This document shows positions 1-64,000 of a stretch of 64,000 bases of DNA, one piece after another. This stretch comes from Chthonomonadales bacterium (lineage in GTDB: Bacteria > Armatimonadota > Chthonomonadetes > Chthonomonadales > CAJBBX01): positions 5,771 to 69,770 of the forward strand of contig JBBROJ010000005.1 of assembly GCA_038229495.1 (NCBI GenBank), given 5' to 3'. Position 1 is the first letter of the stretch, and each line of letters opens with the position of its first letter. Made by a program: the position numbers and the translations under genes. The notes under the pieces are model-generated. The model was not told the origin of the DNA. It worked only from the letters and a program-made list of their open reading frames with translations, and ran no database searches.

Positions 1-1307
1 CGTTCCCGGAGACATTTGCCGATCCGACTCCCGCGGCCGCACTGGGCCTAAGCGTGAACGATTTCGGCCTGTTGCGATGGAATCCGGCCATCGGACAATA
101 CCAGGCGGTCTCGCGCTTAGTTCCTGGCGAGGGCTACTGGCTGAGCCTTGCCGCCTCAAAGACCGTTACGCTCAAAAATGCGTCTCCCATCCCGGTCGGG
201 AGCCAACCCTTCGAGATCCGGTTGCAGAACGGATGGAACCAGATCGGCAATCCTTTCCTTCGGATTGTCAATTGGTCCGACGTGCAGGTGCTCACCAGCG
301 ACGCCGTGGACCCGAACTATCTTAAGTCGCTGTCAATCGATCAGGCCGCCGCCGCCGGACTCATCCAGTCCGCAATATTCCGATACGACACGACGGACCA
401 GTCCTACAAGTTTGATCCAACGACCAACACCGATCTCGTGCCCTTCGTAGGGTACTGGGTGAAGGCGCTGAAATCGAACGTATCGCTGCTGGTTTCGCCG
501 CCGCCGATCAGTCGAGCCGCCCGCGCGGCAGTAACTGCGTCGAATGGGACGAACGCCGGGACGAGGGCCAACAACTGGAAGCTCTCCATCATCGCCTCGA
601 GCGCGGGAGTCACCGATGCTGCCAACTACATCGGCCTGGCTTCCAACGCGGTTGACGGGTTAGACAAGAACGACATCGAGAAGCCGCCGGCTGCCAAGCA
701 GGGACTCAGCGTCGGCCTTGCCGGAAGCGCGCAGTCCGGGCGCGCCGGAGTGCTGGCGCAGGACATTCAGCAGGCCAATGGTCTGCGCAAGACATGGAAT
801 CTCCTGGTGACCACGCCCACGCCCAAGCAGGACGTAACACTATCCTGGCCGGACATCAGCACGCTGCCACGCGGTTATGAGCTGTTCATCACAGACAGCG
901 CTACTGGGCAGCGGCGCCAGATGAGGCAAACGCCGTCCATGCGCATCAATACAGGAGATGCGTCGACCCGCGCCTTCGTGATTACCGCCGAACCGCGGAC
1001 GGGAGCAGCCGTATTTGCGCTGAATCTCCAGACGCGTTCGAGCCGGGCCGCCAACGCTACGACGATAGAGGTTGGCAGTACCCAGGACGCTACGTTGGCG
1101 GTGAGAGTCAAAGGGTCCAGCGGACAGACAATCCGAACGCTGACCGGGCGTTCCGCTTCTCTGGGAAACTCTGCCACGTACGTGTGGGATAATCGCGACG
1201 CCAAAGGTTCCGCGGTAGCAGCGGGAGCCTACATCATAGAGGTTACGGGAACGACTTCCGACGGGGAGACCCGCAGAGTCGCTCAGCCACTCGTAATCGT
1301 TCGCTAA
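1..1307 (+). CDS. 3' portion of a large secreted surface protein (5'-truncated by the window edge) with an FlgD-Ig-like C-terminal domain
   Basis: The frame is open from nt 3 to the stop at 1307. The C-terminus 'YVWDNRDAKGSAVAAGAYIIEVTG' fits the FlgD Ig-like pattern. The 417 aa align by eye with the last ~400 aa of the next ORF ('LLRWNPAIGQY..GEGYW..GWNQIGNPF'). Confidence 0.75.
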   Translation, partial: FPETFADPTPAAALGLSVNDFGLLRWNPAIGQYQAVSRLVPGEGYWLSLAASKTVTLKNASPIPVGSQPFEIRLQNGWNQIGNPFLRIVNWSDVQVLTSDAVDPNYLKSLSIDQAAAAGLIQSAIFRYDTTDQSYKFDPTTNTDLVPFVGYWVKALKSNVSLLVSPPPISRAARAAVTASNGTNAGTRANNWKLSIIASSAGVTDAANYIGLASNAVDGLDKNDIEKPPAAKQGLSVGLAGSAQSGRAGVLAQDIQQANGLRKTWNLLVTTPTPKQDVTLSWPDISTLPRGYELFITDSATGQRRQMRQTPSMRINTGDASTRAFVITAEPRTGAAVFALNLQTRSSRAANATTIEVGSTQDATLAVRVKGSSGQTIRTLTGRSASLGNSATYVWDNRDAKGSAVAAGAYIIEVTGTTSDGETRRVAQPLVIVR

Positions 1308-1588
1308 TTCAATACCGGGACTGACCCGCTCGCGGTCTCCGGCGTCAGTCGGGGCCGCAGGCCGGCAGTTATACAATTAAGTAATTCTGCCTTTACATAT
1401 TCCAGTCCCACCCCCAGGACAAAAGCGGGCGCCGCATCTGGTGATTCCGCAGCAAGGCCAATCAAGAAGGCGAAAGCGATTCTAAAATCGCTTCGCTAAG
1501 CGGCTCAGGTACAGGAGAACATGCGCTCCGCGGCCTGAAGGCGCTCGTAACCGAATTCCATAACCAAGTGGGTTCAGGGGAGAGATTT

Positions 1589-4500
1589 ATGAAACGTCTA
1601 TCCAGCGTGTTAAGCAGGGCCGCGGCCCTCGTGCTATTTGGCGCGCTAATAGTTAACCGGGCTAGCGCAGTACCGACCATTACAACCCCAGAGGTCCTGG
1701 CGACAACTGTTGCCGGCCTTGAGACCGGTACGGACAATACACAGTTTGTTTTTCGGGCAGACATTACCCGAAGCGGCAATACCGTGGCGCTTATTACAGC
1801 GCCGGGACCTGACGCGCCTCGCGTAGTAATTGATCCCTTCGATCCCGCTAACCCCGAATTCGGCGGCGCATCGACATTTCCCATGGTGCAAATGCCCAAC
1901 ACGAACATGTGGTTTGTATATGTAAGAGGTTCGTTGTTAAACGGCGGATCCAGTGGTTTTGGCAGGCAGCATACGTGGTCTATTCTCGCCCGCGAAGCGC
2001 CGGATACGGGCGGTACGCTCATGAACGGGACCAATGCGGCTCCGAAATCCGGCAATTTAAGGGTCGAACCCTCGTCAGGACCGTCAACCGTCTCAATTAT
2101 CCCCGTTCTCCGCAGGGCCGACGGCTCCTACGTGGACGACAAGAGACTAATTCCTGGGCAGCTCGGAAACGGCCTTCGCCTTGACCCGGAAGACACTACC
2201 GCGCCAAACGACGGCGGCAGCGCGCACTTTTATACTTTCCGCGTCCGCGTGGTCACGCGCGGAGGCCTGCCGCTTCAATACGTCAAGCGACGAGAGACCT
2301 TCGAGTGGCGCGACCATAGATACGATCAGCCGCCGTTTGCCAGCGATGGAACGATAGGTTCTGGATTCCTGGTGCTCAACTACAACACAGGCGTCGATCT
2401 TGCCCTAATCGATCCCGACGGAAATACCCACTTCTGCGCGATGGAGATTGACCCCGAAGCCCCGAACGGCGGGGTCAATCAAGGCGCGGTCTATTTACCC
2501 GACACCCGGTATCCAAACACGTTCGTGCACCCGCAGGGAAGCGGGCAATACAGCGGGGGCGGCGTATATTACAGATACCGCATGCTTCCGACACAGCACA
2601 TTTTCAACTGGAACACGTCACTGCCCGGCGAAGGGCCGTTTACCGCATTTGGCGGGCCCTCTCTGCCGGATTCACTGCCCGCCATTCCGATTGGCTTCAA
2701 CATTGGGCAGAACCCGCTGGCAGTGGGACCCGAGATCATTGGCCGCCCATTCGCGAATGAGTATGTCGGCTTTGCGGGGCAGGACCGCACCACGTCGAGA
2801 GGCAGCACCGCGCCTCCTTTCCCGAACTACACCAACACATTTCATCGCGCGGGGCAGTGGCGTTACTACTTCATTGCTTCAACCGATCTGCGCCCGCCGA
2901 GAAGAGCCGGATTTCCCACAAATGGAGATCAAGCAACCTCATTGTCTCAGGACGCCCTCGTTGATTTATATGGCGCGGATGAAGGTGCGTACGGTTCAGG
3001 ACGAGACAGCGATGACGCCGGAAATCCTGTTTTTAATTTCAACCCTTACGGGCATCCGTTCGTGGGCGTACTCCTTTCGGATGGCGGCTGGACGGACGAT
3101 CTCCCCGAGAATAACCATCCGGGCACACGCGGCAATTCGTTTCGCTCCCGCGTGACGACTAAAACACGCGTACGGTTTATGGTGCGTGTAACGAAGGCCG
3201 ACGAGACACCGCTTCCACTGCAGGCAGTACGCGTATATATCGATGACACCCCGCATTCTATGCAGATACTGAACAGCGAGTTGTATCGAAATGGAAAAAC
3301 GTTTTACTTCGATACAACTTTTGCGAATACCAATCAGGTAGGACAGCATCGCATCTATTTCCAGGTTGATGCGGGAGGGCCCGTTGGAGGCAATTTCAGT
3401 GCTATCTGGCCTCGTCGCGACTGGGGCGGCCCGAACTCCGGGGAGAGCACGGGAGATGGCCGATACGTCGATCCGCAGTCTCTGTTAGCTCCCTACGGTT
3501 TCGTGGATAACACGGCCATCAATTTCGGCACGCTGCAGCGGGTGGGCAAGAACTACCTGCTGGAGCCGCTGGTAAACAGCCGCCCGGTTCTCTCGAATCC
3601 CTCTGTTACGCCGCCATCAGGCTCCGAAGGCCAGCCGTTCACTTTCGAGATTACTTATACCGATGCGGACAATGATCCTCCGGTGAACGCATTTGTTGTC
3701 GTGAACGATCCTAACCAGCCTGAGCAGCAGTACACGATGAATATCGACCCCGCCACGCCGCTGCCGGTCAACTATCGCAATGGCGTCAAGTATCGATTCA
3801 CGGTCACGCTGCCGGTCACGCTCGATACGTCTCACTTCTATTACTTCAAATTCCGCGATAACTGGAACAACTTCCAGTCTTATGGGATTAGCACCATCCG
3901 CCGCGAGTTCGGAGAGTGGGCAACCCTGCCCTCGGGTGATGATAACGGCGTTCCCTCTTCCAAATTTGCGGGCCCGATTATCACGTCCAACAAAAGGAGC
4001 GTTCTGTCCGACGCCGCGTTCTCGTTTAGCGATCCGGCCCAGACATCCGCGACCTTCTACGACTTCCTGATAAAGTACAGCGATGGCGATAATCAGCCGC
4101 CGGCCAACATTAAGTTCTATCTTAGCAGTAATGGCGGAGCCTCTTACGATGCCGGCACCGCGCTCGTCCCTGCGGAAAGCAGCACGAACTACGTCACAGG
4201 TGTCCTTTATCATCTTCCGAATCGGATACAACTAAAAACGTCTGTACCTGTCGGGAGTAATTACCGTTATAAGTTCGTTTCAAGCGACGGAGTGCAAGCG
4301 ACGGATACTACTCTGATCAGAGTAGGATCCGGCCAGCGGGACAATACGGCGCACGAGCTAAAATCGGTTGGCGGCTCGCCCGTAACCTTCGGCGATCCGA
4401 ATGGAACCGCGTTCAATCCCTCTACCAAGGACTGGACCGCCGGGTCGTTCCTACTATATTTGGTGGACGGCAATGACGTGCCGCTAATCACCCAGCCAAC

Positions 4501-7500
4501 CTTGGGAGTGGACTATAACGTCAACCTCGCAAACGGGACAGTCACATTCAACGCGCCGCCGCCGGGTCGAGTAAAAGTTTCATACTTCTATCTCGACAAC
4601 GTAGGCCCGACGGTCAAAGACAATACGGCTCCAACGCTTACCGCACCCGGCCCGGCGTCAACGTCGACAAACGACGGCACTATCAACCAACTGACGGGTA
4701 CTCCGGCGTTTGACTTCAAGTACAATGTCATCTACACGGACCCGGATAACCAGCCGCCGACGTATGTGAACGTCGTCATCGACACCAATCAGACAGTCGC
4801 CATGACGGTCGTTGCCGGGCAGGCAACTCCCCTCGATTACACGCGAGGCGTGACGTATGAGACGGGCAAAGTTAACCTGACCGTTGGCTCCCACAGCTAC
4901 CATTTCGAGGCATCGGATGGGGCGGCTATAGCTCGCTTGCTGGCAGCTCCCAACGAGTATCAGGGGCCGACGGTTACCGACCCGACCAACCTGACGAGCC
5001 CCTTGATTCAGCCGTTCCCCAAGGGCAAGTCCAACGATAACTACACCTTCACCATCACCTACAAGAGCGCGCAAGGGAACGCGCCGCCCAGCGGAGGCAT
5101 TGAGGTCAAGCTCACGCCGGTCGCCCCCCTCGCGCCGAATCAGGTACCCATAACGGCGCTGCTAAACGCCATTGATCCGATCGGACCCGCCGAGTTCATG
5201 GCAGGAGTGAGATTCCAGACGCAGCTGACGGCAACGTCCACGCCGGGTCCGAATAAATTGCTTCCGGGAAAGTACGACGTAACTTTCGACTTCCCGAGTA
5301 ACCCAAGTTCCGGCACCGCGCCGTTACAGTTGATTGTGAACGGGCGGCCGAATCTGTACAACGCGGCAGTCGCTCCAAATCCGTCAACCCGATCGGGCGA
5401 CATCATATTCTCGGTCACCTATCAGGACGTGAATGGCGATCCGCCGCAGCGGCCTGCCGGAGGCGCTTCTACTATTAAGTTGTTCACTACGGTTGCGGGA
5501 GTAGAAACCGAGTATATCAAGACGCCTGTTACAACCATTCCGGCTTCGCCAACGGCGGCCGACTTCAAGGCCGGCGTAACCTATAGGTGGGCTGTAGCCG
5601 CAGCGGACTATGTGCCCGGCACCTACTCCTTCAGGATAGAAGCGAAGGACGACCTCGAAGATGCCATTCCGCCAAGCACCACGACAGTGGACGGCACGTT
5701 CACCGTCACTGCCGCGGCGCTGCCGACGCTTAACGAGCCTTCACCCGGAACGCCCGCAACCAATAACGGAACAGTAACACCGCTGAAGGGCGCGAAGGCG
5801 GCAACGTTTACTTACTCGGTAATCTACAAGCATGCGGACAACGTTGCGCCTGCGCCCAGAGTTGGGACCACAGGGCTGGGCACAACGGGAATCCAGCTGA
5901 TAATTGACGAGGGCACGCCAACTGCTCAGGTTATCGATCTTCAGCCGGACCCGGCGGCAACGCAGCCATATAACTACGCAAACGGCGTGAAGTATACGTA
6001 TGTCGCGCCTTCGGGTTCACTCGCATCGGGCGCCCACACGTACTACTTCAAAGTGGCGGACCGCCTGACAACGGCGGTGTTACCGGTAACGCCGGGCCAG
6101 AAGTATAACGGCCCAACGGTCAACTTTGTACCGTCGCTCAGCGCTCCATCGGTGCAGGTCGTTGGCTCGGCAGCAGCATCAACGGTTACGAACAACGCAC
6201 TGACGCCACCGATCACGACGAACACCAAGTCCCAGATCGTGTTCAAGGTGACCTACACGGACTCCGACTACGTTCCGGGGAGCCCGGCTCCCACGGTTAC
6301 TGTAACCGTAGCGCCAAGCCAGGTGATTACGCTAAACCCGCCTGCCGGGCAGAACGACTTCACCGCCGGAATCGTATTTACGTCCGACCCGCAGGGCGCG
6401 ATTCCCCCTGGAGCGAAGACGTTCCACTTCGACGCTACCGACCAGCTCGATACGGTTAGGCTGCCGGCAGGCACGACCGAGATCTCCGGGCTGACCATAG
6501 CTAATGTTGCCAGCCTGGACAAGGTGTCGGCCATCACGGCGCAGGACCCGCTGGGCGGCGTGCTGACGCCACTCACCGGGCCGTTGTCCACCACGTTCAC
6601 GTACAGCGTGCTGTATATGAACTCAGACAACACGCCGCCTTCGTTTGTAAACCTCATTATCGATGAGGCTACAAATAAGGTCGTGGTGCCGCTCACAAAG
6701 CTAACCTCGGGTAACAACTTCGTTACGGGAGTTGTCTACCAGGGACAGTACCGTTTCAAGACCGGCGGGACGCACAACTTCCGGTTCGAGACGGCCGATG
6801 CGGTGAGCCCAACCTACATAGCCAAGTATCCGGCAGACGGATCGGTCATTGCCGGCCCGACCGTCAACGAGGCCAAGTTCGCCGACCCGACGTTCAATCC
6901 GGCGAAGCCGACCGTCAGCCAGCCGGTGACCGTTAACACGCAGTTAATTACTACGCCGCTGCGCGCCACGGACATTGCGGTCCAACTGGTTAGGCCGGAC
7001 GGGACCGGAGTGAGCGACACCGCCCACTCCGCCGCGGACGGCACCATCGCTTACACCTTTACTCCGACCGAGACGGGTGATTGGAGAATCAGGTTCAGTT
7101 GGGCGGGTGAACCCGGCGTTTACGATGCTGTTACGCAGGAGTTCTCCTTCGCCGTCACCGGATACCAGATTTCACTCGATTCCGGTCAGTTGGATATGAT
7201 CTCTTCGCCGCTCGTACCGGTAACGCCCGATCCGACCATTACACTGGGCGTGACGGACGGCTCTAGTAATCCGTTGGCCGTCACCGTGTTGAATCTAATC
7301 AAATGGTCGCCTGCTCTCGGACAGTACCTGCTGCTCAATCAGGACGGCAACTTCCCCGGCATGACGGGGGGAGAAGGCTTCTGGGTACGCCCGAGCCAGA
7401 GCGTTGTTCTCAACCCGAGAGGGAAGGTCGTTGATCAGACCCAGCCATTCACCATCCCGCTTGTAACGGGCTGGAACATGGTCGGCTCCGTGTACCTCCA

Positions 7501-8482
7501 GGACATCAACTGGAGCGCGGCGAAGGTCAGGGTCAACGGACAGTTGATCAATATGGCGGACGCCGGCCAGTATGTACGGCCCATCGCTTGGACGTACAGC
7601 AAGCAGGCGGGCGGCTACCAAATGGTCACCCTTCCTGACGGCGTGTTTAAGACGGGGAGAGGCTATTGGGTCCACGCCGTTCAGAACACTGACCTCGTAC
7701 TCTCGCCGCCCGGAACTCGCGCCGCTAACGAGGGCCGAGACGCCGTTCAGCGCTCTGTCAGCCTGCAAATCATGGCTCGCAGCGGCCCGGTGAGCGATCA
7801 GGATAACTACGCTCCGCTCACCTCCGCGGGCAACTCCCGCCTGGCGCTGCAGGAGAAACCGCCGTACTTCGGCGAGCATGTGAATATCCGCCTGCTCACG
7901 GAGAAGGTCGAGCTCACCGGCGAGACCCGCGCGGCGGCGGCGAACGCCAGCAACGTCGTTGTATTCGAGGTCGAAACGGATCGTGCGAACAAGGACGTCA
8001 CCGTCCAGTTCCCGAACCTGAGCGTGCTCGGACGCAAAACCGAGGTCACGCTTGTCGACCTGGCCACGAACACGCGCAGCGCCCTGGGAACGACCGCCGG
8101 TCTCACGTACAACACTGGAGATAACGCGAAACCGCATCGATTCGCAGTCATCATGAATACTGCGACCATCAGCGGCAGGCTGCTCATCTCCAGCATGGCG
8201 GCCTCGGGCGGGAATAGCCGCAGCCCGGCAATCTCGTTCTCCTACAACATCTCGGGCGGAGCAACCGTCAAGGCCCAGATTGTTGGAGGAGCCGGCAGCC
8301 AGGTCATCCGTACCCTCGACGCCGGACGCGCTGTCCCGCAAGGCGTGAACAACGTCGTCTGGGATGGCAAGGACAACAAGGGCGTGCCGGTGGCCTCGGG
8401 CAGCTACATACTCAAAATAACGGCCACGGACGACAAGGGACACAATGCCAATGGTGTCCTGCCGGTAACCGTAGTCCGCTAA
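1589..8482 (+). CDS. Giant (~2297 aa) secreted surface or adhesin-like protein with tandem Ig-like modules and an FlgD-Ig-like C-terminus
   Basis: The ATG at 1589 is preceded by GGGGAGAG. Signal peptide 'MKRLSSVLSRAAALVLFGALIVNRASA'. At least 8 modules carry 'F.F.V.YTD.DN.PP'. C-terminus 'VVWDGKDNKGVPVASGSYILKITATD'. A single uninterrupted 6.9 kb ORF. Confidence 0.85.
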   Translation: MKRLSSVLSRAAALVLFGALIVNRASAVPTITTPEVLATTVAGLETGTDNTQFVFRADITRSGNTVALITAPGPDAPRVVIDPFDPANPEFGGASTFPMVQMPNTNMWFVYVRGSLLNGGSSGFGRQHTWSILAREAPDTGGTLMNGTNAAPKSGNLRVEPSSGPSTVSIIPVLRRADGSYVDDKRLIPGQLGNGLRLDPEDTTAPNDGGSAHFYTFRVRVVTRGGLPLQYVKRRETFEWRDHRYDQPPFASDGTIGSGFLVLNYNTGVDLALIDPDGNTHFCAMEIDPEAPNGGVNQGAVYLPDTRYPNTFVHPQGSGQYSGGGVYYRYRMLPTQHIFNWNTSLPGEGPFTAFGGPSLPDSLPAIPIGFNIGQNPLAVGPEIIGRPFANEYVGFAGQDRTTSRGSTAPPFPNYTNTFHRAGQWRYYFIASTDLRPPRRAGFPTNGDQATSLSQDALVDLYGADEGAYGSGRDSDDAGNPVFNFNPYGHPFVGVLLSDGGWTDDLPENNHPGTRGNSFRSRVTTKTRVRFMVRVTKADETPLPLQAVRVYIDDTPHSMQILNSELYRNGKTFYFDTTFANTNQVGQHRIYFQVDAGGPVGGNFSAIWPRRDWGGPNSGESTGDGRYVDPQSLLAPYGFVDNTAINFGTLQRVGKNYLLEPLVNSRPVLSNPSVTPPSGSEGQPFTFEITYTDADNDPPVNAFVVVNDPNQPEQQYTMNIDPATPLPVNYRNGVKYRFTVTLPVTLDTSHFYYFKFRDNWNNFQSYGISTIRREFGEWATLPSGDDNGVPSSKFAGPIITSNKRSVLSDAAFSFSDPAQTSATFYDFLIKYSDGDNQPPANIKFYLSSNGGASYDAGTALVPAESSTNYVTGVLYHLPNRIQLKTSVPVGSNYRYKFVSSDGVQATDTTLIRVGSGQRDNTAHELKSVGGSPVTFGDPNGTAFNPSTKDWTAGSFLLYLVDGNDVPLITQPTLGVDYNVNLANGTVTFNAPPPGRVKVSYFYLDNVGPTVKDNTAPTLTAPGPASTSTNDGTINQLTGTPAFDFKYNVIYTDPDNQPPTYVNVVIDTNQTVAMTVVAGQATPLDYTRGVTYETGKVNLTVGSHSYHFEASDGAAIARLLAAPNEYQGPTVTDPTNLTSPLIQPFPKGKSNDNYTFTITYKSAQGNAPPSGGIEVKLTPVAPLAPNQVPITALLNAIDPIGPAEFMAGVRFQTQLTATSTPGPNKLLPGKYDVTFDFPSNPSSGTAPLQLIVNGRPNLYNAAVAPNPSTRSGDIIFSVTYQDVNGDPPQRPAGGASTIKLFTTVAGVETEYIKTPVTTIPASPTAADFKAGVTYRWAVAAADYVPGTYSFRIEAKDDLEDAIPPSTTTVDGTFTVTAAALPTLNEPSPGTPATNNGTVTPLKGAKAATFTYSVIYKHADNVAPAPRVGTTGLGTTGIQLIIDEGTPTAQVIDLQPDPAATQPYNYANGVKYTYVAPSGSLASGAHTYYFKVADRLTTAVLPVTPGQKYNGPTVNFVPSLSAPSVQVVGSAAASTVTNNALTPPITTNTKSQIVFKVTYTDSDYVPGSPAPTVTVTVAPSQVITLNPPAGQNDFTAGIVFTSDPQGAIPPGAKTFHFDATDQLDTVRLPAGTTEISGLTIANVASLDKVSAITAQDPLGGVLTPLTGPLSTTFTYSVLYMNSDNTPPSFVNLIIDEATNKVVVPLTKLTSGNNFVTGVVYQGQYRFKTGGTHNFRFETADAVSPTYIAKYPADGSVIAGPTVNEAKFADPTFNPAKPTVSQPVTVNTQLITTPLRATDIAVQLVRPDGTGVSDTAHSAADGTIAYTFTPTETGDWRIRFSWAGEPGVYDAVTQEFSFAVTGYQISLDSGQLDMISSPLVPVTPDPTITLGVTDGSSNPLAVTVLNLIKWSPALGQYLLLNQDGNFPGMTGGEGFWVRPSQSVVLNPRGKVVDQTQPFTIPLVTGWNMVGSVYLQDINWSAAKVRVNGQLINMADAGQYVRPIAWTYSKQAGGYQMVTLPDGVFKTGRGYWVHAVQNTDLVLSPPGTRAANEGRDAVQRSVSLQIMARSGPVSDQDNYAPLTSAGNSRLALQEKPPYFGEHVNIRLLTEKVELTGETRAAAANASNVVVFEVETDRANKDVTVQFPNLSVLGRKTEVTLVDLATNTRSALGTTAGLTYNTGDNAKPHRFAVIMNTATISGRLLISSMAASGGNSRSPAISFSYNISGGATVKAQIVGGAGSQVIRTLDAGRAVPQGVNNVVWDGKDNKGVPVASGSYILKITATDDKGHNANGVLPVTVVR
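3590..6800 (+). repeat. Protein-level tandem array of at least 8 divergent ~100-110 aa modules inside the giant ORF
   Basis: Recurrent 'P..G....F.F.(V/I).Y.D.D(N/G).PP ... G(V)(K/T)Y ... H.Y.F.A.D', e.g. 'FTFEITYTDADNDPP', 'FKYNVIYTDPDNQPP', 'FTYSVLYMNSDNTPP'. The DNA copies are diverged. Boundaries are approximate. Confidence 0.65.
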
Positions 8483-8560
8483 TTCAGGGATATGACGGCT
8501 AATAGAGAGAGGCTCTCAACGACGCGGGCCTCTCTCCTCTCAGGAGGAAACTCAATTACC

Positions 8561-9439
8561 ATGAGAATGTTCCCAGTGCGCCGCGGTCCGGCACATTTCA
8601 GCCGGACCGCGGCTGGCCGCAGCGCGCATAATATGCTTCAGGTTTGCGCCATCGGGCTGCTGGCAGTCTCCGCAATCTGCGGGCGTACTGCCGCGTCCCC
8701 GGAAGGTTCCGCAACGGTCAACCTATCGCAGGCAGTCAAGCGAACGGTCCTCGTATTCCCATTTGACATGCCGTCAAGCGAGCCGCCGTCAAAGGCGCCC
8801 CCAAATAAGGATGAGGTATCGCAGCTGCTGACCGATACGGTCGTGTCGCGCCTTCTGGCGTCCGGTCAATATACGGTAGTCCAGTACCACCAGACGCTCC
8901 CGCCCGTTGCCCGTCTGCATCTGGACCAGCAGTTGACGGACACCGATGTTAAGCCTCCATTTGCCGAGGATACAACCAAAGCAACGAAGATCACCAAGCT
9001 CGTAGGCTACGACATCGCATTTCTTGGCGCAGTGGACGAATATACCTACAATGAAGCCGATAACCTGGCGGATGTAGTTGTGCGCGGCCAGCTCGTGGAT
9101 GTAAAAACAGGCAAGAGCATCGGCCCTCCTGTAATTCTCAAGGCATCCGGCGTCAAGGGCGGCACAGCCAAGGAACCAGCCAAGGCGATGGAAGCTGCGC
9201 GAGCAGCCGGCGGTCAACTTGCCCAAAAGCTTGTTCCTTTATCGACCGCGCCCATTCAGCAGCCCACGAATCCGATAACGAACAAGCCCGCGACCGAGCC
9301 TCACAAAAAGCGCCGCAATAACAGCGGTCTTTTGCTCGGCCTTCTGGCAGTGGGCCTCGGCATAGGGATTGGGCTGGCAAGCAGCGGCGGCGGCCACGGA
9401 AACTCCGCCGGCAACGACACTCCGCCCGCGCCGCCCTAG
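8561..9439 (+). CDS. Secreted or membrane-anchored protein with a CsgG/LpoB-like alpha/beta domain and a C-terminal TM segment
   Basis: AGGAGGAAA lies ~10 nt upstream of the ATG at 8561. Hydrophobic leader 'LQVCAIGLLAVSAICG'. 'VLVFPFDMP...VVSRLLASGQYTVVQ...LVGYDIAFLGAVDEY...VVVRGQLVDVKTGK' resembles CsgG/LpoB/FlgO-type domains. C-terminal 'LLLGLLAVGLGIGIGLA'. The start is uncertain (ORF opens at 8492). Confidence 0.6.
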   Translation: MRMFPVRRGPAHFSRTAAGRSAHNMLQVCAIGLLAVSAICGRTAASPEGSATVNLSQAVKRTVLVFPFDMPSSEPPSKAPPNKDEVSQLLTDTVVSRLLASGQYTVVQYHQTLPPVARLHLDQQLTDTDVKPPFAEDTTKATKITKLVGYDIAFLGAVDEYTYNEADNLADVVVRGQLVDVKTGKSIGPPVILKASGVKGGTAKEPAKAMEAARAAGGQLAQKLVPLSTAPIQQPTNPITNKPATEPHKKRRNNSGLLLGLLAVGLGIGIGLASSGGGHGNSAGNDTPPAPP

Positions 9440-9612
9440 CGTATCTCTCTGCCAAATATTCAGTGAGCGAGGAGGCGGCGGCGCTAATCGTGCCCGCCAA
9501 GAATAGTGCCTCCTCCTCCTCGCTTACTCATAACATGATACGTACCAGCGTGGTTCATAAACGCGCTGCATTCGCCCCCTGCCTCCCGCCGTCGCTGCAC
9601 GCCCGCAACACG

Positions 9613-11610
9613 ATGAGCATCAGAAAAGTCTCCCCGCATATTGTCGTGGCCGCCGTCTTTACGCTTCTTGCATCCGCGCCTGCCAGCGGCATCCCCACGA
9701 TTAAGCTCCGAGTAAACCGCTCGGCTATCCTGAGTGACGGCCGGGACGCCTCGGAAATTGTTGCGGAAGTGCGAGACAACACGGGAAACTTTGTGCCGAA
9801 TGGTACCTCCGTGCGGTTCGAAACGAGCCTTGGGGTCTTCCAGCAGGGGATGTCGCCCAGCGTCAATGCAAACACGCAGGCCGGCCAGGCGCGGGTTCGA
9901 CTTGTGGGACAGCAAAAGGGTACCGCGAAGGTATTCGCCAGTATGCAGGGGGGTGTTTCGGAGCCGGTTGAGGTTGCTTTTACGGACGACCCTACCGAGA
10001 CTTTTCAGGGTAACTCTTACATCGACGTTTTAGCTACGCGGTCTCTTCTGTACAGCGCCAATGACCGGGTTATCGAGGCGGCGGGCAGGCAGCGAAAGGA
10101 CGGGGAAAAGGGACTGCCGGGGGCCAGCATTTCCTATCGCAACGTTGAGATTATCGCGGACACGATCCAGTTGAATTGTACGGACAGCGTAGTTCGGGCA
10201 ACAGGAAACGTGCGCGTATCGCGGGGCGGGAAGCGATTCCAGTGCTTACGTCTCAACTTTCCGCTTCTGGGGAAAGAGGGATATGCAATTACCGAAACGG
10301 CCAAGCGGATAGTCCCCGTAAAGATTCATACGAACGATCTGACCACGGTTCCCGCAGCGGATGGACTCTCTCCCGTAGTATTTCAAATGGTCGATATCAG
10401 CGCGGCTACGCAGGCGATCGAAGCGCGCGAGATTCGACTCTTCCCCGGCGAAAAACTTCAGTTCAAGCACCCCAAATTCTACACGGACGGTCAGAAGCTC
10501 GTTTCGATGCCGTTCTATTCCCTGCCGCTCTATTCCACCCAGCTTTTCACCGATCAGTTTGTCAGTGTCGGAACCCAGGGCCTGGGAATCGACATGCCGC
10601 TGTACTACGACTTGTCGCCGGTCTCGATGGGAGTATTTCACGTTCGGCATGGGGAGCAGAGCGGTCGCGGGGCGTTTGCAACCAGGCCAGGCTGGTCCAT
10701 GGACATGATTCAGCAGTACAACTCCAGCGGCGCGGCGCGCAGATATACGGGTGAGATGGGGCTGACAGGCATCTCGCGCACCGACTGGGGCTTCCGATGG
10801 AATCACAGCCAGGAGTTCAACACCGATACCCGCGCGTCATTCGCACTCGATCTCCCGCAGCACCGAGAAGCGTTTCTGTCGAGCAACCTGAATCGCGAGC
10901 TTGGGCCGCTGCATTTGGGCCTTAATCTATCGGGGAACCGCTCGCTGTCCGGCAGCCGCTCAAGCGGCTCCGAAGCAGATGCCTATCTGGAGACGACGCC
11001 CCGCAAAGTCGGCAAGACAGGCTACATGATGGCGTTTGGAGGGACGGCGAGCATGGCGCACACCAAGTATGAGGCGTTCGCCAACAGCATTGCGAGCGAG
11101 GGAGTGCAGACGCGCTTTTTCAGCAAGCCGTTTATGCTGGGCCGCGCAACAACGCTCACGAACTACGTTACTCTGGGGCACGCCTGGACAAACCAGGGTC
11201 GCTCCGGCCCCTCAATCCTGACGTCGCTGACCATGAATCATACGTTTCACGGCGGCGCTACGCTCCAGACCACCTACGATTACACTAAGTCGCCCGCCGC
11301 CTATATAAACACGGGGAGCCACCGCCTCAGCACTAACCTGGTGATGAACGCGGGCGGCAAATGGAATCTGTATGTCTACAACAGCACGCTGCTCGATGCG
11401 AATGTATCGACGACGATCGGCGACTTCAATTACGCCATTGCCCCGCGCTGGCGAATGACGCTTTCAGCCACGTTGCAGCGGTTCACGGGATCGCAATACC
11501 ACGATTACCAGTTGGGCTTCGCGCGCAGCATCAGCGGGCGCGACTTCGTCCTTTCCTACTCTACACTTAGCCACCGCATCTTTTTCGACATGGAAGCAAG
11601 CCGCTTCTAG
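9613..11610 (+). CDS. Outer-membrane beta-barrel protein with an N-terminal Big_1 Ig domain and an OstA/LptD-like segment
   Basis: Signal peptide 'MSIRKVSPHIVVAAVFTLLASAPASG'. 'LSDGRDASEIVAEVRDNTGNFVPNGTSVRFETSLG...AGQARVRL' is intimin/invasin Big_1-like. 'IIADTIQLNCTDSVVRATGNVRVSRGG' is OstA-like. The C-terminal half is rich in alternating residues and ends '...FFDMEASRF' (terminal Phe beta-signal). The start is uncertain (ORF opens at 9463). Confidence 0.65.
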   Translation: MSIRKVSPHIVVAAVFTLLASAPASGIPTIKLRVNRSAILSDGRDASEIVAEVRDNTGNFVPNGTSVRFETSLGVFQQGMSPSVNANTQAGQARVRLVGQQKGTAKVFASMQGGVSEPVEVAFTDDPTETFQGNSYIDVLATRSLLYSANDRVIEAAGRQRKDGEKGLPGASISYRNVEIIADTIQLNCTDSVVRATGNVRVSRGGKRFQCLRLNFPLLGKEGYAITETAKRIVPVKIHTNDLTTVPAADGLSPVVFQMVDISAATQAIEAREIRLFPGEKLQFKHPKFYTDGQKLVSMPFYSLPLYSTQLFTDQFVSVGTQGLGIDMPLYYDLSPVSMGVFHVRHGEQSGRGAFATRPGWSMDMIQQYNSSGAARRYTGEMGLTGISRTDWGFRWNHSQEFNTDTRASFALDLPQHREAFLSSNLNRELGPLHLGLNLSGNRSLSGSRSSGSEADAYLETTPRKVGKTGYMMAFGGTASMAHTKYEAFANSIASEGVQTRFFSKPFMLGRATTLTNYVTLGHAWTNQGRSGPSILTSLTMNHTFHGGATLQTTYDYTKSPAAYINTGSHRLSTNLVMNAGGKWNLYVYNSTLLDANVSTTIGDFNYAIAPRWRMTLSATLQRFTGSQYHDYQLGFARSISGRDFVLSYSTLSHRIFFDMEASRF

Positions 11611-11672
11611 ACCGCTTTTGCTCCCTTCATCCATTCCAGAGAACATAAGCTGCAGAGAACATAGGCGGTTGC

Positions 11673-13811
11673 CTACGGCCTCTTATGGACCGCCGCGCTT
11701 CGCGTTGTTGCTGCCGTCGGAGCATTTACCGCGGTGAAGCCCGACCATGTGTACGTATAGCGAATGTTGTTCACCATACTTACCTGAGTACCCCCCTGTC
11801 CATTCAAATTATCATCCAAAGAGAGGACAATCGGCAGATGCGAACGGGCGTTTGCATTGTTGTCGAAGTACTGATTGTTGATGCCTCCCACCGTGGTCAG
11901 ATCTGCAGTGTCATGTATCGTACTCGGTGGGAATAATGGTGGCGCTCCTTTGAACAAAGCTGTTACCGCGATTCCCTTCCACATAGCGGCGTTGGCGGAG
12001 ATGTACATCTTGTGCCCCTTAAGATCAACGTTCATGTAAGCGCTGAAGCCTCCTTGATCGTCAGGGAAGGGATTGATGAGAGAGAATGGAATCGACCCAC
12101 TCCCCGAGAGATCGATCCGCCTGGTATCGCTATCGGAGGTGCCGCCAGCCTCGTAATCCGCTGTAGAGTCTCGTCCCTCGAGACCGATCTGGATAGAATC
12201 CGTTTCGCCCGACGCAGCGGGCGCATAAGGATAGGTCACCGCCTGGCCCGGCGCATATCGCCAGCCATGCACGTCTCCTCGAAAAGTGAGGTTCCAATTG
12301 ACCTTGTAATTCTCGGATCCCCAGTTCAGATGCTCGACCAGCAGGTGAATCTGGCCTTTCCACATCGTAAGTGGAACCGCGTTGGAAGGGTGTCCGCGGA
12401 CCGTCACGACTACATCACCGGATAGGCCGGGAGATAGTCCGTCGCAGGTGATCTCGCTTTGTGTCCAGCCTCCGGGCCGAATGCTGAGAGCTGCCCCACC
12501 TACTGTCACCGTGCCGCCGCCCTGGGGGTCGCTCCCGAACTCTCCGAAGAGCACGAGCTGGTTTCGTATCTCATCGACGGCAACGTTGCTGATGCTCGGG
12601 GCGAACAGGCCAAAGCTGTCGGAATCGGCCTTGGTTGTGCCTGCGCTGGTCGAAAATGCCAGAAAGGCAGTCGGACTTATCAGGTCCGGGCCGCGCGCCT
12701 CATTCAAGTGCTGGTTCTGCATGTCTTTAAGTACCGCCGGCCAGTCGAAAGCGCGCTGGGGTGGATTCTTTGCAAGTGTTCCCAGGTTATTCTGGCCGGC
12801 CAGACTGTTATAGAGGTATTGGGCCGACTGAGCGGAATCGCCCGCACGAATCAGATCCGTCCAGCCGGCATAAGTGCCGCCGGGTGGCTTCGTGCACACC
12901 TGTCGGAATGGTGTTCCCTCAATATTCGAATTGCTCATGCAAGTGTTGAAATAAACAAAACAATTATTGTTGAGCGTCCAATTCTTAGCTGCGAACTTTG
13001 GGGTGATATAGTATTGCTTGTTTAATCCAAACGAATTGCCAACGATGTCCGCCGTAAGGGAAGGCCCGATGAATCCCTCTTGCAGCTCTGCGCTGTGCAG
13101 GGCCTCATCCACTAGATTCAGTCCGGTCGCTGTAGGGAGACAATAGACAGGCGATCCCGAGCTGCCATCCTTGTTATAAACCCTGGCAAACGTGCCGTGG
13201 CCCTCTACATGGACTATATCCTCGTTTTTTACACTATGTTCCAATGCGTCCAGCGTACCGTCTGACCTGGTGACGCTGTAGCCTACGCTCGTCAGGACTG
13301 TTTTTATCGTGTCTAGAACTGCCGAGGACTGAATTTTCAGTGGTATGTCGGTGAGTTTGCCAAAGTTATTGAAAATCACCGCATTCTTGCCTGTGCCAAG
13401 CTGGTTGGCAGCGCGGCTCCCTGCGTGCAACGCTACAGGCGGCAGTTTGGCTGCTTTAGACGAAGCCGAATAGTCGCTATACGGGCGATTGTTTACGATG
13501 ACGAGAGTCTGCCCGCCGCCTTTGAAGTGGGCCGAGATGGAACCAAACTGCGGATCATATTGTGTCTGGTCGAATTCAGGCCGGGTCTTGATGTACTGAA
13601 AGAGCGTCTGGTTATCGGCCTTCGGATCCTGGTGCGGAAGCGATGCGAACTGCGCGCTGATCGCATCCATCGCCGCGGACCGCTGATCGAATGAAAGGGA
13701 GGCCGTTCCTCCCCCGCCCCCGCCGGGTGCGCCTCCGCCTCCGCCGCACCCACTTAGAAAGACGGTCGAGAGACACGCCAGTAATGTTGACCATACGCAA
13801 GCAGATTTCAT
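11673..13811 (-). CDS. Lipoprotein of unknown function with an IPT/TIG-like segment and a possible caspase-fold His/Cys pair
   Basis: Lipobox 'VFLSGC' followed by a Gly-rich linker. 'VTVGGAALSIRPGGWTQSEITCDGLSPGLSGDVVVTV' is IPT-like. 'VHVEGHG' and 'FVYFNTCMS' are a candidate dyad. Confidence 0.7.
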   Translation of the reverse strand: MKSACVWSTLLACLSTVFLSGCGGGGGAPGGGGGGTASLSFDQRSAAMDAISAQFASLPHQDPKADNQTLFQYIKTRPEFDQTQYDPQFGSISAHFKGGGQTLVIVNNRPYSDYSASSKAAKLPPVALHAGSRAANQLGTGKNAVIFNNFGKLTDIPLKIQSSAVLDTIKTVLTSVGYSVTRSDGTLDALEHSVKNEDIVHVEGHGTFARVYNKDGSSGSPVYCLPTATGLNLVDEALHSAELQEGFIGPSLTADIVGNSFGLNKQYYITPKFAAKNWTLNNNCFVYFNTCMSNSNIEGTPFRQVCTKPPGGTYAGWTDLIRAGDSAQSAQYLYNSLAGQNNLGTLAKNPPQRAFDWPAVLKDMQNQHLNEARGPDLISPTAFLAFSTSAGTTKADSDSFGLFAPSISNVAVDEIRNQLVLFGEFGSDPQGGGTVTVGGAALSIRPGGWTQSEITCDGLSPGLSGDVVVTVRGHPSNAVPLTMWKGQIHLLVEHLNWGSENYKVNWNLTFRGDVHGWRYAPGQAVTYPYAPAASGETDSIQIGLEGRDSTADYEAGGTSDSDTRRIDLSGSGSIPFSLINPFPDDQGGFSAYMNVDLKGHKMYISANAAMWKGIAVTALFKGAPPLFPPSTIHDTADLTTVGGINNQYFDNNANARSHLPIVLSLDDNLNGQGGTQVSMVNNIRYTYTWSGFTAVNAPTAATTRSAAVHKRP

Positions 13812-14004
13812 CGTCCGTATCTCCCTGGGTTACCGTGAAGACCAAGTCGCGAGTTCGCGCATCGCGTTAATGGGACTACGTTCTATCGAACCATAATATA
13901 TTCCTTCCCTGTATCAGGCAGTCTATCCGCCGCTTGGCCGGGTCATTGCTTATCGTCTATTCCGTACGCGCAGAGATGATACATCATATCGGCATGCGAC
14001 CTGT

Positions 14005-14664
14005 TCAAATGTTGGTGAACTTGTACCCTTTGCCTGAACCGCAATCGTAAAGCGGCTTCAGCTCGCGGGCGGCGTCCAGCAGCGCGTCGATCAGCTGCGG
14101 ACCGCTCCGGATTACCGGATGCGCGCGGTTGTATGCAATTCCGAAGCTGGCGTGCTGTCCCTTGACCCTCTTCATGCGTTCCCCAAACGCCTTGAGCGTC
14201 TTCTTGTTGAGCGCCTCTCCCTTGAGCGGCTCGCTGTTTTTATCGGTGATTGTATAGGCGCGAATCGTGGGCCGCTTTTCCAAATACTTCGCCAGAGGGC
14301 CGGCGTTCCTGGCCAGATTCTCCGCAAATAGCTCTTTCTCGCCCGCATAGTCTTCCACGAAGAGCAGGCAGCGGAAATCTTCGCCCGTGATAGCGGCGCG
14401 CAGGTGGACGAAGGGCTTGTAGGCCCGCTTCTCCTTTGCGAACGCCACCCACGTAGCAACAGGAGCATTCACGCTGCGACGGAGGTGCTGCGCAACGTGC
14501 GGATAGAGCGTCTGCCCGTATATCTCGGACAACCGGGGGGCCAGCTCCTCGCCCAGGTCCTTCAGCTTCGGCGTAATGTTCGTCTTCAGGGCAGGCATGC
14601 GGCTGGCGAAATCGGGCAGCTGAAATATTTCGAAATCGCTGTCGGTAAAGCCGGTGAACGGCAC
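14005..14664 (-). CDS. DUF1054 (YktB/UPF0637) family protein
   Basis: The N-terminus 'MPFTGFTDSDFEIFQLPDFASRMPALKTNITPKL' matches the characteristic YktB-family opening, and the ~219 aa length fits. Confidence 0.75.
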   Translation of the reverse strand: MPFTGFTDSDFEIFQLPDFASRMPALKTNITPKLKDLGEELAPRLSEIYGQTLYPHVAQHLRRSVNAPVATWVAFAKEKRAYKPFVHLRAAITGEDFRCLLFVEDYAGEKELFAENLARNAGPLAKYLEKRPTIRAYTITDKNSEPLKGEALNKKTLKAFGERMKRVKGQHASFGIAYNRAHPVIRSGPQLIDALLDAARELKPLYDCGSGKGYKFTNI

Positions 14665-14707
14665 GGGAGCGCTCCTTTCGGTTATCTCACGAAAAGTCAG
14701 GACGGGA

Positions 14708-15763
14708 TTAGCGGAATACGAGCATCAAAGCCATGCCGGCCAGCACGATCAAGGCCGCCATGGTAGCTCCGCATGAGCCGGTTTTCGTTGGCATCTGAGA
14801 ACTGCCGGATCTCAACTTCGCAAGCTCGTCATTTGCCGGCATGCGGGGCTCGGCGACACCAGGAACTGATGCTTCGGGATGCAACGCCGCATGGCACTTC
14901 CAGCACCGGTCCGCCGCGATGGTGTTCTCGCTGCTGCATCGGAAGCAGCGAACCCTGTAGCTCGCCTCCGCCAGGCCGACGGCGCACGACGGGCAGGAGG
15001 TCTCGCCCGCGGAGAAGCCGCGCCTGCACTGCGGGCACCACAAGCGCGGCGCGTAGAGCGGCGGCAACTGGGTAGGTTGGGAAGACTCCTGCGACAAAGG
15101 AGACGGTGGAGACCTGGGCGACATCGGAGACATATGTGACCTGGGAGACTCGGGCGAATCAATCGCCTCCGGTGGCGGCAGCGATTCGGGGGATATAGAT
15201 TCGCGCGGCGCGTCTGCTGAGTTCGACACAGTATCAGATACTAAAGCCGGTATTGTATCAGGTGTGTCAGGGCGCGAATGCTCACTCGAAACGGGTTCGG
15301 CCGGAACCTCCACAAATGACGTCGCGGCCATAGCCGCCGCACTCGTCTCCTGAGCCTCCCCGATCCCCTGAATCGCTCGCAGGCCCGGCTCTCGCGAATC
15401 CAGCCAGCGGCCTCCGCACCGCGCGCAAGTCAACGGCTTAGCGCTCACGACGCCCGAAACAGATGTAATCTCAAGCAGAGCAGTTCGGCACGTTGGGCAG
15501 GGCTTCGGCAGCCCCTCGAACATGCCGGGGCTGGATATTCCGGGGAAAAGCGCGTCGAGCCCGGCGAACGGTGTGCCGGCGGTCAAGGCTATCCGCGCGA
15601 AGTCGGCGGGGTCAATCCAGCATCCGCCGCAGCTCCGGCAGACATGAATCGCCGCGCCGTTCCACTCCACCGCTTCCAGAATCAAACTGCATTGCGGACA
15701 GTTTATCATGTCATTATATCCATGTTGTCTATCAGCCGATTGTACCTCATCAAGCGAGCACAT
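14708..15763 (-). CDS. Multi zinc-ribbon membrane-anchored protein (zf-TFIIB-like repeats, Pro/Ser-rich linker, C-terminal TM)
   Basis: 'CPQCS...CRSCGGCWID' and 'CPTCR...CARCGGRWLD' are TFIIB-type zinc ribbons. Further 'CPQCRR..CPSC' and 'CFRC..CWKC' pairs follow. C-terminal 'ATMAALIVLAGMALMLVF'. Confidence 0.65.
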   Translation of the reverse strand: MCSLDEVQSADRQHGYNDMINCPQCSLILEAVEWNGAAIHVCRSCGGCWIDPADFARIALTAGTPFAGLDALFPGISSPGMFEGLPKPCPTCRTALLEITSVSGVVSAKPLTCARCGGRWLDSREPGLRAIQGIGEAQETSAAAMAATSFVEVPAEPVSSEHSRPDTPDTIPALVSDTVSNSADAPRESISPESLPPPEAIDSPESPRSHMSPMSPRSPPSPLSQESSQPTQLPPLYAPRLWCPQCRRGFSAGETSCPSCAVGLAEASYRVRCFRCSSENTIAADRCWKCHAALHPEASVPGVAEPRMPANDELAKLRSGSSQMPTKTGSCGATMAALIVLAGMALMLVFR

Positions 15764-15780
15764 GAGGACGAATCAATATG

Positions 15781-15870
15781 CTTACCAATGCTTGCCAATG
15801 CTTACGATGCTTACGATGCTTACGATGCTTACGATGCTTACGATGCTTACGATGCTTACGATGCTTACGA
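15781..15870. repeat. Tandem repeat (CTTACGATG) x7 plus partial, preceded by two degenerate 10-mers
   Basis: Read directly: 7 perfect 9-bp units at 15801-15863, a partial unit to 15870, and 'cttaccaatg cttgccaatg' at 15781-15800. It lies in the divergent intergenic region between 15763(-) and 15969(+). Confidence 0.9.
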
Positions 15871-15968
15871 ACCTTGGCAGGCCGGCTGCTTCGCGATTCG
15901 ACAGGATATTGAGCCGGGCGGGGAGAATGGGGAGAATGGGATAGGGAGTAACTGAATCGGAGGCGCTA

Positions 15969-16955
15969 TTGATTATCGCTGCCGCGCCCGGCAGATGTGG
16001 AATTGTCGGCAATCCGACCGACATCTATGGCGGAAGCGTTATAAGTATTTCCACACGCGAGCGCGCCCGGTGTGCGCTTGCGCCATCGGACTGTCTTCGG
16101 GTTTCATCATCGGGAGAAAGCGGTATCTTTACGTCTCCTGCTTGCCTGGCTCTCCGTGGAGGCAAGCTGGATATCGCGCGCGCGGCATTGCAGTGGTTCG
16201 AAATCGATCCCGCGGAGGCGCGATTCTCGCTCGACATCTCTACCGATATTCCGATGCAGGCGGGCATGGCGGGTTCGACGGCGATCGTGGTCACTCTCGT
16301 GGGCGCTCTGGACCGCCATTACGGGTGGAAGCTGCACCCCTGGGCCGTTGCCGAGACCGCCCGGAAGATAGAAAACAGGGTCATGGGCGTGGTCTGCGGG
16401 TTTCAAGACCAGCACATGGCCGTCTTCGGCGGCCTCAACTACATGGATTTTGCGGGCAAGCAGCAGTTGGAGCAGCGTGATGATGAGCCCCTTGCAACGG
16501 TCGAGCCTTTGGCTGCGTTCGCGCCCATTCCTCCACTGCTCACGGCAAATACCGGCGTCCGCCATCATTCTGGGACGGTCCACAAAAGCCCACGTGACCG
16601 GTGGCTGGCCGGCGAGCAGGCGGTAATCGACGCCTATTCCCGAATTGCTGAGATTGCGCGGCTCGGAAAGCGATCTCTGCTGGCGGGGGACTGGAATACA
16701 CTCGGGGCGCTGATGAACGAGAATCACGAGATTGTGGCGAATCTCGGCGGCTCCGGCGAGGCGAACGAGCGGCTCATACGCGCGGCGAGGTCTGCGGGGG
16801 CTTATGGAGCGAAACTGGCAGGCGCGGGCGGCGGCGGAACCATCCTTGCGCTATGTGAAGACATGGAGCGCGTGAGCGCCGCACTGCTGGAAGCCGGGGC
16901 CGCCGCGCTCACTACGCCCTACCCGTCATCCGGCCTGACGATTACGGAAAATTGA
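15969..16955 (+). CDS. GHMP-family sugar or small-molecule kinase
   Basis: 'IPMQAGMAGSTAIVVTLVGAL' is the GHMP motif II (PxGSGLGSSAA-like). 'GAKLAGAGGGGTILAL' is the GHMP C-terminal motif. TTG start 5 nt after GGAGG. Confidence 0.8.
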   Translation: MIIAAAPGRCGIVGNPTDIYGGSVISISTRERARCALAPSDCLRVSSSGESGIFTSPACLALRGGKLDIARAALQWFEIDPAEARFSLDISTDIPMQAGMAGSTAIVVTLVGALDRHYGWKLHPWAVAETARKIENRVMGVVCGFQDQHMAVFGGLNYMDFAGKQQLEQRDDEPLATVEPLAAFAPIPPLLTANTGVRHHSGTVHKSPRDRWLAGEQAVIDAYSRIAEIARLGKRSLLAGDWNTLGALMNENHEIVANLGGSGEANERLIRAARSAGAYGAKLAGAGGGGTILALCEDMERVSAALLEAGAAALTTPYPSSGLTITEN

Positions 16956-16974
16956 TCTCACGATCTAAATCACT

Positions 16975-18258
16975 ATGATTACGCGACTTCGACTTGAAAA
17001 CTTCAAAAGCTTCCGAAACGCCGAATTGAACCTGGGTCCGTTCACGGTGCTCATCGGTGCGAATGCGTCCGGCAAAAGTAATGTTCGCGATGCCTTTCGA
17101 TTTTTGCATGGAGTTGGACGCGGCTACTCCCTTCCCGATATCATAGGTGAGAAACGAGGCGAAGGTGGTGAGAGGGTATGGACCGGTATCCGGGGCGCAA
17201 CTCGTGAAATCACATTCCAGGGAGCGGAACGATTTGTTTTGGAATGCTCGTTTCCGGGGCAACCATATTTTCCTGATCATGGGGTGGTCCAGGAGACTTA
17301 TCGAATCGAAGTTGAGACAGGACAGCCTGGAGAGGTCCCGCGCGTCATTGAAGAATCGTTAGCATTGGATTCCGAACGCGAATATATTTATCGCGCAGAG
17401 CTGCAAGAGAACAAGTCCAAACCTTACAGTGGAACATTAGAATTACAAGTATTCAACGGTAAGAAACAAGAACAACCTTTGACCTTACCGGATTATCAAC
17501 CGGTGATAGCTTCCTTGGAAAAGAGGCTGGTAGACAACGACGATTGGACGCCAGAAGTCCATATGAGTTTGGTGGATGCGCTGGCGGCGCTGGGCTCTAT
17601 CCAATTTATCGAGCTTGACATTCTGGCATTGCGCACCCCATCATTGCCGGGGCAGGATGATTTAGGAGATCAGGGCGAGAATCTATCTTCTGTATTGCTC
17701 GCAATATGCCGGGATTCGAAGAAGAAACGCGCGCTCTTAACATGGATACAAGCGCTAACACCGACAGACGCTATTGACCTAGAATTTCCCGCAGATTTTG
17801 AGGGCAAGGTGCTCGTCCATTTAGTCGAGAGAGGCGGCCAGAGAGTTTCTGCGCATAGCGCATCCGACGGAACGTTACGATTTCTTGGAATACTTGCCGC
17901 GCTAATGCAGCCGCATCCGGTTGCAACGCTCTTTTTCGATGAGATCGACACTGGTATCCATCCAGCCAGACTTCATCTTCTGGTTCAGCTTATCGATCAA
18001 GTGTCCGGGGAACGCAGAACCCAGGTAATCGCTACTACTCATTCATCGACACTGCTTCAGCTGCTTTCTCCACAGATGCTCGAAAACGTTTCATTGACAT
18101 ATCGTCTGGAAGGCCACGAGGAGACATCGATTAAGCGCATTTTGGACATCCCGGATGCTCGTCGGCTTATTCAGGAGCAGGACATACTCGACCTGCATAA
18201 CTCGGGATGGTTTGAAGATGCCGTTACCTTTACCCAGGAAGAAGGCGAAGCAGCGTGA
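16975..18258 (+). CDS. ABC/SMC-like AAA ATPase (AAA_21/AAA_15-type)
   Basis: 'RLRLENFKSFRNAELNLGPFTVLIGANASGKSN' (Walker A), 'SDGTLRFLGILAAL' (signature-like), 'LFFDEIDTGIHP' (Walker B/D-loop), 'IATTHS' (H-loop). GC is lower than the flanks. Confidence 0.85.
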   Translation: MITRLRLENFKSFRNAELNLGPFTVLIGANASGKSNVRDAFRFLHGVGRGYSLPDIIGEKRGEGGERVWTGIRGATREITFQGAERFVLECSFPGQPYFPDHGVVQETYRIEVETGQPGEVPRVIEESLALDSEREYIYRAELQENKSKPYSGTLELQVFNGKKQEQPLTLPDYQPVIASLEKRLVDNDDWTPEVHMSLVDALAALGSIQFIELDILALRTPSLPGQDDLGDQGENLSSVLLAICRDSKKKRALLTWIQALTPTDAIDLEFPADFEGKVLVHLVERGGQRVSAHSASDGTLRFLGILAALMQPHPVATLFFDEIDTGIHPARLHLLVQLIDQVSGERRTQVIATTHSSTLLQLLSPQMLENVSLTYRLEGHEETSIKRILDIPDARRLIQEQDILDLHNSGWFEDAVTFTQEEGEAA

Positions 18259-18842
18259 ATGTGCTGGTCATTCCCGAAGATTCTCCAAAGGACCGGTATG
18301 TTCTCAAACCGATTGTCGAGGCGATGATGAAGGCGACTGGTAAGCCAAGAGCGAACGTAGTCGTTTGTGGTTCTCCGCGCCTCAGGGGAATCGTTCAAGC
18401 ATTAAATCGGGAACGAATTGAAGAGATTATCAACCGTTATAAGGGGATGCATGCGCTTATCCTTCTTATTGTCGACCGGGACGGAGAACCGAGCCGGCGT
18501 TTCGCTTTGAATGATTTGGAAAAGCATGCCGGTAACCTACTAGGGACCGGTAAATGGTTCTTCGCGGAAAACGCCTGGCAAGAGGTTGAAGTGTGGGTAT
18601 TGGCGGGGCTAAAATTGCCTCCCGAATGGGTATGGGAAGATATTCGCTCGGACCGCGACCCCAAAGAGCGGTATTTTAACCTATATGCGTTGCAACGCGG
18701 TGTTTCGTCCGAGCTTGACGGAGGTCGTAAGAGTCTGGCAGAAGAAGCCGCGTTAAACTATTCTCGAATTAGAACGCTCAGTCCCGAAATTGGGGAATTA
18801 GAGAATCGCGTTCGTGACGCCATAAAGGGAGCCGCAACTTGA
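18255..18842 (+). CDS. Small partner protein of the ATPase with an E...DxD (TOPRIM-like, DUF4276-like) pattern
   Basis: The GTG start overlaps the ATPase stop by 4 nt (GTGA). 195 aa. 'VLVIPEDS' early acidic residue and 'LLIVDRDGE' DxD motif. The fold assignment is not verified. Confidence 0.6.
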   Translation: MNVLVIPEDSPKDRYVLKPIVEAMMKATGKPRANVVVCGSPRLRGIVQALNRERIEEIINRYKGMHALILLIVDRDGEPSRRFALNDLEKHAGNLLGTGKWFFAENAWQEVEVWVLAGLKLPPEWVWEDIRSDRDPKERYFNLYALQRGVSSELDGGRKSLAEEAALNYSRIRTLSPEIGELENRVRDAIKGAAT

Positions 18843-20143
18843 AATCGCCTCATCGCCTCATCGCCTCATCGCTTTTCTTTCTTATGTTCTCCTGTCTTTG
18901 CATCTCCATCTGCCGGGCCGACCTGATGGCGGGAGCGTCGAAGGTATCGATCACGCCGGACCCGAACGTGATGCCCTACCAGCTGGGCGGCTACGTTTCG
19001 CCGGAGCGCACGGGCCACAACGCAACCGGGATACACGACACCTGCTATGCCCGCGCGCTCGTCCTATCGGACGGGCCCGCCAAGTGCGCAATCGTTTCGC
19101 TCGACCTCTGCTTCATGCCTGCAAGCGTAAAGACCGCCGTCGTGATTCGCGTGGCGTCGCTCGGCATTCCGGCATCGGGCCTCTTCCTCTCCGCGACGCA
19201 CACCCACTCCGCTCTCGATCCGCTGGCGCTGCACGGCGCGAATACCGTCCCCGCCGGCTCCCTGTCGGCTTATGATTTGAAGCTTGCGGACTGGGTCGCG
19301 GACCGAATCGCGCAGGCTATTACCGAGGCGAACGGAAAGCTTCGACCGGCACGCGCGGGAAGCGGACAGGCGCGGAACCTCGGCCTGAATCGCAACCGTC
19401 GCGGAGAGAAGCTGACCGATGACACTATGATAGCGCTCAAGGTGACGGATGCCGGCGGAAAGCCGCTGGCCGCCATTTTCAATTATGCCGCGCATCCGGT
19501 CTACTACGGCGCGAATATGCTCCAGGTCTCAGGCGATTGGTCCGGCACATTCCAACGACAGATGGAAGCGGTCTATCCCGGCAGCGTAACGCTCTTCCTG
19601 AACGGTGCGGAGGGCGACGCTTCGCCAAACGGCGCGGATGAGGGCACGCCCGCCGAGAAGATCGACACCTACTCCGCCAAGATAAGCCTGGCCGCGCGCC
19701 GCCTATACGACTCCATTGCGGCCAACTCTAGCGGCGGCCTGAAGGCATGGACGCAGGATACGGAGTTGGGCCCGCCAAAGCCGCATCCGTTCTTCTTGCT
19801 CGCCGCCGGCTCGCTTCACGCGACCGCAGCCCAGGCGCGAGAAATGGTGTACCGCATCATGCCCACCCGCTGCGAGGTAAGCTTCGTCCGAATCGGCGAC
19901 GCGCTGTTTATCGGCGTGCCCGGCGAGCCGACCGCGGCGGTGGGCCTTGCAGGGAAAGCGCTGGCCGCCGGAGCGGGAGCAAAGAGCGTTGGAATCGTGG
20001 CCCTCACGAACGGCTGGCTCGGCTACCTCCTCACGCCCGAGCAGTACAAGGCGGGCAAATATGAGGCGACCATGTCCTTCTACGGGGACCAGAGCGGCGA
20101 GAAGATTCTGGCCGGCATAACAGCCGGCCTGAACCCGCGATAA
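18839..20143 (+). CDS. Neutral/alkaline ceramidase-like hydrolase (secreted)
   Basis: Signal peptide 'LIASSLFFLMFSCLCISICRA'. 'AGASKVSITPD...GGY...GIHDTCYARALVL...IVSLDLC...SATHTHSA' matches the neutral ceramidase N-terminal domain pattern. The start is uncertain (TTG 18839 or ATG 18884). Confidence 0.7.
   Translation: MKSPHRLIASSLFFLMFSCLCISICRADLMAGASKVSITPDPNVMPYQLGGYVSPERTGHNATGIHDTCYARALVLSDGPAKCAIVSLDLCFMPASVKTAVVIRVASLGIPASGLFLSATHTHSALDPLALHGANTVPAGSLSAYDLKLADWVADRIAQAITEANGKLRPARAGSGQARNLGLNRNRRGEKLTDDTMIALKVTDAGGKPLAAIFNYAAHPVYYGANMLQVSGDWSGTFQRQMEAVYPGSVTLFLNGAEGDASPNGADEGTPAEKIDTYSAKISLAARRLYDSIAANSSGGLKAWTQDTELGPPKPHPFFLLAAGSLHATAAQAREMVYRIMPTRCEVSFVRIGDALFIGVPGEPTAAVGLAGKALAAGAGAKSVGIVALTNGWLGYLLTPEQYKAGKYEATMSFYGDQSGEKILAGITAGLNPR
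18845..18872. repeat. Tandem octamer (TCGCCTCA) x3.5
   Basis: Read directly. It lies in the first codons of the 18839 ORF (encoding 'SPHRLIAS'). Confidence 0.8.
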
Positions 20144-20172
20144 CATCGAATCAAGCCGTCAGACATTAAACC

Positions 20173-20214
20173 TGACCACTGACCACTGACCACTGACCAC
20201 TGACCACTGACCAC
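20173..20214. repeat. Tandem heptamer (TGACCAC) x6
   Basis: Six perfect units read directly, between the convergent gene ends 20143(+) and 20218(-). Confidence 0.95.
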
Positions 20215-20217
20215 TTC

Positions 20218-21486
20218 TCACGGCTTGGGTGGAATTTGAATGGGAATACGCTGCCCCGCGATTGTCCCCGGCGCAGGATTCCTATCGATGGGTCCGATGC
20301 TCGCCAAACTGTAACGCGTACCCTCCAGCCGCTTGAACTCGAAGGGTTGGCCGTTGAACGGATCGAGCGCCAGCTTGCCAAGCTTCAGATCCGCCAGTCC
20401 CCCGGGCAGACTCCCGTATTCCCACAGGTAATGGCGGATTAAGGCGTGCACACCCAGCATCTGTATCTGAGCCTGCTCCTGCGAATACCGGTCGAGTACC
20501 GTTCCGAGCATTCGGTCCCCCGCCATCAGTTCTGCCAGCACGCCGGCCATGGTGGTTTGGTCAATGGGTGTTGGAGGCTTCCGATTCCAAGCGGGTTGAT
20601 TAAGGCTGTCGATTACCTGATCAAAGCGCGCCGTATTCATCAGCCGCGCCTGGTCGAAGAGGGCAGCCGCGCTATTAGGATTGGCGGTCAGCTCCTGGCG
20701 GACATTCTCAAATTGCTGTTTGCGAAGCGGGGGGTCGTCCTTTTGAGGCTTGATCAGCGTGAGCAGCTTGACAGGGTCCGCCTTGTATTTATTCCATACG
20801 AAGGCCATGGACGCTTTTTCGAATCGGATCAGCGGAATCGCCGGGTCAGGAAGATCGAGCCACGCTCTTACCAGGGCCAATAGCCTGTCGCAGTCCCGCA
20901 TCGAGAGCTGGTCGAGGTGCTCGGACAACTGGCGTATGGCAATTGTGTCGACAGAAATACCGACGAGACCGCTGACGAGCGAATCGGTCTGGGCGGCATA
21001 GCCGAGCTTCAGCACGTCGGCGAGATTATCGAGCGCCTGCGGAACCCGTCCGTCCGCCATGTCAACGTACATCGAAACACCAAGAACACGCGCCAGGGGA
21101 CGAAACGTCATCAGCTCGGGGAAAATAATCTCATCGTCGAGGCTGGCGCGCGGAGATCGGACCGGCTTCTTAAGTCCCGCGCGGAGCGTGTCTAGTGCGC
21201 TCCGAACAAGCGGGTCCGACACGAGGCGTCTCTTGACCTGCAGCGTGGCAGGCTGGTCGCTGCCTATGGTGTTATTGTAATCCCGCCAAACGGGGGCGTT
21301 CGCAAGGATATCCCCGGCGCGCACCATCTCCTCATAACCGTTCTGCCCGGTCGGATTCGCGAATAACTTTGCGAAGTTGTTGGTAGGCAGCGGTTCGGGC
21401 GCTTGCGAAGCAGCTGGGGAGCGCGGGGCGCAGAGTGCGCAGGCAGCTCCCGCGCATAGGACTGCTCGATTCAGGATTCCGACCAT
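20218..21486 (-). CDS. Secreted hypothetical protein
   Basis: 422-aa ORF with leader 'AVLCAGAACALCAPRSPAAS'. No motif recognised. Codon usage looks like the neighbouring genes. Confidence 0.6.
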   Translation of the reverse strand: MVGILNRAVLCAGAACALCAPRSPAASQAPEPLPTNNFAKLFANPTGQNGYEEMVRAGDILANAPVWRDYNNTIGSDQPATLQVKRRLVSDPLVRSALDTLRAGLKKPVRSPRASLDDEIIFPELMTFRPLARVLGVSMYVDMADGRVPQALDNLADVLKLGYAAQTDSLVSGLVGISVDTIAIRQLSEHLDQLSMRDCDRLLALVRAWLDLPDPAIPLIRFEKASMAFVWNKYKADPVKLLTLIKPQKDDPPLRKQQFENVRQELTANPNSAAALFDQARLMNTARFDQVIDSLNQPAWNRKPPTPIDQTTMAGVLAELMAGDRMLGTVLDRYSQEQAQIQMLGVHALIRHYLWEYGSLPGGLADLKLGKLALDPFNGQPFEFKRLEGTRYSLASIGPIDRNPAPGTIAGQRIPIQIPPKP

Positions 21487-21567
21487 TGTCTGTCACCTCT
21501 CTTTGGCTCAGAGAAAATCGTGTCGTCTCGCATGATATTGACGGGACAAGTTGCTGCCGAAGTTCGG

Positions 21568-23391
21568 TTATGATTGGGTTTTGGAAGCTCCCGCGAAAAA
21601 GATTCGCAGCATCTTTACGGGTTCATCAACTCCGCGCACGACGGTCTCGAATGGCGTTATCGAGTATTCGCCACTCGACAGGATCTCGGCGATGGCGGGA
21701 TCCGCGGCGAGCGCACTGCTGATGACGACGTCTCCGCCCTCGCTCGCTCCTTGAACGCGTGCCGCCAGATTCACGGTCTGGCCGAAGTAGTCGAGCTTCT
21801 CATTTGCCGTTACGGCGATGGCGGGACCGTAGTGGAGGCCCAGCTTCACGACGGGGTGATCCGGCTCCGCCATCGCCGCGCGCTGAATCGCCAGCGCCGC
21901 GTCGACGCCCTCGGCGGGGTCGCTGAAGGTTGCCATCACCGCGTCGCCAATCGTCTTTACGATTGCGCCGTTGTGCGCGTCGATGATTCGCCGCATAAGA
22001 TCGAAGTGCTCGCGCACCGTTCGATACGATGGCGCGTCGCCCTGCGCGCGATACATCGCCGTGGACCCTTTGAGATCGCTGAACAGGACGCAAATCTGCC
22101 GGACCGCAAGCTCCATGCCCGGCGCGAGAACCTCGGAACTGAACTGGTCGCGGAAGGTCTGAAGTGAAGTCACGAGCGCGGCGGTCGCCGTCTGGTTCGT
22201 CCACTCCGGGGTCTCCATGCGCAGTACCACCTCTTGCCCGGATTCGTTTACGATGGTCCACGCCGACCGGCAGCCAGTCTCTTCGCCCGATTCCAATTGT
22301 ATAACAGCTCGACTCTCCGATTCTGTAATCCGTACGCATGCCTCATCGGCCGCCGACTCGCAAGTGGAATATGAAACCGTCTGCGCGGCTTGTAAGCTGG
22401 CGAGGGTGTAGCCGCCCGGCGCTAGAATCAGCGTTTCGGTCCGTCTCTCTCCGGGGCGCAGGTAGAATTGGGCCACGGCGTGCGGAGCGCGGCCAGGGCC
22501 GCCGATGCAGAAGGTCGTCTCGCGCACGTCGCGAATAGCAGGAGCTACGCTGAAACAGACCTCTACGGAGCGGTCGAACTCCGCATCAAACCGAATGTTG
22601 CAGGCTTCGCAATGAACGCTTTCGCCTACCTCCGACAGGCGCGAGGTCGCGGCAGGTCCTCCTCGGCATGAGGGGCAGAGCACGCGCCAGCGGAGATCCA
22701 GCAGGCCGACTGCGCTGCCCGCCGCCAGGAGGCACGCTTTCAGGACCGAAATTCGATCCACGCCCCAGCGGTCGGCAAGGGCGAACGGTCGCATTCCTAC
22801 CGTACTTTCTGGAGGAGCCCCCGCAAGGTAGCCGCCCAGTCGTTCTGCCACGTCCTCGCTCGCACCTGCCGTTTTCAGAAGCGCGAGTTTCTGGCGCAGC
22901 CGCTCCCGGTGCGCAGTCGGGCGACCTGAGTGGCGCGGATATGGAGTGGCGGCAGCCTCTTTCAAATAGGCGTCGAATCCGCGGTATGCCAAGATGAAAT
23001 CAGAAATCGCCTTCGCGCCTATCGCCCGGCAGGCGATCGCGCCGAGGGCATTGGTCGGTTCCAAGTCCCCCCACACTGTTACAAGCGTCCCGCCCTCTAC
23101 CTCTTCCAGCCGCGCGCCTCCCACCATTTCGCGAACCGGCCCCTTTTCGAACGTGCGGCGAACGTGATAGTAAGCTGGGCGTACCCAGTCGAACGGATGC
23201 TCGCGGTACCGCAGCGTGAAGCCGGCGATTCGCGCGGTCGCGATCGCATCGGTTCCACCCGCCTTGCGCGGCGTGAACGTGAAGAGAATCGGCGGCAGTC
23301 CTACCTCTCTGTTCAGCCGGTCCGTATCGGCCACCAGCTTCCAGACCGTCTCGCGGGACGCCGCCAGGATAATGCTCTGCTCAAAATGCAT
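21568..23391 (-). CDS. Class III adenylate/guanylate cyclase with an N-terminal SRPBCC domain and a central zinc-ribbon region
   Basis: C-terminus 'VLFSDLKGSTAMY...GAIVKTIGDAVMATF...KLGLHYGPA...DYFGQTVNLAARVQ'. N-terminus 'SRETVWKLVADTDRLNREVG'. 'CPSCRG...CEACN'. Confidence 0.85.
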   Translation of the reverse strand: MHFEQSIILAASRETVWKLVADTDRLNREVGLPPILFTFTPRKAGGTDAIATARIAGFTLRYREHPFDWVRPAYYHVRRTFEKGPVREMVGGARLEEVEGGTLVTVWGDLEPTNALGAIACRAIGAKAISDFILAYRGFDAYLKEAAATPYPRHSGRPTAHRERLRQKLALLKTAGASEDVAERLGGYLAGAPPESTVGMRPFALADRWGVDRISVLKACLLAAGSAVGLLDLRWRVLCPSCRGGPAATSRLSEVGESVHCEACNIRFDAEFDRSVEVCFSVAPAIRDVRETTFCIGGPGRAPHAVAQFYLRPGERRTETLILAPGGYTLASLQAAQTVSYSTCESAADEACVRITESESRAVIQLESGEETGCRSAWTIVNESGQEVVLRMETPEWTNQTATAALVTSLQTFRDQFSSEVLAPGMELAVRQICVLFSDLKGSTAMYRAQGDAPSYRTVREHFDLMRRIIDAHNGAIVKTIGDAVMATFSDPAEGVDAALAIQRAAMAEPDHPVVKLGLHYGPAIAVTANEKLDYFGQTVNLAARVQGASEGGDVVISSALAADPAIAEILSSGEYSITPFETVVRGVDEPVKMLRIFFAGASKTQS

Positions 23392-23428
23392 TGGATATTC
23401 AAGCCGATGATACGAGATGAAAAGCAGC

Positions 23429-23581
23429 CATTATGAACGTGATGAACATTATGGCTAAGCTCTCTGCAGCGAGCGAGCGAGTGAATGAATTCACTCGCTG
23501 GGGGGCCTGCGGCCGGGCGTCCTGCCGGACGAAAAAGTAGCTTAAGCAAGAGGTCGCATTATGTTCATCATGTTCATAATA
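23429..23581. repeat. MITE-like or palindromic intergenic element: 25-bp imperfect terminal inverted repeats enclosing a REP-like hairpin
   Basis: Left 'cattatgaacgtgatgaacattatg' (23429-23453) against the reverse complement of the right end (23557-23581), 'tattatgaacatgatgaacataatg', gives 22/25 matches. Internal hairpin 'agcgagtgaa-tgaa-ttcactcgct' at 23476-23499. Confidence 0.45.
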
Positions 23582-23656
23582 GCTAAACTCTCCGCTACGG
23601 CAGACTCTCATTCGCCCTTACAGTCGCAAATCCTGTTTATGGCGGCTCGCCGCGCG

Positions 23657-23686
23657 TTGACACCCGCCCGGCGAGAAGGCTATACT
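23657..23686 (+). promoter_or_regulatory. Sigma70-like promoter for tyrS (TTGACA-N18-TATACT)
   Basis: TTGACA at 23657-23662 and TATACT at 23681-23686, ~47 nt upstream of the tyrS ATG. Confidence 0.6.
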
Positions 23687-23732
23687 ACCACCACACTCAA
23701 TTTGAAACAGCCGGAAGGTCCACGGAACGAGA

Positions 23733-24992
23733 ATGGCGGCGGAGGAGCGGGACACAATTGGCCCGGAAACGATCGAACAGGCCGCGCGGCTGAAGCGCGG
23801 CGTACTCGGGATTACGCCGGAAAACGGGCTTGAGGAGAAGCTGGCGAAGTCGGCGCGCGCCGGCCGGCCGCTCAAGGTAAAGCTTGGCTTGGATCCCACC
23901 GCGCCGGATATTCACCTCGGATTCGCCGTCGTGCTGCGCAAGCTCCGCCAGTTCCAGGACCTCGGCCACGAAGTCATCATCATCATCGGCGACTATACGG
24001 CGCTGATCGGGGACCCCTCCGGCCGCTCCGCCACCCGCCCCATGCTCTCGGGGGAGGCGATTCAGGAGAACGCGCAGACCTATGTCGATCAGCTTGCGCG
24101 CATCCTTGACCGCGATAAGACCACCGTCCGATTCAACAGCGAGTGGCTGGGCAAACTCAACTTTGCCGAGATCGTGCGTCTCACCTCCAAGATGACGGTC
24201 GCGCAAGTGATGGAGCGCGAGGACTTCCGCAGCCGCTACACCCAGGGCCAGCCCATCAGCCTGCACGAGCTGCTCTATCCCCTGGCGCAGGCATACGATT
24301 CGGTGGCAATAGAAGCCGACATCGAAATGGGCGGGCAGGATCAGATGTTCAATATCCTTGCCGGTCGCGGGCTGCAAAAGGAGATGGGGCAGGAGCCGCA
24401 GATCGCCCTCCTCATGCCGCTGCTGGTGGGCCTGGACGGCGTGAAGAAGATGTCCAAATCGCTCGGCAACTACGTCGGAATCGCAGAATCTCCGGACACC
24501 ATGTTCGGCAAGCTGCTCTCGATTTCGGACGACCTCATGTCCACCTATTTCGAGCTTTGCACGGACGTACCGATGGATGAAATGAAGACGCTCCTGACGG
24601 ATGCGAAAGAAGGCCCGTCCAACCCGAAGGACGTGAAGCGCCGCCTCGCCCGCGAAATCATTACACTCTACCATAGCGCGGACGCGGCGCGCGCAGCCGA
24701 CGCGGAGTTCGAGCGCGTGCACGCGCGCGGCGAAATGCCGGAGGATATTTCCGATATCGAAATCACGCCGGAATTGCTCCGAGACGGCAAAGCGTGGATA
24801 TGCCGGCTGGTCGTAGAAGCCGGGTTCGCAAAGAGCGCCAGTGACGCGCGCCGCCTCGTGCAACAGGGCGGCGTAAAGCTGAACGGCGAGAAGGTGACCG
24901 ATCCGGCAGCCGACTTCGCGCCCGAATCTCTTGAGGGCGCAATCCTTCAGGTCGGCAGCCGCCATTTCGCTCGCCTCCGTTCGCGACAATAG
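23733..24992 (+). CDS. tyrS: Tyrosine--tRNA ligase
   Basis: 'LGLDPTAPDIHLGFAVVLRKL' (HIGH region), 'KMSKSLGNYV' (KMSKS), and a C-terminal S4-like domain 'SASDARRLVQQGGVKLNG'. Confidence 0.95.
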   Translation: MAAEERDTIGPETIEQAARLKRGVLGITPENGLEEKLAKSARAGRPLKVKLGLDPTAPDIHLGFAVVLRKLRQFQDLGHEVIIIIGDYTALIGDPSGRSATRPMLSGEAIQENAQTYVDQLARILDRDKTTVRFNSEWLGKLNFAEIVRLTSKMTVAQVMEREDFRSRYTQGQPISLHELLYPLAQAYDSVAIEADIEMGGQDQMFNILAGRGLQKEMGQEPQIALLMPLLVGLDGVKKMSKSLGNYVGIAESPDTMFGKLLSISDDLMSTYFELCTDVPMDEMKTLLTDAKEGPSNPKDVKRRLAREIITLYHSADAARAADAEFERVHARGEMPEDISDIEITPELLRDGKAWICRLVVEAGFAKSASDARRLVQQGGVKLNGEKVTDPAADFAPESLEGAILQVGSRHFARLRSRQ

Positions 24993-25359
24993 CCCATCGC
25001 AAGCTTCCGAAGCACTCCCCGATCCTCGCCTGCCTGCTCTGATTTTTTTGATTCACGTAACCTCTTCATGTCTACACGCATTTTGAATCTATCCCGCCCG
25101 GACAGGCACGACAGCACGCTAAATGGGGCAGAAGATACCGTCTTGTCCATTCTAGTTATAATTGACAAAAAAGTTAGCTACATTTTACATTATAGTGGGA
25201 ACATACAGAGTGTATAATACGTCAATACAATTGTAAGAATGAATATCACATTCCGAACACGCCAAGAAATCATATTACTCTTGCAATATTAAGATTATAA
25301 CGAATCCTTCGGGGGGGCACCAGTGAGGCCAGGCAGACTTCACGCTTTCCGCGAAGGTA

Positions 25360-25410
25360 GACCGGGCAGCGATCGGGGGGGAAGATCGCAGCCCGGTCTT
25401 TGCTTGTCTG
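25360..25410 (+). terminator. Strong hairpin with a weak U-tail in the leader of the ABC ATPase gene (terminator or attenuator candidate)
   Basis: 15-bp stem (14/15 paired): 'gaccgggcagcgatc' 25360-25374 with 'gatcgcagcccggtc' 25384-25398. Loop 'gggggggaa', then 'tttgcttgtctg'. Confidence 0.35.
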
Positions 25411-25484
25411 TCCTCCGCTAATAGTCTCCGCAGCAGCACTCTCCCCGCTGGACGCTCCCAAACCGCGAATGCTATAATCGCCTT

Positions 25485-26789
25485 ATGCAGCTTGCAAACT
25501 CGAATAGAAGCATGCAAACCCGAATAGAAGCGCGTGACGTTTCCGCGCGCTATGGGGACCGGATCGTCCTAAAGGACATCGGTCTCTCAGTGACATCCGG
25601 CGCGTTTATCGGAATTATCGGCCCCAACGGCGCGGGCAAATCCACCCTGCTGCGAATCCTATCGGGGACGCTCCCGCCTGCCGCCGGCCAGGTATTCTTC
25701 AATGGCGAAGAGGCTTCAAGACTGCGCCCGCGAGACCTCGCTCTTCAAATCGCGTTCGTGCCTCAGAGCGAGCCTGCCGTATTCGAGTTTGCGGTCAAAG
25801 AGATCGTGCTCATGGGCCGCCACCCGCACGTTCATGGCCTCGGTGGCGAGACGGCGGCGGACTTCGAAGCGGCCGCGCGCGCGATGGCATCTATGGACAT
25901 TCTGGATTTGGCGGATCGGCCCATTACGACCCTTTCCGGCGGCGAACATCGTCGCGTGCTCATCGCCCGCGCGCTGGCCCAACAGACGCCCGCGCTCCTG
26001 CTGGACGAGCCTACCGCGCATCTCGACATTACGCATCAGATGGAGATTATGTCACTGGCGCGGCGGATGGTCGACCAAGAGGGAAAGGCCGTTGTCGCCG
26101 CGCTCCACGATCTGAATATGGCCGCCGAATATTGCGACCGGCTGATCCTGATCGCGGGCGGAAGGATAACGGCGGACGACGCGCCGGAGGGCGTACTCAT
26201 TCCGCCTCTACTCGAACTGGCATACGGCATGCCGCTCCAAGTTGGCCGAAACCCGGCAACGGGCAGGCCGATGATCTTTCCGATTCCGCCCGATACGGGG
26301 ACGACAAACACAGGCCCGCGAATCCACGTCATATGCGGCGGCGCGACCGGTACGGCGCTTCTTACCCATCTTCAAAGGCGCGGTTACACCGTAACCGCAG
26401 GCGTCCTGAATCATCTTGATTCAGACCAGCGGGCCGCAGAGGTCCTAGGGATCGAGCATGTCGCTGAATCCCCCTTCTCTCCCATTAGCGAAGAATCCCG
26501 CGAGGCGTGCAGCGCGCTCATCGCGCGAGCGGAGATCGTCATCGTGACGGACGTGCCGTTCGGTCGCGGAAACCTCGCGAATCTCCACCTGGCTCTCGAA
26601 GCTGCCACGCAGGGCAAGCGCGTCTACTTGTTGGATTCCGTCCCTTTCGCCTCACGCGACTACACAAGCGGCGAAGCGGGGCGACTATGGAATGAGATCA
26701 AAGCAGCCGGCGCAATCAAGGAGACAAATGTCACACGGATGTTAGGTTCCCTCGCCGCGGCTGAGAATAGATCGGCACTCAGCAGTTAG
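25485..26789 (+). CDS. ABC transporter ATP-binding protein (FecE/FepC/BtuD type) with an ~170-aa C-terminal extension
   Basis: 'GIIGPNGAGKSTLL' (Walker A), 'LSGGEHRRVLIARAL' (signature), 'LLLDEPTAHLD' (Walker B). The extra C-terminal domain 'IHVICGGATGTALL...' looks Rossmann-like. No permease or binding protein is adjacent. Confidence 0.85.
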   Translation: MQLANSNRSMQTRIEARDVSARYGDRIVLKDIGLSVTSGAFIGIIGPNGAGKSTLLRILSGTLPPAAGQVFFNGEEASRLRPRDLALQIAFVPQSEPAVFEFAVKEIVLMGRHPHVHGLGGETAADFEAAARAMASMDILDLADRPITTLSGGEHRRVLIARALAQQTPALLLDEPTAHLDITHQMEIMSLARRMVDQEGKAVVAALHDLNMAAEYCDRLILIAGGRITADDAPEGVLIPPLLELAYGMPLQVGRNPATGRPMIFPIPPDTGTTNTGPRIHVICGGATGTALLTHLQRRGYTVTAGVLNHLDSDQRAAEVLGIEHVAESPFSPISEESREACSALIARAEIVIVTDVPFGRGNLANLHLALEAATQGKRVYLLDSVPFASRDYTSGEAGRLWNEIKAAGAIKETNVTRMLGSLAAAENRSALSS

Positions 26790-26810
26790 ATTGCTCGTTA
26801 CGGAGTTGAC

Positions 26811-28178
26811 ATGCCCCTTGAAATACTGGCGAAACCTCGTTCAGACGCGGCTCGCCTGGCGTTAAGCATCTACTCGGATACCCTCGATTCCATTCGCGCC
26901 GACACCCTCGTCGATCGCGCCGTAAGTCTGCGCGGTGACGTGCTGCATGTCGACGGCTATGCCTGCGACCTGCGAGCGTTCGAGCGGATCTTGGTCGTGG
27001 GAGCGGGGAAGGCTTCCGCCGCCATGGCGCGCACTATCGAAGCGATTTTGGGAGAGAGGATATCCGACGGAGTCGTTGTGACCAAATACGGCCACGGCGA
27101 AAAGACGGAGCGGATTCGGGTCCTGGAAGCCGCGCACCCGGCGCCGGACGAAGCCTCGGTCGCTGCTGGCCGGACCATTCACGATCTTGCCGCCTCCGCG
27201 GGTGAACGTGACCTCGTTTTGTGCCTTCTCTCCGGCGGCGCGTCGTCGCTAATGGAGCTTCCGGTTAATGGCATTACGCTCGACGATCTGCGAACGGCCA
27301 CCAACCTGCTTCTGAAAGTGGGCGCGCCGATCGAAGACCTGAACGCGGTCCGCGCCTGCCTCTCCCGGCTCAAGGCAGGCGGGCTCGCACGCGCCGCTTC
27401 GCCCGCCACGGTTATTTGTCTCGTTCTCTCCGATGTACTCGGCAACTCGCTCCCCGTCATCGGCTCCGGTCCGTGCGTCGATATTCCGGCCGATCCTGCA
27501 AAGGCTCTCTCTACCCTGGATCGCTATGGTCTGTCCCAATCCGTTCCACCGACGGTCCGTGCCCAACTCGAACTCGCTCCAACAACTCACGCCTCACGCC
27601 TCACGCCTCACGCCTCACGCCTAACGCCTCACGCCTCACGCCTCACGCCTCACCACTTCATCGTTGGTGACATCTTGACGGCGCTCCATGCGGCCCGCGA
27701 TTCCGCCGTTCGGCACGGGCTGCGTGCGCTCATCCTGACGGGATGGCTGGAGGGAGAGGCGCGAGAAGTTGGACGGATTCTCGGGGGCATTGCCCGCGAC
27801 CTGCCGAATACCGCGCGCGAAACTGGATACAATTGCATCATTCTGGGCGGAGAGACGACGGTGAAGGTTCACGGCAAGGGTAAAGGAGGGCGCAGTCAGG
27901 AGATTGCCGCCGTCGCGACGCAATCTATTGAGGGCGTGGAGGGCGTGGCGCTGCTGGCGGGCGGCACGGACGGGACCGACGGCCCCACCGACGCGGCGGG
28001 AGGATTGGCAGAGCCGGATACGATTGCGCGGGCTAGAGAACTCAATTTGAATCTACAGGATGCGCTGCGCGGCAACGACGCCTACCCGTTCCTGGAGGCA
28101 GTGGGCGGCCTCATGAAAACCGGTCCCACGCACAGCAATGTCGGCGACGTGGTGATTATGGTGTTTCAAGAAACCTGA
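26811..28178 (+). CDS. Glycerate 2-kinase / hydroxypyruvate reductase-like (DUF4147 + MOFRL family)
   Basis: 'ILVVGAGKASAAMA', 'LLSGGASSL', 'ILGGETTVKVHGKGKGGRSQE', 'LLAGGTDGTDGPTDAAG', 'TGPTHSNVGDV'. It contains the in-frame heptamer-repeat insertion. Confidence 0.85.
   Translation: MPLEILAKPRSDAARLALSIYSDTLDSIRADTLVDRAVSLRGDVLHVDGYACDLRAFERILVVGAGKASAAMARTIEAILGERISDGVVVTKYGHGEKTERIRVLEAAHPAPDEASVAAGRTIHDLAASAGERDLVLCLLSGGASSLMELPVNGITLDDLRTATNLLLKVGAPIEDLNAVRACLSRLKAGGLARAASPATVICLVLSDVLGNSLPVIGSGPCVDIPADPAKALSTLDRYGLSQSVPPTVRAQLELAPTTHASRLTPHASRLTPHASRLTPHHFIVGDILTALHAARDSAVRHGLRALILTGWLEGEAREVGRILGGIARDLPNTARETGYNCIILGGETTVKVHGKGKGGRSQEIAAVATQSIEGVEGVALLAGGTDGTDGPTDAAGGLAEPDTIARARELNLNLQDALRGNDAYPFLEAVGGLMKTGPTHSNVGDVVIMVFQET
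27587..27649. repeat. Tandem heptamer (TCACGCC = CACGCCT) x9, in frame inside the glycerate kinase gene
   Basis: Nine units (one is TAACGCC) total 63 bp and encode (HASRLTP)x3. Confidence 0.95.
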
Positions 28179-28198
28179 TCCAAAATACAAAAATGGAA

Positions 28199-29161
28199 TC
28201 ACGCTGCCTCCGACCGGTGAAAGTGCGCCATCTTCCACGCGCCATCCTGCCGGACATAGATTCGGCTCTCGTTGAACGCGCGAAAGACCGGCGGCATCAC
28301 GCCAGCGTATGTCATGAGCCGCGTATAGGTCACGATGGCGCAGTCGCCATGAATCTGCGCCTTTGGGGACAGCATGTCGAAGCGTGTCAGGCCGCCGTAC
28401 GCGGACTGCGACTTCATCGCCTTCATCATGTCAATGTGGAAATCGATCGCTTCAATGCGATAGGGTGCGATATCGCTCTCAAAGCAGGTGAGGTCCGGCA
28501 TGCACAGACTTCGATAGGTCTCTACGTCGCCCTCATGAATTGAAGTAAGCAGGCGATGGGTCAGCTGTAGAAGCTCGCTCTCATGGGTCGCGGGAGCTTC
28601 AACGCCTGCGGCATCAGTCGAGATTTGCGACCCTCCGGATTTTTTGACTCCGCCGTTGTTCCCCAGATTCTCGCGCAGGGCTCGCTTTGTCTCGTGAGTC
28701 GCCTCCGCTGTTTGTTGGGTGATGGTCTGCTTCAAAGCCCGCTTAAGAGTCTGCTTCTCCCGCTCTATCTGCTTGCGCGCCGTATACTGCGCAAGCGCCG
28801 TCCGCACCGCGGGAATAAGCTGCTCTTTCGTCACCGGCTTCACGATGTAGGCGCACGCTCCAGCATCCAAAGCGCGATCGACCGCCGCCTGGTCGCCGAA
28901 GGCCGTAAGGACGATAATCGGGACCTCCTGCTCGGAAAGAATGGCGCGAGTCGCTTCGATTCCACCCATGCGCGGCATCTTCACGTCCATGAGAATGAAG
29001 TCGGGCCGAAGCTCTCTAGCCTTTTCGATAGCCGCTTCCCCGTCCCCGGCCTCGCCCACCACCTGGTATCCCGCGGCGCGAAGCGCGCTGCGAATTTGCA
29101 TCAGGATCATTCCTTCGTCTTCGCAGATAAGCGCGTTCTGCCCGGCATTATCCGTATCCAT
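28199..29161 (-). CDS. Response regulator: receiver domain + coiled linker + CaMKII-association-domain-like (NTF2-fold) C-terminal domain
   Basis: REC: 'ALICEDEGMI...DFILMDVKMPRMGGIEA...VLTAFGD...YIVKP'. C-terminus: 'LTHRLLTSIHEGDVETYRSLCMPDLTCFE...IDFH...NESRIYVRQDGAWKMAHFHRS' closely parallels the CaMKII hub domain. Confidence 0.85.
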   Translation of the reverse strand: MDTDNAGQNALICEDEGMILMQIRSALRAAGYQVVGEAGDGEAAIEKARELRPDFILMDVKMPRMGGIEATRAILSEQEVPIIVLTAFGDQAAVDRALDAGACAYIVKPVTKEQLIPAVRTALAQYTARKQIEREKQTLKRALKQTITQQTAEATHETKRALRENLGNNGGVKKSGGSQISTDAAGVEAPATHESELLQLTHRLLTSIHEGDVETYRSLCMPDLTCFESDIAPYRIEAIDFHIDMMKAMKSQSAYGGLTRFDMLSPKAQIHGDCAIVTYTRLMTYAGVMPPVFRAFNESRIYVRQDGAWKMAHFHRSEAA

Positions 29162-29234
29162 ACCTGACCGGGCTGCTTTCCGAAAATTCGTGAAAACTTG
29201 TAAGAAGGCTGAAGAGAGATTAGAACTGAAAAGT

Positions 29235-29684
29235 TCAGAACTCGCGGCGGCTGTCCAGCAAAAGTGTTACGGGACCGTCGTTCACCAGCGAGACCTGCAT
29301 TTCCGCGCCAAAACGCCCGCGCTCGACCTCTGCGCCGGCCGCCGCCGTCTTCGCGCAGACCGACTCGTACATAGCCCTCGCCGCGTCTCCGGACGCCGCC
29401 TCGGTAAAGCTGGGCCGCCGTCCCTTCCGGGCATCGCCGTACAGCGTAAATTGAGAAACGATGAGCGTAGCGCCGCCCGTCTCCAGCAGAGAGCGGTTGA
29501 GCCTGCCGTCCTCATCCTCGAAGATGCGCAGGTTCGCTATCTTGTCCGCGATGTAACTGGAATCGGCATCCGTGTCGTCCCGGCGTATTCCTAAAAGTAC
29601 GAGGAATCCCGCGCCGATGTTACCGACCGTCTCCTCGCCTACAACCACGCTGGCCCTCGCAACGCGTTGTATCACTGCCCGCAT
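29235..29684 (-). CDS. dtd: D-aminoacyl-tRNA deacylase
   Basis: '[15 protein letters not shown]...[10 protein letters not shown]...[13 protein letters not shown]......[20 protein letters not shown]' is the canonical Dtd pattern. The ORF opens 8 codons earlier, at 29708. Confidence 0.9.
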
Positions 29685-29718
29685 CTTTGACACTCCGATT
29701 CTATCCATTATCGTCGGT

Positions 29719-29759
29719 ATAAAAATAGCCTGGCGTAGTTTCGCGAAACCACGCCAGGC
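29719..29759 (-). terminator. Intrinsic terminator downstream of the TlpA-like gene
   Basis: Near-perfect 16-bp palindrome 'gcctggcgtagtttcg/cgaaaccacgccaggc' (29728-29759), followed on the minus strand by 'TATTTTTAT'. Confidence 0.6.
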
Positions 29760-29836
29760 CGCTATATGCTTTCCGCTTTCAAAGAGCCGCCGCGATTGCG
29801 CGCAGGTCGAAAAGCAGATATTTCTAAAAACAGATG

Positions 29837-31054
29837 TTAGCGCAGGCTGCTCGTCTCGACGCCGAGCTTCTTCAGAGCTTCTTCGATCCTGGTGTCGCCG
29901 TCGCGGAAACCCACGATATTCGCGGCGATGCGGCCCTCTTTATCGATTACGAACGTAGCGGGTATGCCCTTGACTCCATAGAGCCGGCCCGCGATGCTGT
30001 TTTCTGAATCCTTGCCCGCCGGGTCGAACGCGAAAGTAAAGGTATACCTACTCTTGTTCGCAGGCAGCCACTGTTCGTAGGCGTCTTTGTCGTCCCACAC
30101 GCAGACGCCCAGCACAACGACGTCCTTGTCCTTCACCTCGCGCCACACGCGCTCGACGTGCGGCATGGACTTCTGGCAGGGGACACACCAGGTCGCCCAG
30201 AAGTCCACTATCACGACCTTGCCCTTGAAGTCCGACAGATGCACGGTCTCGCCGTTCCTCCCGTCGGCAGAGAAGTCTGGAGCGATTGGGCCGCTGGATG
30301 CGATTTCGGCCTTCTGAAGCGGCGGGAGAGAGGTGACCATATTGGCGCCTACCGGAAGCGCCCGCACGAACGTGCCGGCGGGAATGAACTTGTCCACCTC
30401 GATGTCGTTGTGGTTTTCGGTAATTATCGCCTTATCGTCTCGAAGCAGCGTGACGCGGCGGATGAGGAAATCGCTTTCCGATACGTAGACCTTCGCGTCG
30501 TAGTCGGAATCGTAGCGGAAGCTCAGCACGTAGACTATTTTGTCACCGACACTCTGGGGGCCCGTCACGGTTGCGACTGCAAGGTCTTTGGCAAGCATGA
30601 TGTCCTGATTCCGCAGGTTTCCTCCGAGCAGAATCGACAGCAGGCGCGCGCCTGGCGACGGCACGTCCACGCCTCGGAGTATGTCGGAGCCCATCAAAAG
30701 CAGCGGAGCCTTGCCTTTGGTATAGGCCTTCCTGTCCGGTCGAAGGGCGATAAGGGTCGAGCCGTCGCTGACAACCACTGTGTCGAGCTTGTCCCCGTTA
30801 ACTTCGAGCAGATAGCGGTTCGGGCGCTGCGCGGCGAGGGTCACGGTGGCGGACTGGTCCTTGTCACCTGTTTTTCTGGTCAGCTCCGCCGTATCGCGAT
30901 AGGAGCGCATGGAGCGGTACGTGCTGTTGAGCCGATTCAAAACCGCCCCGGCAGAAAGTGCCTGAGGCGTTGCCGAGGACTCAGCGCCACACGTGAATCC
31001 TGCGGACAGCGCCAGCGCGCAAAAGGCGGCTTTTGGAAGCCATCGAGTGTTCAT
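29837..31054 (-). CDS. Secreted LolA-like (DUF2092-like) domain fused to a TlpA/ResA-type thioredoxin-fold oxidoreductase
   Basis: The C-terminus '[22 protein letters not shown]' carries a CxxC motif and an AhpC/TSA-like fold pattern. The N-terminal ~200 aa resemble lipoprotein-sorting LolA-like domains and the 62446 ORF. Confidence 0.8.
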
Positions 31055-31111
31055 GCGTTAATCCCTCCCATCGAGACTCATTGGACCTCTCGCATAAGTC
31101 TCATTCCGTCG

Positions 31112-31141
31112 GCGAGCGAGTGAATGACTTCATTCGCTCGC
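31112..31141. repeat. REP-like hairpin, copy B (related copies at 23476-23499 and 59851-59878)
   Basis: 'gcgagcgagtgaa-tgac-ttcattcgctcgc' forms a 13-bp stem including one G:U pair. It shares the core 'GAGTGAATGA(A/C)TTCA(C/T)TCGCT' with the other copies. Confidence 0.6.
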
Positions 31142-31268
31142 ACACACCTGCAACGGCCTGGCCTGGCAATACCGGAGTCCGAGACCTTCTATATATTAGC
31201 GTAAACCCGCGAAATATTAGCGGAAAGCCGCGAATTCGGCTGCATTCGCAATTCATGGGCAATTCGGG

Positions 31269-31925
31269 CTAGCCGAGCCCCAGCCAGCCGTGCATCAGGA
31301 ACCATACGCGGTCGATTAGCAGCGCCATGCGAGCCATCACCGTTGCGCCGAACATAGCCCCGAAGGCGAACATCATCATGTACCGGCCCGTGCGCGCCGA
31401 CGCCTGCACGGCTTTGTTCTTCTGCTCGAACGAGAAAAAGAAGTAAGACAGCACGCACAGGACCACCAATACAAATACCGCGTTGCTCAGGCTGAGACCT
31501 AACGACGTAGCAGCAGAGCCCGGAGGCGGCTTCACGCCCCAGACCTGCTTGAACGAGTTGCGAATCTGCGGCACGTACTCGTTCGCGGTCTGCTGGAATA
31601 TCTGCCCTGCCACGAATCCGAGCAGAATTCCAATTGATATGCGGCTCATCCAATTGTAGCGCTTGCTGTAGATTGTGTAGAACAGGACTCCGGCTCCGAG
31701 TGCAAATATCCACGGCCACTGCCCGCCCCACATCGGGACCCACCACTGCGGTTCCAGCGTTTCACGCCACGTAGCCTTGATGAGATACCCCGCGGCAAGC
31801 CCGATGAAGAGGTGCTCGAAGAGCCGGTAAACCCTGTTCTCGCGATACAGGAGCGAGAACAGCGCCAGCGTTCCTATGGCGCCGAACCAGATGCCTGGCG
31901 TTGTCGACCACCCCTGCGGTTCCAT
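31269..31925 (-). CDS. Polytopic membrane protein (~6 TM), unknown function; operon gene 6 of 6
   Basis: 218 aa with repeated hydrophobic spans. The start overlaps the upstream stop by 1 nt. Confidence 0.65.
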   Translation of the reverse strand: MEPQGWSTTPGIWFGAIGTLALFSLLYRENRVYRLFEHLFIGLAAGYLIKATWRETLEPQWWVPMWGGQWPWIFALGAGVLFYTIYSKRYNWMSRISIGILLGFVAGQIFQQTANEYVPQIRNSFKQVWGVKPPPGSAATSLGLSLSNAVFVLVVLCVLSYFFFSFEQKNKAVQASARTGRYMMMFAFGAMFGATVMARMALLIDRVWFLMHGWLGLG

Positions 31926-32782
31926 TACGCGTCTCTCTCCATTTTGCGAGTGGCAATCATTCCGTAGTTGCCCAGCCCGATCAGCACGAAGAGCAGCACC
32001 AGGGCGAGTGAAATGGGAGCAATCGCCTTGGTTGTGAATCCCGGTTTCTTGAGCGTTCCGTCCTCGATAAGCAGATGTTCATATTCGGCGGCGCCCTTGA
32101 TTCCAAACATCATGCCGGCCATCTGGCCGGCGTCGATATAGTTGTATAGCTCCGGCGCCATGACGGAAGTGGGGCCGTAGCCAAACTTAGCGGGAGTGGA
32201 CCCGATGACGAACTGAATCCAGTTCTTGTAGGTGCCCGCTGCCGAAATCTCGATGATGAGGCCGACGTCCTTGGTGTTGCGAACCCCCGCCATTACCGGC
32301 AGCCGCTGCAGGTCTGTGAGCGCGATACGCGTGTGCGATTCCGTTTTGAACGTATCGCGAATATCGAGGACCATCCCTTTAAGCGTACCGTTTGCCTCCG
32401 CGCGATAGCCCCAGTTGATCCAGTCGCGGCCATACACGTATCCGTATTCCGGCGCAAGCTCCTCTACCAGCTCGCGCGCAAGATTCGTCGATTGCTGCTC
32501 CCACGCCATCAGCGCAATCCGGACTTTGCGGCGCATGAGATGCCGGAGAATGACCTCGGTTTGCGGTCGGTTCTCGCCCTGCGTGGAAGCGCTCCAGTTG
32601 GTGCAGAGAATGGCAAGCTTGTCGGCGGGGGCGTGCTCTACCGCGTCATACAGCGCACGCGTCTGCGGCCCGATGATGAGCGGCAGGGGAATGGGGACGA
32701 GGAGGCCTATTATCACTAGCGCCAGCAGAATCAGGTAGAGCCATCTGGGGTCTATTCTCTGTGTCCAGTGGGTCCGATTCAT
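31925..32782 (-). CDS. Bitopic membrane protein (N- and C-terminal TM with a large soluble domain), unknown function; operon gene 5
   Basis: 'WLYLILLALVIIGLLVPIPLPLII' at the N-terminus and 'IAPISLALVLLFVLIGLGNYGMI' at the C-terminus. No recognised motif. Confidence 0.65.
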   Translation of the reverse strand: MNRTHWTQRIDPRWLYLILLALVIIGLLVPIPLPLIIGPQTRALYDAVEHAPADKLAILCTNWSASTQGENRPQTEVILRHLMRRKVRIALMAWEQQSTNLARELVEELAPEYGYVYGRDWINWGYRAEANGTLKGMVLDIRDTFKTESHTRIALTDLQRLPVMAGVRNTKDVGLIIEISAAGTYKNWIQFVIGSTPAKFGYGPTSVMAPELYNYIDAGQMAGMMFGIKGAAEYEHLLIEDGTLKKPGFTTKAIAPISLALVLLFVLIGLGNYGMIATRKMERDA

Positions 32783-32817
32783 AACAGCTCCATATCCCCT
32801 GCATATTCACTATTTCG

Positions 32818-33621
32818 CTATTCGGGGGTCGACTCGAAGAAGGCCCCGCGCTCGAGAGACAGCCAGACGCGAAGCGCGATGGCGAGCGCCCCGATGCCCA
32901 ATCCAAAGTTGATGGCTCGCTGGGCGGCTCCGTTTAGATTTGTTAGCATCCAGTTGCTAATATTGTCCAATCGGAAAATAGAGGTGAACGAGCCGTTGGC
33001 AGGAAGGGACGAAGTGAGGAACTGGCCGAGCGGAATCATGCCCAGCATCACGATGAGCGCTGCGGCCATCATTAAGGTAGCTTCCACGCTTTTGATCCGG
33101 AAGGCCCGGTAGGCGGCAGATATAATATAGAAGGCCAGCGTCGCGAACATCGCGGCGTCGAAGCTGTTGAGCACGTCCCTGAACAGCGAGCGGAAAAACA
33201 TCGACTTATCGAAAAAGAGGCCCGACACGGCCATAGTCACCATCCCCAGAAGCAGCACGAGACTATTTTCCCAACTTGCGCGTTGCCGTATCACGTTGTT
33301 CCCGTGAATCCGAATGAGACTCATCACGCCCAGGCCGAGCGTGAAAGCGGTCAGGACGTTCGCGACATTTCCAACGGTCGGCACCGCGAAGGTCATGGGG
33401 TTGTTGCCCGCTGAATCGGCGGGCCAGAACCATTCCAACGCGTAGAAAAGCCCCGCAAGGAACGTGGCAGCCCCGATCGCCACTTTCCGCGCGCGGGGAG
33501 GCAGCGCATGGAGAGCGAAGAAGAGAAAGACGCACAGAACCGCGGCTCCGGCCAGCGCGGCATAGAGCGCCGGGCCATGGAGTGGCGGAAACAGTTTCGA
33601 TAAAAGTGATTTCAGGGTCAT
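32818..33621 (-). CDS. Polytopic membrane protein (~6-7 TM), unknown function; operon gene 4
   Basis: 267 aa and strongly hydrophobic throughout. Same strand and spacing as its neighbours. Confidence 0.65.
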   Translation of the reverse strand: MTLKSLLSKLFPPLHGPALYAALAGAAVLCVFLFFALHALPPRARKVAIGAATFLAGLFYALEWFWPADSAGNNPMTFAVPTVGNVANVLTAFTLGLGVMSLIRIHGNNVIRQRASWENSLVLLLGMVTMAVSGLFFDKSMFFRSLFRDVLNSFDAAMFATLAFYIISAAYRAFRIKSVEATLMMAAALIVMLGMIPLGQFLTSSLPANGSFTSIFRLDNISNWMLTNLNGAAQRAINFGLGIGALAIALRVWLSLERGAFFESTPE

Positions 33622-33626
33622 CTGTG

Positions 33627-33706
33627 TTCAGGTTTCAGGTTTCAGGTTTCAGGTTTCAGGTTTCAGGACGAGCGATGTTCGTGCCGAGACCTGAAACCTG
33701 GAACCT
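33627..33706. repeat. Tandem heptamer (TTCAGGT) x~6 followed by an inverted partial copy
   Basis: The units at 33627-33667 were read directly. 'cctgaaacctggaacctg' at 33689-33706 is their reverse complement, so a long hairpin is possible. It lies inside the operon, between genes 3 and 4. Confidence 0.9.
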
Positions 33707-33710
33707 GCTC

Positions 33711-34523
33711 CTATTTGGGTGTAAGCCACCGTGAAAGGAAGAACGCTTTGGTGGCTTCCGCCGCGCCATAATTCATGGCTGTTATCGTGAGCCCGATGGT
33801 GCCCATAAGCACGAGGAGCCAGATGATGGCCTTCGCGATGTCCTGGCCCGCCAGGCTTCCAAGCAGGGTCGGCTCCCGGGAAATATAGGCGGTCGCGGCG
33901 TAGTATTCATCGCCAATAATCGTGTAGTCGCACGAAGCGATGAGGAACGGAATCTGCGTCGTCTGCGTGGTTCCCGCGATCTGGATTGCGCCCACTGCCT
34001 GGCCTGCTTCCGCGAAGATGAGCGCCTCGGCATAGAACTCGCCGAACAGAAAACTCGCCGCCACCTTTTCGCGGTGAATCAGTCCCGCCACCCCCGCGGC
34101 GAACGCAAACTGGCGGTCCGATATGAAGCGCACGGAATCGGGATCGTAGGCCTCCGCGCGACCGACGGAGGCGTAGGTATCTCGCATAACCTCGTCCGCG
34201 ATCGTGTAGATGGCCGGGCCGTTATCACCGCCGGTAGGAAGCAGGATGCGATTGCCGAACTGCGCCGCCGTCTTGGTAATGTAGCTGAAGATCGAGAGCG
34301 CCTGCATCACGATTACGCCGATAAGCCCTATGCCGGGGACCATGAGGATCGGGCGGCCCATTTCGGTTGCGCGTCCGACCGCCTCATCGATGGCGTTGAG
34401 TCCGGGAATGCGCCGGATGTAGAATTTCCGGCCGCGCTGCGCCATTTTGACGGTCGCAACAATGACGAGGGACCACAGAGTGACCAAAAGCGCGACGGGC
34501 CAACTGTTGCTGGCATGATCCAT
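33711..34523 (-). CDS. Membrane protein (N-terminal, central and C-terminal TM segments), unknown function; operon gene 3
   Basis: 270 aa. 'WPVALLVTLWSLVIVATV', 'LIGVIVMQALSIFSYI', 'AIIWLLVLMGTIGLTITA'. No recognised catalytic motif. Confidence 0.65.
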   Translation of the reverse strand: MDHASNSWPVALLVTLWSLVIVATVKMAQRGRKFYIRRIPGLNAIDEAVGRATEMGRPILMVPGIGLIGVIVMQALSIFSYITKTAAQFGNRILLPTGGDNGPAIYTIADEVMRDTYASVGRAEAYDPDSVRFISDRQFAFAAGVAGLIHREKVAASFLFGEFYAEALIFAEAGQAVGAIQIAGTTQTTQIPFLIASCDYTIIGDEYYAATAYISREPTLLGSLAGQDIAKAIIWLLVLMGTIGLTITAMNYGAAEATKAFFLSRWLTPK

Positions 34524-34535
34524 GGGAAATAGACC

Positions 34536-34889
34536 TCAGCTTGGCGATTTTGACGGACCTTTATCCGCCTGTCCGGCGGGCCGGCTGCCCGCCCGCGAGA
34601 TATCCTGCTTCTCGATCGCCAGCTCCTCGATTCTTTGAATTAGGAGCTCGACGTTCTCTCGCTTCTCCATGAGCCGGGCCGCGATTCGCAGGTTCTCCAG
34701 CCCGATGAATGGCGCGATAAACGGCGACGTAACGATCAGTCCCTGGCTTGCGAAGAAGCTGATCGGCTTGTGCATCTCGAGAAAGAGAATCGCGGGTGTC
34801 TCCATTCCGCGCCTGGTGATCCCCCCCGCAACGGTCTCGATGACCCGATCGCGCTCTTCGGGAGTTACTTCCGTGTACCATTCGCTCAA
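34536..34889 (-). CDS. Small protein with one hydrophobic hairpin, unknown function; operon gene 2
   Basis: 117 aa. The start overlaps the upstream stop by 4 nt. 'PISFFASQGLIVTSPFIAPFIGL'. Confidence 0.55.
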   Translation of the reverse strand: MSEWYTEVTPEERDRVIETVAGGITRRGMETPAILFLEMHKPISFFASQGLIVTSPFIAPFIGLENLRIAARLMEKRENVELLIQRIEELAIEKQDISRAGSRPAGQADKGPSKSPS

Positions 34890-35416
34890 GATGCCGCCTC
34901 GGCCGCCGGTTCCCCGCCGGCAAGCGCGCGAGTCTCGCTTCCAAGCATCCGGGCTTCCACTATTCGCGTGACGTCCTCGCGGCTGCCCGGCTCACCGTCG
35001 GGAGCGAAGCGAAGCAGCACGCCGCGGAAGTTTTCCAGCCTATTGGGAGTTGTGAAAGGGGACAGCTTGGCGGAGCCGGGCAGGTAGTCGACACGCTTCA
35101 CGCGGTCCCAGCCGATCTCCAGCCGGGCGGCGCCATATGCGGCGCATGCACGGCGGCTTGTGATGCGATAGCGAATGGGAAGCAGGTACTCGGACGTCGA
35201 AGAAAAGAGGAGCAGCGGTCCCAGGAGAGCAAACAGGGCGGATCGGAAGATGAGAACTCCGAGGAGCGAGGAAAGAATAATTGCCGCTGCAACAATGACA
35301 ACCCGTGCGCGGGCCGGGTCGCGGCGAAGCAGGTGAACTGTCCATTCGAGCAGGACAGTCTCCTCATCCCTCGGTATTTGTATTCGCTCGATGGCGCGAC
35401 GCGGCAGGTCTCTCAT
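34886..35416 (-). CDS. Two-TM protein with a soluble C-terminal domain, unknown function; operon gene 1
   Basis: 176 aa. GGAGGG RBS upstream. 'VVIVAAAIILSSLLGVLIF..ALFALLGPLLLF'. It lies directly downstream of a consensus promoter. Confidence 0.6.
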   Translation of the reverse strand: MRDLPRRAIERIQIPRDEETVLLEWTVHLLRRDPARARVVIVAAAIILSSLLGVLIFRSALFALLGPLLLFSSTSEYLLPIRYRITSRRACAAYGAARLEIGWDRVKRVDYLPGSAKLSPFTTPNRLENFRGVLLRFAPDGEPGSREDVTRIVEARMLGSETRALAGGEPAAEAAS

Positions 35417-35462
35417 TAAGGCGGGCTGCCCTCCGGATAGAACTTGCTATGCCAGACTTGCT

Positions 35463-35491
35463 GATTATAGAGGAACGCCGGTCCCGTGTCA
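35463..35491 (-). promoter_or_regulatory. Consensus sigma70 promoter (TTGACA-N17-TATAAT) for the six-gene membrane operon
   Basis: On the minus strand, TTGACA is the complement of 35486-35491 and TATAAT is the complement of 35463-35468, with a 17-nt spacer. It is ~47 nt upstream of the ATG at 35416. Confidence 0.65.
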
Positions 35492-35533
35492 ATGACAGAC
35501 GGCTGTGCGCGATGAGTTCAGTTTGTGTGAGAG

Positions 35534-35706
35534 TGAATCGCTCCGCAGCGACTTCGCCACGGGCTGAAACCCCGAGGCTACCCATCGGAACCCCGCTGAA
35601 GCGGGCTGCATCCACGTCAACGCACGATCCGCAGCCTGCTTTAGCAGGGTTTCTGGCGTAGCCGTCTAGCCACGGGGATTTTGCCCGTGGCGTCGCTCCA
35701 GCGATT
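35534..35706. repeat. ~173-bp imperfect long palindrome / branched hairpin element between two divergent promoters
   Basis: Pairings read directly: 'gaatcgct' 35534-41 with 'agcgattc' 35699-706; 'gcgac..gccacgggc' 35547-63 with 'gcccgtggcgtcgc' 35682-95; 'ggctac' 35575-80 with 'gtagcc' 35657-62; plus small internal hairpins. Confidence 0.5.
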
Positions 35707-35742
35707 CTCATCAAGACTGAACAGATACCGGCTAAGCGGCGC

Positions 35743-35772
35743 GTTGACGCGCTCCCTCTCGAGCGCGTATAC
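35743..35772 (+). promoter_or_regulatory. Sigma70-like promoter (TTGACG-N18-TATACT) for the aminotransferase gene
   Basis: TTGACG at 35743-35748 and TATACT at 35767-35772, ~54 nt upstream of the start at 35826. Confidence 0.6.
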
Positions 35773-35825
35773 TTTAGGCACGGCATGGACCCATAGATGC
35801 TGGAAAATTGCCTGAAAGGATCTAA

Positions 35826-37046
35826 ATGATGGCTCCCGTTGTCGCGCAGCTCTCTCCCTTCGCCGCAATCGAGCAGGCGCCTCCTGACCCTATTCTCGGT
35901 CTCACCGATGCGTTTAACGCCGACATGAATCCCAAAAAGGTGAATCTCGGCGTAGGCGTCTATCAGGATGAGAACGGCAAAGTACCTGTGCTGAAGGCGG
36001 TGCGCGAGGCTGAAGCGCGCTGGTACGGCGAGGAGAGCTCCAAGAGCTATCTGCCCATTGACGGCGTGCCGGCCTACAACAAGCAGGTTCAGGCGCTGCT
36101 GCTCGGCGCGGAAAGTTCGCTCATCGCGGAGGGAAGAGCGGTGACGATTGAGGCGCTGGGCGGTACAGGCGGCCTCAAGGTGGGCGCGGACTTCCTTAAG
36201 CGGTTCTTTCCCGATTCGACCGTGTACATCAGTCAGCCGAGCTGGGAGAACCATCGCGCGCTGTTCGAATCGGCAGGGTTTCGGGTTGAGACGTATCGCT
36301 ACTATGATGCCGAGACCCACGGGCTTGATTTCGACGGCATGGTGGCTGCGCTCAAGGGACTGGCGCCGCGCGGCATCGTTGTCCTTCACGCCTGCTGCCA
36401 CAATCCGAGCGGTGTGGACCTCGACAGTGCGCAGTGGGATGCAATTGTGAATCTATTCCGCGACAGCGACCTGATTCCATTCCTCGATTTTGCCTACCAG
36501 GGGTTCGGAACAGGCATGGAGGAAGACGCTTATGCGGTGCGGGCTTTCGCGGCGGCGGGAATCTCATGCCTGATCAGCAGTTCCTTCTCGAAATCCTTCT
36601 CACTCTACCGCGAGCGCGTGGGCGCTCTCACGATTCTCACGAGTGCGGCCGAGGAGTCGAAGCGCGTGCTCAGCCAGGTGAAGCGCGTCATCCGCGCCAA
36701 TTATTCCAGTCCGCCGTCTCACGGCGGGCAGGTCGTCGCCCTCATTCTGGCTGATGCAGAGCTCCGCTCTCTATGGGAGAAAGAGCTAAGAGAGATGCGG
36801 AGCCGAATCGCCCGCATGCGGACTCTTTTCGTTGCCTCGCTTCGCTCAAAGGGAGTCCGGCAGGACTTCAGCTTCATTGAGGGTCAAGCCGGCATGTTCT
36901 CGTTCGCCGGCCTGCCTCTGGAAGCTGTCCGCACGCTCCGCGGCGATTACAGCCTCTATATCGTGGACAGCAGCCGCATCTGCATGGCGGCGATGAACGA
37001 GCGCAACATGGACTATATCTGCGAGGCTATCGCGAAAATAGAGTAA
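35826..37046 (+). CDS. aspC: Aspartate/aromatic amino acid aminotransferase (class Ia, AspC/TyrB type)
   Basis: 'PPDPILGLTDAFNADMNPKKVNLGVGVYQDENGKVPVL' and 'SSSFSKSFSLYRERVGAL' (PLP-lysine motif SxSKNFGLYxERVG). Confidence 0.88.
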   Translation: MMAPVVAQLSPFAAIEQAPPDPILGLTDAFNADMNPKKVNLGVGVYQDENGKVPVLKAVREAEARWYGEESSKSYLPIDGVPAYNKQVQALLLGAESSLIAEGRAVTIEALGGTGGLKVGADFLKRFFPDSTVYISQPSWENHRALFESAGFRVETYRYYDAETHGLDFDGMVAALKGLAPRGIVVLHACCHNPSGVDLDSAQWDAIVNLFRDSDLIPFLDFAYQGFGTGMEEDAYAVRAFAAAGISCLISSSFSKSFSLYRERVGALTILTSAAEESKRVLSQVKRVIRANYSSPPSHGGQVVALILADAELRSLWEKELREMRSRIARMRTLFVASLRSKGVRQDFSFIEGQAGMFSFAGLPLEAVRTLRGDYSLYIVDSSRICMAAMNERNMDYICEAIAKIE

Positions 37047-37116
37047 GTAGGGTAAGTGGCATGAAATGCCCGCTAAATCTTGTTAGACTTGCCTGAATCC
37101 ATGGCTCGCCGCGGCA

Positions 37117-37146
37117 TTGACATGGCGGGCCGTCGTACTCTATAAT
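37117..37146 (+). promoter_or_regulatory. Consensus sigma70 promoter (TTGACA-N18-TATAAT) for tRNA-Pro
   Basis: TTGACA at 37117-37122 and TATAAT at 37141-37146, ~49 nt upstream of the tRNA 5' end. Confidence 0.7.
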
Positions 37147-37194
37147 ATCCTGCTTTAGGGCCACTTTTAAGCTGCTTATAGGTTGCTAATTTAT

Positions 37195-37268
37195 CGGGGT
37201 GTAGCTCAGCTTGGTAGAGTGCACGGTTCGGGACCGTGAGGTCGCTGGTTCAAGTCCAGTCACCCCGA
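37195..37268 (+). tRNA. tRNA-Pro (anticodon CGG)
   Basis: Manual cloverleaf: acceptor CGGGGTG/CACCCCG, D-arm GCTC-AGCTTGGTA-GAGT, anticodon arm CACGG-TTCGGGA-CCGTG, T-arm GCTGG-TTCAAGT-CCAGT, discriminator A. No encoded CCA. Confidence 0.9.
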
Positions 37269-37285
37269 TATTCCCGAAATGCTAC

Positions 37286-37331
37286 GCGCAAAAGGGGACT
37301 GGAACGGTCATGTTTCAGTCCCCTTTTGCGC
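37286..37331 (+). terminator. Hairpin terminator after tRNA-Pro
   Basis: Perfect 16-bp stem 'gcgcaaaaggggactg' / 'cagtccccttttgcgc' with a 14-nt loop. The trailing U-run is weak. Confidence 0.55.
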
Positions 37332-37403
37332 CTATCCTTATATGCCAATGGGCGATTTTTCTATCGAGTCACAGGATATTTTCCGATTTGCTAATATTTG
37401 CAC

Positions 37404-37432
37404 TTGACCTATTGGTTAAAAGATGTTAATAT
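37404..37432 (+). promoter_or_regulatory. Sigma70-like promoter (TTGACC-N17-TAATAT) in an AT-rich spacer
   Basis: TTGACC at 37404-37409 and TAATAT at 37427-37432, upstream of the small TM ORF. Confidence 0.5.
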
Positions 37433-37530
37433 TATGTATCATGGCGTATTCGGCACGTCACGTACCGATGGCTGCATGCATGCAGGCATGGATGCAGTGA
37501 TCAATCGTTGAATCGGAGGGTATAGACAAG

Positions 37531-37779
37531 TTGAAGCAGCAGGTAAACCCCGCCATTATGGCGGTAGTAATTGTAATAGCCATCGCTGTCATTGGATTTT
37601 TCGGTTTCAAGCTCCTCGGCGGCGGCGGGAGTGGAGCTAAGAACGATGCGTCCAACAAGGCCAAGTATGAACAGTTGATGAAGGACTCGGCCGGCGCGAT
37701 GAAGCCCCCTCCTGGCGCTCCTGCGCAGGGCGGCGGCATGTCCGGAGGCGCGATATCAGGTGGATCGGCGGGTCGCTAA
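37531..37779 (+). CDS. Small single-TM protein with a Gly/Pro/Ala-rich tail
   Basis: TTG start 10 nt after GGAGGG. 'AIMAVVIVIAIAVIGFFGF' TM segment. 82 aa. The opposite-strand ORF 37458-37739 lacks any signals. Confidence 0.5.
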   Translation: MKQQVNPAIMAVVIVIAIAVIGFFGFKLLGGGGSGAKNDASNKAKYEQLMKDSAGAMKPPPGAPAQGGGMSGGAISGGSAGR

Positions 37780-38020
37780 TCGTAATCTTCCCTGTGCCTG
37801 GAGGACTGTGTCGAATCCTTATGGATAATCGCGTGCTTCTGATATTTCCTTGATGGCGTGGCCTCACACCCTGATCTTCGTTTGATTTTTAGAGGGTATC
37901 ATGCCCGGTTCTGTAGTGTCTGTTTACTCTCGCGGCTAATCACGCTTGCATCAGATTTTGCCGCACAGTACATCCCGGCTGGCTCTCGAGTTGGTCCGGA
38001 ATAGTCCAAGGAGGCTATTT

Positions 38021-38887
38021 ATGCAACGAGTAAGGAAAGCGATAGCGTTCACCCTTATTGAACTGCTCGTCGTTATCGCCATCATTGCGATTCTAGCAGC
38101 AATTCTCTTCCCGGTATTTGCACAAGCACGTGAGTCGGCCCGTACATCGAGCTGCCTCAGCAACACCAAGCAGGTCTCGCTTGGCGTTCTCCAGTACCTT
38201 CAGGACTATGACGAGCGATATCCCATCTACCGCTACGATACTCCTAATGGCCCCAAACCGGACAGCCCCTTCGGCCTGTGGAGGAGGAACCATGTCGGAT
38301 GGGGGATTCAGATTATGCCCTATGTTAAGAACGCGCAGGTATTCAAGTGCCCCAGCTCCTCAGACACGTGGCAAACAGATCAAAATGCACTTAATAACGG
38401 CGATGACAGCGGCCCCACGGGCGCGATTCAGTATGGAATGAACGCTCGTCTGACGGGGCGGCAGGACTTCAGCAGCGGCACGAAGCTGGCGGGGGTGCGG
38501 TATCCTGCAAGCACGATCCTCTTAGTTGACTCATGGGGCTACAGTGATGAGCAGCCGATTGTTTGCGACCTCAACTGGGTCGAATGGGGCTATCAGGGCG
38601 GCTATTCGCAACTGCTGAACGGCGATAACCGTGAAGACAGCGGCTGGGATGCAAACGGCTATAACGCTCCGGCCAAGCAGCAGCGTCTCTGCAAGAATGG
38701 CACAGGGCAATCCTGGGGCCAGAATGCTCCTATGCGCCGGCACAAAGGTGGCGGAAATATCGCCTTTAACGACGGTCACTCGAAGTTCTTCCCCGGCAAC
38801 TCTTCCTGCCAGGTGTGGGACCGTTCAGACGGTGGAAGCGGCGTGCCGAAGAACGAGAGCGGCCAAGTCATCTCGTTCATCCCGTAG
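38021..38887 (+). CDS. Prepilin-leader H-X9-DG (DUF1559-like) pseudopilin-type protein
   Basis: AAGGAGG RBS. '[30 protein letters not shown]' (prepilin cleavage/methylation motif). C-terminal '[13 protein letters not shown]' (H-X9-DG). Confidence 0.85.
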
Positions 38888-38934
38888 CTACACATTAATT
38901 GCAGGCTGCAGTTTCTCTAACCCTTGCCGTTTGT

Positions 38935-38968
38935 CGGCCCCACGTGTCATCGTGGGGCCGATTGTTTT
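38935..38968 (+). terminator. Intrinsic terminator
   Basis: 'cggccccacg-tgtcat-cgtggggccg' (10-bp GC stem) followed by 'attgtttt'. Confidence 0.7.
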
Positions 38969-39134
38969 GACCCAAGTATTTCGTAGTAATACTTGCGCCG
39001 GATGCTAACGTATGCATTAGTTGGCGGTTGTCATTGAGTGAGCCATACGCCGTGTTGTATAACGTGATGTATAACATGTATCAGTGGTAGACGGCAGTGG
39101 TAACCTGCGGCCGGCCACGGATTGACGGAATATT

Positions 39135-40619
39135 ATGAAGTCTCAGAGTAACGAAGAAGATATGATTGCCGGGCGATCGGAACAACGACCCGGCGCGCCT
39201 CAGCCAGCATCCTCACGAAGAGTCTTAGTACTTGCCGGAATCGGCGTCCTGCTTCTATCGCTATCGCTCGTGGCCCGCCAGCGAGTTTCCGACAATTACC
39301 GAACCTCCCAAAAGAAGCTAAAGGAATACAACGAGCGACAGGCTGTTATACGCCAATTCGAGACTGAGGCAAGTCAGGAGGAGCTTGAGATCGCCAGGCT
39401 ACGCGCGGCAATAGACGCCGATCCGAAGAATGAGACGACTCGATGGAAGCTGGCGGACAAGCTGCAAAAGCTGAGGCAGTTTGAACCCGCACGCGAGCAA
39501 ATCGAAGCGATTGCGAAGCTCGCTCCGAAGAACGAAGCTGCTGCCCTTGCTCTGGGCAACGTTAGACTCGCTTGTGGAGATACGGCAGCGGCAGAGCAGG
39601 CATATCGTATTACTAGCTTGCATTGGCCAAAGAACGCGGAAGCATGGCAGGGACTAGCCGCCACCCGCTACCATTTGAAGCGATATCATGAGGCCGCAAT
39701 GGCTGCGGAGCAGGCTTTAGCTCTTGACCCGAAAGACGACGGCAACCGCTACATCTATGCTTCGGCGGCCCTTGAATACGCAAGCCAATTTCCAGCAACG
39801 CCCGCGGAGGCGCAGCAAGAAGCCCGACCGTTGGCCGTTGCGCGGGTCCAGTTCGAGCGGCTGGCAAAGGACAATCCGAACCGCGGAGAGATATACTATA
39901 AGCTCGGGCTAACGTGTTCGCGACAGCGGGATAAACAGTTTGCATCCCAATACCTTATGCGGGCGCACGAGCTTCTTCCCGAAAGAGGCGATATCGCATT
40001 CGACCTGGTCCAGGCGCTGAAGACGAGCGCCGATACAAAGACGGCCGGGGTAATAATCGAAGATTCCATAAAGCGTCATCCAAAAATGGCCGGCTTCTAC
40101 TTCCTTCAGAGTGACATGTTGCAGGCGGGAGGCGATGCAGCTCGGCTGCCGCAGGCGATAGAGGCTGCCCGCAAAGCAACGGTCCTGGCGCCAAGCGTAC
40201 CGCAATTCTTTGACAACCTGGGCAACGCTTGCCTCAGGGCGAATAAACTCGCTGAAGCGCGCGATGCCTTTGAAGGGTCGCTCAAAGCGGATGAAAATCG
40301 TGCCCTCCCGTATCAGCAATTAGCGGCAATCTACTCACGGATGGGTGACATTAAGCGCTCGACGACCGCGGCCCGTTTCGCTACGCGCATGGTTCATAAC
40401 GACCAGACGCTGCGACAGGTCGAAGAGTTGAGCAAGCAGTATCCTGAAGACATCAGGCTGCTTACAATTCGCGCCGACCGCTATCGTGATCTGAAGATGT
40501 ATCCGGCTGCCTTTGCAGTCTATGAGCAGATTGTCAAAATGAAGCCTGATGACACGTATGCCACGCAGCAGGTCGCACAGATAAAGCAGAAATTTGCGAC
40601 GCAGGGCCCAAAACGGTGA
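39135..40619 (+). CDS. TPR-repeat protein with an N-terminal membrane anchor
   Basis: 'VLVLAGIGVLLLSLSLVA' TM segment, then multiple 34-aa TPR-like units ('A..AY......P.N.EAW..LA'). Confidence 0.8.
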   Translation: MKSQSNEEDMIAGRSEQRPGAPQPASSRRVLVLAGIGVLLLSLSLVARQRVSDNYRTSQKKLKEYNERQAVIRQFETEASQEELEIARLRAAIDADPKNETTRWKLADKLQKLRQFEPAREQIEAIAKLAPKNEAAALALGNVRLACGDTAAAEQAYRITSLHWPKNAEAWQGLAATRYHLKRYHEAAMAAEQALALDPKDDGNRYIYASAALEYASQFPATPAEAQQEARPLAVARVQFERLAKDNPNRGEIYYKLGLTCSRQRDKQFASQYLMRAHELLPERGDIAFDLVQALKTSADTKTAGVIIEDSIKRHPKMAGFYFLQSDMLQAGGDAARLPQAIEAARKATVLAPSVPQFFDNLGNACLRANKLAEARDAFEGSLKADENRALPYQQLAAIYSRMGDIKRSTTAARFATRMVHNDQTLRQVEELSKQYPEDIRLLTIRADRYRDLKMYPAAFAVYEQIVKMKPDDTYATQQVAQIKQKFATQGPKR

Positions 40620-42367
40620 TGCGAATGCACGACGTCCACGCCTGCCGAAGAGCGAAGATGCGCCTGCGAGGGCTGCTCACTGTTTGTATGGCCGGATATG
40701 CCGCGGGAGGCTGCCACAAGGGCCTGCCCGCCCCGAAGACAGCAGCAATCGGAAGCGGGTTAGCTCCGGCGACTCTGAATGCTTCCGAGGTAATTCCCGA
40801 CCCGCTCTTTACCGATATCACTCAGCAGGCGGGGCTGGCGTTCAAGCAATCGCACGGCGGGTGCGGCATGCGGTATTTCGTTGAGCAGGTAGCGGCGGGC
40901 GCGGCGGTGTTCGACGCCAATGGCGACGGCAACCTCGACATCTACTTTCCTCAACCCAAACCTCTAGGCATCTGCAAGGGCAAGGTTCCCGGTCCTCTTA
41001 AGCAAAGACTATATCTTGGCGATGGGAAGGGCCACTTCAAGCTTGCGGACGGCGTGTTCAAAGGGGTAGAGACGGACTATGGCATCTCCGCGGCCGTGGG
41101 CGACTTCGACAACGATGGACGGCCCGACCTCTATGTATCCTGCTTCGGCAAGAATAAGCTCTTCCACAACAATGGCGACGGCACGTTCACCGATGTGACC
41201 AGGAAAGCCGGCGTCGAGGTCGGGGGGTTCTCCACCGGCGCAGTCTGGTTCGATTACGATGGAGACAGCCTCCTGGATCTCTACGTAATGCGCTACTGCG
41301 AGTGGACCGTAGAAACCGACCTCCCCTGCCGAGGGCCGCATGGCGAGCGAGACGTTTGCAATCCTCAAACATATACTCCCGCCACGAACAAGCTCTTCCA
41401 TAACAACGGCAACGGTACATTCACCGATGTTACGGCAAAGTCAGGCGCATCGCCGGAAAAGCGCCGCAGCCTGGGCGCCGCAGCTGTGGACTTTGACGGA
41501 GATGGGCATCTCGACCTGTTCGTCGCCAACGACCTGGGTCCCAACTATCTCCTTCACAACAACGGCGACGGCACGTTCTCCGACATGGCGATGCAGGGCG
41601 GTGTCGCTTTCGGCCTGAATGGCAAGTCGCAGGCGAATATGGGGGTGGCAGTTGGGGACTACGATAATACGGGCAGGATCAGTGTTCTTGTTACAACGTT
41701 CGCAAATGAACCGTACACCCTCTACCGGAACCTCGGAACCTATTTCGAAGACGCCAGCGAGCCCACCGGAATCGCGGCAGCGACCAAGCCCTTCCTATCG
41801 TTCGGAACGGGTTTCGTCGATTCTCGAAACAGCGGGAGGCTGGATCTATTCTTCGCAAACGGGCACATTTCGCCATTCGTCAAGGACATGGATGAAAAGC
41901 AGACGTACAAGCAACATAATCAACTCCTGCTTAACAATGGTAACGGTAGATTTGCCAACAACCCGGGGGCGCTCCCCAAAGACGACGTAAGGGTGCATCG
42001 CGGCGTCTGCTTCGGAGATTTCGACAATGACGGTCGCATGGATATCCTCGTGACAGCTTCAGATGACCGTCCAACGCTGCTTCACAATGAATCGAAAGCC
42101 GGAAACTGGTTGATTCTCAATCTGACGAGCGCCAACGGCTGCGCCACCCCGGTTGGAACCCGATGTCTGGCAACGATAGGAGGGAAGAAACTGACCCGAA
42201 TCGTGATTGGTGGCGGAAGCTACGGGGGCGAGAGCGACCATCGTGTCCACTTCGGGCTCGGTAAAGCCGACTCTGTGGAGAAGATGGAGATTCACTGGAT
42301 GTCCGGCAAGGTCCAAACACTTTCAAACGTTCGGGCGAACCAAATAATATCGATTAGAGAGCAGTAG
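40616..42367 (+). CDS. CRTAC1-family lipoprotein (FG-GAP/VCBS repeats + ASPIC/UnbV domain)
   Basis: Lipobox 'AAGGC'. Repeated 'D.(D/N)GDG.LD(I/L)(Y/F)V' motifs. C-terminus 'GGGSYGGESDHRVHFGLGKADSVEKMEIHWMSG'. The start overlaps the TPR gene stop. Confidence 0.85.
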   Translation: MMRMHDVHACRRAKMRLRGLLTVCMAGYAAGGCHKGLPAPKTAAIGSGLAPATLNASEVIPDPLFTDITQQAGLAFKQSHGGCGMRYFVEQVAAGAAVFDANGDGNLDIYFPQPKPLGICKGKVPGPLKQRLYLGDGKGHFKLADGVFKGVETDYGISAAVGDFDNDGRPDLYVSCFGKNKLFHNNGDGTFTDVTRKAGVEVGGFSTGAVWFDYDGDSLLDLYVMRYCEWTVETDLPCRGPHGERDVCNPQTYTPATNKLFHNNGNGTFTDVTAKSGASPEKRRSLGAAAVDFDGDGHLDLFVANDLGPNYLLHNNGDGTFSDMAMQGGVAFGLNGKSQANMGVAVGDYDNTGRISVLVTTFANEPYTLYRNLGTYFEDASEPTGIAAATKPFLSFGTGFVDSRNSGRLDLFFANGHISPFVKDMDEKQTYKQHNQLLLNNGNGRFANNPGALPKDDVRVHRGVCFGDFDNDGRMDILVTASDDRPTLLHNESKAGNWLILNLTSANGCATPVGTRCLATIGGKKLTRIVIGGGSYGGESDHRVHFGLGKADSVEKMEIHWMSGKVQTLSNVRANQIISIREQ

Positions 42368-42370
42368 CTT

Positions 42371-44185
42371 TCAATTGCCTTCAGCCGTTAGCGGTTTGTC
42401 CTTAACAACGGTGACAATTCGATCGATCTGGCACTCCGCAATGACCTGTCTTAACCCGTCGGGCCATCTTAACTCTATGCGCTTTATCCGCGATTCGCGG
42501 CCCAGGCCGAAATGGAGACGAGGGTCGCTGGAGGAGAGAAAGCTCGACGCGGGCGAAACGAATTGGGTCATAACGCCGCTGTTTAGATACACGGTCGCCT
42601 TCGCGCCGTAAGCGAAACGGTTCCCTGTCTCCTGGCGCAGGTCGAGCGTTACCCAATGATTTGAAGCGCTTGAAGTATTGTGCAGCAGCATGGGCGCGCC
42701 TTCAAAATCCACCGCCAATAGATCTACCCTACCGTCGTTGTCGAAATCCCCTGCCGCGAGGCCGCGGCCAACGATAGGCTCTCTTACGCCCGGGGTCATG
42801 TAAGGCGTAATGTCGGTGAATCCCCTCACGGTTTTGGAGGATACGTTGTGAAACAGCATGAGCGGCTGGCGGAATGTTGTCGACGGATAGAGGTCCGGAG
42901 AATTGTCGTACACGTGGCCGTTTGCAAAAGCGATATCGGGCCAGCCGTCATTATCGAAGTCGGCCCACTTCGCCCCAAATCCCAATGCGCCGTAAGTCGG
43001 ACCGAGAAGCTGCGCCGAATCGGTCGCATAATCGAACTGCCCGCCGCCAAGATTACGCCACAACGAGTACGGCTCGTCGCTGAACGCCGTAATTGCTAAA
43101 TCCGGCTTCCCGTCTCTGTCGTAGTCGCCCCAATCCGCCCCCATCGCGGCAATAGCGTGGCCCATGCTGTTGTAGGCGACACCGCTCTTCTCCCCTATGT
43201 TCTCGAATCGCATTCGACCCAGGTTTCTGATGAGTTCCGCCGGTTTTCCGTCATTTCCGATGTAAAAGTCCATCCTCCCGTCGCTGTCGATGTCGGTGAA
43301 CGCAACCGACATCGCCTGCCCGTGAAGCGGCTTCATCCCACAGCTTTCCGAAATATTGTTGAACTTGCCGCGCCCCTTGTTCCACCATAGCTCGGGAAAC
43401 TGGGGCCGGTAAGAGGTGGGCGGACAGCCACTGCGGATGCCGGGATGGATTTCACAAAACTGCGGTTCGCCCGGCCCGTAGGAGACATAGTTCGTGAGAA
43501 CCAGCGAGAGATTTCCACTCCCATCCAGGTCCATAAACCCCGCGCTAAGCCCCCAATGTTCGTGGTTATTGGAATCCAGCCCCGAGCGCGTCGTCCAATC
43601 TTCAAACCACCGGCCGGAAACGTTGTGCAGCAGCGCCAGCCGGTGATAACCCGTCAGCAGAATATCGGGAAACCCGTCGCCGTCGATGTCCCCAACGGCA
43701 CAGCCCATCCAATAGCCGCGCAAGTTTACGAACCCGGCTGTCGCGGAGACATCCGTGAAGCGGCCATTCTTCTCGTTGTGATAGAGCGCAATCTGTGAAT
43801 TGCTGATCAGCAGAATGTCCTGCCAACCGTCATTATCATAGTCGAGAAACGCGCAGCCGCCGCCCACGGTTTCATGGATGCGTAACGGATGAGGGCGAAT
43901 CGGCCACCGGAACCGAATTCCGCTGGCTTCGGTTACGTTTTCAAACTGAACGGCCTGGAGTGAGCCGGAGTGTAGAACAGCCGGGCCGCGACCGGCAGGA
44001 GGGCGAACTGATGTAAGCGGATGCGCTGTGCACCCGCCCGATACCAGCCAGGAGAACAGGGCGAAACCGGCCCATATAGCCCGGATAATTCGTGAATACC
44101 GCGTCGGGAGCAACCTCCGCCACATACCATAGCGCCGCTTTCTACGTACATAATCCGGGCTAGAGGAATTGTTCAACTTTGACAC
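42371..44185 (-). CDS. CRTAC1-family lipoprotein paralogue
   Basis: Lipobox 'VSGGC', FG-GAP motifs ('GDIDGDGFPDILL', 'GDFDNDGRVDLLA'), and C-terminus 'SSFLSSSDPRLHFGLGRESRIKRIELRWPDG'. Confidence 0.85.
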   Translation of the reverse strand: MSKLNNSSSPDYVRRKRRYGMWRRLLPTRYSRIIRAIWAGFALFSWLVSGGCTAHPLTSVRPPAGRGPAVLHSGSLQAVQFENVTEASGIRFRWPIRPHPLRIHETVGGGCAFLDYDNDGWQDILLISNSQIALYHNEKNGRFTDVSATAGFVNLRGYWMGCAVGDIDGDGFPDILLTGYHRLALLHNVSGRWFEDWTTRSGLDSNNHEHWGLSAGFMDLDGSGNLSLVLTNYVSYGPGEPQFCEIHPGIRSGCPPTSYRPQFPELWWNKGRGKFNNISESCGMKPLHGQAMSVAFTDIDSDGRMDFYIGNDGKPAELIRNLGRMRFENIGEKSGVAYNSMGHAIAAMGADWGDYDRDGKPDLAITAFSDEPYSLWRNLGGGQFDYATDSAQLLGPTYGALGFGAKWADFDNDGWPDIAFANGHVYDNSPDLYPSTTFRQPLMLFHNVSSKTVRGFTDITPYMTPGVREPIVGRGLAAGDFDNDGRVDLLAVDFEGAPMLLHNTSSASNHWVTLDLRQETGNRFAYGAKATVYLNSGVMTQFVSPASSFLSSSDPRLHFGLGRESRIKRIELRWPDGLRQVIAECQIDRIVTVVKDKPLTAEGN

Positions 44186-44270
44186 CCTGCAAGTGTGTTA
44201 AAGCCGTTATCCGGCATCAGATTCTCGAAACGAGGGCAGGCGCTTTTAAGAACGTGTTATATATACTATA

Positions 44271-46097
44271 TCAGCGAATGCTTATGGCGCTGCGCTTATT
44301 GCGGCCGCCTTCTACTATCCGCAAATTGTGATCGAGGGGTGGCGCCTTGATGATCTCCTCATGGCCGGACGGCCAGCGAATCATTATCGAATCGATTTGC
44401 GCTGCAAGCCCAAGTCCAAAATGAACCCGAGGATCGCTGGAGGAGAGATAGCTCGACGCCGGGGACACCTGTGACACGAAACTTTGGCCCCCAGCCTTCA
44501 CCGTGATTCGAGAACCGTACGCAAAGCGATTTTTCCCGCTGCTTCGCAGGTCAAGCGTAATCCAATGGTTTGGCGTGGCCGAAACGTTGTGAAGGAGCAT
44601 GGGCGGGCCTTCATAATCGACCACCAGCTCATCCATGCGCCCGTCGTTGTCGAAGTCGGCTGTCGCCGAGCCGCGCCCTACGAGCGGCTTGCCGACAGCC
44701 GGCCCCATCTGCGGCACAAGGTCGCGAAATGTTCGCCCACCCTCGTTATGAAAAATCATGATGGGCTGGCGATAGGTTGAGAGCGGATCGATCTTGCCGG
44801 CGTTGTCGTATACGTGGCCGTTGGAAAAGATTACGTCGGGGAATCCATCATTGTCGATATCGATCCATTTGGTGCCGAAACCAAGCGGTTTCAGCGTTGC
44901 CCCCGCAATATTGGTCTCCTCCTCTGCGGAAGAGAACAGGTTTCCGCCCATGTTTCTGAATAAGGCGTAAGTCTCGTCGGCGAAGGCGCTCACCGCCAGG
45001 TCCAGCTTTCCATCGCGGTTGTAGTCGGCCCAATCAGCGCCCATTGCCGCAATCGGTTTTCCCATGGACGATGCGAACAGGCCGCTCTTCTGCCCCAGGT
45101 TCTCGAACTTCAGCCCGCCTCGGTTGTGCATGTATTCGGCGGGCGTCCCGTCATTCCCTATATAGAAGTCCATTTTTCCGTCATTATCCACGTCTGCAAA
45201 TGCCACGACGAGAGATTTGCCGCTAGTCTGTTTCATGCCAGAGGACGTGGTTATATCGCGAAACTTGCCGTTGCCCAGGTTCTCCCAAAGCTCTGGGAAT
45301 TCCGGCCTATACACGTGGGGAGGGCATCCGCTCTTGATACCGGAGGCCAGCTCGCAATACTGCTGTTCCTTGGGACCGAAGACAACGTAGTTCAGGATGA
45401 TAAGCGCGAGCTTACCGCTCCCATCCAGATCCATGAACGCCGCGCTGCTGCCCCAATGATTCCGATTCCCAGGGTCGAGCCCGGCCTGCGCCGTAACCTC
45501 CTCGAAGCGCTTGCCACCTACGTTATGCATAAGCGCAAGCCGCCGGTAGCCGGTGAGGATAATGTCAAGCCGTCCGTCGCCATCGTAATCCCCTACGCCG
45601 CAACCCTTCCAATCCGCTTTCAGCTGGTCGAAGCCGGTCGCCGCCGTTACGTCTTCAAAAGTTCCGTTTCCCCTGTTGTGATAGAGAATCGGGTGCGGCT
45701 TCGTGACGAGCAGAATGTCCATCCAGCCGTCGTCATCGTAATCCAGGACAGCGCATCCACAGCCAAACGCTTCGATGTTGCGCATGGGGCGCGGCTGCAT
45801 CGGATAAGTATAGGAAATTCCAGCCTGGGCGGCGATGCTCTCAAAGCGAATTCCACCAAGTAAGCTCGATGAATAGGATGAATCGGCTGAAATGGGTGAA
45901 TCGGATAGCTTCCGCTGCTCCTGTCCGGCGCCTCCTGTTGCCTGAGTTGGGCGTGGGGAGTGGCCGCATCCTGTGCAGAGAGAGACAAGAAGCGCCGGCA
46001 GGCACCATATTCCCGCAATGACGGGCACGACGGTGATTTTCTCGGCGGCTCGGCGCCCGCAACCAGGATGGATGAGACGGCTTAACTTAAAACGCAT
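44271..46097 (-). CDS. CRTAC1-family lipoprotein paralogue
   Basis: Lipobox 'LCTGC'. Same architecture as 42371-44185, with 'SSYLSSSDPRVHFGLGLAAQIDSIMIRWPSG'. Confidence 0.85.
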   Translation of the reverse strand: MRFKLSRLIHPGCGRRAAEKITVVPVIAGIWCLPALLVSLCTGCGHSPRPTQATGGAGQEQRKLSDSPISADSSYSSSLLGGIRFESIAAQAGISYTYPMQPRPMRNIEAFGCGCAVLDYDDDGWMDILLVTKPHPILYHNRGNGTFEDVTAATGFDQLKADWKGCGVGDYDGDGRLDIILTGYRRLALMHNVGGKRFEEVTAQAGLDPGNRNHWGSSAAFMDLDGSGKLALIILNYVVFGPKEQQYCELASGIKSGCPPHVYRPEFPELWENLGNGKFRDITTSSGMKQTSGKSLVVAFADVDNDGKMDFYIGNDGTPAEYMHNRGGLKFENLGQKSGLFASSMGKPIAAMGADWADYNRDGKLDLAVSAFADETYALFRNMGGNLFSSAEEETNIAGATLKPLGFGTKWIDIDNDGFPDVIFSNGHVYDNAGKIDPLSTYRQPIMIFHNEGGRTFRDLVPQMGPAVGKPLVGRGSATADFDNDGRMDELVVDYEGPPMLLHNVSATPNHWITLDLRSSGKNRFAYGSRITVKAGGQSFVSQVSPASSYLSSSDPRVHFGLGLAAQIDSIMIRWPSGHEEIIKAPPLDHNLRIVEGGRNKRSAISIR

Positions 46098-46291
46098 AAG
46101 GGTTTAAGGGGCGGGAATGGATACCATGGACGCGACAGGTTGTTTTGGGAGGACGCTGGACCTGATCGAACGTTCGCCCAACAGGTTCGCGAATCCTCCG
46201 GCAGGAACCCGCGGACCCGCTCCAGAATCTAGCCTCGCGTACCCATTAGCCAGAGTCGAAAGCGCGAACTGTGGGGGCATGGAGGGAAAGC

Positions 46292-47248
46292 ATGGCGATT
46301 ACGCCTGTATTTATTGCAACGTGGAAGTTCGGCCGGGAGGCCTGCGACGTTGGGCTGCGGCTTTTGCTTGATGGCGAATGCGCCCTCGACGCTGTGGAGC
46401 GCGGCGCGAATGCCGTGGAAGAGAACCCCGCAGTGAACTCGGTAGGCTATGGCGGTCTGCCCAACGCGGAGGGCGTGGTCGAGCTGGATGCCGCCATAAT
46501 GGACGGGTCGACCCACAGCGCCGGCGCAGTGGGGGCCATCACGGGTATTCGCAAGCCTATCTCTGTCGCGCGGCGCGTCATGGAGAAGACCCCCCACGTT
46601 ATGCTGGCGGGCCAGAACGCGCGCCGGTTCGCGCTTCAGGATGGGTTCCCTTCCGCCGATCTGCTGACCCCGGAAGCAAGGGAGCGGTGGCGTCAGTGGA
46701 AAATGGAACAGACCGCCCCCGACGTCGCGCACTTTGATGAGGCGGTTCAGCGCGCGGCGGCCACCGGCGATCCCACGGGAGGTGGCAAGGACACGTCGCA
46801 CGATACGGTTGGTGTCTGCGCGCTGGACCGGGCGGGCAACCTCGCGGCGGGATGCACTACCTCCGGAATCGCGTGGAAGCGGCCCGGAAGGGTGGGAGAT
46901 TCACCTATCATCGGCTCCGGCCTCTATGTAGATAATGAGGTGGGGGCCGCCGCGGCGACCGGCAATGGGGACGAGATAATGAAAGTCTGCCTGAGCTTTC
47001 GCGTGGTTGCGCTGATGGAGCAGGGCCAGGGGCCGCAGGAAGCGTGCGAGGAGGCGATCCGGCATCTGCTGCGAAAGCGGCCAAATTACCAGAGTCGGGG
47101 AGCCGCCTGCATCGCGCTGTCGAAGGATGGCCGTATCGGCGCGGCGGCGACGCGCGCGGGTTTTCACGCTCCCGACCGTCTCTGGCAATACGCCTATTCA
47201 GATGGCGGCGAGGTCCGCCTGACGGAAGGCGTCTACATCTCCGTGTAG
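46292..47248 (+). CDS. Ntn-hydrolase asparaginase / isoaspartyl peptidase (Asparaginase_2 family)
   Basis: GGAGGG RBS 5 nt upstream. 'HDTVGVCALD..GNLAAGCTTSGIAWKRPGRVGDSPIIGSGLYVD..GAAAATGNGDEIMK'. Confidence 0.85.
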   Translation: MAITPVFIATWKFGREACDVGLRLLLDGECALDAVERGANAVEENPAVNSVGYGGLPNAEGVVELDAAIMDGSTHSAGAVGAITGIRKPISVARRVMEKTPHVMLAGQNARRFALQDGFPSADLLTPEARERWRQWKMEQTAPDVAHFDEAVQRAAATGDPTGGGKDTSHDTVGVCALDRAGNLAAGCTTSGIAWKRPGRVGDSPIIGSGLYVDNEVGAAAATGNGDEIMKVCLSFRVVALMEQGQGPQEACEEAIRHLLRKRPNYQSRGAACIALSKDGRIGAAATRAGFHAPDRLWQYAYSDGGEVRLTEGVYISV

Positions 47249-47332
47249 CGAGGGCGTGTTTGCAGCAAGCGAGGAAGGAAGCCGATTCGCAGGGAGTAAA
47301 ACCAATTGGCCCTGTTTTCCGTAGAGAAGGAT

Positions 47333-48058
47333 ATGAACCTGCCGGCCGCTGCGACAACTGTATCCGGGTCCCGCCGCCTCTCATCGGAGCGGTGGCTGCT
47401 TCTCGCGGCGACCCTCGTCTCCTTCGCCCTCTGGTACATACCCGGCGCGCAGGTCGTGCTCACTCCGATTCGCCTTTTCGTGACGCTGATTCATGAGGGC
47501 GGTCATGCGGTAATGACCGTATTGACCGGGGGATCGGTCGCGGGCATGGCGATTCGACAGGACGGCAGCGGCGTTACGATATCCATGGGCGGCATGCCGT
47601 TCTTCGTCTACATGGCAGGCTACCTCGGAGCTACTGCATTCGGCGCGCTGGCCCTTCAGATGTGCCGCAAAGCGGGAAATGGCCGCCGCGCGCTGCTCTT
47701 TCTTGCTTCCATAGTCTTCATCGTCACCGGCCTGTGGATGCGCCCGTGGGGGCAGAGCGCCTTCGGCTTCTTCGTGGGGGTCGGGGTGGGGCTGCTGCTG
47801 CTGGCCGGCGCACGCTTCCTGAAGGAGCCGCTGGCCGCGTTTCTCACGGCATTCCTCTCGGTTCAGCTTTGTCTGAACGCGCTGTTCGATGTCCGTGACC
47901 TTATCTGGCTGACCACCAACACCGGCGCGGACAACGACGCCGTCTTCATGGCGCGCGCCTTCGGCCTCACCCCGTGGTTCTGGGCGCTCCTCTGGGCGGC
48001 GGGCGCAGCGGCAATCCTCGGCCTCTCCCTCCGCTCCTACTGGCGTAACAGCAAGTAG
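47333..48058 (+). CDS. M50B-like membrane metallopeptidase family protein
   Basis: 'LIHEGGHAVMTVLTGG' (HExxH) in a polytopic membrane protein. AAGGA RBS before the ATG at 47333 (ORF opens at 47306). Confidence 0.7.
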   Translation: MNLPAAATTVSGSRRLSSERWLLLAATLVSFALWYIPGAQVVLTPIRLFVTLIHEGGHAVMTVLTGGSVAGMAIRQDGSGVTISMGGMPFFVYMAGYLGATAFGALALQMCRKAGNGRRALLFLASIVFIVTGLWMRPWGQSAFGFFVGVGVGLLLLAGARFLKEPLAAFLTAFLSVQLCLNALFDVRDLIWLTTNTGADNDAVFMARAFGLTPWFWALLWAAGAAAILGLSLRSYWRNSK

Positions 48059-48082
48059 CAGCCGCCGGTTGCCGGCGCCCGT

Positions 48083-48790
48083 TCACTGCGTATTCGTCGG
48101 GCCTCCAACACTACCGCCGTCAACTGCCTGAACGTGACCGTCAACGTAGCAGATATTGTTACGTTGTGTATGGCGGCCAGGAACCGGCAGACTCGTGCCT
48201 GCATCGCTCGCGTTGCGGATAAGATTGCTGGAATCGTACAGGATGGCTGTTTCCGTCATAACGGAAACGGTATTTAACCGTTTGCGATCCAAGCCCTTAT
48301 TGTAGGCATAGCCGAAGATTTCCGGATCCTGTTTCCATATGGATGGGCAGTGGAAGGTCGGGTTTTTCTCCGGGGCTATACTGCCATGGGTATAAGGTTG
48401 CACCCTATCCATCCATCCTGAAGAGGGAGGCATGATCTCGTTGTAGTCCTGCAAATACATGAGCGCCGCCAAACCTAACGACTTCTCATTCGTCATGCAG
48501 ACCTTGGCACGGGCGGCGGAGCGAGCATGCGCGAATACGGGAAAAAGGATCGCCGCCATGATGGTTACGAAAAGGACCAGGCAGCCGCAACCGCCCAGGA
48601 CGAATGCCAACCACGGAATGCGCCTGCCGCCGGGTGGCAGAGGCGGATACTGTCTATACTGGGCCTGTCCACCCGGCGGAGGCGGCGCTGGAAGATAGGG
48701 GCCGGGTTGTTGCGGAATCTGATCCTGGGGTGGAATCTCAGCCATCTTTGTCGCCTGCCTCCTGGCGTTCCGAACGAGAACCATTGTCAC
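48083..48790 (-). CDS. H-X9-DG-like protein with a Pro-rich cytoplasmic N-terminus and a non-prepilin TM anchor
   Basis: '[39 protein letters not shown]' and C-terminal 'HTQRNNICYVDGH'. There is no G/FTLIE cleavage motif. Confidence 0.7.
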   Translation of the reverse strand: MTMVLVRNARRQATKMAEIPPQDQIPQQPGPYLPAPPPPGGQAQYRQYPPLPPGGRRIPWLAFVLGGCGCLVLFVTIMAAILFPVFAHARSAARAKVCMTNEKSLGLAALMYLQDYNEIMPPSSGWMDRVQPYTHGSIAPEKNPTFHCPSIWKQDPEIFGYAYNKGLDRKRLNTVSVMTETAILYDSSNLIRNASDAGTSLPVPGRHTQRNNICYVDGHVQAVDGGSVGGPTNTQ

Positions 48791-48793
48791 CCG

Positions 48794-49342
48794 CTACCTC
48801 TTGTCGAATCGCACGTGCACCTTCCCGCTCGCATATCCGACGTTGTTACCGGATCGAATCGGCTCGCCCTTGGCGGCGCGCGATCGGTGCCTTCCTGGCC
48901 GCGGAAGGCTCTTGAACGCGTCCGCGGAGTTGGCGGAGATGTTCGTTGAATCGAATACGAGCGGCGTCTTCTCCAGGTCCGCGATCTTGCCGCGCGTCTT
49001 GCCGGAAACATCGCTGTTCATCGCATACCCAAACCGCGAATCAGATCCTTGCGACACAGAGGGGCAGTGGAGTCTATCGGGTCTGTCCAGATACGGTTTC
49101 GTGGCGTCCATCCAGGATGCGCCCAACGGATACTTGTCCTCGTAATCGTCGGCATACATCTGGAAAGCCCTGGTTACGCGCAAAAGGTTTGAGCCGCAGG
49201 CGGCGGTCTGTCCCAGGGTTCGCAGCGGACCCATCATGGAGCCCACCAGCAGCCCGAATCCCCATAGCGCGGCAACGGCGCAGCCGCCGCAGGACAGCGC
49301 TCTCAGGAGCCAGCTCGACGACGCGGTCTCGGTTGATCGCAC
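48794..49342 (-). CDS. Degenerate H-X9-DG-like paralogue with a single TM anchor
   Basis: 'CGSNLLRVTRAFQMYADDYEDKYP' and 'GRHRSRAA...NNVGYASGKVHV' (relaxed motif). Confidence 0.6.
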   Translation of the reverse strand: MRSTETASSSWLLRALSCGGCAVAALWGFGLLVGSMMGPLRTLGQTAACGSNLLRVTRAFQMYADDYEDKYPLGASWMDATKPYLDRPDRLHCPSVSQGSDSRFGYAMNSDVSGKTRGKIADLEKTPLVFDSTNISANSADAFKSLPRPGRHRSRAAKGEPIRSGNNVGYASGKVHVRFDKR

Positions 49343-49360
49343 GAACGCTCCTCCGCCCGG

Positions 49361-50176
49361 CTACCTCTCTCCAACGTGTCCGTCCAGGAAGATGACGTTG
49401 TTGCGGCCGGCATGTCGGCCCGGCGACGGCACGCTCTTGTAGTCGTCGTGCGCGTTCGGGCCGAGGTCGCTCGAATCGTAGAAGAGGGGCGTCCGCGTCG
49501 CGTCCTTCACCTCCTGCCACTTCTTGCCGCCCAGCGCCGAGTTCATGGCATAGCCGAACTTTGCCGGGCCACCGCCGATGGACGGGCAGTGCAGTAGGCG
49601 ATCGTCCGGCACGTTCTCTTTTATGAGGTCCGTCCACCTGTCGGCTGGTGGCAGTGTGTTGTCCCAGCTGTCCGCGTAAATCAAAATGGCCTTGTGAAGC
49701 TGTTTCAGGTTTTCCGGGCAGGTCTTGTTTCGCGGTTCTTCCGGCGCTGAATGGGCTGCCAACAGAGGTCTAACGGCCTGGTAAATTGGAGCCAGCTCAT
49801 GGAATGCGACATACCCTCCCAAAATTCCCAGGGCCAGCCCGGCAATCCGCGTAGTGGTTCCCGTCGCAGCCATCAAAGCGCCACCAAATAGTGAGAGGGC
49901 GGGGATTATCGCCAGCGTCATCGGCAGCCAGACCTGCTGTCCGCCAATCTTCACGCCTGTTTTGCTGGCGAGAATTAAGACGATGGTCCAGAAGATGGCA
50001 GGGAGCAATGCCGCCTTAACCGCCGTCGCCGGGCGCTTTGCGATAATGCCGCCGACCGCCCCCGCGAGGAAAAGCCCCAGGGCAGCCAGATTGATTCCTA
50101 CCAGTGACAGCGCAAACATCCAGGCCGCCCCGCGCAGAAGCGAGCCTTCGGGTAACTGTTCAGAATCGGTTTCCAA
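49361..50176 (-). CDS. H-X9-DG-like domain on a polytopic (~5 TM) membrane anchor
   Basis: The N-terminal 150 aa hold several hydrophobic spans, followed by 'CPENLKQLHKAILIYADSWDNTLPP' and 'GRHAGRNNVIFLDGH'. Confidence 0.7.
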   Translation of the reverse strand: METDSEQLPEGSLLRGAAWMFALSLVGINLAALGLFLAGAVGGIIAKRPATAVKAALLPAIFWTIVLILASKTGVKIGGQQVWLPMTLAIIPALSLFGGALMAATGTTTRIAGLALGILGGYVAFHELAPIYQAVRPLLAAHSAPEEPRNKTCPENLKQLHKAILIYADSWDNTLPPADRWTDLIKENVPDDRLLHCPSIGGGPAKFGYAMNSALGGKKWQEVKDATRTPLFYDSSDLGPNAHDDYKSVPSPGRHAGRNNVIFLDGHVGER

Positions 50177-50480
50177 AATAACCTCACAAGTGGAAATAGT
50201 TGACCGCGCCCGGCCAAAGCCATATTACAGGTGGCGCAACTCCACAACTATTCTAGCACGACCACTTCGTTTGAATGCTCCTACCGGACACATGAAGCGA
50301 AAGCCATCTCCGAAGAGATGACTTTACTTCCTGTCCGCCGCATGGAACACGGTCGTCGCTTGTTCACTCGTGTTGTTGCCCTGAGCACTGGTTTGTGGCG
50401 GGAAGACAGGAATCTGAAGACTAATCGCACAATACAGCGTATATTAGGTCACATAATTGTGATTCTGAAGGGGATAATTG

Positions 50481-51386
50481 ATGAGCAAAGTCAGTGAATA
50501 TGTGAACGACTCTCGCGTGGACTACTTACATCCTGCGCTCGAATTCCATGAGATGCGAGATGTACATATGAAATGCGAAGACAACCTTCACTTCATGCGC
50601 AATCTGACAAGCGATTCAATGAAAATGGTTGTAACTTCCCCACCCTACAACATCGGAAAGGCGTATGAAAAGAAGCATACGTTAGAAAACTATATCGCTG
50701 ATCAGGCACAGGTAATCTCGGAGTGCGTTCGACTATTGCACCCGGAGGGCTCATTGTGCTGGCAGGTGGGCAACCACATTGGTAGTGACGGTGAAGTCTT
50801 TCCACTCGACATTGTTCTCTATGATACATTTCGTTCGCACAGGCTAAAGCTCCGCAACCGCATTGTGTGGCATTTTGAACACGGCCTCCACTGCTCGAAG
50901 CGTTTTTCAGGACGATATGAAACGATTATGTGGTTCACCAAGGGCGACCAATACACGTTCAACCTAGATCCGATTCGAGTCCCTTCGAAATATCCAGACA
51001 AGCGGCACTTCAAGGGACCGCGAAAAGGCGAGTTGTCTGGAAACCCACTGGGCAAGAATCCTGGTGACGTTTGGATAATACCGAATGTCAAATCTAACCA
51101 TGTTGAGAAGACCAACCATCCTTGTCAATTCCCCGTGGAGTTAGTTGAACGGCTGGTACTATCGATGACCAACCCGTGCGATCTGGTCCTTGACCCATAT
51201 ATGGGCGTCGGCAGTTCGCTAATTGCGGCGGTGAAACAAGGGCGGATTGCCTACGGTTGCGATACTGTTGAGGAATATGTAAGCATTGCGAGGCAACGGC
51301 TTGTCGGTCTGCACAATGGTACTCTCCGAACAAGGCCAATGGGGAAAGCAGTATATGATCCCAAATTGCCGAACGGTGGCCATTGA
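50481..51386 (+). CDS. Beta-class DNA N4-cytosine/N6-adenine methyltransferase (type II R-M)
   Basis: 'MVVTSPPYNIGK' (motif IV, SPPY) precedes 'DLVLDPYMGVGSSLIAA' (motif I), which is the beta-class order. Spot GC ~43% at 50521-50580. Confidence 0.85.
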   Translation: MSKVSEYVNDSRVDYLHPALEFHEMRDVHMKCEDNLHFMRNLTSDSMKMVVTSPPYNIGKAYEKKHTLENYIADQAQVISECVRLLHPEGSLCWQVGNHIGSDGEVFPLDIVLYDTFRSHRLKLRNRIVWHFEHGLHCSKRFSGRYETIMWFTKGDQYTFNLDPIRVPSKYPDKRHFKGPRKGELSGNPLGKNPGDVWIIPNVKSNHVEKTNHPCQFPVELVERLVLSMTNPCDLVLDPYMGVGSSLIAAVKQGRIAYGCDTVEEYVSIARQRLVGLHNGTLRTRPMGKAVYDPKLPNGGH

Positions 51387-52000
51387 TGAGAATCGTTGAG
51401 TATTATTCGCATCTCAATGGATACGAGCATATTATTGTTCACCAGCCTGGTTTGTGGTCAGAAATCAAGGATGTTGTTGCTGCCGTAGATGCTGTCGAAT
51501 GTAAGACGAAGGTATGTAAAGAGAAAGGATCAAAATTCGGCACGCTTCTGTTTGACCCAGGCGAAATGAATAAGCGATTCAAAAAGGAGCTTGAGGATCG
51601 AGACTGGCACGAATCTCGTACTTCCTACTTTGTAACGTCTGACCACCGGCTGATCCGTAAGACTATGAATATGTCGAAGGAGGAACAACGAAAGGAAATT
51701 GAGACGGCAGGAAAGACACCAATCTACTCGTACAATCAAACCGACTTCGTTAAGAACCGCATTGAGATCGAAGTCCAGTTTGGGAAATACTTCTCCGTAG
51801 CATACGACCTGTTCGTAAAGCACATGGCGTTTTTTATTGGAGACGTGATCGATGTTGGTGTTGAAATCCTACCCATGAAGGAAATGCAACATGAAATGTC
51901 ATCCGGCCCTCCCTATTATGAAGGAGAGTTATATAACCTGCTTCGTCAAGGCCGAAGTACGCCCGCAGTTCCACTCGTGGTTATTGGAATCGCTCCGTAG
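51386..52000 (+). CDS. Type II restriction endonuclease, BamHI/BglII-family-like
   Basis: The start overlaps the methylase stop (TGATG). 'DFVKNRIEIEVQFGKYFSVAYDLF...IDVGVEILPMK' resembles the BglII/BamHI catalytic core (E-x-E...). Assignment is from memory. Confidence 0.6.
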   Translation: MRIVEYYSHLNGYEHIIVHQPGLWSEIKDVVAAVDAVECKTKVCKEKGSKFGTLLFDPGEMNKRFKKELEDRDWHESRTSYFVTSDHRLIRKTMNMSKEEQRKEIETAGKTPIYSYNQTDFVKNRIEIEVQFGKYFSVAYDLFVKHMAFFIGDVIDVGVEILPMKEMQHEMSSGPPYYEGELYNLLRQGRSTPAVPLVVIGIAP

Positions 52001-52115
52001 AGAATTATTGCAATAGCGCGACCTTCCGAGAATCTAACGCATCCATCAATTGCCCACGGGTTTAACCGTGGGTGCAGTCCCGTTCCATTGCCCCGTCTGC
52101 TATACTTACCCTGTT

Positions 52116-53576
52116 ATGATCACGCCCCCCGTCGCGGTGCCCTCGCTCGAAACCGAGCGCCTACTCCTTAAAGAGCTCGTCGCAATCGTCGGGCCGGAAT
52201 CGGTGCTGACCGGACGCTCCGAAATGCGCGCCTACGACTGCGACGCCTACACCGTGGACAAGGCGACTCCCGCCGCCGTCCTTCTTCCCCAGACCACCGA
52301 GCAGGTTTCGCAGATCGTTAAGCTCTGCAACCGACTTCGCGTACCCTTCATTCCACGCGGGGCAGGCACGGGCCTCTCCGGCGGGACCACGGCGGCCTGC
52401 GGCGGGGTAATCATTACCACCGTTCGCATGAACAGCATCCTCAAAATAGATGCGGACAACCGCCGCCTCATCGCGCAGTCGGGCTGCATCAACATCAATC
52501 TGACCAAAGCGGTAAAGGATTTGGGTCTTCACTACGCGCCGGACCCGAGCAGCCAGGGGGCGTGCACCGTGGGCGGAAACGTGGCTGAGAACTCCGGAGG
52601 GCCGCATACCCTGAAGTACGGCGTAACCACCAACCACATCACCGGACTGAAGATGGTGCTGCCCGATGGCGAGATAGTTGAACTTGGCGGCGTAGTAGAG
52701 GGATCGCCCGGCTACGACCTCGTGGGGATCGTCGTCGGTTCGGAGGGCACTTTCGGGATCGTTACGGAGGTCACCGTTCGGCTGACCCCGCTTCCGGAGG
52801 CGTACCGAACCCTGCTGGGCGTGTTCGAGACCATCGACGACTGCACGCAGACGGTCTCCGACATAATCTCCGCCGGCATCCTTCCGGGCGCGCTGGAGAT
52901 GATCGATCAGCTCATCCTCCAGGCCATCGAGGACGCGTTCCACTTCGGTTTCCCACGCGACGCGGCCGCCGTTCTTATCATGGAGCTGGATGGATTCGAA
53001 GCCGGCCTGGACGAGGATGCCGAGCGCGTGCGGGAGATATGCCGCAGGAACAACGCGCGTGAAGTCAGGCTCGCCGCCACCCCCGAAGATCGCGCCCGGC
53101 TATGGGTCGCGCGGAAGAAGGGTATTGGAGCGGCGGGGCGTCTGGCCCCCTCCATTGTTACGCAGGACGGCGTGATTCCGCGCAGCAAGCTCCCCGAAGT
53201 GCTCCGCGAGATAGCGGACATATCGAAGCGTTATAGGATACGAATCTGCAACATCTTTCACGCGGGCGACGGCAACCTGCATCCCTGCATCCTATTTGAC
53301 GAGCGGGACGAAGACGAGCTGAAGCGAGTGGTACAAGCGGGCGAGGAGATATTGAGGCTATGCGTGAGGGTGGGCGGCTCGATTACGGGCGAGCATGGAA
53401 TCGGGATGGAAAAAATAGACGCGATGCCACTGCTCTTTTCAGAGGCGGACATCGCGTTAATGGAGCGGGTGCGGGCCGTTTTCAATACCAACGGGCTCTG
53501 CAATCCCGGAAAACTCTTCCCGACCGCCAAAAGCTGCGTCGAAGTGAAGTGGCGTCCCCGCGCCGCGTACTCTTAA
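52116..53576 (+). CDS. glcD: Glycolate oxidase subunit GlcD (FAD-linked oxidase)
   Basis: 'PFIPRGAGTGLSGG', 'APDPSSQGACTVGGNVAENSGGPH', 'GSITGEHGIGMEK'. It lies in the same locus as the glcE and glcF homologues, separated from them by an opposite-strand gene. Confidence 0.88.
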   Translation: MITPPVAVPSLETERLLLKELVAIVGPESVLTGRSEMRAYDCDAYTVDKATPAAVLLPQTTEQVSQIVKLCNRLRVPFIPRGAGTGLSGGTTAACGGVIITTVRMNSILKIDADNRRLIAQSGCININLTKAVKDLGLHYAPDPSSQGACTVGGNVAENSGGPHTLKYGVTTNHITGLKMVLPDGEIVELGGVVEGSPGYDLVGIVVGSEGTFGIVTEVTVRLTPLPEAYRTLLGVFETIDDCTQTVSDIISAGILPGALEMIDQLILQAIEDAFHFGFPRDAAAVLIMELDGFEAGLDEDAERVREICRRNNAREVRLAATPEDRARLWVARKKGIGAAGRLAPSIVTQDGVIPRSKLPEVLREIADISKRYRIRICNIFHAGDGNLHPCILFDERDEDELKRVVQAGEEILRLCVRVGGSITGEHGIGMEKIDAMPLLFSEADIALMERVRAVFNTNGLCNPGKLFPTAKSCVEVKWRPRAAYS

Positions 53577-53598
53577 CGCATTTATCGTGTCCAGGGCG

Positions 53599-54084
53599 CT
53601 ATAGCGACGACGCCACGATTTGTGTTCCACGCGTTCCACTCCTTCCGTGCGTTAGGCGCTCCTGCAATTTCTTGAGGCCTGCCTGAACGTACTCCGAGCG
53701 GTTCTGGCCGTGGCGGTGAAAGGGACGGATTCTGGAATAGGACGCCTTCGGATAGATTGCCGCATCCGCCGATTGAGGTCGAAGCAGGTTCGGGTTCACG
53801 TGGAGCAACCCGGCAACATAGAGGCAGCAGTAAGCGCCAATCGCGAACCGGGACGCGCAAAGAGTAAATCGCGGCCTGCGGTGACGCGCCCATTCAAGCA
53901 CGACAAGCGGCGCCGCGAGCATTACGAGCTTCATGAGCGCGAACCAAAAGATGCCCTTGTCCAGATAGTGAGAAAATATCGGATTGGCCTCCGCCGCGCC
54001 ATGATATTCCACCCACACAACGGTGGTAACAAGATCCGCAAGTCCAATGACGGCTATGAAAGCACTCTCTTTTGCGAGTTTCAT
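53599..54084 (-). CDS. Small polytopic membrane protein (DUF5658-like)
   Basis: 161 aa. 'FIAVIGLADLVTTVVWVEYHGAAEANP' resembles the DUF5658 'EANP' motif. It sits on the opposite strand between glcD and glcE. Confidence 0.5.
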   Translation of the reverse strand: MKLAKESAFIAVIGLADLVTTVVWVEYHGAAEANPIFSHYLDKGIFWFALMKLVMLAAPLVVLEWARHRRPRFTLCASRFAIGAYCCLYVAGLLHVNPNLLRPQSADAAIYPKASYSRIRPFHRHGQNRSEYVQAGLKKLQERLTHGRSGTRGTQIVASSL

Positions 54085-54380
54085 CGATAATATTTCCGAA
54101 GACAGGAATCAGGCATGACGTCCGCCGCGCCAAAGTATTCAATTGTATAGCAAGTATTTGACAACCGATATGTTACAGAGTTCATTGCGCGAGCGCAGCT
54201 AATCCAGGCATTGGACTGTCGGTAGTGAAAAGCCTTTGAGCTGTAGTGGTATGTTCCACAGTCGCCAGTAAGTTTACAGAAGCTGTTTTGCGCCGGTAGG
54301 CCGGCCAATAAAAAGGCCGCGCCCTGTTCGATTATCGGCGCTTTTAATCCGTCATCACAACACCCATTTCCTGAGCGCCC

Positions 54381-55604
54381 ATGGTTATCCATTCTTCCGG
54401 CCATCCCTCGTATACTCTTGACCTGAAAGAGCCGGACCAACTCTTGGTTCCATCGTCGGAAGAGGAGTGCGTCCGCCTGGTTGAGGAGGCGCGCCGGAAC
54501 GGGGATGTCCTTATCCCGGCAGGCGGCGGAACCGCGCTTTCACATGGGAATCTGCTGCCGGCTTCCCGCCTGGTTGTCGTTTCGACCGCTGGAATGGCGA
54601 ACATGGCCGAATACTCGCCGGACGATATGGTGGTGACGGCGGGCGCGGGCATGACCCTCGCGAATATCCAGAACGAGCTTGCTCGTCATGGGCAGTTCCT
54701 GCCGATCGACCCGCCGCGGCAGGAATCGGCGACATTAGGCGGCATTGTAGCCACCGACGCCGCCGGACTCTGGCGTCCTGCCTACGGCACGCCTCGCGAC
54801 CGCCTACTGGGAGTGCGCGTTGTTTTGAGCAACGGGTCGGTGGTGCGCGGCGGAGGCAAGGTGGTGAAGAACGTCGCGGGCTACGACCTGTGCAAGCTCT
54901 TCGCCGGCTCGTGGGGAACTCTAGGAATTATTACCGAGGTAACCTTCAAGACTAATCCGCTGCCCCCTGTGCGGGCGCATGTCTGTTTTATCTGTTTCAA
55001 TGGCAAGGGAATCGCGGAATCGGTGGCCGCCGCGCTGGAGGTCCATCGCGCACGGCTCCAGCCTGTCTACCTCATGGTGAGCAGCAATCGCTCGGATGAG
55101 CCGAGCATCGCATACGGCCTGCACGGGAGCGAGAAAGCAGTCGCCTGGCAGCGTGAGGCCGCAGCCGCCGTGCTGGGTGAATCCGGCCTGAAAGAATCCG
55201 CTGCCGGCCTATCCGAGAACGATTTGCGAGAGCTAATTGCCGTTTCGCCGGCCCCAGCAAAAATTAGAATTACCGTACGGCCCACCGATCTTGCTGACGT
55301 TTGCGAGCGGCTCGCCGTCTATTCGGACGCCCTCGCCTGCAACGTTCCAAATGGAATCATCGACGTCGCGCTTGCTTTATCTGTTGATTCAACCGAATCG
55401 GAGTTTGCAAGCATCCGCCGCGAGATTGCCAACATCGTTGGAAGCAAGGGGCATATCGTCTGGACTGCCGTGCCGCCTGAATGGAAAAAGGACATGGACG
55501 TATGGGGGACCCCGCGCGGGGACTTCGCCCTGATGCGAGGCGTCAAGCACGCCCTCGACCCGCTCGGCCTCTTCAGTCCCGGCCGATTCCTGGGCCGCCT
55601 GTGA
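54381..55604 (+). CDS. glcE: Glycolate oxidase FAD-binding subunit GlcE
   Basis: 'VLIPAGGGTAL', 'VVTAGAGMTLANIQNELARHGQFLPIDPP', 'VKNVAGYDLCKLFAGSWGTLGIITEVTFK'. Confidence 0.8.
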   Translation: MVIHSSGHPSYTLDLKEPDQLLVPSSEEECVRLVEEARRNGDVLIPAGGGTALSHGNLLPASRLVVVSTAGMANMAEYSPDDMVVTAGAGMTLANIQNELARHGQFLPIDPPRQESATLGGIVATDAAGLWRPAYGTPRDRLLGVRVVLSNGSVVRGGGKVVKNVAGYDLCKLFAGSWGTLGIITEVTFKTNPLPPVRAHVCFICFNGKGIAESVAAALEVHRARLQPVYLMVSSNRSDEPSIAYGLHGSEKAVAWQREAAAAVLGESGLKESAAGLSENDLRELIAVSPAPAKIRITVRPTDLADVCERLAVYSDALACNVPNGIIDVALALSVDSTESEFASIRREIANIVGSKGHIVWTAVPPEWKKDMDVWGTPRGDFALMRGVKHALDPLGLFSPGRFLGRL

Positions 55605-55612
55605 CGCCGCCC

Positions 55613-55674
55613 AACGACCCAACGACCCAACGACATGAACTCCCGAACATCTGAACACCCAAACATCTGAACAC
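55613..55674. repeat. Short tandem repeats: (AACGACCC) x~2.75, then a 13-bp direct repeat 'aacatctgaacac' x2
   Basis: Read directly in the glcE-glcF spacer. The same octamer recurs at 63409-63432. Confidence 0.8.
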
Positions 55675-55685
55675 TAAGGATTCCC

Positions 55686-56978
55686 ATGGATTCCGTCGCC
55701 GAAACTAACGCGCTCAAATGCATCCGCTGCGGATTCTGCCTGGATGCATGCCCCACGTTCCGCCTGACCGGCAACGAAGCCGACTCGCCGCGCGGCCGCA
55801 TCTATTTGATGCGCTCGGTCATGGAGGATGTGATTCCGCTGGACAGCGGCGTCCGCGGCCATCTGGACGCCTGCCTCGGCTGCCGGGCCTGCGAGACCGC
55901 GTGTCCCTCCGGCGTGGAGTACGCGACGATCCTGGAGCATTTCCGCGCGGGCATGGAGGAGCGCGGAGACCGCCCCGCTCCGCAGAGGTTCGCGCGTAAA
56001 CAGCTTCTCAACATGCTCACCAGCCCCGCCCGGCTGGCCGCATCGCTGGTAGGCGCGGGACTAATGGCGAAGCTGACCGGCGACCGCAAGACCATGCCGC
56101 CGCTTGTGGCCGAGCTGCTCACGGGTCGGGCGGACATTCAGGTTACGCTGCCTGCCGTCCCGCAAAATGTTGCAATTGGCAGGCTCCCCGAAGTAAGTCC
56201 GGCTGTGGGCGAGCGCCGTTATCGTGTCGGAGTGCTGGCCGGATGCGTGATGAGGGTGCTGTTCCACGAGACCAATCTTGCCACGGTCCGGGTATTGCAG
56301 CGCAACGGCTGCGAGGTGGCAGCTCCGAAGAGCGCGGGCTGCTGCGGGGCGCTCCATCTTCACAGCGGCTATATGGCCGATGCGAAGCAAAGGGCGCGAG
56401 CGCTGCTGGATGCTTTCAAGGATGCCGAGATGGACGCGTTTGTGGTGAACTCCGCGGGGTGCGGCTCGACGATGAAGGAGTATGGGAAGCTGCTGTCAGA
56501 CGACCCCGTCTACTCCGACCGGGCGCGCGCCTTCGCGGAAAAGGTAAAGGACGTCTCGGAGTTTCTCGTGGAGATCGGATTCGAGCCGCCTTGCGGCGCC
56601 TTTGAAGCGACCGTCGCCTACCACGACGCGTGCCATCTGGCGCATGGGCAGAAGATTACTGCCGCGCCGCGCAAGCTGCTGGCGCAGATTCCGGGGCTAA
56701 AGCTCGTGGATCTGCCCGAATCCGACACCTGCTGCGGCAGCGCCGGAATCTATAACCTCACGCAGCCGGAGATGGCCCGCAGGCTGCTGGAGCGGAAGGT
56801 GGACTTCATCGAGCAGACTGGCGCGTCCGTTGTCGCGACCGGTAACCCCGGCTGTTTGGCCTGGATACAACAGGGCCTCGCCGAACGCGGAAGATCGGTG
56901 GAAGTCCTGCACCCGGTCGAGATATTGGATGCGGCCTACAAAGCAGCGGATCAATCAATGGGTCAACGGGTCAATTAG
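55686..56978 (+). CDS. glcF: Glycolate oxidase iron-sulfur subunit GlcF
   Basis: 'CIRCGFCLDACPTF' and 'CLGCRACETACPSGV' (2x 4Fe-4S), plus two CCG domains ('NSAGCGS', 'GNPGCL'). Confidence 0.9.
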   Translation: MDSVAETNALKCIRCGFCLDACPTFRLTGNEADSPRGRIYLMRSVMEDVIPLDSGVRGHLDACLGCRACETACPSGVEYATILEHFRAGMEERGDRPAPQRFARKQLLNMLTSPARLAASLVGAGLMAKLTGDRKTMPPLVAELLTGRADIQVTLPAVPQNVAIGRLPEVSPAVGERRYRVGVLAGCVMRVLFHETNLATVRVLQRNGCEVAAPKSAGCCGALHLHSGYMADAKQRARALLDAFKDAEMDAFVVNSAGCGSTMKEYGKLLSDDPVYSDRARAFAEKVKDVSEFLVEIGFEPPCGAFEATVAYHDACHLAHGQKITAAPRKLLAQIPGLKLVDLPESDTCCGSAGIYNLTQPEMARRLLERKVDFIEQTGASVVATGNPGCLAWIQQGLAERGRSVEVLHPVEILDAAYKAADQSMGQRVN

Positions 56979-57030
56979 TCAACGGGAAGTCTGTTGATTT
57001 ACTCATTTATTCACTTACCCATTGACCCAC

Positions 57031-58035
57031 TCACTCCTCCTCCAGCGCGCAGAACACCTCCACGATTCGCGGATCCCACTGCTTTCCCGCCCCTTCTCGC
57101 AGCCGTTTCTGAACCTCGTCCTGGGGAAGCGCAGGCTGGTACGCGCGCTCGCTAGTCATAGCATCGAACGCATCGCACACGGCGAGAATGCGCGCGGAGA
57201 GAGGAATCGCGTCTCCGGCAAGATGGTCCGGGTATCCCTTTCCGTCGTAGCGCTCGTGATGGTGGCGAATCGCGTCCACGGTGATTTTCGACAGCGCCAC
57301 CGGTTCGACGATTCGCGCAGACTCCACCGGGTGAGACTTGATCTGGTCGAACTCCAGCGAATCGAGTTTCCCCGGCTTGTTGAGGACTGATTGGTCCACG
57401 CTTACTTTCCCGATGTCGTGGAGCAGGCCGGCGGCGTAGATCGCCTGCACGTCCTCATTCGGCAGCTTGAGCGTGCCGGCCAGATGCGCCGCGCGGAGGG
57501 CGACGCGCTCGCTGTGCGCGCGAGTCTCAGGGTGCTTGGATTCCAGCGTGGCCGCGAGCGCCTGAAGCACTCCTTCAGTCAGCGCCTGATAGCGGTCGGC
57601 GACATGCGCCAGCTTCTGTTCCTGCTGGCGATGGGTCTCCTGATGCGCGAGCGTTTCATGCCGTTTTGTAAGCGCGGCATTCACCCGCTTGGAAAGTTCC
57701 GACAGCATGAAAGGCTTGGTGAGGAAATCGCATGCGCCCGACCGGAGCGCGCGGACTACCATAGGCACGTCGGCGGAGCCGGTGAGGAGTATTACGAATA
57801 CATCGGGGTAGTGGACGCGCACCTGTTCCAGTAGGTCTATCCCGCTCATGCCAGGCATGCGCACGTCGGTTATGAGGAGCGCGGACTCGTCCGCCGCGAG
57901 AAGCTCAAGGGCCTCCAACCCGTTGGAGGCGATTCTACAGGAGAATCCCTGCGCGGTCAGGCTCGTGGATACCAGCTCTGTGATAGCCGGCTCGTCATCG
58001 ACGATAAGAGCCGATCTGCCATAAGGGAACACCAT
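57031..58035 (-). CDS. Response regulator with an HD-GYP phosphodiesterase domain (RpfG-type)
   Basis: 'ALIVDDEP...LLITDVRMPGMSGIDLL' (REC). 'LHDIGK' and 'HHERYDGKGYP' (HD-GYP). The ORF opens at 58092; ATG 58035 is preferred. Confidence 0.85.
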   Translation of the reverse strand: MVFPYGRSALIVDDEPAITELVSTSLTAQGFSCRIASNGLEALELLAADESALLITDVRMPGMSGIDLLEQVRVHYPDVFVILLTGSADVPMVVRALRSGACDFLTKPFMLSELSKRVNAALTKRHETLAHQETHRQQEQKLAHVADRYQALTEGVLQALAATLESKHPETRAHSERVALRAAHLAGTLKLPNEDVQAIYAAGLLHDIGKVSVDQSVLNKPGKLDSLEFDQIKSHPVESARIVEPVALSKITVDAIRHHHERYDGKGYPDHLAGDAIPLSARILAVCDAFDAMTSERAYQPALPQDEVQKRLREGAGKQWDPRIVEVFCALEEE

Positions 58036-58275
58036 GGGCGCCGCCCTTCTGCTCCTCTTCGAGACGTATGTAACGCGGGAGAGTGCGCACATTCACGCAT
58101 GAGAATGCGGTCACCCATGATAACATAACGAGCGGGTGGAAGCAATCATTTCTTACGGGATTTCGATTAAAAACGCGCCTGCGCTCGAAAAACGCGGACC
58201 ATTTCAATGTCGCGCGGTTCTTGGGGCCGTCATGCGATATAATAAGAAGGTCAGAAAGGGAGCGATTCCAGAGTC

Positions 58276-59811
58276 ATGATAACCGCCGATCCGAATATTG
58301 CGATTGCCGAGATTGATACCGGGCCGAGTCCAAAGCTCGGCTATAAGATAATGACTTGGGGATGCCAGATGAACGAGGAAGACTCGGAACAGATGGCGCT
58401 CTGCCTCGAAGTGATGGGCTACGAGCCCGTCGAGGACCCCGCCCACGCCGATGTCATCCTCCTGAATACGTGCTCCGTGCGCCAGAAGCCGGAGCAGAAG
58501 GTCTACAGCAAGCTGGGCGAGCTTCGCGAGCTGAAGCTTGCGAGGCCCGAAATGGTTATCGGCGTCTGCGGCTGCATGGCGCAGGTCGAAAGCGCGCAGA
58601 TCAAGAAACGCGCTCCCTTTGTCGATCTCGTAGTCGGAACGGCCAACATCGCCGCCATTCCCGGCCTGATCCGGTCCGCCCAGGCGCGGCGGCCTGCGGG
58701 TTTTCCCCGCCCCACGCCTCATGCCTCACGCCTCGCGCCTCACGCCTCATGCCTCGCGCCTAACGCCTCACGCCTCGCGCCTAACGCCTCATGCCTCACG
58801 CCTCACGCCTCACGCCTCGCGCCTCTCAGCGCGCTCGACCTGCCGCCGCGCAAGGGAGCCGTCGTTACAGACGTTCCACTCCGCAGTATCCTCCGCAAGC
58901 CGAAGCTCAAGGCACACGTGCCGATCATGTATGGCTGCGACAAGTTCTGCACCTTCTGCATCGTCCCTTACACGCGAGGCCGGGAGCGGAGCCGTCCGAC
59001 CCAGGAGATATTGAACGAGATTCGCGGTCTCGCGCTCGGCGGGACGAGAGAGGTCACCCTTCTCGGGCAGACGGTCAACTCTTACGGCAAGAACATGGCT
59101 GAGGGAAAGGTCCCCTTTGCGCAGCTTCTGGAGCAGATCAGCGAGATTCGGGGCATACAGCGGATTCGATACACGTCTCCCTATCCACGCGATTTTACCG
59201 ACGATCTGATTGAGACCCTCGCGCGCCTTCCCAAGGTCTGCGAGCACGTCCATCTGCCGCTCCAGGTAGCCGACGACGATCTGCTGCTGCGGATGCACCG
59301 CGGCTATACGGTCGCCCGCTACCGCGAGATTGTAGACAAGCTCCGTTCGGCCATTCCCGGCATCGCCATCACGACCGACATCATGCTGGGGTTTCCGGGC
59401 GAGACCGACGAGCAGTTTCGGAACACGATGCGGTTTGTGGAGGAGACTCGATTCGACTCCGCCTTCATGTTCGCCTACTCAATCCGACCCGGCACGAAGG
59501 CCGCCGACATGGACGACCAGGTCCCGCACGAGGTGAAGATTGACAGATTGAGCCGGCTGGTAATCCTTCAGAACGGAATCACCCTCGATATGAATCGCGC
59601 GAAGGTCGGCGAGGTGGTGGAGGTTCTTGTCGAGGGCCGCAGCCAGAAGGATGAGTCGAGGTTGGCCGGCCAGACCCGCACGCTGAAGATGGTCAACTTC
59701 ACCGTCCCCGAAGATAGTCCCAGATCTGCCGATTCTCTAATCGGCAAGCTGGTCCCCGTGCGCGTCACCCAGGGCCATCTGACGGGATACACGGGCGAAT
59801 ACGCAGGTTAA
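58276..59811 (+). CDS. miaB: tRNA-i6A37 methylthiotransferase MiaB
   Basis: 'IMTWGCQMNEEDSE', 'LLNTCSVRQKPEQK', 'GCMAQ' (MTTase N domain). 'YGCDKFCTFCIVPYTRGRERSR' (radical SAM). C-terminal TRAM domain. The heptamer repeat sits in the inter-domain linker. Confidence 0.9.
   Translation: MITADPNIAIAEIDTGPSPKLGYKIMTWGCQMNEEDSEQMALCLEVMGYEPVEDPAHADVILLNTCSVRQKPEQKVYSKLGELRELKLARPEMVIGVCGCMAQVESAQIKKRAPFVDLVVGTANIAAIPGLIRSAQARRPAGFPRPTPHASRLAPHASCLAPNASRLAPNASCLTPHASRLAPLSALDLPPRKGAVVTDVPLRSILRKPKLKAHVPIMYGCDKFCTFCIVPYTRGRERSRPTQEILNEIRGLALGGTREVTLLGQTVNSYGKNMAEGKVPFAQLLEQISEIRGIQRIRYTSPYPRDFTDDLIETLARLPKVCEHVHLPLQVADDDLLLRMHRGYTVARYREIVDKLRSAIPGIAITTDIMLGFPGETDEQFRNTMRFVEETRFDSAFMFAYSIRPGTKAADMDDQVPHEVKIDRLSRLVILQNGITLDMNRAKVGEVVEVLVEGRSQKDESRLAGQTRTLKMVNFTVPEDSPRSADSLIGKLVPVRVTQGHLTGYTGEYAG
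58713..58824. repeat. Tandem heptamer (CACGCCT and CATGCCT/CGCGCCT/AACGCCT variants) x16, in frame inside miaB
   Basis: Sixteen consecutive 7-bp units read directly, encoding 'PHASRLAPHASCLAPNASRLAPNASCLTPHASRLAP'. Confidence 0.95.
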
Positions 59812-59850
59812 GCACTGACAATGGACCTCTTGCATGTGGCACGTCGCGCC

Positions 59851-59878
59851 AGCGAACAAGTGAATGAATTCACTCGCT
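59851..59878. repeat. REP-like hairpin, copy C (degenerate)
   Basis: 'agcgaacaagtgaatgaattcactcgct' shares the core with copies A and B. An upstream 'tggacctcttgcat' parallels 'tggacctctcgcat' 30 nt before copy B. Confidence 0.4.
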
Positions 59879-60142
59879 ATCTCAGGCGCTCGAAACAGCG
59901 CCGCACCCGAGAACTCCGGGCGGACAAACCGCCAAACGCCCTCACGGGCGGGACAATATTGATCTGAAACCATCTTGAACGGCTTTACCGTCCGGAGGAC
60001 GTTTGGCCATAGGCCCCCCAAGACACGCGTTTTACACGCGTGGACCCGGCAGCGGGTCAACCGGTTCACCGGGTTTCGTCTCGCAGGCCGGCGATTTATC
60101 GCCGGATGACGATACATTCAATTTATCTGGAGCAATCAGCGA

Positions 60143-62335
60143 ATGCCGGATCTGGTTTTTGAAGTTGGTACCGAAGAGATGCCCGCCGGAGCGATAGGGG
60201 ATGCGCTGCGCGATCTGCGGGACGGTACTGCGAGCGGCCTGGCCGCGGCGCGGCTTGGCGCGGAGAGCGTGGTGACCTATGGAACTCCGCGCCGTCTTGT
60301 CGTCTTCGCGCAGGGCGTTCCCGCGACCCAGCCCGACCAGGAGCGCGACGTGCGCGGCCCGGCCCGTTCCGTGGCATTCGATAAGGACGGAAAACCGACC
60401 GGCGCGGCAATAGGTTTCGCGAAAAAGCAGGGCGTGGGAATCGACGCGCTTGAGACCGTGAACGTAGGTGGTGCGGAGTACGTGCAAGCGCGCGTTACGG
60501 ACGTGGGAAGGCCGGCCGCGGAGGTTGCGGGTGGAATCCTGGCTGAAATCGTAATGGGTCTCGCCTTTCCCAAGAGAATGCGGTGGGGTGATCAGCGCGA
60601 AGGCGGCGTCACATTCGTTCGTCCGCTGCGGTGGCTCCTCTGCCTGCTGGACGATCAGGTGGTGCCGGTAGAGATTGCGGGAATCACAGCGGGGCGGGAG
60701 ACGCGCGGCCACAGGTTCCTTTCGCCCGATTCCTTCGAGGTGGGCGAAGCGCCGGACCTCTTCCAGATGCTGCACATGGCCGGCGTCATGCTGAATCCGG
60801 AGGAACGCAAAGCCGGAATCGTCGGGCAGGGCAACGCGCTGGCGGCGGAGGTTTGCGGTCGGATTCCCTGGGACGAGGGACTGCTGGAGGAGAACGTCTT
60901 CCTCGTGGAGTGGCCGACCGCGCTGCGCGGCAGCTTCGATCCGGCCTATCTTGAGCTTCCGCGTCCGGTGCTGGTGACCGCAATGAAGAAGCACCAGCGG
61001 TTTTTCCCCGTGGAGGATGGCGACGGAAAGCTCATACCGCACTTCATTTCGATTCGAAACGGCGGCGAGGACCATCTGGACACCGTGCGCGAGGGGAACG
61101 AGCGCGTCCTGACGGCGAGATTCGCTGACGCGCAATACTTTTACGCGCAGGACCGCGATACGAAGCTCGAAGAGATGGCGTCGCAGCTTGGACGACTCGT
61201 GTTCCAGGAGAAGCTCGGCACGATTTTGCAGAAGCGCGACCGCCTCGTGGCGCTCGTCGGCGCGCTTGCGGACAGCCTTGAACTAAGCCCCGAGGCGAAG
61301 GACAGGGCGGTTCGGGCTGCCGGTCTGTGCAAGGGAGACCTCGTCAGCCGCATGGTTATCGAGCTTCCCGCATTGCAGGGCGTTATGGGGCGGGAATACG
61401 CGTTGACTCAGGGTGAATCTGCCGACGTAGCCGATGCCATCGCCCAGCATTATCAGCCGAAGTCGGCCGGCGACTCGATTCCGGCATCTCCGCTCGGGCG
61501 TCTGCTGGCGGTCGCGGACCGGCTCGATACGCTCGCGGGGTACGTGGGCATTGGCGTGCTGCCCACCGGCTCCAACGACCCCTACGCCCTACGCCGCGCT
61601 GCTCAGGGGGTCGTCCAGATTCTGGCGGACGAGCCGGACATGCCACCCCTGTTGGAGATGGAGGCGCACGCGGCGGCTGCTTACCAGCACGTAAATGGCC
61701 TCGATTTCCCGCTCGACCCGCTGTGCAACGATCTTGCCGCTCTGTTCAATCAACGGCTGTCCGCGCTGCTTGAGGAGCGCGGAGTGCGGTACGACCTCGT
61801 GGATGCCGCGCTATCCGGCGGGTCCATATACAGCACGCTGGTCTATGCCACCGTAAAGCGCGGGGAGACCTTGCAAGCGCTTTCCGAAGACGTAAACTTC
61901 GTCGCGACGACACAGGCCGCCGCGCGTGTCGCCAACATTCTGCGCTCCGCCGTAGGCGCGGCGGACGACGCGCCGGTTCCGGGCAAAGAGGCGATTCACG
62001 GCAGCGCGGTCCACAGCGTAGCGCGCGCGGTAAGCCTGCTGGAGCAGTTGTCGCGCCGCGTAAACCGGCAGCTGTTACAAGAGGGCAGCGAACTGCGTCT
62101 ATTCAATGAGGCTCAGGCGCTGCTGCCGGACGTTGCGCGCCGCGCCGCGACATACGATTATATAACGCTCTACCGGGAGCTGGATCGCCTGCGAGGACCG
62201 GTCAACGCATTCTTCGAGGATGTCATGGTAATGGTCGAGGACGCGAACGTGCGCGCAAATCGTCTGGCCCTGTTGTCCCTCGTCGATACGCTCTACAAAA
62301 CCCTGGCCGATTTCACCAAAGTGGTAGTTGCATAG
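60143..62335 (+). CDS. glyS: Glycine--tRNA ligase beta subunit
   Basis: 'MPDLVFEVGTEEMPA', 'YGTPRRLVV', 'KRMRWGD', 'FVRPLRW', 'HRF', and a C-terminal anticodon-binding region. Confidence 0.93.
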   Translation: MPDLVFEVGTEEMPAGAIGDALRDLRDGTASGLAAARLGAESVVTYGTPRRLVVFAQGVPATQPDQERDVRGPARSVAFDKDGKPTGAAIGFAKKQGVGIDALETVNVGGAEYVQARVTDVGRPAAEVAGGILAEIVMGLAFPKRMRWGDQREGGVTFVRPLRWLLCLLDDQVVPVEIAGITAGRETRGHRFLSPDSFEVGEAPDLFQMLHMAGVMLNPEERKAGIVGQGNALAAEVCGRIPWDEGLLEENVFLVEWPTALRGSFDPAYLELPRPVLVTAMKKHQRFFPVEDGDGKLIPHFISIRNGGEDHLDTVREGNERVLTARFADAQYFYAQDRDTKLEEMASQLGRLVFQEKLGTILQKRDRLVALVGALADSLELSPEAKDRAVRAAGLCKGDLVSRMVIELPALQGVMGREYALTQGESADVADAIAQHYQPKSAGDSIPASPLGRLLAVADRLDTLAGYVGIGVLPTGSNDPYALRRAAQGVVQILADEPDMPPLLEMEAHAAAAYQHVNGLDFPLDPLCNDLAALFNQRLSALLEERGVRYDLVDAALSGGSIYSTLVYATVKRGETLQALSEDVNFVATTQAAARVANILRSAVGAADDAPVPGKEAIHGSAVHSVARAVSLLEQLSRRVNRQLLQEGSELRLFNEAQALLPDVARRAATYDYITLYRELDRLRGPVNAFFEDVMVMVEDANVRANRLALLSLVDTLYKTLADFTKVVVA

Positions 62336-62445
62336 GGCGAAGGTAGAGTCCTTCGGATAATCTTAGGGCCTGAGTATCCGCAGGCCGCGCAGGCGGACTT
62401 CGTTTCACAGCCCGGACATTTATGTCCGGGAGAAGAGAACCTTCG

Positions 62446-63210
62446 ATGTTCAGAGTCTTATCGTTAGCGGCTGCATTGGTGTTATGCGTTCACGGTTTCA
62501 CATTCGTGCAGGCTCCCGCCCAGCCTGCGAACAAGCCGTTCAACGCGCAGGACATTATGCAAAAAACGCTCGCCGCCTATTCCGCGGCGAAGACATATCA
62601 GGCGAATTGGAGTTATACGCTGGAGCAGGGCGACGGTCCCGCGCACCAGATCCAGAAGATGGCGCTGGAGATCAAATCGAAAGCGCCGAATCACCTTTTC
62701 TTTCGGCTCGCGCCCGCCTCTGACCAGAAACCGCTGGCAGAGGTTTCTGGTCAGGGGCAGTCCCTTCCCGAGCTGCGCGTGGTCATCGACGGCAAAATGG
62801 CATGGTTCGAGAACAGCTCGGAAAAGAGCTTCTACAAGGTCCCCCTGCCGAAGCGGACGGCAATCTCCCCTTTGATGTTCATTCCCCTGATTCCGTCGCT
62901 GTCCGCCGTAGAGCGGAAAGACGATATCCAAGTGGACGGAAAAACGGTCTACGTGCTGGCCGCCGGCACCACGGATGGCGGCGTTGGCCGGATGGAGATC
63001 GAGGCCGGCACGTTCCACATCAAGCGGATTCTAACGGAGGCCCTTCTGGGCCTGGCGAAGAGCACGAGCTCGATTGTCGTGGAGAAGGAGACCTACGACG
63101 CCGACCTGCCCGAAAACGCATTCTCCTTCAAGGCCTCCAGGGGCGAGAAGGAGATACCAGCGCCGCCCACGGCCTACGTAATGTTCGGTCCCCCCGACAA
63201 AGAGAAATAG
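62446..63210 (+). CDS. Secreted LolA-like / DUF2092-like protein
   Basis: Signal peptide 'MFRVLSLAAALVLCVHGFTFVQA'. 'TLAAYSAAKTYQANWSYTLEQ...IKSKAPNHLFFRL' parallels the N-terminal domain of the 29837-31054 protein. The ORF opens at 62422, inside a hairpin. Confidence 0.55.
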   Translation: MFRVLSLAAALVLCVHGFTFVQAPAQPANKPFNAQDIMQKTLAAYSAAKTYQANWSYTLEQGDGPAHQIQKMALEIKSKAPNHLFFRLAPASDQKPLAEVSGQGQSLPELRVVIDGKMAWFENSSEKSFYKVPLPKRTAISPLMFIPLIPSLSAVERKDDIQVDGKTVYVLAAGTTDGGVGRMEIEAGTFHIKRILTEALLGLAKSTSSIVVEKETYDADLPENAFSFKASRGEKEIPAPPTAYVMFGPPDKEK

Positions 63211-63216
63211 GCAAGA

Positions 63217-63264
63217 TCAATCAGTCAACAAGTCAATTGGTCAACGAGTAAATGGGTCAATGGT
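63217..63264. repeat. Degenerate octamer array (GTCAANNN) x~6
   Basis: 'atcaatca gtcaacaa gtcaattg gtcaacga gtaaatgg gtcaatgg'. A related array spans the glcF stop codon (56950-56990). Confidence 0.7.
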
Positions 63265-63289
63265 CGCATACCAATTGACCCATTTTTTG
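63251..63289 (+). terminator. Intrinsic terminator after the LolA-like gene
   Basis: 'aatgggtcaatgg' pairs with 'ccaattgacccatt' (one bulge) and is followed by 'ttttt'. Confidence 0.55.
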
Positions 63290-63296
63290 ATCTGAA

Positions 63297-63432
63297 GGAA
63301 GCCGGAAGTCGGAAGCCGGAACTCGGAAGTCGGAAGCCGGAACTCGGAAGTCGGAAGTCGGAAGCCGGAAGCCGGAAGTCGGAAGCCGGAAGCCGGAAGC
63401 CGGAAGCCCAACGACCCAACGACCCAACGACC
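63297..63432. repeat. Tandem heptamer (GGAAGYC / GGAACTC) x16 immediately followed by the octamer (CAACGACC) x3
   Basis: Units read directly at 63297-63408 and 63409-63432. The array ends 5 nt before the ATG of the sulfatase-like gene. Confidence 0.95.
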
Positions 63433-63437
63433 CACCC

Positions 63438-64000
63438 ATGAACATCCTATTCATCGACGTCGATACGCTGCGCGCCGACCACCTGGGCTGCTACGGGTAC
63501 CGAAAGCCCACGAGCCCGGCGATAGACAGGCTGGCTTTTGAAGGCGTGCTGCTCGAGCGCTGCTACGCGCCCGGCATTCCCACGACGCCCGCCCACGCGA
63601 CGATGTATACGGGTATGCACCCGCTGTCACACAATATCGTGTCACACGGCGGAGCGATGGATCTGGACCGGCGCATCCCCGTCTTCCCCGAAAAGCTTCA
63701 GCAGGCCGGCTTCACCACCTGCGCGGTGGACAACCTCTTCGACATGAAGCCGTGGCTGGCGCGCGGCTACGAATTCTACATCAATCCGTCGCACCGCCAC
63801 AGGATGCGGCTGCTCGTAACGTGCGAGGAGATCAACGCGCGGGCCATCCCCTGGCTTCGACAGCATTCGCGCGAGCCCTTCTTCCTGTTCGTACACTATT
63901 GGGAGCCGCACACACCGTATCTGCCGCCGAAACGTTACCGGCAATTTTACGAGGGAGGAGACCCGTTCGACCCGGCGAATCAGGAGCTTGAACCCATGAA
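63438..64000 (+). CDS. Sulfatase-like / alkaline-phosphatase-superfamily hydrolase (3'-truncated by the window edge)
   Basis: My own translation: 'MNILFIDVDTLRADHLGCYGY...TPAIDRLA..GV....CYAPGIPTTPAHATMYTGMHP'. The frame is open to nt 64000. Not in the supplied ORF track because no stop is reached. Confidence 0.8.
   Translation, partial: MNILFIDVDTLRADHLGCYGYRKPTSPAIDRLAFEGVLLERCYAPGIPTTPAHATMYTGMHPLSHNIVSHGGAMDLDRRIPVFPEKLQQAGFTTCAVDNLFDMKPWLARGYEFYINPSHRHRMRLLVTCEEINARAIPWLRQHSREPFFLFVHYWEPHTPYLPPKRYRQFYEGGDPFDPANQELEPM

Follow-up and report, generated by a model that had tools for sequence, protein, structure and literature searches.

The six-gene operon analysed here probably belongs to an ATP-driven membrane machine of a new kind. 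It is not self-contained, since its occurrence is strictly tied to that of an ASKHA ATPase and a barrel-sandwich partner protein, both encoded elsewhere. The evidence inclines us, by a modest degree, to regard the six genes as one operon and their products as the membrane portion of a widespread and so far undescribed system of eight components, which would perform ATP-driven transport or mechanical work on the envelope.

Operon layout and gene order

The original prediction described six same-strand open reading frames of 176, 117, 270, 267, 285 and 218 amino acids. All six are found on the minus strand of the window (the whole 64-kb stretch of DNA that was analysed), and their spacings of −4, 12, 89, 35 and −1 nt were reproduced. 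The features are, in the direction of transcription:

35464..35492, minus strand: sigma-70 consensus promoter TTGACA-N17-TATAAT, upstream of g1 (exact-match scan)
35429..35434, minus strand: GGAGGG Shine-Dalgarno-like site, 12 nt before the g1 ATG (read from the sequence)
34886-35416, minus strand: g1, 176 amino acids, two-helix membrane hairpin (residues 34-74, approximately) and beta-rich C-terminal domain
34536-34889, minus strand: g2, 117 amino acids, TTG start, overlapping the g1 stop codon
33711-34523, minus strand: g3, DUF6754 protein, 270 amino acids, matching PF20539
33627..33707, minus strand: intercistronic hairpin between g3 and g4, heptamer repeats (CCUGAAA, 5.9 copies) pairing with inverse copies
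32818-33621, minus strand: g4, 267 amino acids, polytopic, conserved core of six transmembrane helices
31925-32782, minus strand: g5, 285 amino acids, transmembrane helix 12-28, five-stranded Rossmann-like domain and long transmembrane helix 249-284
31269-31925, minus strand: g6, 218 amino acids, polytopic, about six transmembrane helices

The perfect promoter proposed for the operon is indeed present, scores 12/12 in a promoter scan and is the only exact match to TTGACA-N17-TATAAT in the window; none of 100 shuffles of the window contained one. Of 49 related loci, 18 have a near-consensus site in the 300 nt ahead of g1 (background: 7 matches in 1.1 Mb), and the strong promoter preceding this gene is conserved. 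The predicted GGAGGG ribosome-binding site is also there, at a distance of 12 nt from the start codon that is rather far. RNA folding gives the hairpin between g3 and g4 an energy of −42.1 kcal/mol (z −6.5). The genes flanking the operon are housekeeping genes. The window has a G+C content of 59%, and long antisense open reading frames are numerous.

Homologues of all six proteins recur in other genomes, arranged in the same order. The cross-phylum comparison of gene order suggested by the original prediction found g3-g4-g5-g6 colinear in 69 of 80 named loci, from Armatimonadota, WOR-3, Eisenbacteria, Fermentibacteria, Cloacimonadales, Stahlbacteria, Edwardsbacteria and others; ten loci are too short for the order to be judged, and the single exception (L024) has g1-g2-g3 with room downstream, yet no g4-g6. 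The window itself has the arrangement that defines the cassette, a DUF6754 gene followed by g4-, g5- and g6-type genes on the same strand. Given a G+C-rich sequence with many long antisense frames, one might suppose that the six frames are unrelated neighbours or partly spurious, but the likelihood of this is negligible: dozens of genomes contain homologues of every frame, identically ordered, with E-values between 1e-10 and 1e-125, GC3 is 0.68-0.79 versus a GC2 of 0.42-0.52 across the six frames, and the g4 family alone comprises 3082 representative clusters (50% identity) at E ≤ 0.001 in a library search. We consider this explanation refuted because of the conservation data.

The unit of conservation is smaller than the six genes first proposed, the core being g3-g6 while g1-g2 are variable and lie immediately upstream of the cassette in 38 of the 80 named loci. 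The g1-g2 pair is an addition to the four-gene unit found mainly in Armatimonadota, and we propose that both are small accessory subunits. Among 17 homologues of g1, Trp25, Trp103, Arg131 and Gly132 are invariant; one of 16 homologues has a weak bPH_6 match (E 0.002, 18.5 bits, cut-off 22), while Pfam gives no bPH match for the g1 of the window. In g2 a PAILFLE.HKP...PF motif is conserved and the C-terminal helix is amphipathic; none of the 16 g2 homologues scanned matched a Pfam family. Over 90 loci, g1 is present in 50 and g2 in 59, the latter including the distant loci L071 and L083 and a second system in genome G023.

DUF6754 is found in the genomes of at least 633 species. Of 61 Armatimonadota genomes, 53 contain the system, as do all 101 genomes of another phylum; it was not found in 14 well-known control genomes. 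Pfam catalogues the family without a function, and a literature search found no paper on the system. Compared with the cassette elsewhere, the Armatimonadota version lacks an outward Fn3-type domain and has, in addition, g1-g2 upstream and a further transmembrane helix on g4.

The membrane proteins

Searches of Pfam and NCBIfam returned a family for only one of the six proteins, g3 (DUF6754), and none for g1, g2, g4, g5 and g6. No ABC ATPase (PF00005) or known ABC permease was matched by any of the six at E ≤ 1, in line with the earlier statement that ABC, MFS and P-loop motifs are lacking, and the profile searches that had been called for assigned none of the proteins to a known transporter, secretion or biogenesis family. 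With no such family and a conserved gene order, the two outcomes that were to count against the original prediction did not arise. Its description of the proteins was largely right. Hydrophobic spans, claimed for all six, are present in g1, g3, g4, g5 and g6, but g2 stays below every Kyte-Doolittle threshold, with just one conserved, moderately hydrophobic stretch; the two polytopic proteins are g4 and g6, with about six transmembrane helices each by hydropathy and alignments; and the two proteins with transmembrane segments flanking soluble domains are g3 and g5, with one terminal helix at each end.

The g3 protein is a full-length member of its family, matching profile positions 10-249 of 257 of PF20539 (E-value 1.4e-88, 296.8 bits, cut-off 27), and heads the g3-g4-g5-g6 order common to many phyla. 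In the AlphaFold2 model (pLDDT 93.3), a transmembrane helix (residues 8-29) is followed by a six-stranded Rossmann-like domain (37-216) and a long C-terminal transmembrane helix (218-252); the hydrophobic stretch at 54-84 forms a strand and a helix buried in the Rossmann-like domain, and does not cross the membrane. The amino-terminus is predicted to be outside and the Rossmann-like domain cytoplasmic, judging from N-terminal fusions and the family-wide count of lysines and arginines, 4.4 after the first transmembrane helix versus 0.6 before it. It is the most conserved subunit, with 41-56% identity over 50 homologues of several phyla (alignment A2) and many invariant polar residues, Cys198, Asp199, Glu166 and Glu172 among them.

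The g5 model (pLDDT 93.4) is built in the same way, a transmembrane helix, a Rossmann-like domain and a long transmembrane helix. Its family averages 2.9 lysines and arginines before the first transmembrane helix versus 1.2 after it, and 1.4 before the last one versus 3.7 after it, a charge bias from which both termini are probably inside and the domain faces outwards; the soluble domains of g3 and g5 are thus probably on opposite sides of the membrane. Structure searches with the two domains gave no known transporter or motor fold. The top neighbour of g5 is chain B of PDB entry 1kjn (Z 10.0, 140 residues, rmsd 3.4), MT0777 of Methanothermobacter, a structural-genomics protein that also ranks second for g3 (Z 10.2, 134 residues, rmsd 3.5). 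MT0777 is 11-13% identical in sequence and, in contrast to g3 and g5, soluble and devoid of transmembrane helices. As the neighbour lists are otherwise flat across generic Rossmann-like folds, with Z about 8-10, the likeness indicates a common fold and says nothing on function.

From family-wide charge bias, the six-helix core of g4 is predicted to have both ends inside, and g6 both ends outside, i.e. the opposite of g4. An additional N-terminal transmembrane helix on g4 is peculiar to Armatimonadota in an alignment of 52 sequences, none of which matches a Pfam family above weak noise. No Pfam family was found for g6 either; its alignment of 44 sequences has Glu37, Arg199 and many glycines invariant.

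The common build and shared structural neighbour of g3 and g5, and the opposite orientations predicted within g3/g5 and within g4/g6, might also be read as two inverted pairs forming a self-contained secondary transporter or channel, to which the ATPase is linked indirectly. An operon without an ATPase gene would fit such an arrangement. Profile comparison detects no homology within either pair (probabilities of 0.5% for g3 against g5 and 0.2% for g4 against g6), and this, together with the distribution of the ATPase described below, makes the reading improbable.

Long forms of g3 bear on another possibility. In other phyla, g3 homologues carry a signal peptide and an Fn3-like domain ahead of the first transmembrane helix, and long forms have outward Fn3, PKD, Ig-like and PQQ beta-propeller domains, in one case an OmpA-like domain; no solute-binding or enzymatic domain was found among them. 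These domains, the folded domain that g5 is predicted to hold outside and the very long transmembrane helices extending from the g3 and g5 soluble domains would suit an envelope mechanotransducer or anchor, in which cytoplasmic ATP hydrolysis remodels or tethers something outside with no substrate crossing, as for MacB, FtsEX and LolCDE. We consider this unlikely: the g3 of the window, like the Armatimonadota cassette in general, has no outward domain, there is no known envelope target, and the occurrence of several modules per ATPase and of two opposed six-helix proteins suits substrate-specific transport units better.

The ATPase and its partner

The original prediction of a dedicated multi-subunit membrane complex holds as far as conserved gene order is concerned, but not as a self-sufficient block: a GlmL-like ASKHA ATPase is encoded on another contig of this genome (C40) and a barrel-sandwich/KOW-like partner of about 380 amino acids on a third (C88). 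Because the operon, the ATPase and the partner are in three separate places, the proposed coupling in this genome rests on co-occurrence and on synteny elsewhere. L071 and L083 have both genes inside the cluster, arranged as g1-g2-ATPase-partner-g3-g4-g5-g6; compared with the L071 proteins, the ATPase of this genome is 56% identical and its partner 49%. In G023 a second, diverged system has its g2, g3, g4, g5, ATPase and partner together on one contig.

Joint presence and loss is observed directly. Among 41 relatives, DUF6754 is present in 35, the ATPase in 37, the partner in 37 and all three in 35; the same four relatives, 93-99% complete, lack all three, and completeness is 64% and 77% for the two that have the ATPase but no DUF6754. 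When 61 genomes were sampled across the phylum, 53 had both DUF6754 and the ATPase, seven had neither, one had the ATPase only and none had DUF6754 only. Combining the two samples into 98 distinct Armatimonadota genomes gives 84, 11, 3 and 0; the genomes are related and not independent, the cases with neither being families f6 and f12 and three genera of f3. A self-contained secondary transporter is difficult to reconcile with DUF6754 being alone in none of the 98 genomes, and with an ATPase inside the cluster in L071, L083 and G023. The numbers of modules and ATPases differ: the other phylum has two to six DUF6754 matches in each of its 101 genomes and the ATPase in 99, mostly as one match, and one WOR-3 chromosome has at least three tandem cassettes and one ATPase.

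The ATPase matches all 450 positions of PF13941 (422.8 bits), the family of GlmL/MutL and Or-4, accessory proteins of B12-dependent glutamate and ornithine mutases. It differs from them in scoring far below the equivalog cut-offs (226.8 versus 475 for GlmL, NF040745; 190.5 versus 600 for Or-4, NF040744; it also falls short of TIGR01319, 167.9 versus 204), in a C-terminal extension of about 120 amino acids, and in being kept or lost together with the membrane proteins and not with a mutase. No mutase families were found within 12 kb around it, where its neighbours are an NTase/HEPN pair, an aminotransferase and a histidine kinase. GlmL-type proteins are thought to act on a Rossmann-like B12-binding subunit, a parallel to the proposed docking of the ATPase on the Rossmann-like domain of g3.

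The overall subunit pattern resembles that of Na+-NQR and Rnf complexes (NqrD/E or RnfA/E, NqrC/RnfG, NqrA/RnfC), which have two oppositely oriented six-helix proteins of about 200 amino acids, one bitopic subunit whose domain faces outwards and a soluble subunit of barrel-sandwich type. A membrane enzyme or redox complex, for instance a cofactor-poor Rnf/Nqr relative with the Rossmann-like domain of g3 catalytic and the partner in the role of NqrA/RnfC, could draw on this resemblance, on the invariant polar residues of g3 and on the partner, which has a weak RnfC_N match (E 0.028) and resembles Atlas clusters with RnfC_N or Biotin_lipoyl in 11-21% of members. It is nevertheless very improbable. 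Conserved cysteines of the Rnf/Nqr six-helix subunits hold an intramembrane iron centre, while the g4 and g6 alignments contain no invariant or near-invariant cysteine; no Fe-S, flavin or NAD motif family, nor any other cofactor-binding family, was matched, and no sequence relation was detected, hhalign giving g4 and g6 probabilities of 0.1% and 1.3% against RnfA/E with a weak template of two sequences. PF02508 is above its cut-off in one of 61 Armatimonadota genomes, while 53 carry the cassette, and the pairing here is with an ATPase instead of a dehydrogenase.

A possible ATP-driven machine

The best reading of function, from sequences and models, is that ATP drives transport, or the transmission of force, across the cytoplasmic membrane; assembly, docking, ATP coupling, direction and substrate are what we infer. 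In the conserved core g3-g4-g5-g6, g3 would hold a cytoplasmic domain between two transmembrane helices and g5, of the same build, a domain facing outwards, with the six-helix proteins g4 and g6 inserted in opposite orientations. The highly conserved cytoplasmic domain of g3 may be the docking site of the ATPase and its partner, and ATP-driven movements could then reach the outward g5 domain via the long transmembrane helices and the membrane proteins of opposite orientation, resulting in substrate transport across the cytoplasmic membrane or in mechanical work on the envelope.

The logic of one ATPase per genome with one to six membrane modules, some in tandem, is that of those ECF and ABC importers in which several membrane units draw on a single energising module. 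The present system differs from these in having no ABC ATPase, P-loop, EcfT or S-component family, an ATPase of actin/Hsp70 fold, and a module of four different proteins with folded domains on both membrane faces. More tentatively, it may represent a new class of primary active machine in which an ASKHA ATPase replaces the P-loop ATPase, one ATPase and its partner serving one to several interchangeable four-protein modules, each of two oppositely inserted subunit pairs, that move a specific substrate or transmit force.

A direct test is feasible, as cultivable carriers exist, among them Capsulimonas corticalis, a name given in a database record, and Fimbriimonas ginsengisoli. The DUF6754 system is frequent in phyla that are uncultured and little studied, and the proposed function, if true, would account for a set of "hypothetical" genes found in thousands of genomes. 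Should it prove to be an ATP-driven transporter or a transmitter of force built on an actin-fold ATPase, it would constitute a new energy-coupling principle for membrane biology.

The operon and its promoter

The six genes, named g1 to g6 in the order of transcription, lie on the minus strand of the window. The original prediction, six closely spaced frames behind a consensus promoter, is borne out in full: all six open reading frames were recovered with the lengths and gaps it listed, and both the promoter and the GGAGGG motif are present.

34886-35416, minus strand: g1, open reading frame of 176 aa
34536-34889, minus strand: g2, open reading frame of 117 aa
33711-34523, minus strand: g3, open reading frame of 270 aa, DUF6754
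32818-33621, minus strand: g4, open reading frame of 267 aa
31925-32782, minus strand: g5, open reading frame of 285 aa
31269-31925, minus strand: g6, open reading frame of 218 aa
35492-35464, minus strand: TTGACA-N17-TATAAT, the sole exact match in 64 kb; none of 100 shuffles contained one
12 nt before the g1 ATG, minus strand: GGAGGG, as read from the sequence

Successive genes are separated by -4, 12, 89, 35 and -1 nt. G+C content at third codon positions is 0.68-0.79 in the six frames, against 0.42-0.52 at second positions, the split expected of real genes in DNA of 59% G+C. In 18 of the 49 loci having g1 and enough upstream DNA, a TTGACA-N16-18-TANAAT pattern is found on the same strand within 300 nt 5' of g1; elsewhere in these loci the background is seven matches in 1.1 Mb. 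The matches suggest strong constitutive expression, predicted from sequence, in part of the phylum.

No convincing intrinsic terminator was found after g6. Two copies of a 21-nt direct repeat (31193-31234, 90% match) lie in the 214 nt that separate g6 from the next gene on the same strand. The product of that next gene (29837-31054, minus strand, 405 aa) shows a signal-like N-terminus together with a thioredoxin-type motif, WCVPC, from which it is read as a putative TlpA-like thiol-disulfide oxidoreductase with an additional N-terminal domain; the gene is not kept beside the g3-g4-g5-g6 cassette in other loci.

When the six proteins were compared with Pfam and NCBIfam, g3 alone matched a Pfam family (DUF6754, PF20539, E 1.4e-88) and none matched NCBIfam. 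Pfam searches with every member of the g4 (52), g5 (56) and g6 (44) alignments, and with 32 homologues of g1 and g2, gave scattered weak matches only and no family, one g1 homologue matching bPH_6 below threshold. The g4 profile matches 3082 representative clusters (50% identity) at E<=0.001, 1067 of them at E<=1e-30, so the g4 family, for which Pfam has no model, is a large one. Sequence-profile searches of the PDB returned no match for g3 and none better than E 0.42 for g5, and in the ESM Atlas g3 retrieved DUF6754 clusters only. No long fused forms of g5 were found in the search, which is weak evidence. Within the literature covered, which does not extend to subscription journals, neither "DUF6754" nor "MTH777" was mentioned; the part of it consulted on GlmL, membranes and ATPases, on actin-like ATPase/hydantoinase/membrane complexes and on Armatimonadota gene clusters and omics held nothing relevant.

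Conservation of a four-gene core

The closest homologues of g3 carry Armatimonadota names (Chthonomonadales, Fimbriimonadia, Capsulimonas), and among genomes taken one per species, at least 633 stretches encode a relative of g3. Carriers that can be grown in culture include Capsulimonas corticalis, Fimbriimonas ginsengisoli and Chthonomonas calidirosea. The best 80 of these at least 633 stretches, together with 10 short loci from related genomes, make up a set of 90. The 80 span Armatimonadota, WOR-3, Eisenbacteria, Edwardsbacteria, Stahlbacteria, Fermentibacteria/Aegiribacteria, Cloacimonadales and others. By tblastn with the six proteins, g3 is present in all 90 loci, g4 in 85, g5 in 81, g6 in 69, g2 in 59 and g1 in 50.

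The order g3-g4-g5-g6 recurs across phyla, being colinear in 69 of the 80 named loci, which answers in the affirmative, for four of the six genes, a check the original prediction had proposed. Ten of the 80 have less than 2.6 kb of downstream DNA, and a single one (L024) has room downstream of g3 yet lacks g4 to g6. Directly 5' of g3, g1 and g2 are found in 38 of the 80, nearly all from Armatimonadota. The operon is conserved as a core of four genes with two accessory ones. Clustering of the reading frames of all loci revealed no further gene family recurring beside the cassette across phyla; within Armatimonadota, the cassette's lineage-specific neighbours are of the housekeeping kind (GlmU-like, PRPP synthetase, RecO, Ffh, TrmD, glycine cleavage). 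The most conserved subunit is g3, with 41-56% identity across 50 homologues and many invariant polar residues; R37, E54, Q138, E166 and C198-D199 belong to its invariant face.

An ATPase and its partner encoded elsewhere

The pair g1 and g2 is set 3.6 kb upstream of g3 in two distant loci, L071 and L083, of which L083 is labelled Fermentibacteria, and two genes occupy the gap. The first encodes a 631-aa protein matching PF13941 ("MutL", E 1.1e-125), a GlmL-type ATPase of the actin/Hsp70 (ASKHA) fold; the second encodes a 374-aa protein without a family, hereafter the partner. The genome of the window, G000, has both on other contigs: the ATPase on C40, with 56% identity to the L071 protein over 622 aligned positions, and the partner on C88, with 49% identity. 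The G000 ATPase scores far under the cut-offs that NCBIfam sets for GlmL and Or-4, and no mutase genes are found near it on C40.

Among 41 related genomes, DUF6754 is present in 35 and the ATPase in 37, and the partner accompanies the ATPase in each of those 37. Four genomes, 93-99% complete, lack all three, and the two genomes with ATPase and partner but without DUF6754 are 77% and 64% complete. In an evenly drawn set of 61 genomes from the phylum, 53 have both DUF6754 and ATPase, seven neither, one the ATPase only and none DUF6754 only; because the genomes with neither are confined to few lineages, these counts do not represent independent events. Pooling the samples, which have G000, G008, G025, G027 and G028 in common, gives 98 distinct genomes including G000 (both in 84, neither in 11, ATPase only in three, DUF6754 only in none). 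DUF6754 was found in none of 14 control genomes. The cassette is strictly associated with the ATPase and its partner. The original proposal of a dedicated membrane complex is supported in part: the order of the four core genes is conserved, but the putative complex is not self-contained, these two strictly associated proteins being encoded elsewhere.

Several modules are present per ATPase in some phyla. The complete WOR-3 chromosome CP070705 has a single GlmL-like ATPase, 0.76 Mb from at least three tandem g3-g4-g5-g6 cassettes (L081, 2937-13714). In the phylum of locus L090, all 101 genomes have two to six DUF6754 matches, and 99 of the 101 have the ATPase, mostly as one match. The relative G023 encodes, on one contig (L100, G023:C158, 4836-12857), a further and strongly diverged system consisting of g2', g3', g4', a 944-aa g5', ATPase' and partner', with 18-30% identity to the window proteins; the 944-aa g5'-like protein gives a weak N-terminal zinc-ribbon signal.

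In relatives, the ATPase gene is followed by that of a membrane protein of about 220 aa and then by the partner gene. The G000 homologue of the membrane protein (212 aa; L098, 737-1375) immediately precedes the partner on C88. It is one member of a large family of G000 paralogues (27 matches, of which 26 are weaker), has no Pfam family at E<=1, and presumably resembles, judging by sequence, the DUF1559/H-X9-DG pseudopilin-like proteins. On C40, an NTase/HEPN pair (Pfam NTP_transf_2/Polbeta and HEPN; L097, 4949-5709) directly follows the ATPase gene and may have been inserted there, splitting the ATPase operon of G000.

The g3-g4 spacer (33627-33707, minus strand) contains a tandem array of 5.9 copies of CCUGAAA, which pairs with inverse copies upstream to form a hairpin of -42.1 kcal/mol (z -6.5); no Shine-Dalgarno-like sequence follows it before g4. 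A similar heptamer array lies about 50 nt upstream of the operon of the 212-aa protein and partner on C88, and others at further intergenic sites on C4, C7, C17 and C29 of G000. We considered the hairpin as a possible regulator site common to the dispersed parts of the system; it is also found at unrelated intergenic sites.

For the partner, a PDB sequence-profile search gave weak KOW-like (Spt5) and other matches (E 7.5e-4 or worse), and the ESM Atlas returned unnamed clusters only. Its N-terminal part has a weak RnfC_N/biotin-lipoyl-like signal, seen also in the Atlas clusters, and a weak KOW-like signal lies near its C-terminus. That the system might be a redox complex of the Rnf or Nqr kind is unlikely: the Rnf tests by hhalign, against an RnfA/E template of two sequences, were negative, the g4 and g6 alignments have no invariant Cys, and PF02508 exceeds its cut-off in one of the 61 genomes of the phylum.

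Folds, topology and possible function

The AlphaFold2 model of g3, calculated from our own alignment (pLDDT 93.3), has a helix (residues 8-29), a six-stranded parallel alpha/beta domain (37-216) and a second helix (218-252). That of g5 (pLDDT 93.4) likewise has a five-stranded alpha/beta domain between two helices (12-28 and 249-284). Foldseek found no PDB match for either at E<=0.001, and the lists from VIA-align were flat, made up of Rossmann-like folds. In these, 1kjn_B (MT0777) ranks first for g5 (Z 10.0, rmsd 3.4, 140 residues) and second for g3 (Z 10.2, rmsd 3.5, 134 residues); as far as the models go, this neighbour reflects the common fold of g3 and g5 and has no bearing on function. 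A link to B12 or corrinoid transport by way of GlmL was set aside: g3 lacks a DxHxxG-type motif, and its Foldseek results include a single weak B12-domain row, at rank 23.

Hydrophobic spans had been assigned to all six proteins. This topology is broadly upheld, except that g2 has no segment over the hydropathy threshold and that, in the AlphaFold2 model of g3, the hydrophobic stretch in the middle forms part of the soluble domain. Outside Armatimonadota, g3 has a signal peptide and an Fn3-like domain of about 80 aa before the first transmembrane helix, and longer forms carry fn3, PKD, He_PIG and PQQ beta-propeller domains and, in one case, OmpA. The signal peptide and N-terminal domains place the N-terminus of the DUF6754 core outside and the Rossmann-like domain inside, and the charge bias agrees (K+R of 0.6 before the first helix and 4.4 after it). 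For g5, K+R is 2.9 before the first helix versus 1.2 after, and 1.4 before the last versus 3.7 after, which predicts both termini inside and the domain outside. Folded domains are thus predicted on both membrane faces. The same criterion predicts six helices for the g4 core, with both ends inside, and six for g6, with both ends outside. In profile comparisons by hhalign, g3 showed no homology to g5, nor g4 to g6; "two inverted pairs" therefore describes an architecture, not a demonstrated duplication. Prediction of the g3, g4, g5 and g6 complex scored 0.73, and one control, in which g5 was replaced, 0.72, a result that speaks neither for binding nor against it.

On balance we lean slightly towards the six genes encoding the membrane module of an ATPase-linked machine. 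The site of action of the ATPase and its partner would be the cytoplasmic domain of g3, the most conserved subunit, and the ensuing movements could power either transport or, outside the membrane, mechanical work. Within this ATPase-linked reading, transport is somewhat more likely, because some phyla have multiple modules for each ATPase and because the two polytopic proteins are predicted to lie in opposite orientations. Pure transmission of force across the membrane is the less likely of the two, kept alive by the Fn3, PKD, propeller and OmpA domains that face outward.

Taken as a whole, what the original prediction observed is confirmed, and what it made of the observation is supported in part. 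The system is real, widespread and uncharacterised, and outside every known class. What this window adds is an Armatimonadota-specific six-gene form that includes g1 and g2, a conserved consensus promoter, and a system dispersed over three loci.
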